Below, in pieces: positions 1 to 64,000 of a DNA stretch of 64,000 nt (its first letter is position 1; each line of letters opens with the position of its first letter). The translations under genes were made by a program, and so were the position numbers. The notes beneath the pieces were generated by a model. The model did no database searches, was not told the DNA's origin, and worked only from the letters and a program-made list of their open reading frames with translations. Origin of the DNA: an uncultured Pseudomonadota bacterium (GTDB taxonomy: Bacteria > Pseudomonadota > Gammaproteobacteria > Natronospirales > REEB76); the NCBI GenBank assembly GCA_963774895.1, contig CAVZGN010000002.1, positions 454,454-518,453 of the forward strand, in the 5' to 3' direction.

Positions 1-130
1 GGAATAAGACTATACGAGACAGGCTGAAGGTATACTTCAGTTAGCTAACTTGGGCAAACAAATATATAGAATTGATGGTTGCGACAACATCTAGCTGTCA
101 ATAATACAAGCAAGCCCTGGAAATTTTTTC

Positions 131-310
131 TCACGGATGCCGCCAGTAGCCACCCACCCACTCTCGCCCGCCATAAGCACCAACATGCCAATGGCCCGGC
201 ACCCAGACGGCTGCCCTGTAGGGGCGGACTGGCACAATTACGCAACCCACAGTGAATAAGGGAGCAGCGAGCACTACTGCCAACATCAGAGCCAATACCA
301 TACGCTTCAT
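131..310 (-). CDS. small putative secreted protein or lipoprotein with VPGHW/GGYW (YXWGXW-like) repeats, 59 aa
   Basis: Hand-translated minus-strand ORF just below the 60-aa track cutoff: MKRMVLALMLAVVLAAPLFTVGCVIVPVRPYRAAVWVPGHWHVGAYGGREWVGGYWRHP*. ATG at 310 has GAGG about 8 nt upstream. It has a hydrophobic signal peptide ending at a Cys (lipobox-like FTVGC) and Trp/Gly repeats. The competing track ORF 45..245 has no such features. Confidence 0.5.
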   Translation of the reverse strand: MKRMVLALMLAVVLAAPLFTVGCVIVPVRPYRAAVWVPGHWHVGAYGGREWVGGYWRHP

Positions 311-692
311 AACCAGTGCCTCATGACCATAACATTATAGTCTGAAACGCAGAATGGGATATGGGGGTTGACTCACTTGCCATGAAATTAGGAAATTGCC
401 TATCAATTAACCGGAAAGTGTCTGCAATACACGACAGAACCGTTCTCGATCTTCATAGCACTTTCAAACTGGATCTACGAATTTCTGCATTGGAACCAGG
501 GCTACCTCAAGTGCTCCAGAGACCGGGTAGTGACACCAGGACTGGTATAGAAACAGGGTGCGCTCCTCTGTTGGAGTGAAGACCGCAGTGGCGCTCAACG
601 GAACATCGCTTTGGTAAAGTGGGATCGTCGTTGAAACCGCAGTCGTTAGCTGCCATTCGATTGTAGGTATTAACTGTGTATCTTAATCAAAT

Positions 693-865
693 CTAAGTTT
701 CATGTAATGTTTCGACTAACGGCGCGCTCAGGATGCGCCGGTTCGCCAATAATCCGCTCAGTCCGACGATCAAGGTGCTGGCGATGATACTGGCTGCCTA
801 CACGCGCTTATCCAGATGACAAGACAGTGAGAGCACGCGGTTGGCGAGCAGCCAGGCCATCCGCT
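693..865 (-). pseudogene. 3' remnant of a YbbP/FtsX-family permease gene
   Basis: Co-linear with the 3' end of the intact permease gene at a constant offset of 2149 nt, with no indels. I counted 102/132 identical positions for 729-860 vs 2878-3009. Both end ...VETL(H/R)ET*. The remnant has an in-frame TAG (798-800) where the intact gene has TGG, and similarity is lost upstream of about 865. Confidence 0.65.
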
Positions 866-918
866 CGCGGCTACTGATTGCTTACTGATGGGTGTGCCGG
901 AGAAATCCGGCGGAGGGT

Positions 919-1695
919 TCAGCGGAGTATCGTCGGATAGATGCGGGCGGCCGCGGCCACCAGCACGATGAGCAACAACGCCAGGATGCCGAAGTCGGCC
1001 GCAAGCCCGTAGACGCTAATGCCGCCCACGCACATGAGCGCGCGCAAAGCATCCACGAGGTACGTCAAGGGGTTGAAGTGGGCGATAACCTGCAGCCAGG
1101 TGGGCATGAGCGCGACCGGATAGATGGCATTGCTGGCGAAGAACAGCGGCATGGTAAGAAGCTGGCCTATGCCCATGAAACGCTCGCGGGTCTGGACGAT
1201 GCAGGCGATGATAAGCGAGAAGGTGGCGAAAATGGCCGAGCCCATGAGCGCGAACAGCGCAAGGCCGAGGAGTGCAGGGATTTCGAACCGGACATGTACG
1301 CCAATGAGCGCGGCCAGCACAAACACCAGCGTCGCCTGGGTGAGGCTGCGCACGCCGCTGCCGATGCTCTTCCCGAGGACCAGGGCCCAGCGGGGAGCGG
1401 GACTCACGAGGTACTTGGTCAGCACCCCGGAATCCCGCTCCCAGATGGCCGCGATGCCGTAGAAAATGGCGATGAAGGTGACGCTCTGCGCCAGTATCCC
1501 GGGGGCGAGAAAGTCCTTGTAGGGCATGTTCTCGGAGGGCATTGCCTTCAAGCGTCCCATTACCTGGCCAAAGATCATCAGCCAGAGGACCGGCTGCACG
1601 GCACGGGTAAAAACCTCCAGCGGGTCGTGGATTAGCTTGCGCACCTCCGAGTCTGCGACCGCCAGGGCCTGGGCCACGCCTTCGCCGACTGGCAT
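919..1695 (-). CDS. ABC-2 type transporter permease
   Basis: Part of track ORF 919..1803. It is a polytopic hydrophobic protein typical of ABC-2 exporter permeases. Start placed at ATG 1695 (MPVGEG...), a few nt after the stop (1703-1705) of the upstream ATPase gene. Confidence 0.8.
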   Translation of the reverse strand: MPVGEGVAQALAVADSEVRKLIHDPLEVFTRAVQPVLWLMIFGQVMGRLKAMPSENMPYKDFLAPGILAQSVTFIAIFYGIAAIWERDSGVLTKYLVSPAPRWALVLGKSIGSGVRSLTQATLVFVLAALIGVHVRFEIPALLGLALFALMGSAIFATFSLIIACIVQTRERFMGIGQLLTMPLFFASNAIYPVALMPTWLQVIAHFNPLTYLVDALRALMCVGGISVYGLAADFGILALLLIVLVAAAARIYPTILR

Positions 1696-1702
1696 CCAGG
1701 GG

Positions 1703-2515
1703 CTAGCCACGACGTTGGATCGAGTGGCGTTCGCGGGCGATGGCACGATAGCTGTCACCCTCCCCGACCCCACCACCGCCCAGGCTGATGAAGACGTCAT
1801 CAAGCGTGGCCCCGGGACCCACGTTGGCCTTGAGTTCCGCGGGCGTACCCTGGGCGACGATGCGGCCTCGCTCGATGAATGCGATGCGCTGGCATAACGC
1901 TTCTGCCTCGTCCATGTAATGCGTGGTCATGAAGATGGTGGTCTGCCACAGCTTCCAGAGGGCTTTGATGCGGTCCCATACCGCGTGCCGCGCGGCGGGG
2001 TCTAAGCCGACCGTCGGTTCGTCCAGAAACAGGATGTCCGGTCGATTGACCAGTGATTGCGCGATCTCGAGGCGCCGGATCATACCGCCGGAGTAATGAC
2101 GGACGAGCTTATTGGCGTCGTCGGTGATGCCCATGAACTCCAGGGCTTCGGCGATGCGACCGGACCGTTCTGCCGCTGGCACTCGATACAGCCTCGCGAA
2201 GATAAGCAGGTTTTCATAACCGGTGAGGTCGGCGTCCGCAGATAGCATCTGCGGGACGTAGCCAATATGGTGCCGAACCTGGGAAGAGTCGCGCCGCAGG
2301 TCAAACCCCGCCACGCGTGCGTCGCCGGAGCTTGGGGCGAGGAGCGTTGTGAGCATTTTGATGGTGGTGGTTTTGCCGGCGCCGTTGGGACCCAGCAAAC
2401 CGAAGATCTCGCCGGCAGCCACGTCGAGGTCAATCCCATCGACGGCGGTCATGCGTCCGAAACGACGCGTGAGCGAGCGTGTCTCGATCGCGTCCCTAGT
2501 TCCTGCCTCACTCAC
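1703..2515 (-). CDS. ABC transporter ATP-binding protein (ABC-2/DrrA-NodI-like subfamily)
   Basis: Walker A GPNGAGKTT, signature YSGGMIRRLEIA, Walker B ILFLDEPTVGLD. Forms an operon with the ABC-2 permease. Confidence 0.9.
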   Translation of the reverse strand: MSEAGTRDAIETRSLTRRFGRMTAVDGIDLDVAAGEIFGLLGPNGAGKTTTIKMLTTLLAPSSGDARVAGFDLRRDSSQVRHHIGYVPQMLSADADLTGYENLLIFARLYRVPAAERSGRIAEALEFMGITDDANKLVRHYSGGMIRRLEIAQSLVNRPDILFLDEPTVGLDPAARHAVWDRIKALWKLWQTTIFMTTHYMDEAEALCQRIAFIERGRIVAQGTPAELKANVGPGATLDDVFISLGGGGVGEGDSYRAIARERHSIQRRG

Positions 2516-2841
2516 TGTTCACCCAGGACTGCGTGTCTGTATGTTGTTTAAGGTCGATGCCCGAACAAGTCTAGTTGCAACGGTACGGCGCCCTGATGAT
2601 CCAAGTCAATCGCGACTCATCTTGAGTGTGGGGGCACGGCGCTGGAAGTGTATTTGATCGCCACGGACGCGACGATGTGCATGGATTTCCAAGCAATGTA
2701 TGCATTGTCGGAGAACGGCGGACCTGAACGATCATAGGGTTACAGACAGGAAAGTGACACATCTAATTAACCTGTCGATGCGCCTGCCTCTTTATCCCGG
2801 GGCTGAATGAGCATGGATGGCGGGTTGGGCACGATAACACT

Positions 2842-5331
2842 CTAGGTCTCCCGCAATGTCTCGACCGGTGGTGTATTCAGGATGCGCCGGTTCGCCAATA
2901 GTCCACTCAAGCCGACGATCAGAGTGCCGGCAATGATGCCGATGACCCACACACGCCAATCCGGGTGATACGGCAACGAGAACACGCGGCTGGCCAGCAG
3001 CCAGGCTACCAGGGAGGCTGCCAGGGCTCCCAGCAATCCAGCCACGCATCCCAGGGCCGCATATTCGGTCGCTGTGGCGGAACGCAACAGACGCCGCGAG
3101 GCACCCAGGGCGCGCAATACGGCGGCCTCGAAGCGGCGCTCGTCCCGTGTGGCCTGCACCGCGGCCAGCAGCACCACGATGCCGGCGCCCAGGGTGAACA
3201 GGAACACGTATTCCACTGCCAGCGCTGCCTGGTCCATGAGATGCCGTACCTGCTCGAGGATGGCGTCCACATCGAAGATCGTCAGGGAAGGCAGTTGCCG
3301 TACCAAATCGGCCAATATCACCGCTTTCTCTGGCGGCAGGTACACACTGGTAATCCAGGTGGCGGGATATCCGGAGAGGGCGCCGGGAGAAAGCTCCACG
3401 AAAAAATTGGGTTGGAAAGAATCCCAGCGGACTTTGCGCAGGCTGGTAATCGTCACGACGGTGGGCGTGCCGCCGATATCGAAGGTCAGTCGGTCGCCGA
3501 TTTCCAATTTCAACTGCTTGGCGAAATCTTCTTCCAGGGAAGCGAGTGATTGTTGGGCTTGTGTGGCGTTCCACCAGTGACCCGCAGTGAGGGTATTGGC
3601 GGCAGGCAGAGTCTGCGACCAACTCAGGTTGGCTTCCCGGTTGAGCATGTGCTGGGCACGTTGATCGGGGAAATGGATCTGGCTCACATCCACGCCGTTG
3701 ATGGCGGTGAGCCTTGCGCGCACGATGGGAAAGAGTGTCGGCGCTGCCAGACCGTGAGCAGTAAAAAAGTTCTGTGCGGTGGCGCGCTCATCCGGCTGAA
3801 TGTTGATGATGAACTGGTTGGGCGCATCCGCCGGCAAGGACGTGCGCCAGCTGGACAGCAGATTGCCGCGCACCAGACCCAGCAGCAATAGCACCATGAT
3901 GCCGATACCGAAGGCCACCATCTGGATGAGCGCGTCGCGCCGGTGGCGGTTGAGATTGGCGAGACCATAGCGCCAGCCGATGCCGGCGCCATGCCGCAAG
4001 GGTTGTAGCATTGCCAGCAGCAGTACCGCGCCCACTGTCAGCACCGCGACCGTAATTACAAGACCCAGCAGCACGTAGAGTGCCAATTTGAGTTCGCGTG
4101 CCTGCCACCAGGTAAGTATTAGGGTGGTGAGTACCGCCGCTGCATAGATCACGTAGGCACGTACCGGCGGCGGCACCAGATCGCGACGCAGCACGCGTGC
4201 CGGCGGTGTATCCCCGAGTCGCATGAGCGGCGGCAGTGCGAAGCCGATCAGCAGGACGATGCCGATGCCGAATGCGGACAGAGCCGGGATGAAGGAAGCG
4301 GTGGGCAGATCTGACGGCAGCAGACCCTTGAGCGCCGCCACCAAACCATACTGGGCCAGGAACCCGATCAGCACGCCGATGACAGCGGCCAGAATCCCGA
4401 GCCATAAAAGTTCCAGCAACATCAAAGTCTGCACGCGCCGGCGCGTCAAACCCAGGCACTTGAGCACCGCAGCGGTATCGGTGTAGTGGGTGGCATAACG
4501 GCGTGCCGCCAGGATCATGGCGACCGCCGAGACCAGTACGCTTACCAGAGCCGCCAATGCCAGGAAACGCTGCGCACTGTCGGTGGCCTCCACCAGCTCG
4601 CGCCGGCCGTCGCGCACATCCTGCATCTCGATGCCGGCAGGCAGTTGTTCATCCAGGTTCTTTTCCAGGCCGGCGATCACCTCCGGCGCACCGGCCATGA
4701 GCAGCCGGTACCGCACCCGTGAGTTGCTGTTCACCAGTCCGGTGGCCAGCAAGTCGGATAAATTCAACAGCACCTTGGGCGCCAGTGACGAGAACCCGAA
4801 GCCACCGTCGGGAAGATAAGCGATCACATAAGCGATGCGGGCCTTGAGTTTGCCGATCTGGACTGTGTCACCCACCTTGAGTCCCAGCGTGGTGAGCACA
4901 CGCGCTTCCACCCACACCGTACCGCTTGAGGGGATATCCTGGACAACGTTCGTCGGGCCGAAAGGTAGTGCGCTGATGCGCACCCGCCCGCGCAGCGGAT
5001 ACCCCTCGCTGACGGCGTGGATGTTCACGAGCAGCGTGTCATTGCCGTTGAACAGCACCGTGGGGAAATCCATCACCTGTGCGGTGCGCGCGCCGGCTGC
5101 GTCTGCAAGATGCGTGAAGCGCGCGGCCAGCGGTTCTCCGGATGACAGCACCAGATCCGCCGCCAGGCTCTCACCCGCCTGCTCCTGAACTGCGGTATGC
5201 ACGCGGCTGGTGAAAAATCCCACAGCGCTGACCGCGGCCAGCGCCAGCACCAGCGCCAGGCCCATGACCTGGAGTTCACCGCTGCGCAGGCCGCGGTGGA
5301 ACTGTCGGTGGGACAGGCGCAACAGCATCAT
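2842..5331 (-). CDS. ybbP: YbbP-like ABC transporter permease (double FtsX-domain, 829 aa)
   Basis: Large polytopic protein in the size class of E. coli YbbP, with FtsX-type C-terminal TM bundles. ATGA overlap with the upstream ATPase gene. The tesA | ybbA-ybbP synteny matches E. coli. Confidence 0.85.
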   Translation of the reverse strand: MMLLRLSHRQFHRGLRSGELQVMGLALVLALAAVSAVGFFTSRVHTAVQEQAGESLAADLVLSSGEPLAARFTHLADAAGARTAQVMDFPTVLFNGNDTLLVNIHAVSEGYPLRGRVRISALPFGPTNVVQDIPSSGTVWVEARVLTTLGLKVGDTVQIGKLKARIAYVIAYLPDGGFGFSSLAPKVLLNLSDLLATGLVNSNSRVRYRLLMAGAPEVIAGLEKNLDEQLPAGIEMQDVRDGRRELVEATDSAQRFLALAALVSVLVSAVAMILAARRYATHYTDTAAVLKCLGLTRRRVQTLMLLELLWLGILAAVIGVLIGFLAQYGLVAALKGLLPSDLPTASFIPALSAFGIGIVLLIGFALPPLMRLGDTPPARVLRRDLVPPPVRAYVIYAAAVLTTLILTWWQARELKLALYVLLGLVITVAVLTVGAVLLLAMLQPLRHGAGIGWRYGLANLNRHRRDALIQMVAFGIGIMVLLLLGLVRGNLLSSWRTSLPADAPNQFIINIQPDERATAQNFFTAHGLAAPTLFPIVRARLTAINGVDVSQIHFPDQRAQHMLNREANLSWSQTLPAANTLTAGHWWNATQAQQSLASLEEDFAKQLKLEIGDRLTFDIGGTPTVVTITSLRKVRWDSFQPNFFVELSPGALSGYPATWITSVYLPPEKAVILADLVRQLPSLTIFDVDAILEQVRHLMDQAALAVEYVFLFTLGAGIVVLLAAVQATRDERRFEAAVLRALGASRRLLRSATATEYAALGCVAGLLGALAASLVAWLLASRVFSLPYHPDWRVWVIGIIAGTLIVGLSGLLANRRILNTPPVETLRET

Positions 5332-6020
5332 GCTGCTGGCACCAGCCGGCCGGCGTGCAGATTCAGGATGCGGTCGCAGCGGGATGCCAGCTCATTATCG
5401 TGGGTTACCAATACCAAAGTGGCGTGATGCTCGCGGTTCAGTCGAAACAATAATTCGATGATGAGATGGCCGGTGGCGGCATCCAGGTTACCGGTGGGCT
5501 CGTCGGCGAACAGGATCTGAGGCTCGCCCGCATAAGCGCGGGCGATGGCCACGCGCTGCTGCTCGCCGCCGGAGAGTTTCTGCGGGTAATAAGCGGCGCG
5601 TTCCGCAAGACCCACATCGGCCAATACTGTGCGTGCGCTCTGCACCGGATGCGGTAGCCCATTCAGCTCCAGCGGCAGCATGACGTTTTCCAGCGCCGTC
5701 AGGCCCGGCAGCAGATGGAACGACTGGAACACGAAACCGATCTGGCACGCGCGCCTTGCCGCGCGTGTGTCTTCGTCCAGCGCGCTGAGATCCTCGCCAT
5801 TCAGCCATAAGTGGCCACGGCTGGGAACATCCAGGCCCGCCATCAGGCCCAACAGGGTGGATTTGCCGGAACCGGACGGGCCCACGATGGCCACCGATTC
5901 ACCGCGCTGGATCGACAACGAGACATCCTCGAGGATGGTCAGCGCGCCGTCCGGACTGGTAACCTGTTTGCCCAGATGTTCGACGCACAGCAACACTTGT
6001 TCAGGAGATTCCTTGGGCAT
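5328..6020 (-). CDS. ybbA: YbbA/LolD-like ABC transporter ATP-binding protein
   Basis: Walker A GPSGSGKST, signature LSGGEQQRVAIAR, Walker B ILFADEPTGNLD. Start is ambiguous (TTG 6077, ATG 6032, ATG 6020). MPKES... at 6020 gives a YbbA-like N-terminus. Confidence 0.85.
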   Translation of the reverse strand: MPKESPEQVLLCVEHLGKQVTSPDGALTILEDVSLSIQRGESVAIVGPSGSGKSTLLGLMAGLDVPSRGHLWLNGEDLSALDEDTRAARRACQIGFVFQSFHLLPGLTALENVMLPLELNGLPHPVQSARTVLADVGLAERAAYYPQKLSGGEQQRVAIARAYAGEPQILFADEPTGNLDAATGHLIIELLFRLNREHHATLVLVTHDNELASRCDRILNLHAGRLVPAA

Positions 6021-6645
6021 ATCGAAATTCATCCTTCTGACTGGACTGTTGTGTTGTTGCGCATCGATTGCGGCCAAAGCGGCTTCACCGCCTGTGATCC
6101 TGGTGATGGGCGACAGCCTGAGTGCCGCCTACGGTATCGAAACTTCCCAGGGCTGGGTAGCGTTGCTGGCAGCGCGCCTCAAGACGCAGGCTGATGATTA
6201 CCATGTGGTCAATGCCAGCGTCAGCGGCGATACCTCGGCACAGGGATTGACGCGACTGCCGGTGGAACTCGCGCGGCATAAACCTGCCATCGTGATCCTG
6301 GAGTTGGGCGCTAACGACGGTTTGCGCGGGCTGCCGGTCACCGCCTTGCAGGCCAACCTTGCGAAAATGATCGTGCTTTCGAAGCACGCGGGTGCGCAAG
6401 TTTTATTGCTGGGAATACTGTTACCACCGAATTTCGGACCGGAGTACACCCAAAGCTTCGCGGCCGTGTACCCACGCTTGGCGAAAGATTACCACGTGCC
6501 GCTGGTGCCGTTCCTGCTGGAAGGCGTGGCCCAGCATCGGGAGATGCTGCAGGCTGACGGCATGCATCCTTTGGCACCAGCCGAGCATCAGGTGCTGGAC
6601 AATGTGTGGGTGAAACTTGCGCCGCTGTTGAAGCAGACTTCTTGA
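6013..6645 (+). CDS. tesA: SGNH arylesterase / acyl-CoA thioesterase I (TesA-like), periplasmic
   Basis: SGNH blocks GDSLSAAYG, GANDG and DGMHP. No ATG is available upstream of the catalytic block. TTG at 6013 is preceded by AGGAG (6003-6007) and yields a signal peptide MGISKFILLTGLLCCCASIAAKA|AS. Confidence 0.8.
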   Translation: MGISKFILLTGLLCCCASIAAKAASPPVILVMGDSLSAAYGIETSQGWVALLAARLKTQADDYHVVNASVSGDTSAQGLTRLPVELARHKPAIVILELGANDGLRGLPVTALQANLAKMIVLSKHAGAQVLLLGILLPPNFGPEYTQSFAAVYPRLAKDYHVPLVPFLLEGVAQHREMLQADGMHPLAPAEHQVLDNVWVKLAPLLKQTS

Positions 6646-6654
6646 TCTGCTACC

Positions 6655-7161
6655 TCAGGAGTGCACAGCGCTGATCTTATGCGGCCGCAGCTCGCGGGCC
6701 AGGGCATCGGCCCAATCCAGTATCAGCCTGACCCTCGGGGTGATCAGCTTGAGCGCCTGGGCATGGCTCACCCAGCGGTATTCGATGTGTTCCTGGATGC
6801 CGGTCTCGGGATTGGCGGTCAGTGCGATCTTCTCCTGCCGGGTGCTCGCCAGGTAATAACGCGCGACCTTGCCGCGGTTATAGGGCTTGGTTTCCCGGTA
6901 GGCTTCGCCCCACCGGAATTCCAAGTCTTGGAGGCCGGTTTCCTCCTGGACTTCTCGGATGGCTGCCTGCAGGGGTGTTTCTCCGGGCTCCACGGCGCCC
7001 TTGGGGAAATCCCAATAGCTGTAGGCACGTAATAGTAGGAAACGGCGGCCGCCCTGGGTATCGCGCAGTAATACGACCCCGGCGGAGAGGTGTGAGCGTG
7101 CGGCTGACATGCTGATAGTAAGTATAAGACCGTCCGGCAAATGTGTGTACGAATCAGTCAT
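6655..7161 (-). CDS. NUDIX hydrolase
   Basis: Nudix box GAVEPGETPLQAAIREVQEETGL. Start is uncertain (ATG 7161 or ATG 7110; track maximum 7200). Confidence 0.8.
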   Translation of the reverse strand: MTDSYTHLPDGLILTISMSAARSHLSAGVVLLRDTQGGRRFLLLRAYSYWDFPKGAVEPGETPLQAAIREVQEETGLQDLEFRWGEAYRETKPYNRGKVARYYLASTRQEKIALTANPETGIQEHIEYRWVSHAQALKLITPRVRLILDWADALARELRPHKISAVHS

Positions 7162-7214
7162 ATTGAGTCTATTAATCATCCCGGCTGACCGCCCAGGCAA
7201 ACGCCGCAGCTAGA

Positions 7215-7913
7215 ATGGGTCTTATGAAATCACTGCTCGCCATCCGCCATGTGCCCTTCGAGGATCTGGGTTGCCTGGAAGCGCTGCTCACCGAATCCGG
7301 TTATGCAATCCGCTATGTGGATGCGCCCACGGCAGATTTCTCGCATCTAGCTCAGGCCAAATGGGATCTGCTGGTGGTATTGGGCGGGCCTATCGGCGTG
7401 ATGGAGCAGCACGATTATCCATTCCTCATTACGGAACTGCAGTTGCTGGAGCTGCGTCTCAAACACAAGTCACCAACATTGGGTATCTGCTTGGGCAGCC
7501 AGCTCCTGGCACATGCGCTGGGCGCGCGCATCCATAAAAATCGCAGCGTTGAGATCGGCTGGAAATCCTTGACCCTGACCAGCGCCGGGCATGATTCCTC
7601 GCTGCAGCATTTCCGCAAACCTGTCTTCCATTGGCACGGCGAGGATTTTGATCTGCCGGCCGGCGCCCGGCATCTGGCGTCTACCGACTTGTGCCCAAAC
7701 CAGGCATTCTCACTGGGAAGCTCGGTGCTGGGTCTGCAGTTCCATCCGGAAGTGACCGCTCGCGGCCTCGAGCAATGGTATGTGGGGCATACCGGCGAGC
7801 TACGTTCACACGGATTGTCACCCGCGAAACTGCGCGAGGAAGCGACGCGTTTCGCGCCCCTGCTGGCGCAGCAATCCAGCGCCTTCCTGAAGGACTGGCT
7901 GGCGAATCACTAG
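7215..7913 (+). CDS. class I glutamine amidotransferase (GMP-synthase-like GATase domain protein)
   Basis: Nucleophile elbow GICLGSQLLAHALG and His-Glu motif LQFHPEVT. Confidence 0.8.
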   Translation: MGLMKSLLAIRHVPFEDLGCLEALLTESGYAIRYVDAPTADFSHLAQAKWDLLVVLGGPIGVMEQHDYPFLITELQLLELRLKHKSPTLGICLGSQLLAHALGARIHKNRSVEIGWKSLTLTSAGHDSSLQHFRKPVFHWHGEDFDLPAGARHLASTDLCPNQAFSLGSSVLGLQFHPEVTARGLEQWYVGHTGELRSHGLSPAKLREEATRFAPLLAQQSSAFLKDWLANH

Positions 7914-7939
7914 CGTCAAGCATCGACTTTGGACTGCCG

Positions 7940-8413
7940 TCAGGCCGGGCGGAAGATGATCTCTGGGACGATCTCCATGGCAGTCTTGAGGCTGTTGGCG
8001 ATGAAGCAGTGCTCGTGGGCTTTGTGCACACACTGGCGCACACGCTCTTCATCCGCTGCTCCCTTGATGACCATCCGCGGCCGCAGAATAATGCGGGTGA
8101 TGCGTACTGGCCGATCGTCCATGGGCATGAAAGCCTCGGCCTGATCCTGGTATTCCACCACCTCCAGATGCGCGCGCGCAGCGATGGCCAGGAACGAGAG
8201 CATCTGGCAGGAGACTGCCGCCATCAGCAGCAGTTGTTCGGGGTTAAGCTGCTGGGGATCGCCGTAGAAGGCGGGATCCGAACTCATGCTGAGTGATTGT
8301 GACGCCGGCGCCGCTGTCAACGTGTGGCTGCGGGCATAGTTTTCATAACCACTCGCGGTGGACCCCCGCCAATGGCAGACAGCGGTGTAGTGATGTGTGG
8401 AATGGTCTGGCAT
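7940..8413 (-). CDS. OsmC/Ohr family protein
   Basis: 157-aa protein with an OsmC-family layout, including conserved Cys in AAVSCQM and EHCFIANSL. Confidence 0.75.
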   Translation of the reverse strand: MPDHSTHHYTAVCHWRGSTASGYENYARSHTLTAAPASQSLSMSSDPAFYGDPQQLNPEQLLLMAAVSCQMLSFLAIAARAHLEVVEYQDQAEAFMPMDDRPVRITRIILRPRMVIKGAADEERVRQCVHKAHEHCFIANSLKTAMEIVPEIIFRPA

Positions 8414-8421
8414 GAGGACTC

Positions 8422-9180
8422 CTAACGTCCTGAGAATTTGCGCATGAGCGGAAAATAGAGCCTGTACGGCAGACAGCGAAACAGCTTCAGCAGCAGTACG
8501 AATCGCCGTGGGAAGGCGATCTCGAATTTCCGTTGCATGATGCCGCGATACAAAGCATCAGTTGCGTCATCGAGATCCATCAGGAACGGCATGCCCGCAC
8601 GGTTTTCCGCGGTCATGGGGGTCTTCACGAAACCGGGATTGCAGATCGAGATCATGATGCCTTCGCGATGCAGATCGAAGTACAGGGATTCCGCCAGGTT
8701 GATGAGTGCGGCTTTGGTCGGGCCGTAGGCTGCGATACCCGGCATGCCACGATAGCCGGCGACGCTCGCCACGATCACGATATGGCCGGCATGCCGCCGC
8801 TGGAATGACCCCAGCACCGCATCGATGCCGTTGACCACCCCCAGGTAATTGGTCCGCATGTGGTTGGCGAAGGTCTCGGCGCGCAGGTTGTCGAGCTTCA
8901 CGAAGCGGCCGAAGCCCGCGTTCAGCACCACCAGGTCGATGGGCCCTAGTTCGGATTCGATGCGGGCCGCCGTTTGGCGCATGGCCTCCAGATCGCTCAC
9001 ATCCAGGGGAAAGGCATGCACGTTGCCCGCAGCCTGCTGCGCAGTCTCCTGCAGTGCTTCTGGGCGGCGGCCGGAGGCCGCCACCTTCCAGCCCGCGCGC
9101 GCCAGCTTCAGGGCCAGCGCTTGGCCTATGCCAGAGCCACCGCCGGTGATCCAGGCGATGCGTGCTGTGCTGGTTTGCAT
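8422..9180 (-). CDS. SDR family oxidoreductase
   Basis: Cofactor motif TGGGSGIG, NAG, and catalytic YGPTK (YxxxK). Confidence 0.85.
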   Translation of the reverse strand: MQTSTARIAWITGGGSGIGQALALKLARAGWKVAASGRRPEALQETAQQAAGNVHAFPLDVSDLEAMRQTAARIESELGPIDLVVLNAGFGRFVKLDNLRAETFANHMRTNYLGVVNGIDAVLGSFQRRHAGHIVIVASVAGYRGMPGIAAYGPTKAALINLAESLYFDLHREGIMISICNPGFVKTPMTAENRAGMPFLMDLDDATDALYRGIMQRKFEIAFPRRFVLLLKLFRCLPYRLYFPLMRKFSGR

Positions 9181-9316
9181 CTCGTCATCCTAGGTACTGC
9201 GGTGGAGATAGATGTGATTCTACCTTGAAGCGTGTCGGTACCTGCTTGCCGCCCCTGGGCAGCTGCTATACCTTGTTACGGCAGAGTGTCCTATATTCAA
9301 GGTCCTTGAGGGTCCC

Positions 9317-10999
9317 ATGGAAAAAATCTGGCTCAAGGAATATCCCCAGGGCGTACCCGCCGAGATCAATCCCGATGAGTACCCGTCACTGAAGGCGGTG
9401 TTCGAGGACAGTTGCCGTCGATATTCCGGCCTGCCGGCGTATACCAACATGGGCGCAACCCTGAGTTACGCGGTCCTGGAACGCATGAGCCGCCATTTTG
9501 GCGCCTGGCTGCAGAAGGTTGCAGGCCTCAAAAAGGGCGATCGGGTCGCCGTCATGATGCCCAACCTGTTGCAATATCCGGTAGTGCTGTTCGGCATCCT
9601 GCGCTGCGGGATGGTGGCGGTGAACGTCAACCCTCTGTATACCGCGCGCGAGCTTGAACACCAGCTCAAGGATTCCGGAACACGCGCCATCGTGATCGTG
9701 GAGAATTTCGCAGCCACCCTGCAGCAAGCTCTGCCGCAGGTGGAGGTGAAGTCCGTGGTCACCACCCAGATCGGCGACTTGTTGCCAGTCCCGAAACGCA
9801 TGCTGGTGAATTTCGTGGTGAAGCGCGTGAAGAAGATGGTACCGGCCTGGCGCATCCCGGGTGCCATTGTGTTGCAGCAAGCGCTGGCCCAGGGCGCGCA
9901 GCACACGCTGGATGAAGTCGCCGTCGGCCATGAAGATATCGCTTTTCTGCAATACACCGGCGGCACAACCGGTGTCGCCAAGGGCGCGGTGCTCACCCAT
10001 CGGAATATGGTGGCCAATGTGCTGCAGGCGTATGCCTGGCTGAAAACCAATCTCGAGGATGGCAAGGAAACCATCATCACCGCGCTGCCCCTGTATCACA
10101 TCTTTTCACTTACGGCTAACTGCCTGACCTTCATGAAAATCGGCGGGCACAACGTGCTGATCACCAACCCGCGCGACATGCCGGGTTTCGTGAAGGAATT
10201 GGCCAAGGTGAAGTTCACCGGCATCACCGGCGTGAACACCCTGTTCAACGGATTGCTGCACACCACCGGGTTCGAGCAGCTGGATTTTTCCAGACTCAAG
10301 ATCGCACTGGGCGGCGGCATGGCGGTGCAGCGGGCGGTGGCGAGCAAATGGAAGCAGGTCACCGGCGTGACCTTGGTCGAGGCCTATGGCCTGACCGAGA
10401 CCGCGCCGGCCGCCTGCATTAACCCACTGGATCTGAAGGATTACAACGGCAGCATCGGTCTGCCGATCCCGTCCACGGACATATCCATCCGGGATGACGA
10501 TGGCAATGAGCTCAAGATCGGCGAAGTCGGCGAATTGTGTTTCAAGGGCCCACAGGTGATGCGCGGCTACTGGAACCGTCCCGATGAGACCGCCAAGGTG
10601 CTGTCGGCCGCTGGCTGGCTGTGCACTGGTGACATGGGGCGCATCGATGCGCGCGGCTATGTGTATATCGTCGACCGCAAGAAGGACATGATCCTGGTGT
10701 CGGGTTTCAACGTCTACCCCAATGAAGTGGAGGATGTGATGATGATGCACCCGGGCGTGCTGGAAGTGGCCGCCGTAGGCGTGGAGGACGAGCATTCCGG
10801 CGAAGTGGTGAAACTGTTCGTGGTGAAGAAGGATCCGGCGCTCACCATCCAGGATCTCAAGGAATACGCCCACAAAGAACTCACCGGCTACAAGCGCCCG
10901 CGGTATATCGAGTTCCGCGATGAACTGCCCAAATCCAATGTGGGCAAGATCCTGCGACGTGAATTGCGGGATGCGGAACGCAAGAAACAACAGCACTGA
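9317..10999 (+). CDS. fadD: long-chain-fatty-acid--CoA ligase
   Basis: N-terminus [14 protein letters not shown] is typical of FadD. AMP-binding motif [12 protein letters not shown], and C-terminal [10 protein letters not shown]. Confidence 0.9.
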
Positions 11000-11038
11000 T
11001 CAGGATATTCGGACTCTAGCTCATAACCCCGATCAACT

Positions 11039-12109
11039 TCACCTGTGATAGGCGGGACTCAATTCATGCACCGCCGCGATCATGGCGGCGGCGTACTCGG
11101 GTTTGACGCCGGGTGTGATGCCATGGCCGAGGTTGAATACATGGCCGCTGCCCTTGCCGAAGCTGTCCAATACATTTTTTACTTCTGCATGGATGCGTGC
11201 AGGATCAGCAAACAGCACTGCCGGATCCATATTACCCTGCAACGCGATTTTGTCCGCCACGCGGCGCCGGGCATCACCCAGATCCTGGGTCCAGTCGATG
11301 CCGAGAGCATCCGCACCGCTTTCCGTCATGGACTCCAGCCATGGGCCGCCGCCTTTGGTGAACAGGATCACCGGCACCCGCCGGCCTTCGTGCTCGCGGG
11401 TTAATTGCTCGACGACTTCGCGCATGTAGCGCAGGGAAAACTCCCGATAAGCGGGCTCAGTGAGTACACCACCCCAGGTATCGAACAGCATGACGGCCTG
11501 GACACCGGCGGCGATCTGCGCGTTGAGATACAGGGCGACACTGCGCGCCAGCAATGCCAGCAGTCGGTGCAGGCAGTTCGGTTCGGCATACAGCATGCCT
11601 TTGACGCAGGCGAACTCCTTGCTGGCCCCGCCCTCCACCATGTAACAGGCGAGCGTCCAGGGACTGCCGGCGAATCCGATCAGCGGCACACGCCCGGCCA
11701 ATTCGGCACGGATCAGCCGCACAGCATCGAGCACGTACCTAAGTTCCTTTTCCGGGTCGGGGACGCCCAGTTTGCCGACTGTGGCCAGATCACGCACCGG
11801 GTGTTCGAAGTTCGGGCCTTCGCCTTCAACGAAATGCAGACCCAAGCCCATGGCCGCGGGAATCGTAAGGATGTCTGAAAACAGGATGGCCGCATCCAGT
11901 GGCATTCGGTTCACCGGCTGCAGCGTGGCTTCGCAGGCCAGTTCCGGGGTGCTCATGAGGTCGATGAAGCTGCCGGCGCGCGCGCGGATCTCACGGTATT
12001 CCGGCAGATAACGTCCGGCCTGGCGCATGATCCACACCGGCGTGCGCGGCGTGGGTTGGCGCAGCAGTGCGCGCAGCAGCAGGTCATTTTTAAGCGGCGC
12101 GCTGCTCAC
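11039..12109 (-). CDS. hemE: uroporphyrinogen decarboxylase
   Basis: [16 protein letters not shown] signature. GTG start overlapping the pyrF stop (GTGA). Confidence 0.95.
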
Positions 12110-12822
12110 TTGGGAAAGATCGAGGCGATGATGCGCTGGATATTTTCCGCGGTGGCATGCGGATCCAGGGCGTTGCGGATCGGGCGACCCACCACGATGT
12201 AATCGGCGCCGTTGCGGAAGGCCTGCTCCACGGTCACGGCGCGCTTCTGGTCATCATCGACCCGGTTATCCACCGGACGTATGCCGGGAGTCACCACCAG
12301 CAGGCGCTTGTCGATGAAAGCACGCAGTCGCGCGGCTTCCATGCCTGATGAGACCACGCCGTCACAGCCTGCCTCCAAGGCACGGCGTGCCCGCGACAGC
12401 ACCAGCTGCCCGATGTCACAATGGAATCCCAGGTCGTCCAGATCGCCGCGATCCAGGCTGGTGAGCACGGTGACCGCGAGTATCTTGAGGTCACCCTTGG
12501 CCTGGGCCGCGGCCTCCATGATGGCCTGGTTGCCATGCACGGTGCAGAAGGTGGCGCCGCGTTGCGACAGCCTCCGAACCGCCGCCTGCACCGTGGCGGG
12601 GATATCGAAGAATTTCAGGTCCACGAACACTTTCTTGTGTTGCGAGACCAGCCAGTCCAGTAACTCGAAGTAGCCGCCGGCCATGAACAGCTCCAAGCCT
12701 AGCTTGTAGAACTGCACAGTATCGCCCAGTTGCGCCACCCACTGCCGCGCGCTGCCGGCATCCGGGACGTCGAGTGCGAAGATCAGCCGTTCATGGGCTG
12801 GTATGGAGTTGCTGGATAGCAT
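12106..12822 (-). CDS. pyrF: orotidine 5'-phosphate decarboxylase
   Basis: LIFALDVPD and VDLKFFDIP motifs. Start placed at ATG 12822 (MLSSNS...), since the longer track ORF runs into the dgt 3' end. Confidence 0.9.
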
Positions 12823-12865
12823 GATGGCATGCTGATTATCGGAGGTTTGTGTGTCTGCAATTCTA

Positions 12866-14056
12866 TCACGCGGACTCCATGTAACCCGGATGGGCGAAAG
12901 CTTGTCCGGTGACACGTTGATATTCGCGCAGGGCGTAACGATCGGTCATGCCGGCGATGAAATCCGCCACGCGGCGTGCACGTCCTAGCTCAGTTTCACC
13001 TGGCGCATCGGGCCGCATGCCGGCGCGCTGATTTTCCGGCAATTGTTTGGGGTCATTGAAGTACACGCTGAAAAGTTCACGCACGATGTGCGCGGCCTTG
13101 TCTGTGGCGCGCTGTACCTGCGGATGAAAATACAGCTGTTGGTGCAGAAACTGCGCGAGCGTACGGCTTCTGTCTTTTATATCGGAGCTGAACGCTATCA
13201 GCGGTTTGGGGGATTTGCGTACATCCTCGATGCCGGCAGGCATGGCGGTTGCGATGTTGACGCGGCTGTGCTCGATAAGATCGGTGACCAACCCATCGAT
13301 CATGCGCCGCACGGTCTCATGTATCTGGCGCCGGGCTGCCAGTCCCGGGTACTGTTGTCTGACGCTGTTATACGGCTCACGGAAAAGCTCGATCTGCATA
13401 AGCTGCTCCACGTTGATCAGGCCGGCACGCAGGCCGTCATCCACATCGTGGTTGTTATAGGCGATCTCATCGGCGATGTTGGTGATCTGGGCCTCGAGGC
13501 TGGGCTGACCATGTTGGATAAAACGCTGACCCAATTCACCCAACTGTCTGGCGTTGGCCAGGGAGCAATGTTTGAGGATGCCTTCACGGGTCTCAAAGGT
13601 GAGGTTCAGTCCGGGGAATTCTGCATATTTTTCTTCCAGCAGGTCTACCACCCGCAGGGATTGCAGATTGTGTTCGAAGCCGCCGTAATTACGCATCACC
13701 GCATTCAGAGCATCCTGGCCGGCATGGCCGAAGGGCGTGTGACCCAGGTCATGGGCCAAGGCGATGGCTTCGGTGAGGGCCTCGTTTAGACCCAGGGCTA
13801 CTGCCACGCTGCGGGCGATCTGTGCCACTTCCAGGGAATGGGTAAGACGCGTGCGGTACAAATCGCCTTCGTCGTAAACGAACACCTGGGTCTTGTACAT
13901 GAGGCGGCGAAAGGCGGTGGCATGGATGACGCGATCGCGGTCACGCCGGTATTCACTGCGATAAGACGCTGGCGTTTCTGGATAACGGCGACCACGCGTT
14001 GTTCCATCACGGGCGGCGTAGGCAGTGAGTGCTATGTCCGATGTCGGGTTGTTCAA
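12866..14056 (-). CDS. dgt: dGTPase-like deoxyguanosinetriphosphate triphosphohydrolase (HD domain)
   Basis: RTRLTHSLEVAQIARSV and AHDLGHTPFGH HD motifs. There is no in-frame ATG between the aroB stop and the conserved core, so the start is placed at TTG 14056, which overlaps the aroB TGA (TTGA). Confidence 0.85.
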   Translation of the reverse strand: MNNPTSDIALTAYAARDGTTRGRRYPETPASYRSEYRRDRDRVIHATAFRRLMYKTQVFVYDEGDLYRTRLTHSLEVAQIARSVAVALGLNEALTEAIALAHDLGHTPFGHAGQDALNAVMRNYGGFEHNLQSLRVVDLLEEKYAEFPGLNLTFETREGILKHCSLANARQLGELGQRFIQHGQPSLEAQITNIADEIAYNNHDVDDGLRAGLINVEQLMQIELFREPYNSVRQQYPGLAARRQIHETVRRMIDGLVTDLIEHSRVNIATAMPAGIEDVRKSPKPLIAFSSDIKDRSRTLAQFLHQQLYFHPQVQRATDKAAHIVRELFSVYFNDPKQLPENQRAGMRPDAPGETELGRARRVADFIAGMTDRYALREYQRVTGQAFAHPGYMESA

Positions 14057-15132
14057 ATGGGTTTGCCGGCCAGGGTATCGCCCAGCATCCGCGGATCGAA
14101 GTCTTCGCTGATCACTGCCGCGCCGATGCCTCTGGGCAATACCAGACGCAGCCGTCGCTTGCGTACTTTCTTGTCCTTGCGCATCTGGGCGATGAGTTGC
14201 ATGGGCTTGAGTGAGGCCGGTGCTTTGTAGGGCAATCCGGCCCGCTCCAACAATCTGCAGACGCGCCGGTATTCGGATGCCTTGAGCCAATCCATGCGCA
14301 CCGACATCTCAGCCGCCATGCCGATGCCAGCCGCCACGGCTTCGCCGTGCAGCCATTTACCATAGCCTAAGGCGGTTTCGATGGCATGACCGAACGTATG
14401 TCCGAGATTAAGTAGCGTTCGCCGGCCCTGTTCACGTTCGTCTTCAACGACGATCTCCGCCTTGATCTCACATGCACGCATGATGGCGTGCTGGCAGGCT
14501 TCCGGGTTGAGCTCTAGTATCTCCTGCACATGGGCTTCCAGCCACAGGAAAAAATCCACGTCACTAATCAGTCCGCATTTGATGATTTCCGCCAGTCCGG
14601 CGTTGAACTCACGCGCGGGCAGTGACTTGAGAGTATTGATGTCGGAAATTACCGCCAATGGCTGGTGAAATGCACCGATCATGTTTTTGCCGCCCTTGTG
14701 GTTGATGGCGGTCTTACCGCCCAGGGATGAATCAACTTGGGCCAACAACGTTGTGGGCACCTGGATGTAATCGATGCCACGCTGATAACAGGCAGCTGCA
14801 AAACCAGTCAGATCACCTACGACACCGCCCCCCAGAGCCAGCAGCACCGCATCACGCCCTAAACCGCGCTTTAGCAGGAAACCAAAGATGCTATCCAGAC
14901 TGTGCCATTCCTTGTGCTGTTCACCTTGGGGCAGGACCAAATGCTCGGGAGCAAACTCCTTGAGTGTGCGAGCCAGCTTGCGTAGATATAGTGGGGCCAC
15001 GATGTCATCGGTGATGATGCAGACTGACTGCTTGTGCAGGTATTCGGAAAAAAGTTCCGTACGCTCAAGCAAACCCGCATTGATATGGATGGGGTAGCTG
15101 CGGGTTCCGAGTTGCACAGTCAACGTGGCCAT
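14053..15132 (-). CDS. aroB: 3-dehydroquinate synthase
   Basis: GGGVVGDLTGFAAA nucleotide-binding motif and HGEAVAAG metal site. aroK-aroB synteny. Confidence 0.95.
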   Translation of the reverse strand: MATLTVQLGTRSYPIHINAGLLERTELFSEYLHKQSVCIITDDIVAPLYLRKLARTLKEFAPEHLVLPQGEQHKEWHSLDSIFGFLLKRGLGRDAVLLALGGGVVGDLTGFAAACYQRGIDYIQVPTTLLAQVDSSLGGKTAINHKGGKNMIGAFHQPLAVISDINTLKSLPAREFNAGLAEIIKCGLISDVDFFLWLEAHVQEILELNPEACQHAIMRACEIKAEIVVEDEREQGRRTLLNLGHTFGHAIETALGYGKWLHGEAVAAGIGMAAEMSVRMDWLKASEYRRVCRLLERAGLPYKAPASLKPMQLIAQMRKDKKVRKRRLRLVLPRGIGAAVISEDFDPRMLGDTLAGKPI

Positions 15133-15148
15133 GAAATCCTTGCCCTGT

Positions 15149-15721
15149 TCATTCGGCGCCCATTAACAGGCGTGGCGCCTTACCCAGCTCCTGCAGGATG
15201 TGCTGCGCCAATTTCTTAACATGCCCATGGTCGGTGACGACTGTCAGCTGGGCAATACTTTCATATAGCGGTTCACGCGCCACAAACAGTTCTTGTAGGC
15301 GTTGCTCACGATCCTCGGCTGCAAGCAGGGGGCGCTTTGGGTTATGTCCGGTGCGATTAAATTGGGAATTCACGGAAGCTTTGAGGTAGATCACGAAGCC
15401 GCGGGACTGGAGGCAAACGCGATTCGCCGGATCCAGTACCGCGCCTCCACCGGTAGCCAGCACTATATTCTGCCGTTGGCTGAGTTCCTCGACCACTTGC
15501 CGCTCGCGACGGCGGAAACCGTCTTCGCCTTCCTTTTCAAATATCAACGGGATGTCGGCACCGGTGCGGCGCTCGATTTCATGGTCGGTATCCAGAAACT
15601 CCCGCGCCAGCAGGCGCGCAAGCTCACGTCCGATGGCTGTTTTCCCGCCGCCCATGGGACCGATGAGGAACAGCCGGTTGACAGCGGAATTGCGGGGGCC
15701 GTGATGCATCAAACAGCGCAA
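15149..15721 (-). CDS. aroK: shikimate kinase
   Basis: P-loop GPMGGGKT. TTG at 15721 lies 3-4 nt after GGAG; the alternative is ATG 15709. Confidence 0.9.
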   Translation of the reverse strand: MRCLMHHGPRNSAVNRLFLIGPMGGGKTAIGRELARLLAREFLDTDHEIERRTGADIPLIFEKEGEDGFRRRERQVVEELSQRQNIVLATGGGAVLDPANRVCLQSRGFVIYLKASVNSQFNRTGHNPKRPLLAAEDREQRLQELFVAREPLYESIAQLTVVTDHGHVKKLAQHILQELGKAPRLLMGAE

Positions 15722-15905
15722 TATCTCCTAGCCAAGGCGGTACTGCATTTATTGGATTTATGGCCGTACCACATGCGACATGAAGATAACAACGTTTGCT
15801 CGGTAAAAGACGTTCAGCGCGCGCCGGATGCAATCCTCAGCGAGTTTTGGCCAGTTCATAACCAGTATCACTCGTTCTCGCTGCACGCGCCTGCCCACTA
15901 CAAAC

Positions 15906-18134
15906 TTACTCACCCAGCACCGCATTCTGGGTCATGAGCTTGGGAGTGACGAATATCAGCAATTCATCCTTATCGTTGGTTATCGAGGTATTGCGGAACA
16001 ACCAGCCGATGAGCGGGATGTCACCCAGTAACGGCACTTTGTTGATGGTGGAGGTTTGGTTGGTTTCGTAAATTCCGCCCAGCACCACAGTATCACCGTC
16101 ATTCACCAACACCTGGGTCTTTACATTGCGGGTATTGATGCTGGGTACCGAGCCACCGTTGGCCGTCGGGACAAAGGTCCCGACGGTGTCGTCGTGCACA
16201 TCCAGGTTCATGAAGATGCGCTTGTCCGGCGTGATCTGCGGGGTCACGTCCAGACTGAGCACGGCATTCTTGAATGACACGGTGGTAGCGCCGCTTGAAG
16301 CCGACTGGGTATAAGGGATTTCCGTGCCCTGCAAGATGATCGCTTCCTGGCCGTTGGCGGTGATCACCCGCGGGCTGGATACCACTTCACCCTTGCCGGC
16401 GGCCGCCATGGCGGACAATTCGAGGTCCACGAGGAAATTCTGGCGCAGTACCGAGACTGCCAGCTGGCCGAACGGAGCCGCTGTGGGCACGTTCACTTGG
16501 AGCTGGTCATTGAGTGAAGGCAGGCTCAAAAGCGGCGTGCCAGTCACCGGGACACCCGGCGCCACCGGATTGAAGGCGTTCTGCTGGGTATTGGCGGCAG
16601 TCAGGTCTCCGCCCACGGTCATCAGACCGCCGCTGGTCTGGCGGATGCCATCGGCGCCGAACTGCACGCCCAGCTGGCTGTTGTAATCGTTTGATGCAAC
16701 CACCACGCGGGAATCGATCAGTACCTGCTGCACCGGGATATCCAGTCTCGTCACCATCTGGCGAATATCAGTGATGTTGTCGGCGGTATCCTGCACCAGC
16801 AGGGTGTTGGTGCGGGCATCCACGCTGAGACTGCCGCGCGACGATAACAGCGTGGCCTTGCCCCCGCCCTTGATGAGATCGGCAAGATCAGCCGCTTTGG
16901 CGTAATTCACCTGGATGTAGGCGGATTGCAGGGGTGCGCTTTGCACCAGACTCTGACGGGCAGCGAATTCAGCCTGTTCCTGTGCAGCGATATCCTGGGC
17001 GGTGCCGATGATCAGGGTATTGCCGTAATTACGCGACGCCAGTCCCTTGGTCTTCATGATGATATCCAATGCCTGATCCCAGGGTACGTCCTGCAAGCGC
17101 AGCGTGATGTTGCCATGCACACTGTCTGAGACCACAACGTTCTTACCGCTGGCATCCGCAAGGATCTGCAGGACCGCACGGATGTCGATGTTCTGGAAAT
17201 TCAGGCTGATTTTCTGCCCGGAGTATTCCTTCTGCTGGGCGATCTGTTCGGCCTGTGCGGATACTGGGGAGAATTCCACGGAGAACAGCTCGTCGCTCTG
17301 GAAAGCAAGCTTCTCATACTGTCCAGCGGGATGGATGACGAGCCGTGCGCCCGATGGCGTATTTTGGGCGTCGATGTACTGGACCGGGGTGGCGAAATCA
17401 GAGACGTCCATGCGCCGTTCCAGATTTTTCGGCAACTGAGTATTAGCAAAATCCACCACTACATTATCGCCATCCATATGCACATTGCCGACGATTGAGG
17501 ATGTGCTCAGGTCGACAATGATCCTGCCGATGCCATTTTCTCCACGGCGAAAATCGACATTAGTTATGCTCTGAGCCGGGGTAGTAGCGCTGGTAGCGGC
17601 AGTGGTTGAGTTACCCGCTGCCGAGGCAGCGGTCGCGGCCAGCGCCGTGGTATGCGGCGCCAGGCTGGCGGGATCAATCTGCGCCACCGCGGTGTCGCTG
17701 GGGTTGCCGCCCAGCAGCACGTACACACTGTTGCCTTGGGCAACCACATTATAGGGCACCAGTGTAGTGAGGCTCACCACCACGCGCGTGCGGGTACCCG
17801 CCTCGGCCGCCATCACGCTGTTAATGCTGCCAACACCGATGGTGGTCTCACGCTCTTTGAGCGCCAGACGTGTGTCATCGAGATCCAGAGCAATACGCGC
17901 AGGTTGACCGACTGTGAAACTCAGCGGTTGTGGTGCTGCACCGCTTAATTTCAGTTGCAGTTGCACCCGGTCACCCGGAAGTTTGGTAGCCGTAATGGCC
18001 TGCAGCTCGTTGTTACCCTTGGGGGCATCTGCTGTATATCCGGCGCGCATAGTCGTAAGGCCCAGCAGCAACAGGCTAAATGCCAGGAGTGCCCGGGATG
18101 TCCAATGATGTGTATATGTCTGCATGCTGTTCAT
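15906..18134 (-). CDS. pilQ: type IV pilus secretin PilQ
   Basis: 742 aa with a signal peptide, an Ala/Thr-rich linker, and a secretin C-domain ending VPLLGDIPLIGWLFR. pilMNOPQ synteny. Confidence 0.95.
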   Translation of the reverse strand: MNSMQTYTHHWTSRALLAFSLLLLGLTTMRAGYTADAPKGNNELQAITATKLPGDRVQLQLKLSGAAPQPLSFTVGQPARIALDLDDTRLALKERETTIGVGSINSVMAAEAGTRTRVVVSLTTLVPYNVVAQGNSVYVLLGGNPSDTAVAQIDPASLAPHTTALAATAASAAGNSTTAATSATTPAQSITNVDFRRGENGIGRIIVDLSTSSIVGNVHMDGDNVVVDFANTQLPKNLERRMDVSDFATPVQYIDAQNTPSGARLVIHPAGQYEKLAFQSDELFSVEFSPVSAQAEQIAQQKEYSGQKISLNFQNIDIRAVLQILADASGKNVVVSDSVHGNITLRLQDVPWDQALDIIMKTKGLASRNYGNTLIIGTAQDIAAQEQAEFAARQSLVQSAPLQSAYIQVNYAKAADLADLIKGGGKATLLSSRGSLSVDARTNTLLVQDTADNITDIRQMVTRLDIPVQQVLIDSRVVVASNDYNSQLGVQFGADGIRQTSGGLMTVGGDLTAANTQQNAFNPVAPGVPVTGTPLLSLPSLNDQLQVNVPTAAPFGQLAVSVLRQNFLVDLELSAMAAAGKGEVVSSPRVITANGQEAIILQGTEIPYTQSASSGATTVSFKNAVLSLDVTPQITPDKRIFMNLDVHDDTVGTFVPTANGGSVPSINTRNVKTQVLVNDGDTVVLGGIYETNQTSTINKVPLLGDIPLIGWLFRNTSITNDKDELLIFVTPKLMTQNAVLGE

Positions 18135-18155
18135 GTTACTTGCCTCGCCTATAAA

Positions 18156-18695
18156 TCAGCCGCCCAGCTGGACGGTTGTGTCCCGTTCCACCCAGCCACC
18201 TTGTCCGTCTGACACGATTTCTCTTAATACCAAGCCTGCTTGGGTAACTTTGGTGATCTTGCCAAAATTCTGCCCCATGTAATTACCCACTGTGACCTTG
18301 TGCACTACACCGTCGCCATCGCGTATCAAGGCATACGTCGATCCTTTTAGAGTGAGGGTACCCATCATCTTGAGACTGTCCAGTGGGAACTGTTCCAGGT
18401 ATTCATGCGGCCGGTTGAAGTCCGGGTGTAACCCGGAAGTATTCAGGCCTTTGGTGTTATTCGCATAATTTTCCAATTGCGGAATGAAAGGCGAGCGCAG
18501 ATTCATGTCATCATAGAGATAGGTTTCAAACGGCTTGATCTGCGGGAGTGGCGCAATTTGGCCGCCACGACGCGCCTTGACCTGCGCAACGTACTGTTGC
18601 AAATCTTTCATGCGATTCCCGCAACCCGCAAGCATGAGTGCAACGCAGGCTGCCGCGGACCATCTGTACAAGCGCAGCTGAGTGATGCTACTCAT
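18156..18695 (-). CDS. pilP: type IV pilus biogenesis lipoprotein PilP
   Basis: Lipobox LAGC and position between pilO and pilQ. Overlaps the pilO stop. Confidence 0.8.
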   Translation of the reverse strand: MSSITQLRLYRWSAAACVALMLAGCGNRMKDLQQYVAQVKARRGGQIAPLPQIKPFETYLYDDMNLRSPFIPQLENYANNTKGLNTSGLHPDFNRPHEYLEQFPLDSLKMMGTLTLKGSTYALIRDGDGVVHKVTVGNYMGQNFGKITKVTQAGLVLREIVSDGQGGWVERDTTVQLGG

Positions 18696-19351
18696 GGCTT
18701 GCCCTTTTTACCTTTAACCGGCTTGGCGATCACCTGTTCGCTGTCTTCCAGATAGCGATAGGTTTTGGCCGTCAGGGTCATGACCAGGTTGACACCATTG
18801 CTGTTATTACCTTGGGGCTTGATGCTGACGTCGTGCACCGTCACGATGCGCGGCAAGGCGGCCATATCGCTGACGAACTTACCGAACTGGTGATAAGTGC
18901 CTTCAACCTGAATCTGAATGGGCTTTTCAGCGTAGAAATCCTTCTTGATCTCGTTATCCGGTTTGAACAAGTCCTGCTTGAGGCCGTCGATCTGGGCGGT
19001 CTGGGAGATGTCCTGCAGCAGGCTTGGTATCTCGGTCTGACCGGGCAACTGTCGCAGCATGGTGCCAAAAGAGCGCTTCATCTGTTCAATCTGTTCTTTA
19101 TATATGTCCAGGTGGGCAGCCTCAGCGGCCTTCTGTTCAAATTCAGTCTTGAGTGTGGCTTCCTGTTTTTGCGCCTGATCCAGCTGCGTTTTATCGTCAC
19201 TCAACCAGAAGTAGTAACCGATGAGCACGACGAAAGCGAAAATCACCAGATAGGCGATAATCCGGGCCGGCATCGGCCAGCCTCCTGGATTTTTGAAATC
19301 CAGGTTGCGTAATTCGTTAAAATCAAAATTTTTGAGGTCAGCCAGCTTCAT
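18692..19351 (-). CDS. pilO: type IV pilus inner-membrane platform protein PilO
   Basis: Single N-terminal TM followed by coiled coil. Position in pilMNOPQ, with 4-nt overlaps on both sides. Confidence 0.85.
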   Translation of the reverse strand: MKLADLKNFDFNELRNLDFKNPGGWPMPARIIAYLVIFAFVVLIGYYFWLSDDKTQLDQAQKQEATLKTEFEQKAAEAAHLDIYKEQIEQMKRSFGTMLRQLPGQTEIPSLLQDISQTAQIDGLKQDLFKPDNEIKKDFYAEKPIQIQVEGTYHQFGKFVSDMAALPRIVTVHDVSIKPQGNNSNGVNLVMTLTAKTYRYLEDSEQVIAKPVKGKKGKP

Positions 19352-19938
19352 GACTGATTGCCTCCACTTTGTGCGTCCTTATCCGCGTCTGTCTTATCAA
19401 CAATTTTGGCCGTGACATTGAACTGCTGTGCGCGTGCACCAAAATCTACCTTTGGATCTTTTTGCACAACCTGCAGGTTGGGGTCTCCCATCCAGGGCGA
19501 GGCGTCGATGTTACGCATATATGTGGAAACCCGGGCGCTGGATTCCGCGACTCCTTGAATTGCCAGTTGATCGCCATTCTGGGTCACTTGTGTGAGGTAA
19601 ACACCAGGCGGCAATGTTTTTACCAGTTGGTCAAACATATGTACTTCAGTTGGACGACTCTGCTGCAACTGCTCGATGATTTGCATACGCGCGAGCAACC
19701 GAGCTTTGGTTTGTTGCAGGTCCTTGATTTCCGCAATCTGTTGATCCATTTGTGCGATCTGCGCTTTTAGATAAGCGTTGCGCGCATCCTGATTGGATAT
19801 CGATGCGCTCAAACCTAGCCATATAAGCAGCAATACCACGATGCCTATAATGGCTGACAAGACCAAACGCAGATTAAAAGTCTGTTGGCGTGCCTTGCGC
19901 CGTTCCTCGCGCCAAGGAAGAAGGTTAATGCTTGGCAT
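19348..19938 (-). CDS. pilN: type IV pilus protein PilN
   Basis: Conserved N-terminus MPSINLLPWREERR. Start at ATG 19938, overlapping the pilM end. Confidence 0.85.
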   Translation of the reverse strand: MPSINLLPWREERRKARQQTFNLRLVLSAIIGIVVLLLIWLGLSASISNQDARNAYLKAQIAQMDQQIAEIKDLQQTKARLLARMQIIEQLQQSRPTEVHMFDQLVKTLPPGVYLTQVTQNGDQLAIQGVAESSARVSTYMRNIDASPWMGDPNLQVVQKDPKVDFGARAQQFNVTAKIVDKTDADKDAQSGGNQS

Positions 19939-21007
19939 ATTTGTCGAAGCTCCGTAGGGCCAGACCGCAGGCAACCAAGAGCGAAGCGGCCTCATTTTCA
20001 ACAAATTGTGACTTCGCCCGCGATGACAGCTTCATTTTGCCGAAGGGGTTGCTGACAATGGTAGGCGTGTTTAATTTGCCGGTGATGCGTTCGGCGGCAC
20101 CGGGAATGGCCGCGCAGCCCCCGCATAACAGGATCTGATCCAGGTGTTGATGTTCGCTGGTGGATGATTGATAGAATTGCAAGGAACGATTCACGGCTTG
20201 GGCCATGTCATCCACGAATGGGTCCAGGATTTCGATTTTGTAATTATTGGGCAAACCACCTTCTTTTTTAGCCTTGCCGGCTTCCTCATAGGTAAGTCCG
20301 TAATGGCGCATGATTTCTTCGGTTAACTGTTTACCGCCGAAATCGGTGTTATAGCTATAGATGATGCGGCGATCATGCAATACAGTAAAAGTTGTGGTGG
20401 CGGCGCCAAAGTCCACCAAGCCTATGGTGCGATCGATGCCCTCATCCGTCATTTGATGGGCTATCAATTTGCAGGCATTCTCGACCGCGTACACTTCTAC
20501 ATCGATGACAGCAGCGTCCATGCCGGCGATTTCAAGTACTGCTTGGAGCTTTTCGATGTTATCCCGACGTGCAGCTACCAACAGCACGTCCATCAGATCC
20601 GGATCGGCTTTTGAGACCCCGAGAATCTCATAATCGAAAGCCACTTCATCCAGCGGCTGGGAAATGTACTGGTCAGCCTGCAGTTCGATTTGCTCACCCA
20701 GCTCTTTGTCGGTCAGGGTCGCGGGCATCTGGATGGTCTTGGTCATGACCTGGCCACCGACCGCCACGGCCGCGTGTTTGGTGCGCGGGCTGGCGCGCTT
20801 GACCACCTTGCGCACCGCATTACCCACCGAATCCAGGTCCATGATGACCTTGTCAGTGATAGCATTGAAGGGCATGGCTTCGGCCGCGAAGCTCTCGACC
20901 TTATAGGTATTGCCTGCCTTGGAAAGCTCAATCAGCTTCACCGAAGAAGTACTGATATCGATCCCCACGATAGGTTTTGACGCACGCTTGAACAGCCCGT
21001 CTAGCAC
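19925..21007 (-). CDS. pilM: type IV pilus assembly ATPase-like protein PilM
   Basis: Actin-like fold N-terminus GIDISTSSVKLIEL. Divergent from ponA, as in Pseudomonas-type genomes. Confidence 0.9.
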   Translation of the reverse strand: MLDGLFKRASKPIVGIDISTSSVKLIELSKAGNTYKVESFAAEAMPFNAITDKVIMDLDSVGNAVRKVVKRASPRTKHAAVAVGGQVMTKTIQMPATLTDKELGEQIELQADQYISQPLDEVAFDYEILGVSKADPDLMDVLLVAARRDNIEKLQAVLEIAGMDAAVIDVEVYAVENACKLIAHQMTDEGIDRTIGLVDFGAATTTFTVLHDRRIIYSYNTDFGGKQLTEEIMRHYGLTYEEAGKAKKEGGLPNNYKIEILDPFVDDMAQAVNRSLQFYQSSTSEHQHLDQILLCGGCAAIPGAAERITGKLNTPTIVSNPFGKMKLSSRAKSQFVENEAASLLVACGLALRSFDKYAKH

Positions 21008-21148
21008 GTTCTCAAATCCTTCCGTTATTCTTTGGTTTCCGACCTTGAGGCCGGCCCCGTGTCTTAATCTACAGCTTCAATATATATCAACAAATGATTA
21101 AATCAAATATAGTTTTTGCAGTTATGCACAGGCAGATTTGAGGGGCAT

Positions 21149-23611
21149 ATGTCAGTTCCAACCGAGCATTTAGACAAGAAACGCACGCGTCGTTCGCTCA
21201 AAACACTATATGTTGTGCTTGCTAGCCTGGCTGGACTCTTTGGCTTGGGTGTGCTGACAGTAGTGATTGCCTACCTAATGGTGGCTCCCGGCCTGCCTTC
21301 GGTCGCTTTGCTCAAGGATATCCGCCTGCAAGTACCCCTTAGGGTATATAGCCGCGATGGTCAATTGCTGGCGGCTTTCGGTGAGAAACGCCGCATTCCA
21401 CTTACCTACGACCAGATCCCCAAGCCGGTTGTAGAAGCCTTCGTAGCGTCAGAGGATGAGGACTTTTGGGAACATTCCGGGGTGAGCCTACGTGGTTTGT
21501 TGCGAGCCTCCATCCATCTGGCCCTCACCGGCCAAAAAACCGAAGGTGGTGGCACCATCACCATGCAGCTAGCGCGCAATTTTTTCTTAACCCCCAAGAA
21601 AACCTATACCCGCAAACTGAAAGAGGTGTTCCTGGCCCTTAAGATCGAACGCGAGCTCAGCAAGCAAGATATCCTCGACTTATATCTCAACAAGATATAT
21701 CTCGGCAATCGTGCATACGGTATCGGTGCTGCCGCCGAAGTTTATTACGGCACCGACGTCGGTCATCTGACATTGCCCCAAATAGCCATGATCGCTGGCT
21801 TGCCCAAGGCACCATCCACCGATAACCCGCTGGTTAATCCTCAACAGGCGCTGGTACGTCGAGGCTACGTGCTCGGCCGCATGCTTGCCGATGAGTACAT
21901 TACCAAGGATCAGTACCAGCAGGCCATGGCTGCGCCCATGACAGCTTCGTATCACGAGCCCATCGTGGGAGTGAATGCGCCGTATCTGGCCGAGATGGTT
22001 CGTGATTACATGACTTCAAAATATGGAGATGATGCGTACACGGCTGGGTACTCCGTGGTCACCACCATCGACAGCCGTCTGCAACCGTTGGCAGTACAGG
22101 CAGTTCGCGCAGGACTGCAGGATTATGACCAGAGACATGGCTGGCGCGGGCCGGTTGCGCAGGTAAATGTCGCTGCAGACAGCACGCATACAGATTGGGC
22201 GCAACTATTATCGGATTATGTACACGTGGGCGGCCTTTATCCGGCGCTCACCCTAAAGCTTGAAAGTCAAAGCGCACAGTTTTATGTGGATGGAACCGGG
22301 CTGGTTTCGGTCGACTGGAACGGGCTGAAATGGGCACGTCGCTATCTCAGCGTCAATGCTGTCGGTGTGTCGCCCAAAACCGCAGCGGATATCCTGAAGC
22401 CTGGCGATATTGTCTATTTGGATCACGCGAGCGACGGTAGTTGGTCCTTGTCGCAAATCCCAACTGCCCAGGGTGCGCTGGTGTGTATGGATCCTTTCGA
22501 TGGTGCCATTGCCGCTTTGGTAGGCGGCTTTGATTTCGATCAGAGCAAGTTCAATCGCGCTGTTCAGGCGCACCGCCAGCCGGGATCCTCATTCAAGCCA
22601 TTCTATTATTCCGCTGCTCTGGAAGATGGATTAACGCCGGCAACCATCGTGAGCGATGCCCCGGTGGTGGTGCAGGATCCGGCATTCGCCAATATTTGGC
22701 GTCCAGGCAACTATGAAGGCGATTTCAGTGGGCCGACACGTTTACGGCTGGCGCTGGCGCATTCTCTCAACCTGGCCTCAATCCGCGTATTGCAAACCAT
22801 CGGCGTGGGTTATGCCATCAACTATGCAGAAAAATTCGGCTTCGATGCGTCCGAATTACCCAACAATCTGACGCTGGCACTCGGCAGTGCCGATCTCACG
22901 CCGTTGGAGATGGCACGTGGTTACGCCGTTTTCGCCAACCATGGATTCCGCGTCACGCCCTATCTCATTCAACGCATCATCGATGGTTCTGGCCAGGTAG
23001 TGTATGCGGCCAATCCGGAGGTGGCCTGCGACAGCTGCAGTGTGGATGCCAGCACTAGCACACCTGCACCGACCCCAGCTCCGGCTGCCACAACATCCAC
23101 CGCTAGGCCCGCGTTCGCTCCACCTGCAATTCCACAATTTGCGCCGCAGGCCATCACGCCACAGAACGCCTGGATTATGACCAGCATGCTGCAGGACGTG
23201 ATCAAGTATGGTACCGGCGCTCGTGCCCAGGCGCTCGATCGCAGTGATCTGGCCGGCAAGACTGGCACCACCAATGATTGGTCCAATGCCTGGTTCGATG
23301 GCTACAACAATGACATTGTGACGGTTGTATGGTTTGGCAATGATCAACCATCCGAGTCGTTGGGCGACGGCGAACAAGGCGCTAAAGCGGCCTTGCCGGT
23401 ATGGATGGACTTCATGGGACCGGCGTTGCAATACGTGCCGCAGGTGCCTTTCGTGGAACCGCCTGGAATTGTGCAGGCGCGGATTGACCCCAAAACCGGC
23501 TTGCTGGCGAGCGCCAGTGATCCCGGTTCTATCTTCGAATTTTTCATGGCCGGGCATTTGCCGCCAAAAGCACCGGCCAAAAAGCCTGCCAACGGTAACG
23601 ATATCTTCTGA
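21149..23611 (+). CDS. mrcA: penicillin-binding protein 1A (bifunctional glycosyltransferase/transpeptidase)
   Basis: GT51 motifs (EDEDFWEHSG, GGGTITMQLARN) and transpeptidase SSFKP. ATG 21149 after GAGGGG. Has a Pro/Thr/Ala-rich insert near residues 640-670. Confidence 0.9.
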   Translation: MSVPTEHLDKKRTRRSLKTLYVVLASLAGLFGLGVLTVVIAYLMVAPGLPSVALLKDIRLQVPLRVYSRDGQLLAAFGEKRRIPLTYDQIPKPVVEAFVASEDEDFWEHSGVSLRGLLRASIHLALTGQKTEGGGTITMQLARNFFLTPKKTYTRKLKEVFLALKIERELSKQDILDLYLNKIYLGNRAYGIGAAAEVYYGTDVGHLTLPQIAMIAGLPKAPSTDNPLVNPQQALVRRGYVLGRMLADEYITKDQYQQAMAAPMTASYHEPIVGVNAPYLAEMVRDYMTSKYGDDAYTAGYSVVTTIDSRLQPLAVQAVRAGLQDYDQRHGWRGPVAQVNVAADSTHTDWAQLLSDYVHVGGLYPALTLKLESQSAQFYVDGTGLVSVDWNGLKWARRYLSVNAVGVSPKTAADILKPGDIVYLDHASDGSWSLSQIPTAQGALVCMDPFDGAIAALVGGFDFDQSKFNRAVQAHRQPGSSFKPFYYSAALEDGLTPATIVSDAPVVVQDPAFANIWRPGNYEGDFSGPTRLRLALAHSLNLASIRVLQTIGVGYAINYAEKFGFDASELPNNLTLALGSADLTPLEMARGYAVFANHGFRVTPYLIQRIIDGSGQVVYAANPEVACDSCSVDASTSTPAPTPAPAATTSTARPAFAPPAIPQFAPQAITPQNAWIMTSMLQDVIKYGTGARAQALDRSDLAGKTGTTNDWSNAWFDGYNNDIVTVVWFGNDQPSESLGDGEQGAKAALPVWMDFMGPALQYVPQVPFVEPPGIVQARIDPKTGLLASASDPGSIFEFFMAGHLPPKAPAKKPANGNDIF

Positions 23612-23654
23612 AGATTGTGCTAGGCTTTTTTTAAGCAATCTTGATAAAGAATAC

Positions 23655-24272
23655 ATGTCTCGACGTACTGCACCACGCACAGATGATTCGCGGTATTTGC
23701 TTGCCCATGAGGCCGCCCGTATCTTGGCTGAGGAGGGCGTACAGAATTTCCGCTTCGCCAAACGCAAGGCTGCGGAACGTTTGGGGTTTGATGTACGTAG
23801 CCTGCATCTGCCCACCAATCTGGAAGTGGAACAAGCCCTGGCCGAACACCAGCGGTTATTTCGTGCTGACTCCCAAGTCGAGCACATACGCCAGCTGCGC
23901 GAAATCGCGCGTGAGGCCATGCGCATGCTCAATGGATTCGATGCGCGCCTGGTGGGGCCGGTACTCGCCGGTACCGCTTCCGATCATGCAATCATTTATC
24001 TGCATGTATTCAGCGATGTGCCTGAGCATGTAGCTATTTTCCTCATGGAAAAACACATCCCCTATGAAGTATCTGCGCGCAAGTTGAAGACTGGCGCCGG
24101 CGTGCAGCACGAGTATCCGGTATATCGTTTCGTAGCCGGAAACACATCCATCGAACTCACGGTGTTTCGCGTGGATGGCATTCGGGAAGCGCCAGCGAGC
24201 CCGTTGGATGGCAAACCAATGCGGCGTGCATCCCTGCGCGAAATGGACGCTTTACTGGCTGCCGATGATTAA
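23655..24272 (+). CDS. conserved hypothetical protein (possibly degenerate nucleotidyltransferase-fold)
   Basis: 205-aa ORF from ATG 23655. The longer track ORF overlaps the ponA 3' end. GPVLAGTASDHAIIYLHVF vaguely resembles a Pol-beta NTase GS...SDxDL segment but lacks the acidic pair. Function not recognised. Confidence 0.45.
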   Translation: MSRRTAPRTDDSRYLLAHEAARILAEEGVQNFRFAKRKAAERLGFDVRSLHLPTNLEVEQALAEHQRLFRADSQVEHIRQLREIAREAMRMLNGFDARLVGPVLAGTASDHAIIYLHVFSDVPEHVAIFLMEKHIPYEVSARKLKTGAGVQHEYPVYRFVAGNTSIELTVFRVDGIREAPASPLDGKPMRRASLREMDALLAADD

Positions 24273-24288
24273 TCTTCACAGCGACAAT

Positions 24289-24312
24289 AAAAAAGCGGCT
24301 GATACAGCCGCT
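24289..24312 (-). terminator. rho-independent terminator of gltA (bidirectional hairpin between convergent genes)
   Basis: Stem AGCGGCTG / CAGCCGCT (24294-24301 / 24305-24312) with loop ATA. On the minus strand it is followed by TTTTTT (A-run 24289-24294). Confidence 0.65.
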
Positions 24313-24340
24313 TAATTCTGTACGGGAATTAAAGTCGATA

Positions 24341-25636
24341 TTACTTGCGTTTACCGATATCCATATAGTCGCGTTTGACGGCGCCCGTATACAGCTGCCG
24401 TGGGCGGCCGATCTTCATGTGCGGATCCGAGATCATCTCTTGCCAGTGCGCCACCCAGCCGACGGTACGGGCAATGGCGAACATCACTGTCATCATGTGC
24501 ACTGGAATGCCGAGCGCGCGATAGATGATGCCGGAATAGAAATCCACATTCGGATAAAGCTTCTTCTCAATGAAGTACTCGTCTTTCAATGCGATATCTT
24601 CAAGGCGCATGGCGAGCTCCAATGTCGGGTCATCGTCGCGTCCTAGTTTTTCCAGCACTTCATGACATGTAGCACGGATGATTTTGGCGCGCGGATCGTA
24701 GTTCTTGTAGACGCGATGGCCAAAACCCATAAGGCGGAATCCGGAATTTTTATCCTTGGCGCGGGCGATGGCCTTGTCGATGTTCTTCACATCGCCGATT
24801 TCCTTCAGCATATTGAGTACGGCTTCATTAGCGCCACCGTGCGCAGGCCCCCAAAGTGTCGCGATGCCGGCAGCGATGGCAGCATACGGGTTGGTATTGG
24901 AACTGCCGGCCAGACGTACCGTTGAAGTGGATGCGTTCTGCTCGTGGTCGGCATGCAGGATAAACAATAGGTCCAGAGCTTTTGCAGCGACCGGGTCGAC
25001 CTTATAAGGTTCAGCCGGCACCGAGAACAACATGTTGAGAAAATTTGAGCAATAATCCAGGTCATTTTTCGGATATACGAAAGGCTGACCGGTGCCATGT
25101 TTGTATACGGCGGCGGACAAGGTCGGCATCTTGGCGATAATGCGATGCGCGAATACGTCCCGATGTTTCGGGTTATGGATGTCGGTGGAATCATGATAAA
25201 AAGCCGACAAGGACCCCACCACAGCGGTCAGCATCGCCATGGGGTGGGCGTCATAATGGAAACCGCTGAAGAACTGCAGCACTGCCTCGTTGACCATTGA
25301 ATGGCGGCGTAGTGAATTCCGGAAAACTTCCAACTGTGTCTTGGTAGGCAGTTCGCCGTACAGCAGCAGATAAGAGACTTCAATGAAGCTGCTGTTCTGC
25401 GCCAGCTGCTCCACCGGGTAACCGCGATACAGCAGCACGCCCTTTTCGCCGTCAATGTAGGTGATCTTGCTCTCGCAGCTGGCGGTGGCCATGAAGCCGG
25501 GATCAAAGGTGAAGATACCCAGATCCTTGTTGAGGGCGCTGATATCCAGCGTGCCGGGGCCAAGGCTACCTTCACGCAGGCTCAGATCAGTAGATTTGCC
25601 ATTCGGATCAGTGAGTTTGTAGACTTTGTTGTTCAT
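24341..25636 (-). CDS. gltA: type II citrate synthase
   Basis: 431 aa with [14 protein letters not shown] and catalytic His/Asp context. Confidence 0.95.
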
Positions 25637-25894
25637 ATGGAATCTCCATAATCAACTGCCGGATAGGAGCGCGTGGCGCAACTGAGGATGGACGCAGACC
25701 CCGTGAAGATCAGCATATGTTGTGGAGGGTACGGGGTTTAGGTGAACCGGGATGTCAGCACAAAATAATTATATCACTGCGATCCGCCTGACTGACCTGA
25801 CCTAAGTCAGGAAATTAGCTGAATTCCATGATCGTCATGTGAATAGCATGCAGGCGGGTGCCGCGGCGCCGGATCTCGCCGGTAAATAGCGCGG

Positions 25895-26104
25895 CTAGGC
25901 GGACTTACGCGCGTATTTTTTACGGTATTTGTCCACCCGTCCGGCGGTGTCCACGATTTTCTGTTTGCCTGTGAAAAACGGATGGCAACTGGAACACACT
26001 TCCACATGCAGGTCCCGGCCCAAGGTGGAGCGTGTGGCGAAGCTGTTGCCACAACTGCAGGTCACGGTGATTTGCTTGTATTCAGGATGAATGCCGGATT
26101 TCAT
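25895..26104 (-). CDS. rpmE: 50S ribosomal protein L31 (Zn-ribbon type)
   Basis: [19 protein letters not shown]...[10 protein letters not shown]. Start at ATG 26104. Confidence 0.95.
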
Positions 26105-26296
26105 GAAAGCCTCTGATACCAGATGATAAGTCACTTTGAAGGGCGCGCATGATAGCGCCCGCCCGGGTGTGCAGCAAGCCTGGGATGCTGGATACGTTCG
26201 GCGTGTTCCCGCTCACAGGCAATGGCTTAGTGTCCAAATATAATCCGGCGTCTTATGCAGGGCTTTTAACTAACTGATCAAAATGAATAAAATCGC

Positions 26297-26364
26297 TTGT
26301 CCACAAAAGCAGTGGATAAGTCTGTGGATTAAACCGCGCGCACACAGCTCTTTGCTTATCCGAG
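26297..26364. promoter_or_regulatory. cluster of DnaA-box-like 9-mers (candidate oriC core or DnaA regulatory site)
   Basis: TTGTCCACA 26297-26305 (+); TTATCCACT on the complement of 26311-26319; TAATCCACA on the complement of 26323-26331; TTATCCGAG 26356-26364. These are 8/9, 8/9, 8/9 and 7/9 matches to TTATCCACA, and they are flanked by AT-rich blocks. Confidence 0.4.
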
Positions 26365-26758
26365 CAGGACATGCGTCAAAACGGTTAAATCTTGTTCAAA
26401 TGATAAAATACTTGAAAATCAATAAGTTAAGAGAAGAATGGTTTTGTGCACGCAAAACATGTTGATGGGTTCCACGGCTCACATGCTGGCCAAGCTGATG
26501 TGCATAACCTCTTGTTCGTAGCTGAAAATTCGATTACATCGCCGATAATTTCTCGATCGCAGGGAACGTCGCCAATCGCTCCAATCGCACCCATCTAGAT
26601 TGCCCTTCGTTGTTATGGGCTATAGGTATCTCCTGATCTTCCGGGGTTATCAGGCCTTCAGCGTGAGGGTATCCGGGCAGGTCACTCCATCCACTCTGCG
26701 CCAACGCACCCTTGTACCCTTAGCGGCAAGCAGCGGCGAAAGGCGTTTTGCAAACGGG

Positions 26759-27961
26759 CTATTGAGTATGCTGGCTATCGGGGCGGCTGTCTGCAGCGGG
26801 CAGGCAGGGCGTTTCGGGTAAAAATCGTGCCTGCAAATCGTTGAGGAATGTGTAGCCAGTGGCGGTCGGTCGCCAACGACCATCAGTCAGATGCATGAGT
26901 TTCGAGGCTTGAGCCTGTTCCAGGGCGGATTGCACCTGCGCATAGGCTAATGCCGTGGTCGACTCAAAATCTGAGCGGCTGAACCCCTCCATCAAACGCA
27001 AGCGATTTAGCATGAATTCGAATATCCGATCCGCCGCATTTATCTCAGCGATGCCGCCGATGCACTCATCAGTGCCCGCCGCACGCAAGTAAGCCGCGGG
27101 TTGCCTTACTTTCCACATTCGCACGATGCGGCCGTGTTGCAGATCGCTTAATTTACTGTGGGCGCCTGCGCCGATTCCCAGATAATCACCATAACGCCAA
27201 TAGTTCAGATTGTGACTGCATTGTTGGTTATTGCGCGCATAGGCGGAGATCTCATATTGGTCAAAGCCCTGGTTACGGAGCAGTGCCTGGCAGCTCTGCT
27301 GCATTTGCCAGATGCTATCGTCGTCAGGCAGTACAGGTGGATGCGCATGGAAAAGCGTATTAGGTTCAAGCGTGAGCTGGTAATGGGAAATATGCGCCGG
27401 TTCGAGAGAGATAGCGCTTTTGATATCCGCCATGGCTTGTTCCACAGACTGTTGCGGTAAGCCGTACATGAGATCCAAATTGAAGTTCTCCAAGCCCGCG
27501 GCGTAGGCCTGTTCGGCGGCATATACCGCTTCTTCGGTAGAGTGGATGCGGCCCAATGTCTGCAGATGTTGCGCGTTGAAACTTTGCACTCCGATGGACA
27601 GACGTGTCACGCCTGCACTCCGGTATTCAGAGAAACTTCCATGTTCCACGCTTCCGGGATTGGCTTCCAATGTGATTTCCGCGTCAGCAATCAAAGGCAA
27701 GTGGCGCCGAGCTCCGTCCAGGATGCTGGCGATGGTTTCCGGTCTGAACAAACTGGGGGTACCGCCACCGAAGAAAACCGACTGCAGATGCCGCCCACAG
27801 ACTCTCGGAAGATCCTGCTGCAGATCGCGCAGCAGTGCTTCCGCATATTCTTTTTCAGGCAGCTTGCCATTGACAGCGTGGGAATTGAAATCGCAATACG
27901 GGCACTTGCGTACACACCATGGCAGGTGCACATAAAGCGAGAGCGGCGGAATCGAAAGCAT
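26759..27961 (-). CDS. hemW: radical SAM heme chaperone HemW (HemN-like, YggW)
   Basis: LYVHLPWCVRKCPYCDFNS radical-SAM CxxxCxxC motif. hemW-rdgB-rph neighbourhood. Confidence 0.9.
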   Translation of the reverse strand: MLSIPPLSLYVHLPWCVRKCPYCDFNSHAVNGKLPEKEYAEALLRDLQQDLPRVCGRHLQSVFFGGGTPSLFRPETIASILDGARRHLPLIADAEITLEANPGSVEHGSFSEYRSAGVTRLSIGVQSFNAQHLQTLGRIHSTEEAVYAAEQAYAAGLENFNLDLMYGLPQQSVEQAMADIKSAISLEPAHISHYQLTLEPNTLFHAHPPVLPDDDSIWQMQQSCQALLRNQGFDQYEISAYARNNQQCSHNLNYWRYGDYLGIGAGAHSKLSDLQHGRIVRMWKVRQPAAYLRAAGTDECIGGIAEINAADRIFEFMLNRLRLMEGFSRSDFESTTALAYAQVQSALEQAQASKLMHLTDGRWRPTATGYTFLNDLQARFLPETPCLPAADSRPDSQHTQ

Positions 27962-27973
27962 GTATCAGCAGAA

Positions 27974-28573
27974 TCAGTAATCCAGCTTGACGAGTTCTTG
28001 CACCAGCTTGCGTATAGCCTGCCCACGATGGCTCAGGCGGTTCTTTTCTTCTGGTGTGAGTTCGGCTGAGGATCTGTTTTTTTCAGGCACTAGGAACACC
28101 GGATCATAGCCAAAACCGTTGTTGCCACGGGCTACATCCAGGATTGATCCTTCCCATACGCCCTCACAGATTATCGGTATCGGATCATCCGCTTGACGCA
28201 CGTAAGCCATGCTGCAACGGAAGCGCGCTGTGCGCTTGTCCGCGGATACGGTGCGCAGTTCCTTAAGGAGTTTCTCCAGATTGTCGGCATCGCTGGCGCC
28301 GATTCCGGCATAGCGGGCTGAATGAATTCCGGGAGCACCATCAAGTGCATCCACTTCCAGACCGGAATCATCGGCGATGGCAGGCAGACCTGTCTGGCGG
28401 GCGGCATTGCGGCCTTTGAGTAGCGCATTTTCCTGAAAACTCGTCCCGCTTTCTTCTATCTCACGCACCCCCAAGGTGCTTTGCGAGAGCACTTGGATGC
28501 CAGTGTCCGCCAGCATCGTTTGCAGTTCGTGCAGCTTGCCAGCATTGGCGGTGGCCAGCACCAGCTTGTTCAT
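27974..28573 (-). CDS. rdgB: non-canonical purine NTP pyrophosphatase (RdgB/HAM1)
   Basis: [15 protein letters not shown]-terminus and FGYDPVF motif. Confidence 0.9.
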
Positions 28574-29286
28574 GGTGCCAGCGCTTCGGATTGCGCATTG
28601 ATGAGCGCGCGGATGCCATCACCGGCAAGCGTCAGCAGCTGCTCCAGCTGCTCACGCCGGAAGGCCTGACTTTCCGCCGTTCCTTGGATCTCCACGAACT
28701 CGCCGGCCGTGTTCATGACCACATTCATGTCGGTTTCCGCCTGGGAATCTTCCGCATAATCCAGATCCAGCAGCGCTTCACCCTTGACGATGCCCGTGGA
28801 TACCGCTGCGACTGCGCCGCGCAGCGGCTGCTTTTTCACCAGCCCGCTTTCCTGAAGTACACGCACGGCATCCACCAGTGCCACATAGCTGCCGGTGATG
28901 GCTACAGTGCGCGTACCGCCATCCGCCTGCAGCACATCACAATCGAGTATCAGGGTGCGTTCGCCGAGGGCCTGCAAGTCCACCACCGTCCGCAATGCGC
29001 GGCCGATGAGGCGCTGGATTTCCAGGGTGCGCCCCGCCTGTTTGCCGCGCGCGGCCTCGCGTTCGGTGCGCATGTGGGTGGCGCGCGGCAGCATGCTGTA
29101 TTCAGCCGTCAACCAGCCTTTGCCGGCGCCCTTCAGGAATGCTGGTACCCGCTCCTCCACGCTCACGGTGCACAGCACGCGAGTATCACCGAAGCTGGCC
29201 AGCACCGAGCCTTCCGCGTGGCGGGTGTAGTTGCGGGTCAATGTGACCGGGCGTAATTGGTTAAAAGCACGACCATGACTGCGCAT
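28570..29286 (-). CDS. rph: ribonuclease PH
   Basis: [18 protein letters not shown] and [13 protein letters not shown] motifs. 4-nt overlap with rdgB. Confidence 0.95.
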
Positions 29287-29384
29287 ACAGGAACTCCGAA
29301 CATAATCTATGAAATTAATTATTTATCCGCGTGCAAAACGCAGCCCGTAGCATGCACGTTGAGACGCACAGCACATGAAATTAA

Positions 29385-30194
29385 TCAGCCCGGCCAACGT
29401 ATTGCAGCAGCAGTGATGTTGTCGCTTGTGGGCGTGGCGCGCAATTCGGCTTCCAAGGCCAAAGCCTCCAGGCTGGCTTGTAGTTCCAGTTGTCCGCCCA
29501 ATGCCTGGGCCATCTGCGCATCGGTAAGTTCTGCCCAGAAACCATCAGTACATAACACCACCACATCGCCCGCCAGCAACGGATGTGGATCTGATATATC
29601 GATGGTTGGAAGTTCCGATTCCCCGCCTAGGCACTGATCCACAAAATTTCGCAGTGGATGCATCGATAGATCGGAATCCATGAGTAACCCCTGTTGTGCA
29701 AGGATCTCTACCGCGCTGTGATCCCGGGTGCGCGCCAGTACCCGATGGTCACGAATGAAATACACCCGGCTATCGCCTACATGTGCCCAACGGACCAACC
29801 CGGCGGTGATCAAGCAGACAGTGATGGTGGTGCGGGGACGGAGATCCGGATCGAGTTCCGCGCCCAAGGCAACCACCGCCCGATGTGCGGCCACGATGCT
29901 GCTGCGCAGAAATTCGGTCGGTTCGATGATCGCACCTGCCTCCTGAAACGCTTTCATCAGCGTTTCCACGGCGGTTTCAGCGGCGAGATCACCGCCGACA
30001 TGGCCGCCCATGCCATCCGCTACGATCAGCAAGGTGTGTTTACCGGACGTCGCGATACGGGCGCGGTCCTGGTTCTCACTGCGATTACCCAGGCGCGAGA
30101 CCTGGGCGGTTTCAATCTTCACTGTAGGACCCTGCTGGGTGGGCTGGCTATCGGCTGGCTGGGCATTTAGCTTACCATTTTGTTTTGCCGCCAC
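29385..30194 (-). CDS. PP2C-family serine/threonine protein phosphatase
   Basis: RSENQDR, ADGMGGH and LCTDG motifs of the PPM family. GTG start at 30194 with GGAG upstream; the alternative is GTG at 30122. Confidence 0.85.
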   Translation of the reverse strand: MAAKQNGKLNAQPADSQPTQQGPTVKIETAQVSRLGNRSENQDRARIATSGKHTLLIVADGMGGHVGGDLAAETAVETLMKAFQEAGAIIEPTEFLRSSIVAAHRAVVALGAELDPDLRPRTTITVCLITAGLVRWAHVGDSRVYFIRDHRVLARTRDHSAVEILAQQGLLMDSDLSMHPLRNFVDQCLGGESELPTIDISDPHPLLAGDVVVLCTDGFWAELTDAQMAQALGGQLELQASLEALALEAELRATPTSDNITAAAIRWPG

Positions 30195-30221
30195 GGCGCT
30201 CCACCGGGAAGGTTCCTAAAT

Positions 30222-31088
30222 ATGATTCGCAGCATGACGGGTTTTGCACGCGGCGAAACCCGCAGTCAATCGGGCAACCTCACCTGGGAACTGCGTTCCG
30301 TCAACCATCGCTATCTGGACGTCAGTCTGCGCCTGCCGGAAGACCTGCGCGCCCTCGAGCCGGATTGCCGTGAGCACATCGCCGGGGTCTTGCGCCGCGG
30401 CAAGGTCGACTGCCAGTTGCGGTTTGAAGCAGCGGCCGGAGCCGGGACGGCGCTTGAAGTAGATGAACAGCGTGCCCGCGCAGTGGCCGAGGCCGCTGCG
30501 CGCATGAACACATTTCTGAGTCAGCCGTCTCCCATCAATGGCCTCGACCTGCTGCGGTGGCCGGGAGTAGTTTGTGAACCACATCCCGACGTCCAGCAGG
30601 TAAGTGCGGACGCATTGAAACTGCTGGATGAGGTGATCGAGAAACTGACCAGCATGCGCATGAATGAAGGCCAGCGTATCGCTGTTCTGCTCAGTGAACG
30701 CGCGCGAATGATCAAGGCTATAGTAACTGAGATACGCAAACATAGCGGCGTGGTCCGCGATCAGTTGCATGCCAAGCTGCGGGTGCGCTTCGATGAGTTG
30801 AAGCTCAGCGTGGATGCGAGCCGTCTTGAACAGGAATTAGTACTGCTGTTGCAACGTCTGGATATTTCCGAGGAACTGGACCGGCTCGACAGTCATCTGA
30901 CCGAGTTCTCAAACAGCCTCAAAGGCGGTGAGGCCGTAGGCCGGCGCCTGGATTTTCTCATGCAGGAATTCAACCGTGAGGCCAACACCCTCGGTTCCAA
31001 ATGCCAGGATGCCGCGGTCACCAAACAGGTTGTGGAATTGAAAGTGCTGATCGAACAGATGCGCGAACAGGTACAGAACATTGAATAA
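30222..31088 (+). CDS. yicC: YicC family stress-induced protein
   Basis: N-terminus MIRSMTGFARGE and C-terminal REANTLGSK...[18 protein letters not shown], as in YicC. Confidence 0.85.
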   Translation: MIRSMTGFARGETRSQSGNLTWELRSVNHRYLDVSLRLPEDLRALEPDCREHIAGVLRRGKVDCQLRFEAAAGAGTALEVDEQRARAVAEAAARMNTFLSQPSPINGLDLLRWPGVVCEPHPDVQQVSADALKLLDEVIEKLTSMRMNEGQRIAVLLSERARMIKAIVTEIRKHSGVVRDQLHAKLRVRFDELKLSVDASRLEQELVLLLQRLDISEELDRLDSHLTEFSNSLKGGEAVGRRLDFLMQEFNREANTLGSKCQDAAVTKQVVELKVLIEQMREQVQNIE

Positions 31089-31743
31089 TTCATCCGCGGC
31101 CCGGCGTGGCCGGCTGTTTCTGATCACAGCGCCATCCGGCGCCGGCAAAACCAGTTTGGTGCGGGCCCTGCTCGAACGGCACCCGGATTTGCGGTTTTCG
31201 ATCTCCTATACCACCCGCTCGCGGCGCCCGAACGAATCCGATGGCCACGATTATCATTTCGTGAGCCAGGCGGAATTCGACCGCATGGTTAAGGCCGGTG
31301 AATTCCTGGAGCACGCAACAGTATTCGATAATCATTACGGCACCGCACGCCGCAGCGTGGAAGCGGAATTGAGCCAGGGCCATGATTTACTGTTGGAGAT
31401 TGACTGGCAGGGCGCACAGCAGGTGCGGCGTGCCCTGCCTGAGGCCGTGAGCGTGTTCATACTGCCGCCCTCGCTGGACGAACTCAGGCGCCGCCTGCAA
31501 AAACGCGCCGAAGAAGAACGCCGCAAGCTGGTGGGGCCCGAACATGCGGCCACCGAGACTGAGAGGCGCTTCCGCGAGGCGGTAACCGACATCTCCCACT
31601 GGCGGGAGTTCGATTACGTCGTGGTGAATGATGCTTTTGAACGCACCCTGGCGGCCCTCGGCGAGGTGCTCACCGGCCGGGGCGAGGCCAGCCGCGCTAG
31701 CCGCAAGCAGCTGCAACCATTGGTAGCCGCGCTCTTGGCGTAA
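31081..31743 (+). CDS. gmk: guanylate kinase
   Basis: P-loop [10 protein letters not shown] and [10 protein letters not shown]. No ATG is available; TTG 31081 overlaps the yicC stop. Confidence 0.9.
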
Positions 31744-31808
31744 ACCGGTGCCCTCAGGTAAACTCGAAGATACTGATTTTATTAAATTTTTTAATACCGG
31801 AGTACCTG

Positions 31809-32078
31809 ATGGCGCGCGTCACCGTGGAAGACTGTCTCGAGAACGTCGATAACCTGTTCCAACTGGTTTTGGTAGCCACCAAACGGGCCCGCCAGCTGGC
31901 CCGTGGCGTGGAACCTACGCTGCCTTGGGAAAACGACAAGCCCACGGTATTGGCCCTGCGCGAGGTTGCCGCTGGCAACGTCGGCCCCGCCATCCTCAAC
32001 CAGGTGGAACCGCCGGTGGTCGAGGAGCCGGTGGAGCAGCAGCCGGTGGTGATCATGGATGCGGAGGATCCGCTCTAA
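31809..32078 (+). CDS. rpoZ: DNA-directed RNA polymerase subunit omega
   Basis: [30 protein letters not shown]. Confidence 0.95.
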
Positions 32079-32093
32079 ACTGCGTTCATTCCC

Positions 32094-34247
32094 ATGGACC
32101 AGCCCGCTTCCATCTTTGATCGTGTTTTGGGGAAGCGCACCGCAGGTATCGATGTACTGTTAAGCAAGCTGCGCAGTTATCTGACGCAGGCCCAGGTCGA
32201 TGAGGTACGCCAAGCTTACGAGTTTGGTGCCCGCGCCCACCAGGGCCAGCGGCGGGTTTCCGGCGAACCCTATATTTCCCATCCACTGGCGGTCGCATCC
32301 ATCCTCGCCGACCTGCACATGGATCAGCACACCATCGAAGCAGCGCTGCTGCACGATGTCATCGAGGACACGCCCACCTTAAAAGAAGAGCTGGTCACGC
32401 GCTTCGGCCCGGAAGTGGCGCAGCTGGTGGATGGCGTATCCAAACTCACTCAGATCAAATTCACCAGCCGTGAGCAGGCCCAGGCGGAGAATTTCCGCAA
32501 GATGGTGCTGGCCATGGTGGATGACATCCGCATCATCCTGGTGAAGCTCGCCGATCGCCTGCACAACATGCGTACCCTGGGCGTCATGCCGCCGCCGAAA
32601 CGCCGGCGCATCGCCAGCGAGACCCTGGAGATTTATGCGCCCATCGCCCATCGCCTGGGCATGAACGCGGTGCGCCTGGAACTCGAGGATCTGGGTTTCG
32701 AAGCTCTGCATCCACTGCGCTACAAGGTCTTGAGCAAGCATCTCAAACGTTCGCGCGGCCACCAGAAAGAAATGGTGAAGAAAATCACCGAGAGCCTTAG
32801 CGGCGCGCTGCAACGTGAACATGTGGAGGGTGCGGTCGCGGGCCGCGAGAAACACCTGTATAGCATCTATCGCAAAATGCAATCCAAAGGTCTGTCACTC
32901 AATGAAGTCCTGGATGTGTATGGATTCCGCATCATCGTGGACAAGACTGATGCTTGCTACCGGGTGCTGGGCATCGTGCATAACCTCTACAAACCGGTGC
33001 CAGGCAAGTTCAAGGATTACATCGCCATACCCAAGGCCAATGGTTACCAGTCGCTGCATACGGTACTCGTTGGCCCGCAGGGAGCACCGCAGGAAGTCCA
33101 GATCCGCACTGCCGACATGGACAAGGTGGCGGGCTCCGGTATCGCCGCCCATTGGCTATATAAGACCGGTGACAATGGCGCCACGCCCACACTGCGGGCC
33201 CGCGAATGGCTGAAGGATGTGGCGGAGATGCAGCAGGGTGTCGGTAGCTCCCAGGAATTTCTCGATAACGTGCGCGTCGACCTGTTCCCTGACGAAGTCT
33301 ATGTATTTACACCCCAGGGCGACATCCATCGGCTGCCACGCGGCGCCACCGCCGTGGATTTTGCCTATGCAGTGCATACGGATGTGGGTAATGCGTGTGT
33401 GGCGGCCAAGATCAACCGGCGGCTGGTGCCGCTGCGTACGCCGCTGGAGAACGGCCAAACCGTGGAGATCATCACCGCCGCCAATGGTCGGCCCAATCCC
33501 GTGTGGCTGAATTTTGTAGTGACCGCCAAGGCACGCGCCAACGTGCGGCATTTCCTCAAGAACCTGCGCCATGAAGATGCCGTGGAACTCGGCCGGCGCA
33601 TGCTGGAAGGTGCGCTGGCGTCGCTGTCCATGAAACTGAGCCGCATTCCCCAGGAACACCTGCAAACCATTCTGCGGGAATTCAAACTGAAGGATCTTGA
33701 CGGGCTGTTTGAATCCATCGGTCTGGGCGAGCATCTGGCGCCACTAGTGGCGCGCCGTTTGTTACCTGTGAATGCGGGAGACAGCAAGCCGGCCAAGCCC
33801 AGCGCGCCGCTGGCCATCACCGGCACCGAGGGCATGGTGGTGAGCTTTGCGCGCTGCTGTCATCCCATACCCGGCGACCGCATCATCGGGGTACTCACCA
33901 GCGGCAAGGGCATCGTCATCCATCGCGACGATTGCGGCAACCTCAATGAATACCGCAATCAGCCGGATAAACTGATCGAGGTTCAATGGGAAAAGCGCAT
34001 CAAGCGCGATTTCCCGGTGGAGATCCGCGCCGACGTAGCCAACCAGCGTGGCGTGCTGGCGACCGTGGCGGCGGCCATCGCCGAGACCGGCTCCAATATC
34101 GAGCACGTGCACCAGCAGGAACGCGACGAACTGACTTCGGTGATCAGCTTTGTGTTCGGCGTCAAGGACCGGCAGCATCTGGCGCGCACGCTCAGGAAGC
34201 TTCGCAGCCTGCCGCAGGTGATGCGCATCCAGCGCATTCGTGCCTAG
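32094..34247 (+). CDS. spoT: bifunctional (p)ppGpp synthetase/hydrolase SpoT
   Basis: HD hydrolase (HPLAVASIL...LLHDVIEDT), RelA/SpoT synthetase, TGS and ACT regions. gmk-rpoZ-spoT synteny. Confidence 0.9.
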   Translation: MDQPASIFDRVLGKRTAGIDVLLSKLRSYLTQAQVDEVRQAYEFGARAHQGQRRVSGEPYISHPLAVASILADLHMDQHTIEAALLHDVIEDTPTLKEELVTRFGPEVAQLVDGVSKLTQIKFTSREQAQAENFRKMVLAMVDDIRIILVKLADRLHNMRTLGVMPPPKRRRIASETLEIYAPIAHRLGMNAVRLELEDLGFEALHPLRYKVLSKHLKRSRGHQKEMVKKITESLSGALQREHVEGAVAGREKHLYSIYRKMQSKGLSLNEVLDVYGFRIIVDKTDACYRVLGIVHNLYKPVPGKFKDYIAIPKANGYQSLHTVLVGPQGAPQEVQIRTADMDKVAGSGIAAHWLYKTGDNGATPTLRAREWLKDVAEMQQGVGSSQEFLDNVRVDLFPDEVYVFTPQGDIHRLPRGATAVDFAYAVHTDVGNACVAAKINRRLVPLRTPLENGQTVEIITAANGRPNPVWLNFVVTAKARANVRHFLKNLRHEDAVELGRRMLEGALASLSMKLSRIPQEHLQTILREFKLKDLDGLFESIGLGEHLAPLVARRLLPVNAGDSKPAKPSAPLAITGTEGMVVSFARCCHPIPGDRIIGVLTSGKGIVIHRDDCGNLNEYRNQPDKLIEVQWEKRIKRDFPVEIRADVANQRGVLATVAAAIAETGSNIEHVHQQERDELTSVISFVFGVKDRQHLARTLRKLRSLPQVMRIQRIRA

Positions 34248-34867
34248 TGCTTGTCAGGATTGGAGGACCCTTCACCGGCCTTGATGGCCAGCACCGCTTT
34301 GCCATTTTTATCCACGACCACGACTTCGCCTTGCCCAGGCGCGGGCAATTCCTTGAGCAATTTGCGCAAAGCCATCAACTGCTGGAGGTTGAGTGCACGT
34401 AGGCTGTGCCAGGCGCCTTTGCGCTTGTAAGCCGCGGCACCGGGGCCACCGGTGGTGCAGGCCATCAAACCGCCGTTATTGCATGTTTCCCGCTGCCATG
34501 TGAACCAGCTGTTGGTGCCGCATTCCAGCACCGCGCCCATGCGTTCCTGCACATCCAGATGACCATGGCCCGTGATGATCCTGCAGATCACCGCATCCGC
34601 TTTGTCGCTGCTGTTCGAGAACGGCTGGTTGAGGGCGACTTTCACCACCTGCATGGTTTTTATCAGTGCACGCGTGGCGGTAACATTGATGTTGCCCAAG
34701 TTGGCGTTCTGCGGCTTTTCTACCGATGCTGCGCTGGGGGAGGCGGTCATAGTGGTTGCTGGTGTGTGCGTTGATAGATTATCGGCACGCGCCGCTAACC
34801 TGCTGTTCAATATCAGCAGAGGGGCCAGCAACATGAGTATCCAACCCGACTCCGATACTTCAATCAT
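34244..34867 (-). CDS. secreted hypothetical protein, paralog A of tandem pair
   Basis: Start set at ATG 34867 (MIEVSESGWILMLLAPLLILNSRLAARA...). Shares the core ...KT.Q..K..L..P.SN....A.V.CRI...L.CGTN with the upstream ORF. No known family recognised. Confidence 0.5.
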   Translation of the reverse strand: MIEVSESGWILMLLAPLLILNSRLAARADNLSTHTPATTMTASPSAASVEKPQNANLGNINVTATRALIKTMQVVKVALNQPFSNSSDKADAVICRIITGHGHLDVQERMGAVLECGTNSWFTWQRETCNNGGLMACTTGGPGAAAYKRKGAWHSLRALNLQQLMALRKLLKELPAPGQGEVVVVDKNGKAVLAIKAGEGSSNPDKH

Positions 34868-35456
34868 GGGAGGGAACAGCCGGCGCTGTTGTGGATGCGG
34901 GCGCCGGCGCATAACCCGGCGGGTAGGGAATTTTTTCCAGTAATGCATGCAAGGCGGGACCATTGACACTGGTATGTAGATAATTCCCCGGCAGGCTGTT
35001 CAGCGTTGCGTTCAGCACGGCGAATACTTGTTCGTAACAGCCCGAGCTTGTACATGTGCTTCCGGATTGGCTACCCGCAGCTACCGATGCAAACATTGCG
35101 GTATGAAGCGCTGCGCGTTGTTGCGACAGTGTGTGGTTGGTGCCGCAAATCAGCCATTGCTTGATATGACTGCCGGCTTGATCCTCGATACGACACACCA
35201 CCACATTCGCCAGCTTCGGATCGTTGGAATAAGGCAGCTGCAGCCCGATCTTTATGGCCTGCAAAGTTTTCACGATATTCTTCTCACCGTGTACCTGGAT
35301 CGTGCCCAGATACATGGTGGCATTGTCATCCTTTGTGGTCTGGGATGTGGCATCGCCGGGCGCTGTATTGCTGTCGGCAGCGACTGCCAGCGGCAGGCCT
35401 AAAGCGGCGATGAGAAGGGTGAAGATAAAGGCTTTGATGCAGTCATGGTTATTCAT
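34860..35456 (-). CDS. secreted hypothetical protein, paralog B of tandem pair
   Basis: Clear signal peptide (IKAFIFTLLIAALGLPLAVAA|DS), a conserved two-Cys core shared with paralog A, and a Pro/Ala-rich tail. Confidence 0.6.
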   Translation of the reverse strand: MNNHDCIKAFIFTLLIAALGLPLAVAADSNTAPGDATSQTTKDDNATMYLGTIQVHGEKNIVKTLQAIKIGLQLPYSNDPKLANVVVCRIEDQAGSHIKQWLICGTNHTLSQQRAALHTAMFASVAAGSQSGSTCTSSGCYEQVFAVLNATLNSLPGNYLHTSVNGPALHALLEKIPYPPGYAPAPASTTAPAVPSHD

Positions 35457-35651
35457 ATATGGCTATCATCGGTATGACTGGTGGCTTCCAGTTGGAGTCG
35501 CGTGGACTTTCAGCGGACCTGAAAGCATTTTGATCTTTCGATTAAAGGATAGTACAGGTGCACGAGAAGTCGAGCTTACGCCAAGCCCCTGATAAACAAG
35601 GGATAAGGCTATGATAGGCATCTGTTGAAAACCGCTATACGGAGAAAGATC

Positions 35652-36032
35652 ATGAGCCGCACAGCTATCCACACCGATTTGGCTCCCAAAGCCATCGGCC
35701 CCTATTCCCAGGCAGTACGCGCCGGCAATACGGTGTACCTGTCCGGCCAGATCGGACTGGAGCCTGCGACCGGCGAGCTGGTCAAGGGTGGCATCGAAGC
35801 CGAAGGCCGGCGTGTGTTCCAGAATCTGAAGGCGGTCGCTGAGACCGCTGGCCAGGGGCTACCGCAGGTGGTGCGCTTGACTGTCTATCTGGTGAATCTC
35901 AATGATTTTGCCAAGTTCAATGAAATCATGGCGGAATATTTCCACTCACCGTATCCGGCGCGCGCCACCGTCGGGGTCGCCTCGCTGCCGCGCGATGCGC
36001 GCGTCGAAGTGGACGCGGTGATGGTGGTGTGA
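35652..36032 (+). CDS. ridA: RidA/YjgF family reactive-intermediate deaminase
   Basis: APKAIGPYSQA and PARATVGVASLP motifs. Start at ATG 35652. Confidence 0.9.
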   Translation: MSRTAIHTDLAPKAIGPYSQAVRAGNTVYLSGQIGLEPATGELVKGGIEAEGRRVFQNLKAVAETAGQGLPQVVRLTVYLVNLNDFAKFNEIMAEYFHSPYPARATVGVASLPRDARVEVDAVMVV

Positions 36033-38143
36033 CGCCTCCGAGAGCGCCAAGCGTCTCACCTGACGTGCGTGCCGATACCGCGGTGCGCTATCTGCACGGT
36101 GTGGGACCACAGCTGGCGGAGAAGCTGGCACATCTCGGCATCTACAACATAGCCGATCTCTTATTTCATCTGCCGCTGCGTTACGAGGATCGCACCCACG
36201 TCACTCCGCTGGGCGCTTTGCAGATGGGCATGCGCACCGCGGTGGAATGCCAGGTGGAGCTCACCGAAATCGTCATCCATCGCCGGCGCATGCTGCTGTG
36301 CCGCGTCAGCGATGGCAGCGGCGCACTAACGCTGCGATTTTTCCATTTCAACCAATCACAGGCAGACGTCCTGTCGCGCGGTACGCGTTTGCACTGTTAC
36401 GGCGAAGTGGTGCGCGGCGTGACCACGCTGGAGATGGTGCACCCGGAATACAAGCTGCTGCAGGTAGGTCAAGCGTTGCCATACGAGACCGCACTGACAC
36501 CGGTATATCCGGCAACCGAGGGTATCGCACAGATAAAGTTGCGCGCCTTGACTGCGCAGGCCCTGCAGTTGCTGGATAGCACTGCCGGGTTGTTGCCGGA
36601 GTTACTGCCTGCAGAATTGCTCGAGCATACCAGCATGCCGGCGCTCACCGAAGCGGTGCGCTACGTGCATCGCCCGCCCGCAGACGCGCCTGTCGCCGCG
36701 CTCATGGACGGCAACCATCCAGCTCAGCAGCGTCTGGCCTTTGAGGAACTGCTGGCCCATCACCTGAGCCTGCGGCTTGTGCGCCAGAAGGCTGACCACA
36801 GCCTTGCCTATATGATTCCTCGCGCGGACTCTATGGAGAAAAAATTCTGTGCGTCGCTGCCGTTTAAGTTGACCGGCGCCCAACGACGGGTAGCGACGGA
36901 GATATTCAGCGATCTGGAAAAATCCCATCCCATGATGCGGCTGGTGCAGGGTGACGTGGGTTGCGGTAAGACGCTGGTGGCCGCGATGGCGGCCTTGAGC
37001 TGCATGGCTTCGGGTTATCAGGCGGCGCTCATGGCGCCCACGGAATTACTGGCGGAACAGCATTTGCGGAATTTTAAAGACTGGTTTGCACCTTTGGGCC
37101 TGCAGCCGGTTGCGCTCACAGGGCGCATGCCGGCCGCGCAACGCCGGCAGACTCTGGCCATGATCCATGGCGGACACACGCGGCTCATCATAGGTACGCA
37201 TGCGCTGTTCCAGGAAGAGGTGGAGTTCGCCAAGCTGGCGCTGGTGATCATCGATGAACAGCACCGTTTCGGTGTGCATCAGCGGCTGGCATTGCGCGAG
37301 AAGGGTGCGGCTGATGGTGTAAGGCCACACCAGCTCATCATGACCGCCACACCCATCCCCCGCACCCTGGCGATGACGGCTTACGCAGACCTGGATGTAT
37401 CCGCAATAGACGAGTTGCCTCCGGGACGTACGCCGGTGAACACCGTGGCGATCTCAGATAAACGCCGTGCCGAGGTGGTGGCGCGTGTGCGTGCCGCCTG
37501 CCGCGCGGGTAAACAGGTGTACTGGGTCTGTCCGCTGATCGATGAATCGGAGGTATTGCAATGCCAGGCAGCCGAAGACACGGCCACGCGCCTGGCCGCG
37601 GCGTTGCCGGAAATCAGAGTCGGCCTGGTACATGGACGCCTAAGACCGTCGCAGAAAGAAGCGGTGATGGCGCATTTCAAAGCCGGTGAGCTGCAATTGC
37701 TGGTAGCCACCACCGTGATCGAGGTAGGCGTGGATGTGCCCAAAGCCAGCCTCATGATCATCGAGAATGCAGAACGTCTGGGTCTTGCGCAACTGCACCA
37801 GTTACGCGGTCGCGTCGGGCGTGGCGCCATGGAGTCGAGTTGCGTCATGTTCTACCATGCGCCGCTGTCGCAAGCCGCACGTAGGCGGCTGGAAGTCATG
37901 CGTGCCACCAATGACGGTTTCGAGATCGCACGCCGCGATCTGGAAATGCGCGGTCCCGGCGAGATGCTGGGTACCCGCCAGGCGGGCGAACTGAACTTGC
38001 GGATCGCGGACTTGAGCCGGGATGCGGCCTTGATCCCTAAAGTTCAGCAGGCCGCGAATCTGCTGCTGGAGCGCTATCCCGCCCAGGTACCTTTGCTGGT
38101 GCGTCGCTGGCTGGGTGAAAACAGCCGTTTCGGCCAGGTCTGA
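36029..38143 (+). CDS. recG: ATP-dependent DNA helicase RecG
   Basis: Walker A GDVGCGKT, DEQH box IIDEQHRFG, QLHQLRGRVGRG. GTG start overlapping the ridA stop. Confidence 0.95.
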   Translation: MTPPRAPSVSPDVRADTAVRYLHGVGPQLAEKLAHLGIYNIADLLFHLPLRYEDRTHVTPLGALQMGMRTAVECQVELTEIVIHRRRMLLCRVSDGSGALTLRFFHFNQSQADVLSRGTRLHCYGEVVRGVTTLEMVHPEYKLLQVGQALPYETALTPVYPATEGIAQIKLRALTAQALQLLDSTAGLLPELLPAELLEHTSMPALTEAVRYVHRPPADAPVAALMDGNHPAQQRLAFEELLAHHLSLRLVRQKADHSLAYMIPRADSMEKKFCASLPFKLTGAQRRVATEIFSDLEKSHPMMRLVQGDVGCGKTLVAAMAALSCMASGYQAALMAPTELLAEQHLRNFKDWFAPLGLQPVALTGRMPAAQRRQTLAMIHGGHTRLIIGTHALFQEEVEFAKLALVIIDEQHRFGVHQRLALREKGAADGVRPHQLIMTATPIPRTLAMTAYADLDVSAIDELPPGRTPVNTVAISDKRRAEVVARVRAACRAGKQVYWVCPLIDESEVLQCQAAEDTATRLAAALPEIRVGLVHGRLRPSQKEAVMAHFKAGELQLLVATTVIEVGVDVPKASLMIIENAERLGLAQLHQLRGRVGRGAMESSCVMFYHAPLSQAARRRLEVMRATNDGFEIARRDLEMRGPGEMLGTRQAGELNLRIADLSRDAALIPKVQQAANLLLERYPAQVPLLVRRWLGENSRFGQV

Positions 38144-38148
38144 TTACA

Positions 38149-38721
38149 ATGATGCAGGTCGCACAGGAAACGCCAGTGGCGCAGATCAGAAAATCTTTGA
38201 ACAACGATGTTCTCTGGCGTCCATTGGAAGCATGGCCTGTGGAGCAGCGCCCTGCGTTGTGGACTTGGCTGCAAGATACCGGTTCGCTTACCCAAAAAAT
38301 GCGCGCTACAGCAGGCTCTGTCTTCCATGTACAGGTCCTGCATGAGGGGCGGACATTGCTGGATTCTGAAAACGCGCATCTGCTGCAAACACACACGGGC
38401 AACGCTGCGCTTGAACGCCGGGTGTATCTGTGCGCGGACACGCCCTGGGTATATGCACATACTCTGGCGCTGACCGAAAGCGGACAGTGGCTGGACAGAT
38501 TGGGTAACCATCCACTGGGTGATCGAATATTCGCTAACGCGGCTGCACAGCGGAGTGCTATCGAAGTGGCACAGCTCGATCCACGGCAAGAACTTTACCA
38601 GGCAGCGTTGCAAGACCCGGAAATGGAGCCATCCATATTATGGGCACGGCGCTCTGTACTGACTGTGGATGGTCAGCGGTTGCTGATCTACGAGTGCTTT
38701 TTACCCGGGATGAGAACCTGA
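38149..38721 (+). CDS. ubiC: chorismate pyruvate-lyase
   Basis: Resembles E. coli UbiC ([33 protein letters not shown]...ECFLP). Directly upstream of ubiA with a TGATG overlap. Confidence 0.8.
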
Positions 38722-39659
38722 TGGATCCGCGCTTGCGACCTATGTGGCGGAAACTGCGTTACAACCGCGCACTGCGGCACTGGCTGCCCGTCATCGGCCA
38801 GCGTGTCTGGGCGTACCTGCGTCTCATGCGCCTACAACGGCCGATCGGGAGCTTTTTACTGCTGTGGCCGACGCTTTGGGCTCTGTGGCTGGCTGCTGAT
38901 GGCCATCCCACACCCAAACAGTTCACCATCTTCGTGATCGGGGTGTTCGTGATGCGCTCCGCCGGTTGCATCATCAATGATTTCGCAGACCGCAATTTCG
39001 ATCCGCACGTGCAGCGCACCCGCACGCGGCCGCTCGCCACCCGCGAGGTGAGCATCTGGGAAGCGCTCGCACTTTTTGTCAGCCTGTGTCTGCTGGGATT
39101 CGGCTTGGTGCTGATGCTCAATCGGCTCACACTGGAATTGGCGATCATCGGCGCTGCGCTGGTGATCTCCTATCCGTTCATGAAGCGCTATACGTATTTG
39201 CCGCAACCCTATCTGGGACTGGCATTCGGTTGGGGGATTCCCATGGCGTACGCGGCGGTCACCGGCAGCGTGCCGACGGTAGCCTGGCTGATATTCATCG
39301 CCAACATCATTTGGGCCACGGTTTACGACACCATGTATGCCATGGTGGATCGACCCGATGATATCCGCATCGGGATCAAGTCCACCGCCATCCTGTTCGG
39401 TGATCTGGACCGTCTGATCATCGGTATCCTGCAGGTAATGCTGTTGATGGATCTGCTGCTGGTGGGCTACCAGACGCACATGGGTTGTGTGTACTACCTG
39501 GGAATCGGATCTGCGCTGATGTTCGCCGCCTATCAGCAGGTGCTCATCCGTCACCGCAATCCACAACGCTGTTTCCAGGCATTCATGAACAATAACTGGT
39601 TCGGTGCAGCAGTGTTCGCCGGGATCCTGTTGAGCTACACCTTCACCGTGGGATCATGA
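38721..39659 (+). CDS. ubiA: 4-hydroxybenzoate polyprenyltransferase
   Basis: NDFADRNFD Asp-rich motif and a second motif [13 protein letters not shown]. Polytopic protein. Confidence 0.95.
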
Positions 39660-39666
39660 GGCAGAT

Positions 39667-40956
39667 TCAGAATAGCGGTGGAACATACGCATTGATGAAT
39701 TGCACAAATTCGTTGGCGGGGATCGGTTTGCTGATGTAATAACCCTGGGCATAATTGCACTGCAATGCCGCCAGAGCTCGCAGTATCTCCATACTCTCCG
39801 CACCCTCCGCGGCCACCTGCAACTCGAAAGCCTGTGCCAGACCAATGATGGCCCGCACGATGTTGGCATCCGCTTTACTGGTGAGCATGTTCATCACGAA
39901 ACTCTTGTCGATCTTGAGTTCCGACGCCGGAATGTTCTTGAAATTCGCGAGTGACGAATAGCCGGTGCCGAAATCGTCTATGGATACCATCACTCCCCGA
40001 TTCTTGAGCTCACGCACAGTCTCGAAACTTATATCGGTGTAGTCCATCATCGCCGCTTCGGTGATCTCCAGGATCAACCGGTTAGGTTTGGCGCTCCATA
40101 TGTTCATGGCATCCGCTACCCTCCTCACCAGGGTCTCGTCCTCCAGCAGTGAGGGCGCGATATTGATGGCGAGTGACAGCGGTCCGAAGCGTGTCGGCCA
40201 GGTGGCGGCATGTTGCAGTGCCATATTGATGGCCGACCAGGTGAGCTCCTTGATCTGGCCGGTACGGGTCGCTATTGGGATGAAGATGTTAGGTGGCACG
40301 ATGCCGCGCGTCGGACTGCGCCAGCGCAGCAGTGCTTCCGCGCCCGCCAGCAGTCCACCACGCAGGTTGATCTTTGGCTGATAGAAGATCTCCAGTTCAC
40401 CGTTGTCCAGGGCGGTATCCAGCTCGCTCTCCAGGTTCCAGGCTCCGGCGAGGTGTTCCTGGGTATCTTCCTGGTACATTAGATAAGGCACGCCGCTGCG
40501 GATGGCATCGGAGAGCGCCAGTTCCGCGTGCTGCAGCAGCATGTCGGGCTGATCGGCATGCTCGGGATAGATCGCCAGACCCATGTTAGCGCCCACAGAG
40601 ACCACATGCTCATCCATTTCGAAAGGCATGCTCAGGGTGCGCAGTGTCTTATTGGCTGCCAGGATACAATGCCCTGCATTCATGATGTCCGGCAAAATCA
40701 CCGCATATTCGTGATCGCCGATACGCATGATGCGATCCTGGTCACGGCAGGTATCAGCCAGTCGCGTGGCCAGCTGCTCCATCAGCTCCTCGATGCTTCG
40801 ATGACCGAACAACGCACCGAATTCCTGACCGCGTTTCACCTGGACCACCAGCAATGCCAGTTGAGCGCCTTGCATGTGAGCGCGCCGGATATAGCTCTCC
40901 AGATGGCGTATCAGCGATGGCCGATTAGAACGCAATGAAAGGATTTTGTCTGACAT
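39667..40956 (-). CDS. degenerate-GGDEF / EAL domain c-di-GMP phosphodiesterase
   Basis: The GGDEF site is replaced by RIGDHEY. The EAL domain looks intact (EALLRW, EITE, DDFGTGYSSL, KIDKSFV, QGYY). Confidence 0.85.
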   Translation of the reverse strand: MSDKILSLRSNRPSLIRHLESYIRRAHMQGAQLALLVVQVKRGQEFGALFGHRSIEELMEQLATRLADTCRDQDRIMRIGDHEYAVILPDIMNAGHCILAANKTLRTLSMPFEMDEHVVSVGANMGLAIYPEHADQPDMLLQHAELALSDAIRSGVPYLMYQEDTQEHLAGAWNLESELDTALDNGELEIFYQPKINLRGGLLAGAEALLRWRSPTRGIVPPNIFIPIATRTGQIKELTWSAINMALQHAATWPTRFGPLSLAINIAPSLLEDETLVRRVADAMNIWSAKPNRLILEITEAAMMDYTDISFETVRELKNRGVMVSIDDFGTGYSSLANFKNIPASELKIDKSFVMNMLTSKADANIVRAIIGLAQAFELQVAAEGAESMEILRALAALQCNYAQGYYISKPIPANEFVQFINAYVPPLF

Positions 40957-40979
40957 TCAGGATCCAGCCATGGAAAAAT

Positions 40980-42248
40980 TCACAGATACAGTTCCTGGGG
41001 GTCGATACCATAGGCGCCGAGCTCCAGGCATTTCTCTATCCACAATTCCTCAGTTCCTTTCAAATGGGTATCGAACAGCAGATCGACTGTGTTGAACTGC
41101 GGTAGCCGTTTTTTGTTTTCATCGAGTATAAGCATGACGCGAGGTTTGAGCCGGCGCGAATCGTTCTGTGCGATCACGATGGCTACGGCGCCGGTGTTAA
41201 GTTCCACCAGGGAACCGGTGGGGAAGACGCCCACCACCTGCATGAACTGTTCGACCACCTCAGACTGAAACAGCGTGCCGCGCCAACTGTAGATTTCACG
41301 CACCGCCTCGTAAGGCGAGCGTAGTTTGCTATAGGGGCGCGAACTGGTGATGGCGTCGTAGCAATCCACCATGCCGGCGATCTTGGCTAAAGTCGGTATC
41401 TGGTTTTCCTTGAGCTTATCCGGGTAACCGCTGCCATCATGGCGCTCATGATGACTGCGCACCATGGATATAATCCGCTCGGTGATGCCGCCCGCGCCCT
41501 CCAGCAGGTTGATGCTGTAATCCACATGATTGCGCATAACATGCCATTCAACTTCCGTGAGTTTCTCCGCCTTGGTCAGCAGGGTATGCGGAAGTTTGGT
41601 CTTGCCCACATCGAATAGCATGCAGCCCAAACCGATTTCATGCAGTGCAGATTTGTCCAGGCCCAGGTGGCGTCCGAAGGTAATCCCCCAGATGGATGTG
41701 CTCACCGAGTGGTGATACATGTAGGAATCATATTTCTTCATGCGTGCTAGCCAGATCATGGCATCCGGATTACGCAGCACACTTTCCACCATGGGTTCGA
41801 CAGTCTCCTTGGCGATCTGCACGTCCAGCCGTCCGTCCGTCTGGAGTTTGGTTATCAGATCCTCGACAGCCTTGTTGGCCTCGGTATAAATCGCCTTGGC
41901 AACCGGCAGTTCCTTTTCCACTGGCTGGGTTGTGGCGTATACGGTGCGATTGCGGTTGCTGGCCGGAGCATGGGGTTTGGCATAGTGCAGGCTGGTGATC
42001 TGGGTGATGGTGCGGTTTTCACGTCTGACGCCGGTTTTGGTGCGGGTGTTTTCCTTGTGGCTCTGCTCGAAATCCACATATACATATCGGCAGTGATGCT
42101 TCAGCTCTTCGATGTCTTCCTGATTGCGGATAAAGAAACCCTGGAACAGGAACGGGGTATCAGTCCACGGCCGGTCAAGACGCGCCACATACATGCCGGT
42201 CTCGAGATCCGCGGTATTTACTTTTATTTGATTTTGAGGTTCGACCAC
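40980..42248 (-). CDS. HD-GYP domain c-di-GMP phosphodiesterase (DUF3391-type N-terminus)
   Basis: HHERHDGSGYP motif and HD residues upstream. 23 nt upstream of the EAL gene on the same strand. Confidence 0.85.
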   Translation of the reverse strand: MVEPQNQIKVNTADLETGMYVARLDRPWTDTPFLFQGFFIRNQEDIEELKHHCRYVYVDFEQSHKENTRTKTGVRRENRTITQITSLHYAKPHAPASNRNRTVYATTQPVEKELPVAKAIYTEANKAVEDLITKLQTDGRLDVQIAKETVEPMVESVLRNPDAMIWLARMKKYDSYMYHHSVSTSIWGITFGRHLGLDKSALHEIGLGCMLFDVGKTKLPHTLLTKAEKLTEVEWHVMRNHVDYSINLLEGAGGITERIISMVRSHHERHDGSGYPDKLKENQIPTLAKIAGMVDCYDAITSSRPYSKLRSPYEAVREIYSWRGTLFQSEVVEQFMQVVGVFPTGSLVELNTGAVAIVIAQNDSRRLKPRVMLILDENKKRLPQFNTVDLLFDTHLKGTEELWIEKCLELGAYGIDPQELYL

Positions 42249-42387
42249 GTCGTTCCTGTGTATATGCCGTTGTCATTAATGAGACGGCGAAGCACCGACT
42301 GCATATAGCCACGCAGCAAACGGACCAGTATGGTACGTGGCGCACGCTTTTGACAATCACCGCGCCAGCGGCATTCACGCTTGAAAA

Positions 42388-43104
42388 TCAGGCTGCACGC
42401 GCGGCGCGTGCCAAACACCAGACCTGTACCTTGGCGGCTCCGGCCTGTCTGAGAGTCGAAGCCAGGGCGGAGGCGGTGGCGCCGGTAGTCAGGACGTCGT
42501 CCAGGACGGCGATATGCGCGCCGATTAGCGAATGGCCGATTTCGAAAGCCGCACGCAGGTTGCGGCGGCGTGCTACAGCATCGAGCTCGGATTGTACTGC
42601 CGTATTCTTAACACGGACGCATACACGGTCATCGGCGATGCAAAGCCGCAAGCGCCGGGCAACCGGTCGCGCGAGTTCCAACGCTTGGTTGAAACCGCGA
42701 CTACGCAGACGTGCAACGTGCAAGGGCACGGGTAAAAGTAAATCCGGCTTCATGATGTTACCGGCTGCCAGATACGCCGCCAGCAGTTCACCCAACACCC
42801 GGCCGGTGGCCAGATCGCCGCTGAATTTGAAACGTTGCAGCAAGTGATCCAGCGGCCAGGTATACAGCAAGGGGCTGATGGCCCCATCCCACGGCGGCGG
42901 AGATCTAAGACAATCACCACAACGCTGTACGCCGACCCCGAACGGCATGGGCGCAGCACACAGTCTGCAGAAATGTCGATTCCAGCACAGATCCCGGGTA
43001 CAGGCGGCACACAATTCCCACTGTGAACGGCTGCGCCTTCCGCAAAGCAGGCAAAAAGGTGGGTATAGCAGGCTACCCAGGCGTTTCAGCCAACCGTAAA
43101 CCAT
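42388..43104 (-). CDS. comF: ComF family protein (PRTase-like)
   Basis: N-terminal Cys-rich zinc-finger pattern (CLLCG...CAAC...CRLC...CGDC) and C-terminal PRTase motif VLDDVLTTGATA. Start set at ATG 43104. Confidence 0.8.
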   Translation of the reverse strand: MVYGWLKRLGSLLYPPFCLLCGRRSRSQWELCAACTRDLCWNRHFCRLCAAPMPFGVGVQRCGDCLRSPPPWDGAISPLLYTWPLDHLLQRFKFSGDLATGRVLGELLAAYLAAGNIMKPDLLLPVPLHVARLRSRGFNQALELARPVARRLRLCIADDRVCVRVKNTAVQSELDAVARRRNLRAAFEIGHSLIGAHIAVLDDVLTTGATASALASTLRQAGAAKVQVWCLARAARAA

Positions 43105-43147
43105 CCCTAGATCTCCGGGTTGACAGCCTTCTTTATCCCGATACACT
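43096..43147 (+). promoter_or_regulatory. putative bioB promoter with BirA-operator-like inverted repeat
   Basis: GTAAACC (43096-43102) - 15 nt - GGTTGAC (43118-43124) is an imperfect palindrome resembling the E. coli bioO half-sites TTGTAAACC/GGTTTACAA. It overlaps a perfect -35 TTGACA (43120-43125), which is followed after 16 nt by TACACT (43142-43147). Confidence 0.35.
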
Positions 43148-43203
43148 GCGTCCAGGCTTACGGGATCATCACAGCATGATGCCATGCTTACGCGGTGCTC
43201 ACC

Positions 43204-44247
43204 ATGCATTCTTTGAACAGCAACACTGCTTCGGACATCCGCCATGACTGGACACTGTCAGAAGTCCAGGCGCTTATGTCGCAACCCTTCAATGATCTGT
43301 TGTATCAGGCCCATAATCTGCACCGCTGCTATTTCGACCCCAACGCGGTGCAGATCTCCACGCTCTTGTCCATCAAGACGGGGTCGTGCCCGGAAGACTG
43401 CAAATACTGTCCGCAGAGCGCCCGATACCACACCAGCCTCAAGTCCGAAAAACTCATGCCTGTGGCGGATGTGATCAGCCAGGCGAAGCTCGCCAAGGAT
43501 AACGGCGCCACGCGCTTCTGCATGGGTGCGGCCTATCGCAGCCCAAAGGATAAGGACCTGGACAAGATCATCGACATGATCCGTGCAGTACGTGCGCTCG
43601 ACATGGAGACCTGCGCCACGCTCGGCATGCTCACAGCCAAGCAGGCGCAGCGGCTGGCAGATGCCGGACTGGATTACTACAACCACAATATTGATACCTC
43701 GGAAAACTATTACCGCGAGATCATCACCACCCGCTGCTTTCAGGACCGCCTGGACACATTGCAGCATGTGCGCGCCGCCGGCATGCATGTATGCTGCGGC
43801 GGTATCATCGGCATGGGTGAGAGCCGCAGCGATCACGCCGCCATGCTGCACACACTGGCGACCTTGCCGAAGCATCCAGAGAGCGTGCCCATCAACCAGC
43901 TGGTGCAGGTGGAAGGCACGCCACTGCACGGCAGCGCGGCCGTGGATCCTTTCGACTTCATCCGCGTCATCGCCGTGGCCCGTATCCTCATGCCCAAGGC
44001 GCACGTGCGCCTGTCAGCAGGTCGTGCGCAGATGCACGACGAGATGCAGGCACTGGCGTTTTTCGCCGGTGCCAATTCCATCTTCTATGGTGAAAAGCTT
44101 CTGACCACCGAAAACCCGGAACAGGATGCAGACCGGCGGTTATTCGCACGTCTCGGCATCCACGCGGAAGCGTCTTCCGATGCGGCCGGCCGCAAGCCTG
44201 GAGCCGGCGCTGCGGATCAGCATGAGCAACGCCGCGCAACGTCTTGA
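43204..44247 (+). CDS. bioB: biotin synthase
   Basis: [11 protein letters not shown] radical-SAM motif. ATG 43204 gives an N-terminus co-linear with E. coli BioB; the track start is GTG 43195. Confidence 0.95.
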
Positions 44248-45406
44248 TGATTTGCTCAGCCCTGATCTGCAAGCGCTGAGAGCCCGATCGCTGTACCGCT
44301 CGCGGCGCGTGGTCGATGGACCTCAGGGCGCAGAGATCCAAATCGACGGCCGGCGTTGTCTAAATTTCTCCAGCAACGATTACCTGGGACTCGCCGGGCA
44401 TCCGGCTTTGCGCAGGGCGGCGGGCCGTGCGCTCGATGAATATGGCACCGGCAGCGGCGCTTCCCATCTAATCACCGGCCATAGCCGTGCGCACGCGGCA
44501 CTCGAAGCCGAGCTCGCTGAGTTCACACGACGACCACGGGCCTTGCTGTTCTCGACTGGGTACACGGCGAATCTGGGTGTGGCCGGCGCACTGCTGGGCC
44601 GCGGCGACCGGGTGTTATGCGATCGTTTGGATCACGCCTCGCTGCTGGATGCATGTGTACTCAGCGGCGCGCGCTTCCACCGATATCCGCACGCGCGCAC
44701 GGACACATCCGAGTGGCAAAAAATCCAGCCCGCTGGACGCACGCTGGTCATGACCGATGGCGTGTTCAGCATGGACGGCGACATAGCGCCGCTGCCGGAT
44801 TTGGCGCAAGCGTGCGCAGCGTCGGGCGCGTTTCTAATGGTCGATGATGCCCACGCATTCGGTGTACTTGGCCAACACGGCCGTGGCAGCCTTGAACATT
44901 TTGGCCTGGGGCAGCAAGAGGTACCCATATATATGGCTACGCTCGGCAAGGCTTTGGGCAGCTTCGGTGCATTCGTAGCCGGCAGTGAATCGCTGGTGGA
45001 AACTCTCATCCAGCACGCGCGCACCTACATCTATACGACCGCGATGCCCGCCTGCTTGGCCGAGGCCGGGCGCGCGGCGCTCAAGCTGGTGCAAACCGAA
45101 GACTGGCGGCGCGAGCATCTCAAGCGACTGATCCAACGATTCCGCAGCGGCGCCAGCCAACTGGGCCTGCCGATGCTGGATTCCATGACTGCCATCCAGC
45201 CGCTGCTGCTGGGTGCGCCGCAACTGGCAGTGACGGTCTCCGAACATCTGCGTGAGCGCGGCATGCTGGCGCTGGCGATCCGCCCGCCCACCGTGCCTGC
45301 CGGCAGTGCGCGCCTGCGCATCACGCTGTCCGCGGCTCACAGCGGGGAACACATTGACCGACTGCTGGAGGCATTGACAGTCGTGTTGACCGAGTTGAAC
45401 CGTTGA
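44222..45406 (+). CDS. bioF: 8-amino-7-oxononanoate synthase
   Basis: PLP-dependent class II fold with SMDGD and TLGKALG (Lys). Start at ATG 44222, overlapping the bioB end. Confidence 0.9.
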
Positions 45407-45430
45407 CTATTGCGCACCGCGCCGGGGTTT

Positions 45431-46273
45431 ATGTCGTTGAAACTGCACACTGAAACCACCGGCTACGGCCCGGATTTATTTCTGGTGCATGGTTGGTGCC
45501 TGCACAGCGGTGTATGGGGCAGCCTTGTGCCGGAACTGACGCGCAGCTATCGCGTCACCCGGGTGGATTTACCGGGGCATGGTCGCAGCCACGAGCTATC
45601 GATGCCAACGACACTCATGGAGCTGGCACATATGCTCCTGGAAGTCGCGCCGCAGAATGCCGCGTGGCTGGGATGGTCACTGGGTGGCCTGGCATGCTTG
45701 CGCGCGGCTGTGGATTTTCCGGGGCGCTTACGTGCCCTGGTGCTGGTAAGCACCACGCCACGCTTTATAACCGCTGCCGATTGGCCACAGGCCATGCCGC
45801 TGGAACAATTACAGGCAATGGTTACAGAGCTGCGGGACGATCACCAAAAAACCGTGCAACGGTTTCTGACCCTGCAGATGCGTGGTGATTCGGCAGCTCA
45901 GGCGACGCTGCGGCAGCTGCGCACAGTACTGCTATCGATTGGCCAGCCATCAGCCACGGATCTGGAACGCGGCCTGAAGTTGTTGCGCGACAGTGATGTG
46001 CGCGCCGAATTGCCACACATTCATATACCGACATTGGTCATCACGGGCGGCTACGACCGGCTGATACCGGTGCAGGCGGGCGAATTCATGGCGGCCGTTG
46101 TGCAGGGCGCACAATTCGTGGTCTTTCCCCAAGCAGCGCATGCGCCATTTCTGTCCCGTCCGGTGGAATTCCTGTTCGCATTACAGCAGTTTCTGCAGAA
46201 ACTTCCGGCAGTCCGGAGCGTGCAGGCCGGCGATCATCCGCCTATGTCTGCGCTCGGTGACCAACGAACATGA
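45431..46273 (+). CDS. bioH: pimeloyl-[ACP] methyl ester esterase
   Basis: Alpha/beta hydrolase with LVHGW and nucleophile GWSLGG. bioBFHCD order. Confidence 0.85.
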   Translation: MSLKLHTETTGYGPDLFLVHGWCLHSGVWGSLVPELTRSYRVTRVDLPGHGRSHELSMPTTLMELAHMLLEVAPQNAAWLGWSLGGLACLRAAVDFPGRLRALVLVSTTPRFITAADWPQAMPLEQLQAMVTELRDDHQKTVQRFLTLQMRGDSAAQATLRQLRTVLLSIGQPSATDLERGLKLLRDSDVRAELPHIHIPTLVITGGYDRLIPVQAGEFMAAVVQGAQFVVFPQAAHAPFLSRPVEFLFALQQFLQKLPAVRSVQAGDHPPMSALGDQRT

Positions 46274-47166
46274 ACGACAGCCACCATCAGGATGAGTTCT
46301 CGCTGGATCATCGCCAGCTGCGGGCATCCTTCGAGCGAGCCGCCCGTGGTTATGACGTGGCCGCAGTCCTGCAACGAGAAATCGGTACGCGCCTGCGGGA
46401 GCGGCTGGAACTAACCACGCTCATACCCGCGCGCATCCTGGATGTAGGCTGTGGCACCGGTGGTCAGATGCGGGCGTTAGCCAAACGTTATCCCGCGGCG
46501 CAGGTATGCGGCGCAGATCTGGCCATGAACATGCTGCTTGCCGGCCGCCGCGCCCATGGCTGGTTCAGCCGAAAACCGTTGGTGTGCGCCGATGCTGCGC
46601 ACCTACCGTTCGCGGCCACCAGTTTTGATCTGGCCTACAGCAACTTGATGCTGCAATGGTGTGATGATCCGGAGCGAGTATTCAGGGAACTGCGGCGCGT
46701 GCTGCATCCACATGCGCTGCTGCTGTTCAGCACCTTTGGTCCAGACACCCTCAAGGAATTACGCAGCGCCTGGCAAGCGGTTGATGGTTTCAATCATGTG
46801 AATCGCTTCATCGATATGCATGACATCGGTGATGTGCTGCTGCGCGCCGGTTTCGTGGAACCGGTGATGGATGTGGAGCATATGACGCTCACTTACACGG
46901 ACGTACATGCATTGATGCGCGATCTGAAAAGCATCGGCGCGCATAACGTCACCCACGGCCGGGCCCGCGGCTTGTACGGACGCGAGCGCATGCAGCAACT
47001 CGCGCAGGCTTACGAACGATTCCGCCACGATGGACGTGTGCCGGCCACCTATGAAGTGGTGTACGGCACGGCCTGGACACCTGCCTATATTCCTGCCGAC
47101 ATGTTGACGCCGGATGAAATCCAAACCGCCTTGGGCGGCCGGCAACCAACGGCTGGCGGTATCTGA
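46270..47166 (+). CDS. bioC: malonyl-[ACP] O-methyltransferase
   Basis: SAM motif ILDVGCGTG. ATGA overlap with bioH. Confidence 0.85.
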   Translation: MNDSHHQDEFSLDHRQLRASFERAARGYDVAAVLQREIGTRLRERLELTTLIPARILDVGCGTGGQMRALAKRYPAAQVCGADLAMNMLLAGRRAHGWFSRKPLVCADAAHLPFAATSFDLAYSNLMLQWCDDPERVFRELRRVLHPHALLLFSTFGPDTLKELRSAWQAVDGFNHVNRFIDMHDIGDVLLRAGFVEPVMDVEHMTLTYTDVHALMRDLKSIGAHNVTHGRARGLYGRERMQQLAQAYERFRHDGRVPATYEVVYGTAWTPAYIPADMLTPDEIQTALGGRQPTAGGI

Positions 47167-47868
47167 ATGCGCGGTTTCTTCATCACCGCCACCGACACCG
47201 GCGTGGGCAAGACGCTGGTGGCCACGAGTCTGTTGCGCGTCATCGCGGCCACCGGCCTGCAGGCTGTCGGCATGAAACCGGTGGCCAGCGGCGCCTCGCA
47301 GACCACCACAGGATTGCGCAATGCGGATGCCATGGAGTTGCAAGCCGCATCGACCACATCGCCGCCCTATGAAGATGTGAATCCTTATGTGTTTACTCCC
47401 GCCATCGCGCCGCACCTGGCCGCAGCTGAAGCCGGGGTGACCATTGAACTGCCGCGGATACTCGCGGCCTGTCAGCGGCTGTGCAGTGACGCCGATGCGT
47501 TGGTGGTGGAAGGGGTGGGCGGCTGGCAGGTGCCGTTGGCCGATGGTCTGCAGTTACCGGATCTGGCCCGGGCTTTGGGCTTGCCGGTGATCCTGGTGGT
47601 GGGGTTGCGTCTGGGTTGTCTTAATCACGCGCAGCTTAGCGCCCGCGCCATCCGTGAGGACGGTCTGAGACTCGCCGGCTGGGTGGCGAACGCGATCGAT
47701 CCTGATTTCGAACGCCGCTCGGGGAATCTCGCAACCCTGAAACGCGTGCTGCCAGCGCCGCTATTGGGGAATATCGCCTGGCAGCCTACGCTAAACCGCG
47801 AAACACTGGCAGACGAACTGGATGCGGCGAGCATCCTCAGGATCCTGAACGCTGCCCAGGCAGAATGA
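47167..47868 (+). CDS. bioD: dethiobiotin synthetase
   Basis: P-loop TDTGVGKT and EGVGGW motif. Confidence 0.9.
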   Translation: MRGFFITATDTGVGKTLVATSLLRVIAATGLQAVGMKPVASGASQTTTGLRNADAMELQAASTTSPPYEDVNPYVFTPAIAPHLAAAEAGVTIELPRILAACQRLCSDADALVVEGVGGWQVPLADGLQLPDLARALGLPVILVVGLRLGCLNHAQLSARAIREDGLRLAGWVANAIDPDFERRSGNLATLKRVLPAPLLGNIAWQPTLNRETLADELDAASILRILNAAQAE

Positions 47869-48134
47869 CACACCGAATCACGGACACAAGGCCGCCGAGA
47901 TGTACGGGAGTCCACCTGGGCGATGTCGCCGACGCCATGCAGCTCCGCGCAGCCAATTCTGAAGAATTACCCGCAGAATCCTCGGACTCCGTTGCACACT
48001 ATAGGTGCTTGCAGTAGCATACTTCGCCAGTTTTCCGCGGCTTCAAACCACAGACCGGGTGTTGCATAATCAAGCGCCGGCGGTCCTATATGGATAATAA
48101 TTGTGCAGCTGGCAGTTGCGAGGTGACTGCGACC

Positions 48135-48626
48135 ATGCCGGCCGTCAAGCCCGATGCCGCCCTGCATCGTATAGTGATCGTGCCGAATCGATCGCTGAGT
48201 ATTGGGGGTTTTTGGCTCTTTTATGCCAGCACCGTGGCCGTGACTCTGGCACTGGGCATGTGGTTTGCGCTGGCGGGATTCTGGCCAGTACTGGCATACA
48301 CCATTGTCGAGATGCTGCTGCTGGGCTTGTGTCTCTACCTATGCTGGCAGCACGGACAATATGGCGAGGTGATTACCGTGGATGGCGCGCATGTGCTGAT
48401 AGACAAGCGTCAGGGTCAGCATGTAGTGCACCGGGAGTTCAATCGCTACTGGGCGCAATTGGTGGTAAGCGAACCGGCAACACGACTGCATTCATGGCGG
48501 CTGTTTATACGCTCCCATGGCCGACAGTGCGAAATCGGTCGTTGCCTGACGGAAGCAGGGCGTGACACACTTAAACTGCGGCTCGCGGAACTGATCGGGC
48601 CATTGGGAAAAACTGTATCAATCTGA
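48135..48626 (+). CDS. DUF2244-like two-TM membrane protein (oxidase-cluster associated)
   Basis: IVPNRSLS followed by two hydrophobic helices. Sits immediately upstream of coxB. Start is uncertain (ATG 48090 or ATG 48135). Confidence 0.55.
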   Translation: MPAVKPDAALHRIVIVPNRSLSIGGFWLFYASTVAVTLALGMWFALAGFWPVLAYTIVEMLLLGLCLYLCWQHGQYGEVITVDGAHVLIDKRQGQHVVHREFNRYWAQLVVSEPATRLHSWRLFIRSHGRQCEIGRCLTEAGRDTLKLRLAELIGPLGKTVSI

Positions 48627-48669
48627 AGTTGCCACAGGTTATCTGGATCCCAGCTGGAGTCATAAACGC

Positions 48670-49989
48670 ATGCTTTTAAAAAATCTCAACTTTGCCTTGC
48701 GCGTGCTGGTTGCCGCGATGCTGGCGTTTATTTCCGGAACGGCTCTGGCTGTGGATTTGAACATGCCGATGGGCGTCACGCCCATCGGCCAGGCTGTCTA
48801 CGGTTTGCACATGTACGCCTTCTGGGTGTGTGTGGGTATTGGCATCGTGGTCTTCGGTCTGATGATCGTTTCGATTATCTGGCACCGCAAAGCCGCCGGT
48901 CATCAAGCCGCACAGTTCCATGATAATACCGTGCTGGAAGTAATTTGGACCATAATTCCCTTCATCATTCTGATCGCGCTCGCGATACCTTCGGCCAAAA
49001 TCCTGGTGAAAATGACCGACACCAGCGATTCGGATATGAGCATCAAGATCGAGGGTTATCAGTGGAAGTGGCAATATGATTATCTGCAGGACGGCTTCAG
49101 TTATTTCAGCACCTTGGCCGCTGATAGCAACGCAGCCCGCCAACTGGATTCCGGGATCAATCCAGAGAGCATTCCACATTATCTGCGCGACGTGGATCAT
49201 CCAATGGTAGTGCCCACTGATACGAAGATTCGCCTATTGATTACTTCGAATGATGTGATTCACTCCTGGTGGGTTCCGGATTTTGGCGTCAAAATGGATG
49301 CCATCCCTGGTTTTGTGAACCAGGTCTGGATCAAGGTGGATCAGCCTGGTACCTATCGCGGGTCATGTTCACAATTGTGCGGCCGTGGGCACGCCTTCAT
49401 GCCCATCGTAGTGGTGGCTGAAAACCGGGACGATTACCAGAAATGGATCGCAGCCATGAAGACCGGCAACGGCGCTTACATCGACCCGGCGTCAATGCAA
49501 TCTGAACAAACCGGCAGTCCGGTGGTGTACGCACCGGCGGTACTCAATATCAATACAAATACGTCCGCCCAGCTGCAGCCGACTGCCTCGGTGCTGCCAG
49601 CTGCAGCGCCAACAGCTCAAGCACAAAGCCCTACGACTGTCGCCGAGCCATCTGTCCAAAAGATGGCGGGTATAGAAAAAACTCTGACCTTGGCAGAGGC
49701 CATGGCGCGTGGCAAACAGGTGTTTGATACCAACTGTGCCGCCTGCCATATGACCAACGGTAAGGGCAACCCGGAAATCGGCGCACCGGCCATTGCCGGT
49801 GGCCCGATCCCGAATGGTCCAGTGGCTGCGCATATCAGTCTGGTATTGCACGGCAAAGGCATTATGCCGGCCTGGGGCAAAGTCCTGAACGATGCTGATC
49901 TTGCTGCTGTGATCACTTATGAGCGCAATGCCTTCGGTAATCATAAGGGTGATGTAGTGCAGCCCGCCCAGATCAAGGCTGCACGCTGA
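48670..49989 (+). CDS. coxB: cytochrome c oxidase subunit II with C-terminal cytochrome c domain
   Basis: CuA site HSWWVPDFG...CSQLCGRGHAFM. After an Ala/Pro/Thr/Gln-rich linker comes a CAACHM haem c motif with a GIMPAWG Met ligand. Confidence 0.9.
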   Translation: MLLKNLNFALRVLVAAMLAFISGTALAVDLNMPMGVTPIGQAVYGLHMYAFWVCVGIGIVVFGLMIVSIIWHRKAAGHQAAQFHDNTVLEVIWTIIPFIILIALAIPSAKILVKMTDTSDSDMSIKIEGYQWKWQYDYLQDGFSYFSTLAADSNAARQLDSGINPESIPHYLRDVDHPMVVPTDTKIRLLITSNDVIHSWWVPDFGVKMDAIPGFVNQVWIKVDQPGTYRGSCSQLCGRGHAFMPIVVVAENRDDYQKWIAAMKTGNGAYIDPASMQSEQTGSPVVYAPAVLNINTNTSAQLQPTASVLPAAAPTAQAQSPTTVAEPSVQKMAGIEKTLTLAEAMARGKQVFDTNCAACHMTNGKGNPEIGAPAIAGGPIPNGPVAAHISLVLHGKGIMPAWGKVLNDADLAAVITYERNAFGNHKGDVVQPAQIKAAR

Positions 49990-50010
49990 GTTTTAATCGA
50001 GGAACCGAAC

Positions 50011-51621
50011 ATGAGCTATACCGCCGTCGCCCACGAACACCACGCCGAGCATCCGAGTGGTATCTGGCGCTGGATTACTACCACCAATCACAAGGATATC
50101 GGCACGCTGTACCTGTGTTTCAGCCTGCTGATGTTCTTCGTGGGCGGCGCCTTCGCCATGCTGATCCGTGCCGAACTGTTCGAGCCCGGCATGCAGTTGA
50201 TGGATCCGGAGTTTTTTAACCAGATGGCCACGCTGCACGGTCTGGTGATGATTTTCGGCGCCATCATGCCGGCGTTGGTGGGGCTGGCCAACTGGATGAT
50301 ACCGATGATGATCGGTGCGCCCGATATGGCGCTGCCGCGCATGAACAACTGGAGTTTCTGGATACTGCCGTTTGCCTTTATCCTATTGCTGTCTACCCTC
50401 TTTATGCCGGGAGGCGCTCCCGCAAGTGGCTGGACCATCTATGCGCCCTTGATGCTGCAGACCGGCATGGCTTTCCCGTTCACTATTTTCGCCATACATC
50501 TGCTGGGCATCTCTTCCGTGCTTGGCGCCATCAACATCATCGCCACCATCCTGAATTTGCGCGCCCCGGGCATGGCGCTTATGAAGATGCCGCTGTTCGT
50601 GTGGTGCTGGCTGATAACCGCTTATCTGCTCATTGCTGCAATGCCGGTGTTAGCAGGTGCAGTGACCATGGAACTCATGGACAAATACTTTGGCACCAGT
50701 TTCTTTAACGCGGCCGGTGGCGGCGATCCGGTGCTTTTCCAACATGTGTTCTGGTTCTTCGGTCACCCCGAAGTTTACATTATGGTTCTGCCGGCCTTCG
50801 GCGTAATTTCGGAGATCATCCCGACGTTCTCCCGCAAACCGTTGTTTGGTTACACCTCCATGGTCTATGCCGTTGCCTCCATCGCATTTCTGTCATTCAT
50901 CGTCTGGGCCCACCACATGTTCACGGTAGGCATGCCATTGTCAGCAGACTTGTTCTTCATGTTTTCAACCATGCTAATCGCGGTGCCCACCGGTGTGAAA
51001 GTTTTCAATTGGGTAGCCACCATGTGGCGTGGTTCACTCTCGTTCGAGACGCCCATGCTGTTTGCCATCGCCTTCGTATTCCTGTTTACCATCGGTGGTT
51101 TTTCAGGCGTGATGCTGGCGCTGGTGCCGGCCGACTGGCAATACCACGACACCTACTTTGTGGTGGCGCATTTTCATTACGTGCTGGTAACCGGCTCAGC
51201 TTTCGGCATCATGGGCGCAGTGTATTACTGGCTGCCGAAATGGACCGGCCACATGTATAACGAGACTTTGGGCAAATGGCATTTCTGGCTGACAGCCATC
51301 TCCTCCAACGTGCTGTATTTCCCCATGCACTTCCTGGGTCTCGCCGGCATGAACCGCCGTCTTCCGGACTATCCCCTGCAGTTCACTGATTTGAACCAGA
51401 TCGTCTCTGTCGGCGGATTCGTCTTCGGAATTTCTCAATTACTGTTCGTGTATGTGGTCATTCAATGCATACGTGGGGGCAAAAAGGCTGAAGCCAAAGT
51501 TTGGGATGGCGCTCATGGCCTTGAATGGACATTGCCTTCGCCGCCGCCCTATCACAGTTTTACCGAGCCACCGGCGCCGAAGCTTATTTGGACGCATCCT
51601 TATCAAGGTAATTTAGGGTGA
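50011..51621 (+). CDS. ctaD: cytochrome c oxidase subunit I
   Basis: WFFGHPEVY, and the HHMF and HFHYV haem/CuB ligand regions. 12+ TM. Confidence 0.95.
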   Translation: MSYTAVAHEHHAEHPSGIWRWITTTNHKDIGTLYLCFSLLMFFVGGAFAMLIRAELFEPGMQLMDPEFFNQMATLHGLVMIFGAIMPALVGLANWMIPMMIGAPDMALPRMNNWSFWILPFAFILLLSTLFMPGGAPASGWTIYAPLMLQTGMAFPFTIFAIHLLGISSVLGAINIIATILNLRAPGMALMKMPLFVWCWLITAYLLIAAMPVLAGAVTMELMDKYFGTSFFNAAGGGDPVLFQHVFWFFGHPEVYIMVLPAFGVISEIIPTFSRKPLFGYTSMVYAVASIAFLSFIVWAHHMFTVGMPLSADLFFMFSTMLIAVPTGVKVFNWVATMWRGSLSFETPMLFAIAFVFLFTIGGFSGVMLALVPADWQYHDTYFVVAHFHYVLVTGSAFGIMGAVYYWLPKWTGHMYNETLGKWHFWLTAISSNVLYFPMHFLGLAGMNRRLPDYPLQFTDLNQIVSVGGFVFGISQLLFVYVVIQCIRGGKKAEAKVWDGAHGLEWTLPSPPPYHSFTEPPAPKLIWTHPYQGNLG

Positions 51622-51639
51622 CAATCGCCATTAGCGGTT

Positions 51640-51774
51640 ATGAGCAAATCGGCGCTTGATGCACAGGAAAAACGCCGGCATCGGGCTGTGCGTACCGCCA
51701 TCATCACCGCCTTGGTGGCCATCGGGTTTTATGTGGGATTTATTGTTTATATGCGCTGGGCGCATCATCGGTGA
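51640..51774 (+). CDS. 44-aa single-TM protein (possible cytochrome oxidase small assembly protein)
   Basis: Hand-translated: MSKSALDAQEKRRHRAVRTAIITALVAIGFYVGFIVYMRWAHHR*. It fills the coxA-coxC gap, has a basic N-terminus and one TM helix, and is below the track cutoff. Confidence 0.45.
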   Translation: MSKSALDAQEKRRHRAVRTAIITALVAIGFYVGFIVYMRWAHHR

Positions 51775-51836
51775 TACAACCTGCGGGATCCCTGGTCCAT
51801 ACATCAGTGTGATTTAAGAGATAACGGGAGAAAAAT

Positions 51837-52712
51837 ATGTCAGCAGAGGCACACACCGCTAATCATTACTACATCCCGCATGGCACACACTGGCCCATCA
51901 TAGGCACTGTGGGCCTTTTTACTACTGCAGTGGGCGGGGCCTTGTGGCTTGAAGGTTTGGTCTTCGGCGGTTATCTGTGCCTGCTGGGGATGATTATTAT
52001 TTTGCTGATGATGTTCGGCTGGTTCGGCACTGTTATCCGCGAGAGTCTCAGCGGCACCTACAACGAGCAAGTGGACCGCTCCTTCCGCTGGGGCATGACT
52101 TTCTTCATCTTCTCCGAAGTAATGTTCTTCGGTGCCTTTTTTGGCGCGCTGTTTTTCGCGCGGGTATTCGTGGAGAACTGGCTGGCGGGCGGCAGCAACA
52201 ACCTGTTTACCAATCTGCTGCTATGGAAGGGCTACGAGCCCGTTTGGCCCAGCAACGGCCCGGGTAATGTAGGCGGTACATTCCAAGGCATGTCCGCGGC
52301 CGGTATCGCAGCACTCAATACCCTGATACTGCTGTCGAGCGGTCTGACGGTGACCATCGCCCACTGGGGTCTGAAGGAAGGCAATCGCAAGAAACTCTGC
52401 TGGTTTCTGCTGTTTACTATCATCCTGGGGTTCTCGTTTGTGGCGCTGCAGGCCCACGAGTACATCGAGGCCTATACCAAACAGAACCTGACGCTGGGTA
52501 GCGGCATCTATGGTTCCACGTTCTTCATGCTCACCGGATTCCACGGCCTGCACGTGACCATCGGTGCGATCATGCTGACGGTAATTCTGTTGCGCTCCCT
52601 CAAGGGGCATTTCACCCCCCAACACCACTTCGCGTTCGAGGCAGTCTCTTGGTACTGGCATTTCGTGGACGTGGTGTGGCTGGGGCTGTTCATCTTCGTG
52701 TACTGGCTTTGA
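51837..52712 (+). CDS. coxC: cytochrome c oxidase subunit III
   Basis: 7-TM protein with FFMLTGFHGLHVTIG and WYWHFVDVVW motifs. Confidence 0.95.
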   Translation: MSAEAHTANHYYIPHGTHWPIIGTVGLFTTAVGGALWLEGLVFGGYLCLLGMIIILLMMFGWFGTVIRESLSGTYNEQVDRSFRWGMTFFIFSEVMFFGAFFGALFFARVFVENWLAGGSNNLFTNLLLWKGYEPVWPSNGPGNVGGTFQGMSAAGIAALNTLILLSSGLTVTIAHWGLKEGNRKKLCWFLLFTIILGFSFVALQAHEYIEAYTKQNLTLGSGIYGSTFFMLTGFHGLHVTIGAIMLTVILLRSLKGHFTPQHHFAFEAVSWYWHFVDVVWLGLFIFVYWL

Positions 52713-52733
52713 TACAGAGCTGCATCGACTGAT

Positions 52734-52771
52734 AAAAAGCAAGCGCTGCCGCGGCAGCGCTTCTTGTTTTC
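52734..52771. terminator. bidirectional rho-independent terminator (coxC / convergent small gene)
   Basis: Perfect palindrome AAGCGCTGCCGCGGCAGCGCTT (52741-52762). It is followed by CTTGTTTTC on the plus strand and preceded by AAAAA (a T-run on the minus strand). Confidence 0.65.
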
Positions 52772-52791
52772 TGCCGATGCCGGATTCTGTA

Positions 52792-53010
52792 TCAATGCCG
52801 CGGTGGCAATAGACCGTGCGGATGCAGCCAGCCGGCCCAGTAACCGAGCATCAGCAGCGCGAACAGGATGAGTGATAGGGTGATGCGCACAGTCAACGCC
52901 TTGACCATGCGTGTCGACTGGCCGCGGTCGCGCAGCAGATAATACATGCCCGAGAACAGGCTCACGATGATGGCGCATAAAATGACGAGGATAACAATTT
53001 CAGAGAACAT
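52792..53010 (-). CDS. twin-transmembrane-helix small protein (DUF2909-like)
   Basis: About 72 aa with two hydrophobic helices separated by RDRGQSTRMVK. This is its usual position in proteobacterial oxidase clusters. Confidence 0.6.
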   Translation of the reverse strand: MFSEIVILVILCAIIVSLFSGMYYLLRDRGQSTRMVKALTVRITLSLILFALLMLGYWAGWLHPHGLLPPRH

Positions 53011-53065
53011 GCAAGGCGTCACGGCCGTGATTATGAGAATACTCGTGGCAAGTTAGCATGCAGTC

Positions 53066-53803
53066 ATGCGCGTAGGCAAATGGCAGTTCGATCCGGGCTT
53101 GTGGCCGACACTGTTGACACTGGTGCTGCTGATGATTCTGGTGCAGCTCGGCCTATGGCAGTTGCGGCGCGCTGATTACAAGCGTGCCCTGCTGGCGGAA
53201 TATCAGCAAGCCGGCGTGTTACCACCGGTCTCGGTTAACCAGGCGCTGGACACCGGCGGATTCGATGCACTCGGGCGTTACCGGCATGTAGTGGTGCAGG
53301 GACGTTATGACAGCGCCCACCAGCTGCTGCTGGATGACATGCAGGAAGGTGAGCAGGTCGGCTATCAGGTGCTCACGCCCCTGATGCTGGGACCCGGGCA
53401 GCAGATCCTGCTGGTCAACCGCGGCTTCATCACCCGCAAACCGGGGGTGAAGACTCTGCCGGAGGTGCACGTGGATTCCGGTAATCGCAGCGTCAGCGGT
53501 GTATTGGGCATACTGCCGGTACCGGGTATCCGTCTGGGCAAGACCACCGCGCCCGCCGGCTGGCCAAAGCTGATGCTATTTCCCAGTCATCAAAACCTGC
53601 TGGAACTGTATGGGAGCAAACTGCTCAAACCAGTGCTGCTGCTGGACGCCAGCCAGACGGACGGTTTCATGCGCGACTGGCAGCCCAATGTCGGTTTTCC
53701 GCCGGTGCGCCATGATGCTTACGCACTGCAATGGTTTGCACTGGCATTGGCGCTGCTCATCATCTGGATCGTGGTGAACAGTAAACGGATTAAACATGAG
53801 TGA
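53066..53803 (+). CDS. SURF1 family cytochrome oxidase assembly protein
   Basis: LGLWQLRRADYKRAL N-terminal motif, a C-terminal TM, and HDAYALQWFALA. Confidence 0.85.
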   Translation: MRVGKWQFDPGLWPTLLTLVLLMILVQLGLWQLRRADYKRALLAEYQQAGVLPPVSVNQALDTGGFDALGRYRHVVVQGRYDSAHQLLLDDMQEGEQVGYQVLTPLMLGPGQQILLVNRGFITRKPGVKTLPEVHVDSGNRSVSGVLGILPVPGIRLGKTTAPAGWPKLMLFPSHQNLLELYGSKLLKPVLLLDASQTDGFMRDWQPNVGFPPVRHDAYALQWFALALALLIIWIVVNSKRIKHE

Positions 53804-54428
53804 TATCACTGGACAAGTACAGCCAGCGGTGCGCCGCAAAAGAACCTGGATAATATTCACGGTACTAGCCGCGACCTTTTTGTGCCCGATCATCATCGCC
53901 TGGATCCTGTACCTGAATATCAACCACTTCAATTTCGGCACCAACCAGCATGGCGAGTTCATAAAGCCGGCGCGTGCTTTGATTACCATGCCCTTGCCAC
54001 TGCCCTTGACCGGCAAGAGTCTGGCGCCGGATTTTTTCAAGAACCATTACACCCTTGTTTATATGAGTGCGGCAGCCTGCAATGCGGATTGCGAGGAGGC
54101 CTTGTATCTTACGCGCCAGGTGCGCTATGCCATGGGCCAGAAGATCGAAGCGGTGCAGCGCCTGTATCTGGTGGAAGGTGCTCCGCAGAATCCCGGCAAA
54201 CTGTTGCGCGAGCAGGTGGACGTTACCATAGCCGATATATCCGGCCCGGCAGGCAGGAAATTCGTCCAACAGTTCAGCATTGACGGCAGATACTCGCCGG
54301 ATATCGGCAAGTACATCTACCTGGTGGATGCACGCGGCTTTTACCTCATGCGCTATTCCATCTCCGGAAATCCCGAGGGTTTGCTCAAAGATCTGCAGCA
54401 TCTCTTGGGGCAGGGCGGGGGCATGTAA
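53796..54428 (+). CDS. membrane-anchored SCO1/SenC-like thioredoxin-fold protein (divergent)
   Basis: N-terminal TM. TLVYMSAAACNADCEEAL aligns with the SCO FGYTxCPDVCP CxxxC region, and KYIYLVDARGFYLMRY aligns with the SCO C-terminal strand, but I could not see the canonical His. Confidence 0.45.
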   Translation: MSDITGQVQPAVRRKRTWIIFTVLAATFLCPIIIAWILYLNINHFNFGTNQHGEFIKPARALITMPLPLPLTGKSLAPDFFKNHYTLVYMSAAACNADCEEALYLTRQVRYAMGQKIEAVQRLYLVEGAPQNPGKLLREQVDVTIADISGPAGRKFVQQFSIDGRYSPDIGKYIYLVDARGFYLMRYSISGNPEGLLKDLQHLLGQGGGM

Positions 54429-54431
54429 GCG

Positions 54432-55436
54432 GTGCAGCGCAACGGCTATTTATATCTGGCAATGCTGGCTGCGTTTCTGGCGCTGGTAGTGATCGTGCTG
54501 GGCGCCTACGTGCGGCTCTCACAGGCGGGGCTGGGCTGCCCCGATTGGCCGGGTTGCTATGGTCACATCAGCGTACCCGACAGCCGACAGGCTATTGCTG
54601 CAGTAGATGCACATTATGCCGGCCGTCCTTTGCAAGCAGGACGCGCCTGGAAGGAGATGATCCACCGCTATTTCGCCGGCAGCATCGCAGTGCTGGTGCT
54701 GATCCTGACCGTGATCGCCTGGTGGCGGCGAAGGCGTGCTGCTCAGCCGGTGCTATTGCCATCACTGGCGTTGTTGACCGTCATCTTTCAAGCGTTGCTC
54801 GGTATGTGGACTGTGACACTGTTGCTATTCCCGCCCGTAGTCATGGGCCATCTGCTGGGCGGCTATGTCACGTTCGCACTATTGGTTTTGCTGGTGTTGC
54901 AGACCGGCGGCTATCTGCGAACCGGTGACACATCCAATACCCTGCATTGGATGGTGGGCCTGGCGCTGGTGGCACTGGTCTGTCAGATTGCGCTCGGCGG
55001 CTGGACCAGTAGCAATTATGCCGGTATCGCCTGTCCGGATTTTCCCACCTGTCAGGCACACTGGTGGCCGCCGATGGATTTTCGCGCTGCTTTCACTTGG
55101 CACGCACTCGGCATCGATTACCAAGGTGGCATACTGGGCGAACCAGCCCGGGCCGCCATCCAGGTGACACATCGCCTGGGGGCGTTGGTGACTTCAATCA
55201 TGGTGCTTGCGACCGCAATGCTATGCCTGTTCAAGGGCCACAATCCTGGAATCAAATGGCTGGGCGCACTCGCAGGCGCGTTGGTGATTTGCCAGGTGGG
55301 CATCGGCATCGGTATGGTGCACTTGGCGCTACCCCTGGCGCTCACGGTCGCGCATACAGGGGTAGCCGCATTGCTGCTGGCAACCATCGTTAGCTTGAAT
55401 TGGGCGGTATGGGCTCGGCCGGAATCTCATTCATGA
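54432..55436 (+). CDS. ctaA: heme A synthase (COX15/CtaA)
   Basis: GLGCPDWPGCYG motif, multiple TM helices with conserved His. GTG start. Confidence 0.85.
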   Translation: MQRNGYLYLAMLAAFLALVVIVLGAYVRLSQAGLGCPDWPGCYGHISVPDSRQAIAAVDAHYAGRPLQAGRAWKEMIHRYFAGSIAVLVLILTVIAWWRRRRAAQPVLLPSLALLTVIFQALLGMWTVTLLLFPPVVMGHLLGGYVTFALLVLLVLQTGGYLRTGDTSNTLHWMVGLALVALVCQIALGGWTSSNYAGIACPDFPTCQAHWWPPMDFRAAFTWHALGIDYQGGILGEPARAAIQVTHRLGALVTSIMVLATAMLCLFKGHNPGIKWLGALAGALVICQVGIGIGMVHLALPLALTVAHTGVAALLLATIVSLNWAVWARPESHS

Positions 55437-56359
55437 ACACGCGTTTACAAGAGACTTTACTCACCCAGTCTGGGCAGGCCAGCTGGTGGGATTTCTATGA
55501 ACTCGGTAAACCTCGCATCGTGCTGCTCATCGTGTTCACCGCCATCGTCGGCATGTTTCTGGCGGTGCCCGGCATACTGCCGCTCAGGCAATTCATTTTC
55601 GGTACCATCGGCATCGGCTTGGCTGCATCTTGTGCTTCAGCAATTAACCATCTGCTGGACCGGCGTGCGGATGCCGCCATGTTCCGCACCCGGCACCGGC
55701 CGTTGCCCCAGGGTCATGTGACTGAGCGCCAGGTAATTATCTATGCGTCGATCATCGGCACGCTGTCCATGCTGGTGCTGTTGATATTTGTAAATTGGCT
55801 CACTGCCGCACTCACCTTCGCTTCACTTATTGGCTACGCCATCATCTACACTGGATTCCTGAAGCGTGCCTCACCGCAGAACATAGTAATTGGCGGACTC
55901 GCCGGCGCTGCCCCGCCGATACTGGGCTGGACTGCGGTAACCAACCACGTGGCCCCCGGCACATTGCTGCTGTGCCTGATTATCTTCGTGTGGACACCAC
56001 CACATTTCTGGTCGCTGGCCATCCACCGGCGTGAGGATTACGCCAAGGCCGGCATACCGATGTTGCCGGTCACCCACGGCGTTTCTTATACAGTGGTGCA
56101 AATAATCCTCTACACATTGCTACTGGTGGCGGTAAGCATACTGCCCTACCTCATCGGCATGAGCGGTTTGTTGTATCTCACCGGTGCATTGATATTTGGC
56201 GGGATTTTCCTGGTGTACGCCTTCGCCCTGCGTTTCAGCAAAAATCCCAGCTTGCCCATGCGCACCTTCCGCTATTCCATCGTCTATCTCACGGCTATTT
56301 TCATACTGCTGCTGGTGGATCATTACGTACCACTGCTCATGCACATGATTTCAGCCTGA
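55433..56359 (+). CDS. cyoE: protoheme IX farnesyltransferase (heme O synthase)
   Basis: UbiA-superfamily motifs (NHLLDRRADAAM, PPHFWSLA). ATGA overlap with ctaA. Confidence 0.9.
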   Translation: MNTRLQETLLTQSGQASWWDFYELGKPRIVLLIVFTAIVGMFLAVPGILPLRQFIFGTIGIGLAASCASAINHLLDRRADAAMFRTRHRPLPQGHVTERQVIIYASIIGTLSMLVLLIFVNWLTAALTFASLIGYAIIYTGFLKRASPQNIVIGGLAGAAPPILGWTAVTNHVAPGTLLLCLIIFVWTPPHFWSLAIHRREDYAKAGIPMLPVTHGVSYTVVQIILYTLLLVAVSILPYLIGMSGLLYLTGALIFGGIFLVYAFALRFSKNPSLPMRTFRYSIVYLTAIFILLLVDHYVPLLMHMISA

Positions 56360-56375
56360 GCCTATCAGTGTAGGA

Positions 56376-56400
56376 GCGGCCGTCTCGGCCGCGATTTCTT
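56376..56400 (+). terminator. terminator-like / REP-like GC hairpin after cyoE
   Basis: GCGGCCG-TCT-CGGCCGC (56376-56392) followed by GATTTCTT. It is embedded in GTAGGAGCGGCCG...CGGCCGCGA, which resembles pseudomonad REP sequences. Confidence 0.4.
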
Positions 56401-56600
56401 ACCTCTCTGGTTGTTCCTGCCAACGGCTGCTCGTATAGTGAGGCGCAGTTCTAACGGCTGGGGATACCATGGTTGATGAGCCTTTAAGCTTCATGGCGCG
56501 CCTGAAGCGCCACCATAACTTCCCGTTGGCGTCGGTGTATGCCACTGCCGAAATGGACTGAAACATTATGCGGTCGATTCCAAATTAAAGAGGGATCGAC

Positions 56601-57953
56601 ATGAGATTTACCGACTTCAAAGCACCTGCCGATGCACCAAAAGGTCATCTGCTGCGCGTCCTCGGCATGGCATTCGGTCTGGCCATCGGCATCGGTACGA
56701 CTATTGGTGGCGGCATCCTACGTACGCCGGGGGACATTGCCGAGTTGTTGCCGACGCCACTGCTATTTATGTCGGTGTGGGTGTTCGGTGCGCTCAACGC
56801 ATTGCTGGGGGCTACGGTGTTCTCCGAGCTCGGCGCCATGCTGCCCCGCGCCGGCGGCCCGTATGTATTTGCACGCCGGGCCCTGGGCGACTATGCCGGC
56901 TTCTTTGTCGGCTATACGTACTGGATCCAGGTTTGCGCCGTACAGGCGGCCTTGTCGCTGCTCATCGGCGAATATATGCCGGTGCTGTTACCGGCACTGT
57001 CGGGCCATGCGCTCGCTGTCGCGTTTACAGTGCTGTTAGTGCTGGTGACATTGCAATGGCAAGGTGTGCGCTGGGGCGGCTATATCCAGACCATCGTCAC
57101 GCTGATAAAGGTGCTGGCCTTCACGGCTTTGATCATCGCCGCATTCGCCATGTCGCATACACCCGCTACCGTTGCTCCCAGCCTCGCGGTGCCGCAGGCG
57201 TTGGCGCTCCTGGTTGCTCTGATTCTGGCCATGCAGGGCATCATCTTCACCTATAACGGCTATTTTTACGTGTGCTTTTTCGGCGAAGAACTGCGGGCTC
57301 CGGGCCGCGATATTCCGCGGGCCATCTTCCGCAGTGTGTTTACGATCATCGCGGTATATCTGTTGCTCAACCTGGCGTTTCTGTGGGTGTTGCCGATTTC
57401 CCGGATGGCACATGCACCGTTCGTCGGCGGCCTGGTAGCCGAGGCGCTGTTCGGTGCACGCGGCAATCTGATCATCACGGTCATCGTCATGATTTCCCTG
57501 CTGGGTACCATCAATTCGCAGGTGTTGATCTCGGCGCGCTTGCTGTTGGCCATGGGGCGTAATGGGCTGTTCCTGCGGCAGGCAACCACAGTGAATCGTG
57601 GTGGTACCCCGACTGTGGGCATGCTGCTGGGCACCGGAGTGGCCTGTGCCTTCATGCTTTCCGGTACCTTCAACGCGGTGCTGGGTGTAGTCGCGATATT
57701 CATGGTGGTGAATTACTTGCTGATGTACATCTCCCTGATAGTTTTGCGCCGCAACGAGCCCGGGACTCCGCGACCCTATCAAGCCTGGGGCTATCCTTGG
57801 ACTACGCTGCTGGCAATACTGATCGGTGTGGTGTTTCTTGCGGGCGTGGTAATTAGCGACAAGCGACACACCTTGACCGCACTGGCGTGTCTGCTCATCA
57901 GTTACCCGATCTATTTGGGTATACGCAAGCTCAAATTATTGGATATGAATTGA
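56601..57953 (+). CDS. APC superfamily amino acid permease
   Basis: 450 aa, about 12 TM, with a GGGILRTPG N-terminal motif typical of APC transporters. Confidence 0.85.
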   Translation: MRFTDFKAPADAPKGHLLRVLGMAFGLAIGIGTTIGGGILRTPGDIAELLPTPLLFMSVWVFGALNALLGATVFSELGAMLPRAGGPYVFARRALGDYAGFFVGYTYWIQVCAVQAALSLLIGEYMPVLLPALSGHALAVAFTVLLVLVTLQWQGVRWGGYIQTIVTLIKVLAFTALIIAAFAMSHTPATVAPSLAVPQALALLVALILAMQGIIFTYNGYFYVCFFGEELRAPGRDIPRAIFRSVFTIIAVYLLLNLAFLWVLPISRMAHAPFVGGLVAEALFGARGNLIITVIVMISLLGTINSQVLISARLLLAMGRNGLFLRQATTVNRGGTPTVGMLLGTGVACAFMLSGTFNAVLGVVAIFMVVNYLLMYISLIVLRRNEPGTPRPYQAWGYPWTTLLAILIGVVFLAGVVISDKRHTLTALACLLISYPIYLGIRKLKLLDMN

Positions 57954-57991
57954 AACGCAACGCTAGAATGTTCAAAGACAAAGGAACCCAC

Positions 57992-58534
57992 ATGCAATAC
58001 ATCTTGGTAATCGCAGTGCTCATCATGTCTTCTGTAGCCGGTATCGCAATGGCGGCTGATAGCCGGACACTTTCACTAGAACTTCAGAAACTGAATATCT
58101 TCGTGGGGCACTGGGAGTTTCACGGCCAGACCCTGGAAACGGCCTTCGGCAAGGCCGGTACCTGGACCTGGGATGAAGATTGCCGCTGGTCCGACAATCA
58201 GGTTTTCTTGCTGTGCAGCTTCAACAACATATGGTCCGGCGAATCCGTCGGTTCTTTGGTGGTGGATACCTATAACAAAAAGGACCACGGCTACTGGCAT
58301 TATGAGTTATTTGCTGACAGTCTGACGGGCTCCAGGCCATTCATCTCTAAGATGACCGTCGCCGGCGATACCTGGACCGAATACGGACAAGATAAGGAGC
58401 ATGGCAAGAAGATCAGTGAGCGTATCACCTACCGCTATAACTCACCTCAGCAAGTGGATGTCGAGATCCAGGTATCGCGCGATGGCACCCATTGGGTCAC
58501 GGTTGATCGCGGCCGGGGCGTTAAACAGCCGTAA
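57992..58534 (+). CDS. periplasmic hypothetical protein (DUF1579/lipocalin-like pattern)
   Basis: Signal peptide MQYILVIAVLIMSSVAGIAMA|AD. The Trp-rich beta-type sequence (GHWEFHG, GTWTWDEDCRW, SRDGTHW) is reminiscent of DUF1579. Confidence 0.45.
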   Translation: MQYILVIAVLIMSSVAGIAMAADSRTLSLELQKLNIFVGHWEFHGQTLETAFGKAGTWTWDEDCRWSDNQVFLLCSFNNIWSGESVGSLVVDTYNKKDHGYWHYELFADSLTGSRPFISKMTVAGDTWTEYGQDKEHGKKISERITYRYNSPQQVDVEIQVSRDGTHWVTVDRGRGVKQP

Positions 58535-58542
58535 CCGCACGC

Positions 58543-59142
58543 TCACATAGACCGCCACTCGCGCAGGCTGAACATCCGTATGAAGGTCGGATGGTGCAAC
58601 AGGCTGTGGAGCAGGGTCACGGCTAAATGGCCGCCCCAATAGATCCAGGTGATGACCGCGAATGTATCGTGGACATCCTCGATGATTTCCAGGACGTCAG
58701 CGCTGGCGCCCGCCATGCGGAATAAATAGAAGGACGTGCCTGCCAACACCGTGGCGGTGACCGCCAGCAAACCCAGTCCGTGGACAAAACCTACCAGACC
58801 CCCGTCCGTGCCGGGTCCGCCAGGTGGCAGTTGCCGGTAGCGTATGGCCTGCCTGAATTCCCGGGTGACGGCGCGCAGGCCTGAATTTGACCAGGGAAAC
58901 AAGTGGTGCAGGCCTTCGTGCGGATGAGTGGCCGACCACAGCCAGTGCAGCAGCAGCAGAGTGAGTATCGTGAAACCGAGGATTTCATGCGACTCGAAGC
59001 CGAAGCTGTCCGGCCGGCTGGCATGGGGGCTGCGCATGAAGCTGCCGATAAACAGCTGTGCGGTGACGGCGATGGCCAGCAGCAGGTGTAATAGCCGCAA
59101 TGGCCGGCTCCATTTTGCTGAAGTAATTTCTTGATTTGTCAT
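58543..59142 (-). CDS. cytochrome b561-type (Ni_hydr_CYTB family) membrane protein
   Basis: Four TM helices with conserved His (LLHLLLA, SHEILG, FVHGLG, GGHLAVTLLH). Start set at ATG 59142; the longer track ORF reads through a repeat element. Confidence 0.65.
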   Translation of the reverse strand: MTNQEITSAKWSRPLRLLHLLLAIAVTAQLFIGSFMRSPHASRPDSFGFESHEILGFTILTLLLLHWLWSATHPHEGLHHLFPWSNSGLRAVTREFRQAIRYRQLPPGGPGTDGGLVGFVHGLGLLAVTATVLAGTSFYLFRMAGASADVLEIIEDVHDTFAVITWIYWGGHLAVTLLHSLLHHPTFIRMFSLREWRSM

Positions 59143-59212
59143 GCGCCCGTTTCCGTAGCAGTTGGCTGTTGAAGACCGGCACATTCTCCTGGAATCCATC
59201 TCAAAGTGCGAT

Positions 59213-59347
59213 GCACCCCTCTGCCGCCGGGAGACGACTGCATGGATGCAGGAGGTAGAGCAACGCAGGGAGCGATTGCCGAGGGCGGGGGTGAGGGTGC
59301 GGCGAACACTATAGCACCGCGTTTTGTTCACACCCTCACCCGCCCTT
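59213..59347 (-). repeat. GC-rich REP/MITE-like element, copy 1 (core 59228-59285) plus long inverted repeat
   Basis: The reverse complement of 59228-59285 matches 62164-62221 at 54/58 positions by direct comparison. The adjacent arms GAGGGCGGGGGTGAGGGTG (59281-59299) and CACCCTCACCCGCCCTT (59331-59347) form a ~17-bp stem with a 31-nt loop. Confidence 0.65.
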
Positions 59348-59381
59348 CAGGGATTTCGGGATAAGTTCTGGATTCGATGAC

Positions 59382-59405
59382 AAAAAAACCCGGCAGATTG
59401 CCGGG
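59382..59405 (-). terminator. rho-independent terminator of rpoH
   Basis: Stem CCCGGCA / TGCCGGG (59389-59395 / 59399-59405) with loop GAT. On the minus strand it is followed by TTTTTTT (A-run 59382-59388). Lies 28 nt after the rpoH stop. Confidence 0.75.
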
Positions 59406-59432
59406 TTTGTATTTTATGGTTGAGCGAAACTT

Positions 59433-60305
59433 TTAGGCCATGAGCACGCCGAGTTTCTTGATGGCGTTATTTTCCAGCTGGCGGATGCGCTCTGCCGATA
59501 CGCCGTAGTGATTCGCTAGTTCCTGCAGGGTCGCCTTATTCTCGTCCAGCCAACGCCGCTGCATGATGTGGCGGCTGCGGTCATCGAGTTTCACCAACGC
59601 GCGCTGCAACTGTGCCTCGCCCTTGGTCTCGGAATCAGTGCGCTCCAGCGCCTGTGCGGGATCCGCGTTGTCATCCGCTTTCAGGTAAGCCACCGGCGCC
59701 ACACTGCGGCTGTCCTCATCTTCGGTCTCCGGCGTAGTGTCGAAAGTGATGTCCTGGCCGGCGAGCCTGGATTCCATCTCCATCACGTCTTCGGGCGAGA
59801 CTTTCAATTCCCGTGCGATGGTTTCCACTTCCTTGCGGTTCATCCAGCCGAGGCGCTTCTTGGAACTACGCAAATTGAAGAACAGTTTGCGTTGCGATTT
59901 GGTGGTGGCCACCTTGACGATGCGCCAGTTCTTGAGGATGAATTCGTGGATCTCGGCCTTGATCCAATGCACGGCGAACGACACCAGACGTACACCCACT
60001 TCCGGATCGAAACGTTTGACCGCTTTCATCAAGCCGATGTTGCCTTCCTGTATGAGGTCGCCGAGCGGCAGTCCGTAGCCCAGATAGCCGCGCGCCACAT
60101 GCACCACGAAACGCAGATGATGCAGCACCAGCTCGCGGGCCGCATCCAGGTCCTCGGATTCGCGGAAACGTATGGCCAAGGCACGCTCTTCCGGTGCGCT
60201 CAGAACCGGCACAGCGTTGACCGCCTGGATATAGGCATTCAGACTGCCGGTGGGGCCGGCCAGAATCAGCTGTTGTGAGCGGGGCATCAGAGCAGTACGC
60301 GCCAT
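59433..60305 (-). CDS. rpoH: RNA polymerase sigma-32 (heat-shock sigma factor)
   Basis: RpoH box QRKLFFNLR and sigma-70 regions 2 and 4. Lies downstream of ftsYEX, as in E. coli. Confidence 0.95.
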
Positions 60306-60332
60306 GGAGACCTCCTAAAATTAAAGGGTATT

Positions 60333-60359
60333 TTAGCACTCTAGGTATATGAGTGCTAA
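60333..60359 (-). promoter_or_regulatory. perfect 9-bp inverted repeat in the ftsX-rpoH spacer (operator, leader hairpin or weak terminator)
   Basis: TTAGCACTC (60333-60341) / GAGTGCTAA (60351-60359) with a 9-nt loop. It lies about 15 nt upstream of the rpoH AGGAGG RBS. Confidence 0.3.
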
Positions 60360-60415
60360 CGGGTTCCAGAGTTCCAGGGTAAAGAGCGGTCAAAACCTTT
60401 GCATTCAAGAACTTG

Positions 60416-61396
60416 TCAGGATGGTTCGATTTCCCGCAAGTGCCGGGCCACGGCCAGCCAAGAGCCCAGCCAGCCCAGGGCGATACCGCTCGCCAGCAAC
60501 CATAGGCTGCCGTGAAAGCCCAGACCACTCAAGCTGAACTGGCCGCCATATAGACTCGCCAGGCGGCCCACTGGCCCAGCCATGAGCAACAATGCAGTCA
60601 CCACCAACAACCAGGCCAGTACCCCGCCAGCCAGGCCATACCAGGTTCCGTGATACAGGAACGGCCGGCGGATGAAACGGTCGGTGGCGCCCAAGAGCTT
60701 GCTGACCTCGATCTCCGCGCGCCGGTTCTCGATTTCCAGACGGATGGTGTTGCCGACGATAAACACCACCGCCAGCCCCAGCAGCAGGCCGATGATGATG
60801 ACCGCACGCCGCAGGATGTCTAGCATGGCCTGCAGGCGCTCGAGCCACTGGATGTCCATGCGCACCTGATCCACCTGTGGCAGCGCACCCAGAGTCCTGC
60901 CTAACTGCTGGGTCGCCGCGGGCGTGGCGTAGTCATCGATCGGCTGGATCACCAATACCGCAGGCAGCGGATTGCTGCCCAACAGGTTCAGGGCATCGCC
61001 GAATCCGGAACGTTGCTGGAAATCCGCCAGTGACTGGCTGGCGGTGATGATCTGCACCGCGCCCACACCGGGCTGCCCACGCACGCTGGTGGCTAACTGT
61101 TGAACCACGGCATCGCTAAGCCCGGGTTTCAGGAACAACGAGATACGCGCCGCGCCCTTCCAGTCACCGCTCATGCTCCTGGCATTTTTCACCATTAGCA
61201 AAGTACCGGCGGGTAACGCCAGCGCGATACCGATGACCGCTACGGTCATGAAGGTGGCCAGCGGGTTACGCCGCAAGCGCACGAATCCCGCCAGAAACAT
61301 CTGCCGATGGTGCAGGAAGTAGGCACCGAGTCGCTGGCTGAGTGTGTGGTGACTGAGCTGCGCGCCATGCACGCCGTCTTCACGCGCGTTCGGCAT
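60416..61396 (-). CDS. ftsX: cell division permease-like protein FtsX
   Basis: 4-TM FtsX-family protein. Overlaps the ftsE end by 17 nt. Confidence 0.9.
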   Translation of the reverse strand: MPNAREDGVHGAQLSHHTLSQRLGAYFLHHRQMFLAGFVRLRRNPLATFMTVAVIGIALALPAGTLLMVKNARSMSGDWKGAARISLFLKPGLSDAVVQQLATSVRGQPGVGAVQIITASQSLADFQQRSGFGDALNLLGSNPLPAVLVIQPIDDYATPAATQQLGRTLGALPQVDQVRMDIQWLERLQAMLDILRRAVIIIGLLLGLAVVFIVGNTIRLEIENRRAEIEVSKLLGATDRFIRRPFLYHGTWYGLAGGVLAWLLVVTALLLMAGPVGRLASLYGGQFSLSGLGFHGSLWLLASGIALGWLGSWLAVARHLREIEPS

Positions 61397-62069
61397 CGGG
61401 ACCTCCCTGGAGTTCGGGCGCCACCATGCGGCCGGCCCGCAAGCTCAGGTAGCGCTGACCGAGACGTCGGATCAGATTGTGATCGTGGCTGGCGACCAGC
61501 ACAGTGATACCCACCTGGTTCAGGCGCAGGAACAATTGCATGACTTCATAGGACAGATCCGGATCCAGGTTGCCGGTAGGCTCGTCGGCGATCAGGATCG
61601 GCGGACGGCTAATGACGGCGCGTGCGATCCCGACGCGCTGCTGTTCACCGGTGGACAGGGTCACTGGCAGCGCTTGCTCCTTGTGCAATAGTCCCACCAG
61701 TTCCAGGGCCGCGCCCACGCGCCGCGGGATGTCCTTGTAGAACACTCCGGCGATGGTGAGTGGCATGGCCACATTGTCGAATACCGTGCGCTCATGCAGC
61801 AGTTTGTGGTCCTGAAAGATGACGCCCACCTTGCGGCGGTAATACGGGATCTGGCGGCGGCGGATGCCGGAGAGGTTCTGACCGTTGATGATGATCTGGC
61901 CGCGGCTCGGGCGCTCGATCAGGGCCAGCAGCTTAAGCAAGGTGCTCTTGCCGGCGCCTGAAGGTCCGGTGAGGAACACCATCTCGCCGCGCTCGATGCT
62001 CAAGCTCACACCCGAGAGGGCTTCGTTGCCACCCGCATAGCGCTTGCTGACTTCGGAAAATAGGATCAC
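61380..62069 (-). CDS. ftsE: cell division ATP-binding protein FtsE
   Basis: N-terminus MILFSEVSKRYAGG, Walker A GPSGAGKST, signature LSTGEQQRVGIAR. GTG start. Confidence 0.95.
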   Translation of the reverse strand: MILFSEVSKRYAGGNEALSGVSLSIERGEMVFLTGPSGAGKSTLLKLLALIERPSRGQIIINGQNLSGIRRRQIPYYRRKVGVIFQDHKLLHERTVFDNVAMPLTIAGVFYKDIPRRVGAALELVGLLHKEQALPVTLSTGEQQRVGIARAVISRPPILIADEPTGNLDPDLSYEVMQLFLRLNQVGITVLVASHDHNLIRRLGQRYLSLRAGRMVAPELQGGPDAERA

Positions 62070-62149
62070 CGTTGTTCCGCTTCTGGGATGGGTTCATTCT
62101 TGGAGGAATAAAGTACACGGGAAACAAAAGCTTCCGTGCATTCTCTCAG

Positions 62150-62316
62150 CCCCCTCACCCCAACCCTCGGCAACCGTTCCCTGCGTTGCTCGACCTCCTG
62201 CATCCACGCAGTCGTCTCCCGCCAGGGGAGAGGGTGGTTTATTGCGACGTCTATTGAAGAACAGCGATCTCTTGCCCCTTCTCCCCTTGTGGGAGAAGGA
62301 GGGGATGAGGGGTGTA
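62150..62316 (+). repeat. GC-rich REP/MITE-like element, copy 2 (core 62164-62221) with terminal inverted CCCCTCACCCC motifs and internal hairpin
   Basis: The core matches copy 1. The 5' end CCCCTCACCCCAACCCTC is paired against the complement of the 3' end GAAGGAGGGGATGAGGGG. There is an internal perfect 9-bp hairpin CCTTCTCCC-CTTGT-GGGAGAAGG (62277-62299). Confidence 0.65.
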
Positions 62317-62340
62317 AAAATCCTTTGGAGCTGCAATACC

Positions 62341-63264
62341 TCATGCCTGCGATTCTCCCACCAAAGCAGTCGCAAACGCCTGTGCATCGAATTCTTCCAG
62401 ATCGTCGGCCTGTTCGCCCAAGCCGATAAAGCGGATCGGGATGCCGAAACGCTGGGCTGCCGCGATCGCCATACCGCCTTTGGCGCTGCCGTCCAGCTTG
62501 GCAATCACCAGTCCCGTCACCCCCACCGCCGCATGGAATTGTTCGATCTGGTGCAAGGCATTCTGGCCGGTGCCGGCGTCCAATACCAGCAGGCATTCGT
62601 GCGGCGCTGAGGCATCGAGCTTGGCGAGCACCCGGCGGATCTTCTTCAGTTCTTCCATCAGGTTGCCCTGGGTGTGCAGGCGACCGGCGGTATCCACGAT
62701 CAGTGCATCGCAGCCTCGGGCCTTGGCTGCCAGCCAGGCATCGTGGGCCACGGCGGCCGGATCGGCGCCGGCCGCCTGGGCGATGACCGGCACGTTTTGC
62801 CGTGCACCCCAGGCCTGTAACTGTTCCACCGCGGCGGCCCGGAAGGTATCGCCGGCCGCCAGCATGAGTTGCAGTCCGCTGGATTTGAAACGCTGCGCCA
62901 GCTTGCCGAGGGTGGTGGTCTTGCCGACGCCGTTTACACCCACAGCCAGGATCACGAACGGCTTGCTGGCGCTTTCCAGCTTGAGCGGATGTGCCACCGG
63001 TGCCAGCAGTCCAGTGATGATCTCCACTAGTGCAGTGCGTAGTGCTTCTGCATCCTTCAATTTGTCTTCGCGCGCGCAGGATCGCAGCTGCTCAAGGATC
63101 GCACGCGTCGCCTCTACGCCTACATCCGCCTGCAGTAATTGGTTTTCCAGTTCTTCCAGGAGCGCGTCGTCGATCGGGCGCCCTGGGGTGATGTGCAGTA
63201 CAGCAAGTCGCAGCCGCTGGCGTAGCTTGCTGAGGAAACTTATCTGGGAAATGGGCTGATTCAT
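62341..63264 (-). CDS. ftsY: signal recognition particle receptor FtsY (short form)
   Basis: NG domain with GVNGVGKTTT, DTAGR and GIPIRFIGLGE motifs. Confidence 0.95.
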   Translation of the reverse strand: MNQPISQISFLSKLRQRLRLAVLHITPGRPIDDALLEELENQLLQADVGVEATRAILEQLRSCAREDKLKDAEALRTALVEIITGLLAPVAHPLKLESASKPFVILAVGVNGVGKTTTLGKLAQRFKSSGLQLMLAAGDTFRAAAVEQLQAWGARQNVPVIAQAAGADPAAVAHDAWLAAKARGCDALIVDTAGRLHTQGNLMEELKKIRRVLAKLDASAPHECLLVLDAGTGQNALHQIEQFHAAVGVTGLVIAKLDGSAKGGMAIAAAQRFGIPIRFIGLGEQADDLEEFDAQAFATALVGESQA

Positions 63265-63316
63265 TTATCACAAAATACAGCAACAAGCTTTATCCTAGCA
63301 TCGATGTGATACCGCA

Positions 63317-63346
63317 TAAAAAACGGGGCGGCTAGCGCCGCCCCGT
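63317..63346 (-). terminator. rho-independent terminator after the lipase-like gene
   Basis: 10-bp stem ACGGGGCGGC / GCCGCCCCGT (63323-63332 / 63337-63346) with loop TAGC, followed on the minus strand by TTTTTT. Confidence 0.75.
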
Positions 63347-63364
63347 AATCGATGCACAATCTGA

Positions 63365-64000
63365 TTACTTGATCAGGCCGGCTGGATTGTTATTGATCGG
63401 CAGATAGTGACCGTAGCTGCCCATGAAGTTTGCCATTTCAGTCTGCATCTCCAAGGTCACCGCTCCGTACAAGGAGGCATCCGCACTGCATGCAGATGAG
63501 GGCACCGCAGGCGACAGCAGTGAACCATGCGTACCAGCTGTGAACTGCACTAATGCATGGATGGGGTTGACGCTTGGACCAATCGTGGTATTCGTCTGGG
63601 TAAGCCCCATGAGATCCGCCAGCAATTGGGTGCTGCTATTGGGTACGACTGTATCTGGAACATTGCAGGGATCGCTGTTAAAACCTCCCACCACCTCAAT
63701 CATGTGGATAGGGTCGTTAGCCGCAGCCAGCGCGGCATAGTTTGCCGGGTCGCCATCCTCGATCACCGACTGGGCGTTCCGGAAGAAGTCATCGTAGAAC
63801 TGAGTGCCTGGAACAATTCCTTCGGCCTCCAGGCCCGCATTGATTTGTGGTGCGAACTCCACGGAATTTAGCAACAACTGGGTGATGTTGCCGCCGGGGT
63901 TGGCAAGCGTGGCAGCCAGGATATGTCCGCCGTCGAACGCCAGGTATGAAGTGCCTGTGATTGCCCCCAGCGAGTGGCCCACGAAGGAGATTTGCGAGCC
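63365..64000 (-). CDS. alpha/beta-hydrolase lipase/esterase, secreted type (5' end outside window)
   Basis: The reading frame stays open to the window edge. Nucleophile elbow ...SQISFVGHSLGA (GHSLG). The C-terminal region resembles extracellular lipase/phospholipase families. Only a partial gene is visible. Confidence 0.6.
   Translation of the reverse strand, partial: GSQISFVGHSLGAITGTSYLAFDGGHILAATLANPGGNITQLLLNSVEFAPQINAGLEAEGIVPGTQFYDDFFRNAQSVIEDGDPANYAALAAANDPIHMIEVVGGFNSDPCNVPDTVVPNSSTQLLADLMGLTQTNTTIGPSVNPIHALVQFTAGTHGSLLSPAVPSSACSADASLYGAVTLEMQTEMANFMGSYGHYLPINNNPAGLIK

Follow-up and report, generated by a model that had tools for sequence, protein, structure and literature searches.

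In E. coli, DARS2 is the main device that times the re-activation of DnaA, and DARS function there needs residues Gln208 and Leu290 of DnaA. The core of a DARS is defined by a head-to-head pair of DnaA boxes, box I and box II, with 5-bp spacing (PMC6868365; PMC11724364), whereas oriC carries head-to-tail box arrays (PMC6868365). DARS1 is active without IHF or Fis, and the binding of IHF to DARS2 needs local negative supercoiling (PMC11724364). For datA, the proposed mechanism is IHF-dependent looping between groups of boxes (PMC11724364). In the literature that we searched, homologues of DARS2 were reported in E. coli relatives only (Enterobacterales, Vibrio, Shewanella and Aeromonas), at mutH or uvrB positions. 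Our search for DARS beyond these relatives, or linked to priA or rpmE, returned nothing relevant; the survey reach of the original DARS paper (Fujimitsu et al. 2009) was outside its scope.

In MG1655 (NC_000913.3), the DARS1 core at 813,107-813,141 (bioD-uvrB) reads TTATCCACT-attcc-TGTGGATAA-cca-TGTGTATTA, and the DARS2 core at 2,969,135-2,969,169 (rppH-mutH) reads TTATTCACC-ttttc-TGTGGATAG-agt-TGTGAAGAA. Here we compare these sites with a locus in the window, by which we mean the whole 64-kb stretch of DNA that was analysed.

The rpmE-hemW gap contains a DARS-type box core

The intergenic gap between rpmE and hemW is 654 bp long (26105-26758) and ranks second largest among the gaps in the window. 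An initial annotation of this DNA had pointed out a DnaA-box cluster, a low-GC block and an IHF-consensus site in the gap, and all of the sequence features and coordinates that it listed were correct when the sequence was read again. Its figure for the block at 26376-26440 was also reproduced by recounting (16 G/C in 65 nt, 25%). The features of the locus are as follows; offsets are counted from the start of box I.

26141-26177, minus strand: probable rpmE promoter, with -35 TTGCTG, a 17-bp spacer, -10 TATCAT and the GC-rich discriminator GCGCGCCC
26297-26507, no strand assigned: the whole DARS2-like element, 211 bp, comprising core, Fis site, IHF site and distal box
26297-26305, plus strand: DnaA box I, TTGTCCACA, 8/9 match, with the position and orientation of box I in E. 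coli DARS1 and DARS2
26311-26319, minus strand: DnaA box II, TTATCCACT, 8/9 match, inverted relative to box I after a 5-bp spacer
26323-26331, minus strand: DnaA box III, TAATCCACA, 8/9 match, head-to-tail with box II after a 3-bp spacer
26383-26397, no strand assigned: predicted Fis-consensus site, GGTTAAATCTTGTTC against the consensus GNNYANNNNNTRNNC, offset +86
26417-26429, plus strand: predicted IHF site, AATCAATAAGTTA, exact match to WATCAANNNNTTR, offset +120
26499-26507, minus strand: distal DnaA box, TTATGCACA, with the full TTATNCACA consensus, offset +202, absent from the initial annotation

The core of the element (26297-26331) reads TTGTCCACA-aaagc-AGTGGATAA-gtc-TGTGGATTA. The inverted box I/II pair with its 5-bp spacer, which characterizes a DARS core, lies at 26297-26319, and boxes II and III, arranged head-to-tail with a 3-bp spacer, lie at 26311-26331. 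Orientation and both spacers are identical to those of the three-box core of DARS2. The core geometry of DARS1 is equal as well, and the 9-mer that serves as its box I, TTATCCACT, is box II here.

DnaA-box-like 9-mers may gather by chance in an AT-rich spacer, and near-consensus boxes are over-represented throughout this window. Boxes with one mismatch were found 21 times, against 9.0 ± 2.8 in shuffled sequences, and 17 of them lie outside the element where about 9 were expected. The three-box pattern with its spacing is far more specific. With 3 mismatches allowed, it matched once in the window and in none of the 100 shuffles. Across the hemW loci of 80 species, about 1.45 Mb in total, it was found only in the homologous elements and once in locus L076. 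A separate scan for the box I-II pair, with E. coli loci included, also recovered DARS1 and DARS2. The IHF consensus taken alone is not individually significant (2 matches in the window against 1.07 expected); the match in the element carries weight because its position is fixed in relatives.

The layout is conserved in distant genomes and in metagenomes

Whether the box pattern is kept in related genomes was a check proposed in the initial annotation, and the layout was indeed found both in 10 genomes and in metagenome contigs. The 10 genomes are distant, with HemW proteins 49-57% identical to that of the window, and include Steroidobacteraceae and Woeseiaceae. In all of them the element lies between hemW and rpmE, and the 211-bp layout is kept without indels. 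The same layout was present in more than 80 metagenome contigs. More than 120 stretches came out of the metagenome scan; 80 of these were retrieved, and 67 non-redundant elements were scored. In one relative (L020), hemW-rpmE was retained and the element was absent.

The modules of the element align gap-free across the relatives, while the spacer DNA between them carries no information. Box I is kept in all related elements. Box II is the best-conserved box and in relatives usually reads TTATCCACA, and strong conservation of box III is limited to its TGTGGA half. In the family, the Fis site, the IHF site and the distal box stand at offsets of +86, +120 and about +204 from box I.

Seven of the 10 genome relatives, like the window, have the exact Fis consensus at +85 to +87, and it was in place in 44 of the 67 metagenome elements (0.3 in control windows). 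The family consensus of this site is the palindrome TGGTCAAAAATTGACCA. An IHF site with at most one mismatch stands at +119 to +122 in 7/10 genome relatives and at +117 to +124 in 47/67 metagenome elements (0.2 in controls). A distal box with at most one mismatch was found at +203 to +208 in 6/10 genome relatives, with one at +193 in L009, and a distal box at +200 to +214 in 57/67 metagenome elements (0 in controls).

A layout that is kept to the base pair across lineages whose flanking proteins are only about 50% identical, together with the absence of the three-box pattern from all 100 shuffles, is not what a fortuitous gathering of boxes would leave. The conservation data refute such an origin of the cluster, and we assign it a negligible probability.

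Several other features in the gap are present in the sequence and were considered as parts of the element, namely the 7/9 DnaA-box match TTATCCGAG at 26356-26364, the palindrome GTTTTGTGCACGCAAAAC at 26441-26458 and the ATGA(A)TAAAAT repeats. None of them is kept in relatives, and they were rejected. The left AT-rich block (26265-26295, 23% GC) is particular to this lineage, with no conservation among the relatives. A second exact Fis-consensus match at +180 (26477-26491) was seen in the window only and is not kept in relatives.

The element resembles DARS2 more than DARS1 or datA

Beyond the core, the element shares the larger plan of DARS2. The IHF site lies on the box-III side at a fixed distance, in the same orientation and about 90-120 bp from box I; the IHF-like site of E. 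coli DARS2, AGTCAATGCATTA, stands at +109 and is oriented as the IHF site of the window. Both elements have a consensus-grade DnaA box about 200-210 bp from box I, which in DARS2 is the high-affinity box V (PMC8682772). Both are non-coding, non-origin sites with Fis-consensus DNA inside the element (PMC4245941, PMC8682772, PMC11724364).

The two elements differ in several details. DARS2 carries a pair of IHF sites, IBS1-2, at +93 to +121, whereas the element here has a single site at +120, about one helical turn further out. Box V of DARS2 is at +211, and the distal box of the window is at +202 in the opposite orientation. The essential Fis sites of DARS2, FBS2-3, lie beyond the IHF site and adjoin box V; no conserved Fis site in this position was found here, and the one that is conserved (+86) is placed between core and IHF site. 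The rppH/ygdP-mutH position of DARS2 is not shared either, the context here being hemW-rpmE or priA, and the two elements have no homologous sequence beyond the motifs. Neither DARS1 (bioD-uvrB) nor DARS2 (rppH-mutH) is syntenic with the element, and no MutH or RppH was found beside any of the 80 metagenome elements. No DARS-like cluster is present in the priA-rpmE gap of E. coli. The host lineage is also far from the E. coli-related species in which homologues have been reported.

DARS1 differs from the element in having no conserved IHF site and no distal box. By analogy with the bioD-uvrB position of DARS1, a DARS1-like core was sought after bioD in the bioBFHCD cluster of the window, and none was there.

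A site of this composition could also act in the opposite direction. A datA-like element would restrain initiation by titrating DnaA or, with IHF, by promoting DnaA-ATP hydrolysis. datA is likewise a non-origin, DnaA-controlling locus. A single IHF site in datA is flanked by boxes at distances of about 55-85 bp, and the element in the window shares this broad box/IHF/box layout at comparable distances. In MG1655 datA (locus L205, glyVXY-queG), boxes were found at 1178, 1245, 1407 and 1419, with the IHF site at 1310. However, datA has no 5-bp head-to-head pair and no I-5 bp-II-3 bp-III cluster, its only inverted pair having a 3-bp spacer, and its activity, ATP hydrolysis, is opposite to that of a DARS. 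The cluster in the window, in contrast, has to the base the box spacing of DARS1 and DARS2, and the same box orientation. The arrangement of datA, in which one IHF site is surrounded by the essential boxes 2, 3 and 7, was not found here, and a Fis requirement for datA is not described in the literature examined. We therefore consider a datA-like role quite improbable.

Taken from its sequence, 26297-26507 is probably a DARS2-type DnaA-reactivating sequence, a chromosomal non-origin site for a complex of DnaA, IHF and probably Fis.

Relation to the neighbouring genes

On one side of the gap lie gltA and rpmE, and on the other hemW, rdgB, rph and a PP2C gene, all on the minus strand. A scan of the rpmE-hemW gap for promoters and terminators showed no hemW terminator and only weak promoter-like matches on the plus strand; the rpmE promoter was instead located through conservation. 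Its CTTG...TAnAnT...CGCGCCC block is kept across the aligned intergenic regions. The promoter (26141-26177) is a neighbour of the DARS2-like element and lies outside it.

Of the 80 retrieved metagenome elements, 43 are found in the hemW-rpmE interval and 18 upstream of priA, with the remainder elsewhere; proS, a Kdo kinase gene, pntB and an M48 peptidase gene are among these other neighbours. In the two main contexts (rpmE and priA), the element is always 5' of the outward-transcribed gene.

This placement raises the question of whether the site serves chiefly in transcriptional control, with DnaA, Fis and IHF regulating an outward-facing promoter, that of rpmE here and of priA elsewhere. In 61 of the 80 metagenome loci, rpmE or priA borders the element on the box-I side and is transcribed away from it, and in several priA loci the start codon is only about 25-65 bp from box I. 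E. coli DARS1 overlaps a promoter region too, that of uvrB. The distances do not fit this role well, however. From box I to the rpmE start codon they range from 82 to 227 bp among relatives, whereas the spacings within the element differ by only about 2 bp. In the window the Fis and IHF sites lie upstream of the rpmE -35 by over 200 bp, and no conserved -35 or -10 exists within the element. Moreover, the same module occurs beside the unrelated genes named above, and L020 expresses the same gene pair without it. A mainly transcriptional function is thus unlikely.

A non-coding RNA in the gap was considered and rejected after empty Rfam results, with no match in the whole window at gathering thresholds and none in 26050-26800 at E <= 1. 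The extra 250 bp beside hemW (26508-26758) contain no meaningful repeats and no convincing ORF, and as minus-strand RNA they fold no better than shuffles (z = +1.2). This segment was treated as lineage-specific spacer.

The element is very probably distinct from a replication origin

An oriC, too, combines clustered DnaA boxes with an IHF site and a low-GC block, and the initial annotation had left the choice between a replication origin, in an unusual rpmE-hemW context, and a non-origin DnaA control element of the datA/DARS or promoter-control kind. E. coli-type oriC has a Fis site as well. In addition, the gene strand bias differs between the two parts of the window, and in one relative (L052) the locus is 2.4-5 kb from gidB-parA-parB-atp, a group of genes commonly located close to the origin.

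The strand divergence itself was reproduced: to the left the minus strand carries about 77% of the coding bases, and to the right the plus strand carries about 62%. The flip, however, is at about 30.2 kb, away from the element, and the genes directly bordering the gap are co-oriented.

A GC-skew switch, suggested as a check on the origin reading, was sought over the 64 kb and did not appear at the element. The plus-strand skew was +0.020 ± 0.008 on the left and +0.0085 ± 0.007 on the right, of the same sign on both sides. Cumulative skew climbs across the full window and is lowest at base 517, and the 10 relatives show no consistent switch.

Nor is the 25%-GC block an unwinding element; it turned out to be filled by the predicted Fis and IHF sites, whose positions are conserved. 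In related elements the sole low-GC stretch is +84 to +135 (31% GC), where the two motifs, Fis and IHF, are located. Outside the boxes, the DNA of these relatives has a mean GC content of 55-56% and is unconserved, and we conclude from this that there is no unwinding element.

The boxes and the gene content point in the same direction. No more than four good boxes are present, the key pair stands head-to-head, which differs from the head-to-tail arrays of oriC (PMC6868365), and GATC sites number 0 in the element compared with 11 in E. coli oriC. The absence of dnaA, dnaN and gidA, which had been noticed before, holds for the 64-kb window, where tblastn with E. coli DnaA, DnaN, RecF, RnpA, MnmG and RsmG found no homologue. 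The same six markers, searched for in the window together with 161 loci (1.9 Mb), gave a single match, RsmG in L052. parAB is not found within the 64-kb window either.

The element thus shares DnaA boxes and an IHF site with an E. coli-type oriC and differs from it in lacking an AT-rich unwinding element, low-affinity head-to-tail arrays, GATC clustering, a skew switch and origin-linked genes. The same module also stands in many unrelated gene contexts. We regard an oriC at this position as very improbable. The element is intergenic and, with no skew switch, unwinding element or origin-linked gene, appears as a non-coding site distinct from oriC, as a DARS is. Between the two readings offered before, the origin is not supported, given the lack of switch, unwinding element and origin genes, and the non-origin control element is supported by the DARS core geometry and the placement of the IHF site and distal box.

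Proposed mechanism and wider occurrence

A DARS2-type element at this position would regenerate ATP-DnaA. Judging from E. coli biochemistry, ADP-DnaA would bind boxes I-III, and the DnaA pair standing head-to-head on boxes I and II would release ADP. By analogy with E. coli, IHF would impose a U-turn centred near +126, by which the distal arm with its DnaA box would be folded back onto the core, and Fis may stabilise or activate the complex. The apo-DnaA would then rebind ATP, which would give a higher initiation potential at an oriC located elsewhere. No DnaA, IHF or Fis gene is encoded in the 64-kb window.

The rpmE promoter fires outward with the element behind it, and the element is also in the path of transcription from hemW. 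Speculatively, the rpmE promoter or hemW transcription could modulate local supercoiling or IHF occupancy.

A wider reading is possible, and we put it forward tentatively. The window may hold one member of an ancient and broadly distributed class of DARS2-type modules that occurs in basal Gammaproteobacteria as well as in many uncultured proteobacteria, is placed preferentially just upstream of rpmE or priA and keeps a fixed helical phasing. The arrangement in E. coli, with Fis beyond IHF and the site beside mutH, would then be derived, and the placement behind the rpmE promoter, a ribosomal-protein promoter under growth-rate control, could couple DnaA reactivation to ribosome synthesis via local negative supercoiling. 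If this reading is true, IHF/Fis-dependent recycling of ADP-DnaA is no speciality of E. coli relatives.

The occurrence of a module with the same core geometry and dimensions in Steroidobacteraceae- and Woeseiaceae-like lineages and in many environmental contigs suggests that a DnaA-ADP/ATP cycle driven by cis-acting sites is much more widespread than reported. The architecture provides a sequence signature for locating such elements where replication control is unstudied. It also calls for caution in origin prediction, as DnaA boxes, an IHF site and low GC are insufficient for calling an origin.

The natural variation among the elements shows which features are selected: the 5-bp and 3-bp spacers of the core, the phase of the IHF site, the distal DnaA box and a Fis-type palindrome, the last at a position other than that in E. 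coli. Together they place concrete, testable constraints on the looped-complex model of DARS2.

A DARS-type core in the rpmE-hemW gap

In the 654-bp gap between rpmE and hemW there is no credible ORF, and Rfam gave no match. Each motif listed for it by the initial annotation was found in its place, and the count of 16 G/C in 65 nt in the low-GC block was correct; our DnaA-box scan added a fourth good box that had been overlooked. The features are as follows, with offsets (+n) counted from the start of DnaA box I.

Features of the rpmE-hemW gap; the four islands are conserved in relatives, and offsets are from the gap-free register
25895-26104, minus strand: rpmE
26141-26177, minus strand: conserved block (CTTG, 17 bp, TAnAnT, GC-rich discriminator), probably the rpmE promoter
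26297-26331: island 1, three-box core, register anchored at box I
26383-26397: island 2, Fis-consensus site GNNYANNNNNTRNNC, +85/+86
26417-26429: island 3, IHF consensus WATCAANNNNTTR, +119 to +122
26499-26507, minus strand (complement): island 4, the fourth DnaA box TTATGCACA, +202 to +208
26759-27961, minus strand: hemW

DnaA boxes with one mismatch occur 21 times in the window (9.0 ± 2.8 in shuffles), and their arrangement matters more than their number. The pattern TTATNCACA-N5-TGTGNATAA-N3-TGTGNATAA with at most three mismatches had a single match in the window and none in 100 shuffles. The plus-strand sequence of the core is TTGTCCACA aaagc AGTGGATAA gtc TGTGGATTA: box I is followed after a 5-bp spacer by box II, which is inverted, and after a further 3 bp by box III, co-directional with box II. 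In a DnaA-reactivating sequence (DARS), boxes I and II are opposite in orientation with a 5-bp gap, through which two DnaA molecules meet head-to-head and ADP is released, and box III stands head-to-tail with box II (PMC6868365; PMC11724364). The E. coli cores, read from the fetched MG1655 loci, are TTATCCACT attcc TGTGGATAA cca TGTGTATTA for DARS1 and TTATTCACC ttttc TGTGGATAG agt TGTGAAGAA for DARS2. The window arrangement is that of a DARS core.

The DARS2 core was placed at 2136-2170 of the rppH-mutH locus (L083). DARS2 box V is a full-consensus box and box II, unlike that of DARS1, is implied not to be (PMC6868365; PMC8682772); on these two grounds, the sole candidate for box V lying at 2347, the placement was preferred to a similar cluster in the same gap. 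That other cluster, TTATCCCAG ctttc TGTGGATAA cat GGTGTAAGA, shares the I-5-II-3 spacing and lies at 2452-2486 (MG1655 2,969,451-2,969,485), about 300 bp from the core and apparently within the dispensable right half of DARS2.

Conservation in genome relatives

The HemW of the window lacks close relatives: the best match in 185,579 species genomes is 60% identical. The initial annotation had proposed checking the box pattern in related genomes. In 12 of 80 fetched hemW loci rpmE lies downstream of hemW, directly adjacent in 11, and 10 of these 11 carry the three-box cluster in the gap. The carriers, whose HemW is 49-57% identical to that of the window, include Steroidobacteraceae, Woeseiaceae and other Gammaproteobacteria. 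With at most five mismatches allowed, the three-box pattern detected only these elements and one Saccharospirillum locus across the hemW loci of 80 species (about 1.45 Mb), and a scan for the box I-II pair that included the two E. coli loci also recovered DARS1 and DARS2. The core pattern is therefore without background. The cluster in Saccharospirillum alexandrii (L076:17223-17257; TTACCCACA ccttc TGTGGACAA gcc TGTGCACAG) has a different context, directly after a terminator-like hairpin and 6 kb from hemW. In a Granulosicoccaceae MAG (L020:9344-9732), hemW is directly upstream of rpmE with no DnaA boxes in the 387-bp gap, so the element is not required for the hemW-rpmE arrangement.

Conservation was judged by gap alignment and by a gap-free register anchored on box I. 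Four islands were conserved in unalignable surroundings. The fifth block, nearer rpmE, is at a variable distance from the core, with box I 82-227 bp from the rpmE start codon. The low GC of the 25%-GC block was confirmed; since conserved islands of relatives fall there, the block corresponds to the Fis and IHF sites rather than to an unwinding element. About 250 bp (26508-26758) separate the distal box from the hemW stop codon, a distance far shorter in the genome relatives (from 9 bp up to about 140 bp, with several near 50 bp); this stretch showed no ORF, no Rfam match and no RNA structure above shuffles.

The module recurs in other gene contexts

Scanning metagenomes with the core pattern returned more than 120 stretches, and 80 loci (L084-L163) were fetched. 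The context was rpmE/hemW in 43 of the 80; in 18, priA lay on the box-I side and was transcribed away from the element. The others had unrelated neighbours, such as proS, a Kdo kinase gene, pntB or an M48 peptidase gene. Module positions were counted over 67 non-redundant elements and control windows.

Module positions in 67 metagenome elements
IHF site, at most one mismatch, +117 to +124: 47/67 (controls 0.2)
Exact Fis consensus, +84 to +88: 44/67 (controls 0.3)
DnaA box, at most one mismatch, +200 to +214: 57/67 (controls 0)

Over +84 to +100 the elements share a palindromic consensus, TGGTCAAAAATTGACCA, and mean GC was 31% across +84 to +135 versus 51-56% in spacers and flanks. The positions fixed relative to controls, the varied contexts and the different GC of spacers and flanks argue that the module is selected as a unit with fixed phasing, independent of its neighbours. 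Since 18 of the 80 copies (for example L097:4410, L127:6998 and L139:4039) lie directly upstream of priA, which encodes a primosome protein, and rpmE is the divergent neighbour of priA in E. coli, our results suggest that the element has long been associated with the priA/rpmE neighbourhood. On the far side of the element, an ECF sigma factor gene was observed at eight of the loci that lack the hemW-rpmE context.

The element is very unlikely to be an origin

The initial annotation had also read the site as a possible oriC, citing a change of strand bias. The change is real, but the switch is at about 30.2 kb and not at the element; the gap itself lies within a run of six minus-strand genes. 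Skew, flank GC, GATC count and gene content led us to reject this reading. Plus-strand GC skew was +0.020 ± 0.008 left and +0.0085 ± 0.007 right of the element, cumulative skew climbs from base 517 to base 59487 of the 64-kb window, and ten relatives showed no consistent sign change. The related elements have no conserved AT-rich flank fit for unwinding, and the element has no GATC site, versus 11 in E. coli oriC. None of dnaA, dnaN, recF, rnpA, gidA, gidB and parAB is in the window, whose genes are ordinary housekeeping ones, including ABC transporters, hemE, pyrF, aroKB, pilMNOPQ, mrcA, gltA, rdgB, rph, yicC, gmk, spoT, recG, ubiCA, bioBFHCD, a cytochrome oxidase operon, rpoH and ftsYEX.

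On a 794-kb contig of an uncultured proteobacterium (L052:11468-16376), gidB (rsmG), parA, parB and the atp operon, usual neighbours of an origin, follow hemW-element-rpmE within 2.4-5 kb of rpmE, the sole origin-like neighbourhood among the 161 loci searched; local GC skew showed no switch.

Comparison with E. coli elements and proposed function

The overall size and roughly midway IHF site agree with the published description of DARS2 (PMC11724364). DARS2 has IHF-like sites at +93 to +121 and full-consensus box V at +211; the window element has its IHF site at +120 and its distal box at +202. However, the distal box is inverted relative to box V, the IHF site stands farther from the core by about one helical turn, and the genomic context differs. 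The conserved Fis-type site lies between the core and the IHF site, whereas the essential FBS2-3 of DARS2 lie beyond IHF, beside box V (PMC8682772). A second exact Fis-consensus match at +180 is found only in the window and is not conserved in relatives. E. coli datA has boxes flanking one IHF site, but neither the 5-bp-spacer pair nor a three-box core, and DARS1 is without IHF and Fis parts. A bioB-bioF-bioH-bioC-bioD cluster was observed at 43195-47868, and in E. coli DARS1 follows bioD; no DARS-like core was found in the 220 bp after the window bioD. Judged from its motifs, the element combines a core that is clearly DARS-like with accessory sites in a rearranged order.

The motif geometry and its conservation are direct observations. 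By analogy to E. coli, ADP-DnaA would occupy boxes I-III, and ADP would be lost from the pair bound head-to-head at boxes I and II (PMC4245941; PMC6868365; PMC8682772; PMC11724364). IHF would bend the DNA near +126, and the distal box, which lies 82 bp further on, would come to face about +44, just past box III; a Fis dimer at +93 would abut the IHF site, and apo-DnaA would rebind ATP. Speculatively, negative supercoiling behind the rpmE promoter, which fires outward, might tune IHF occupancy, as might hemW read-through. An effect of supercoiling on IHF occupancy is documented for DARS2 (PMC11724364), and one of read-through transcription for datA. The DnaA-reactivation reading of the initial annotation gains support at the level of architecture, from the core geometry and the conserved IHF/distal-box layout. 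Very probably the element forms a DnaA/IHF/Fis-type complex that is conserved and built on a DARS core; that it both does so and reactivates DnaA is likely, with somewhat less confidence.

In the papers covered by our literature search, DARS2 homologues are confined to species called "E. coli-related" or "E. coli-proximal" and lie at the mutH and uvrB positions. None of these papers describes an element of the DARS type beside rpmE, hemW or priA, or one from these lineages. The distribution of the DARS-like element is far wider than they describe.

Other features of the window

In the mrcA-gltA interval, no Pfam family was assigned to the ORF at 23325-24272 (at most 315 aa, as its true start is probably later). 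Unassigned sequence extends furthest at 34244-36028, where ORFs 34244-34969 and 34860-35456 matched no Pfam family. It includes a 1059-bp gap upstream of recG (34970-36028) with one-mismatch DnaA boxes at 34975 and 35665. Outside the element, such boxes are over-represented across window positions 1-64000 (17 versus about 9 expected), which may reflect oligonucleotide bias.
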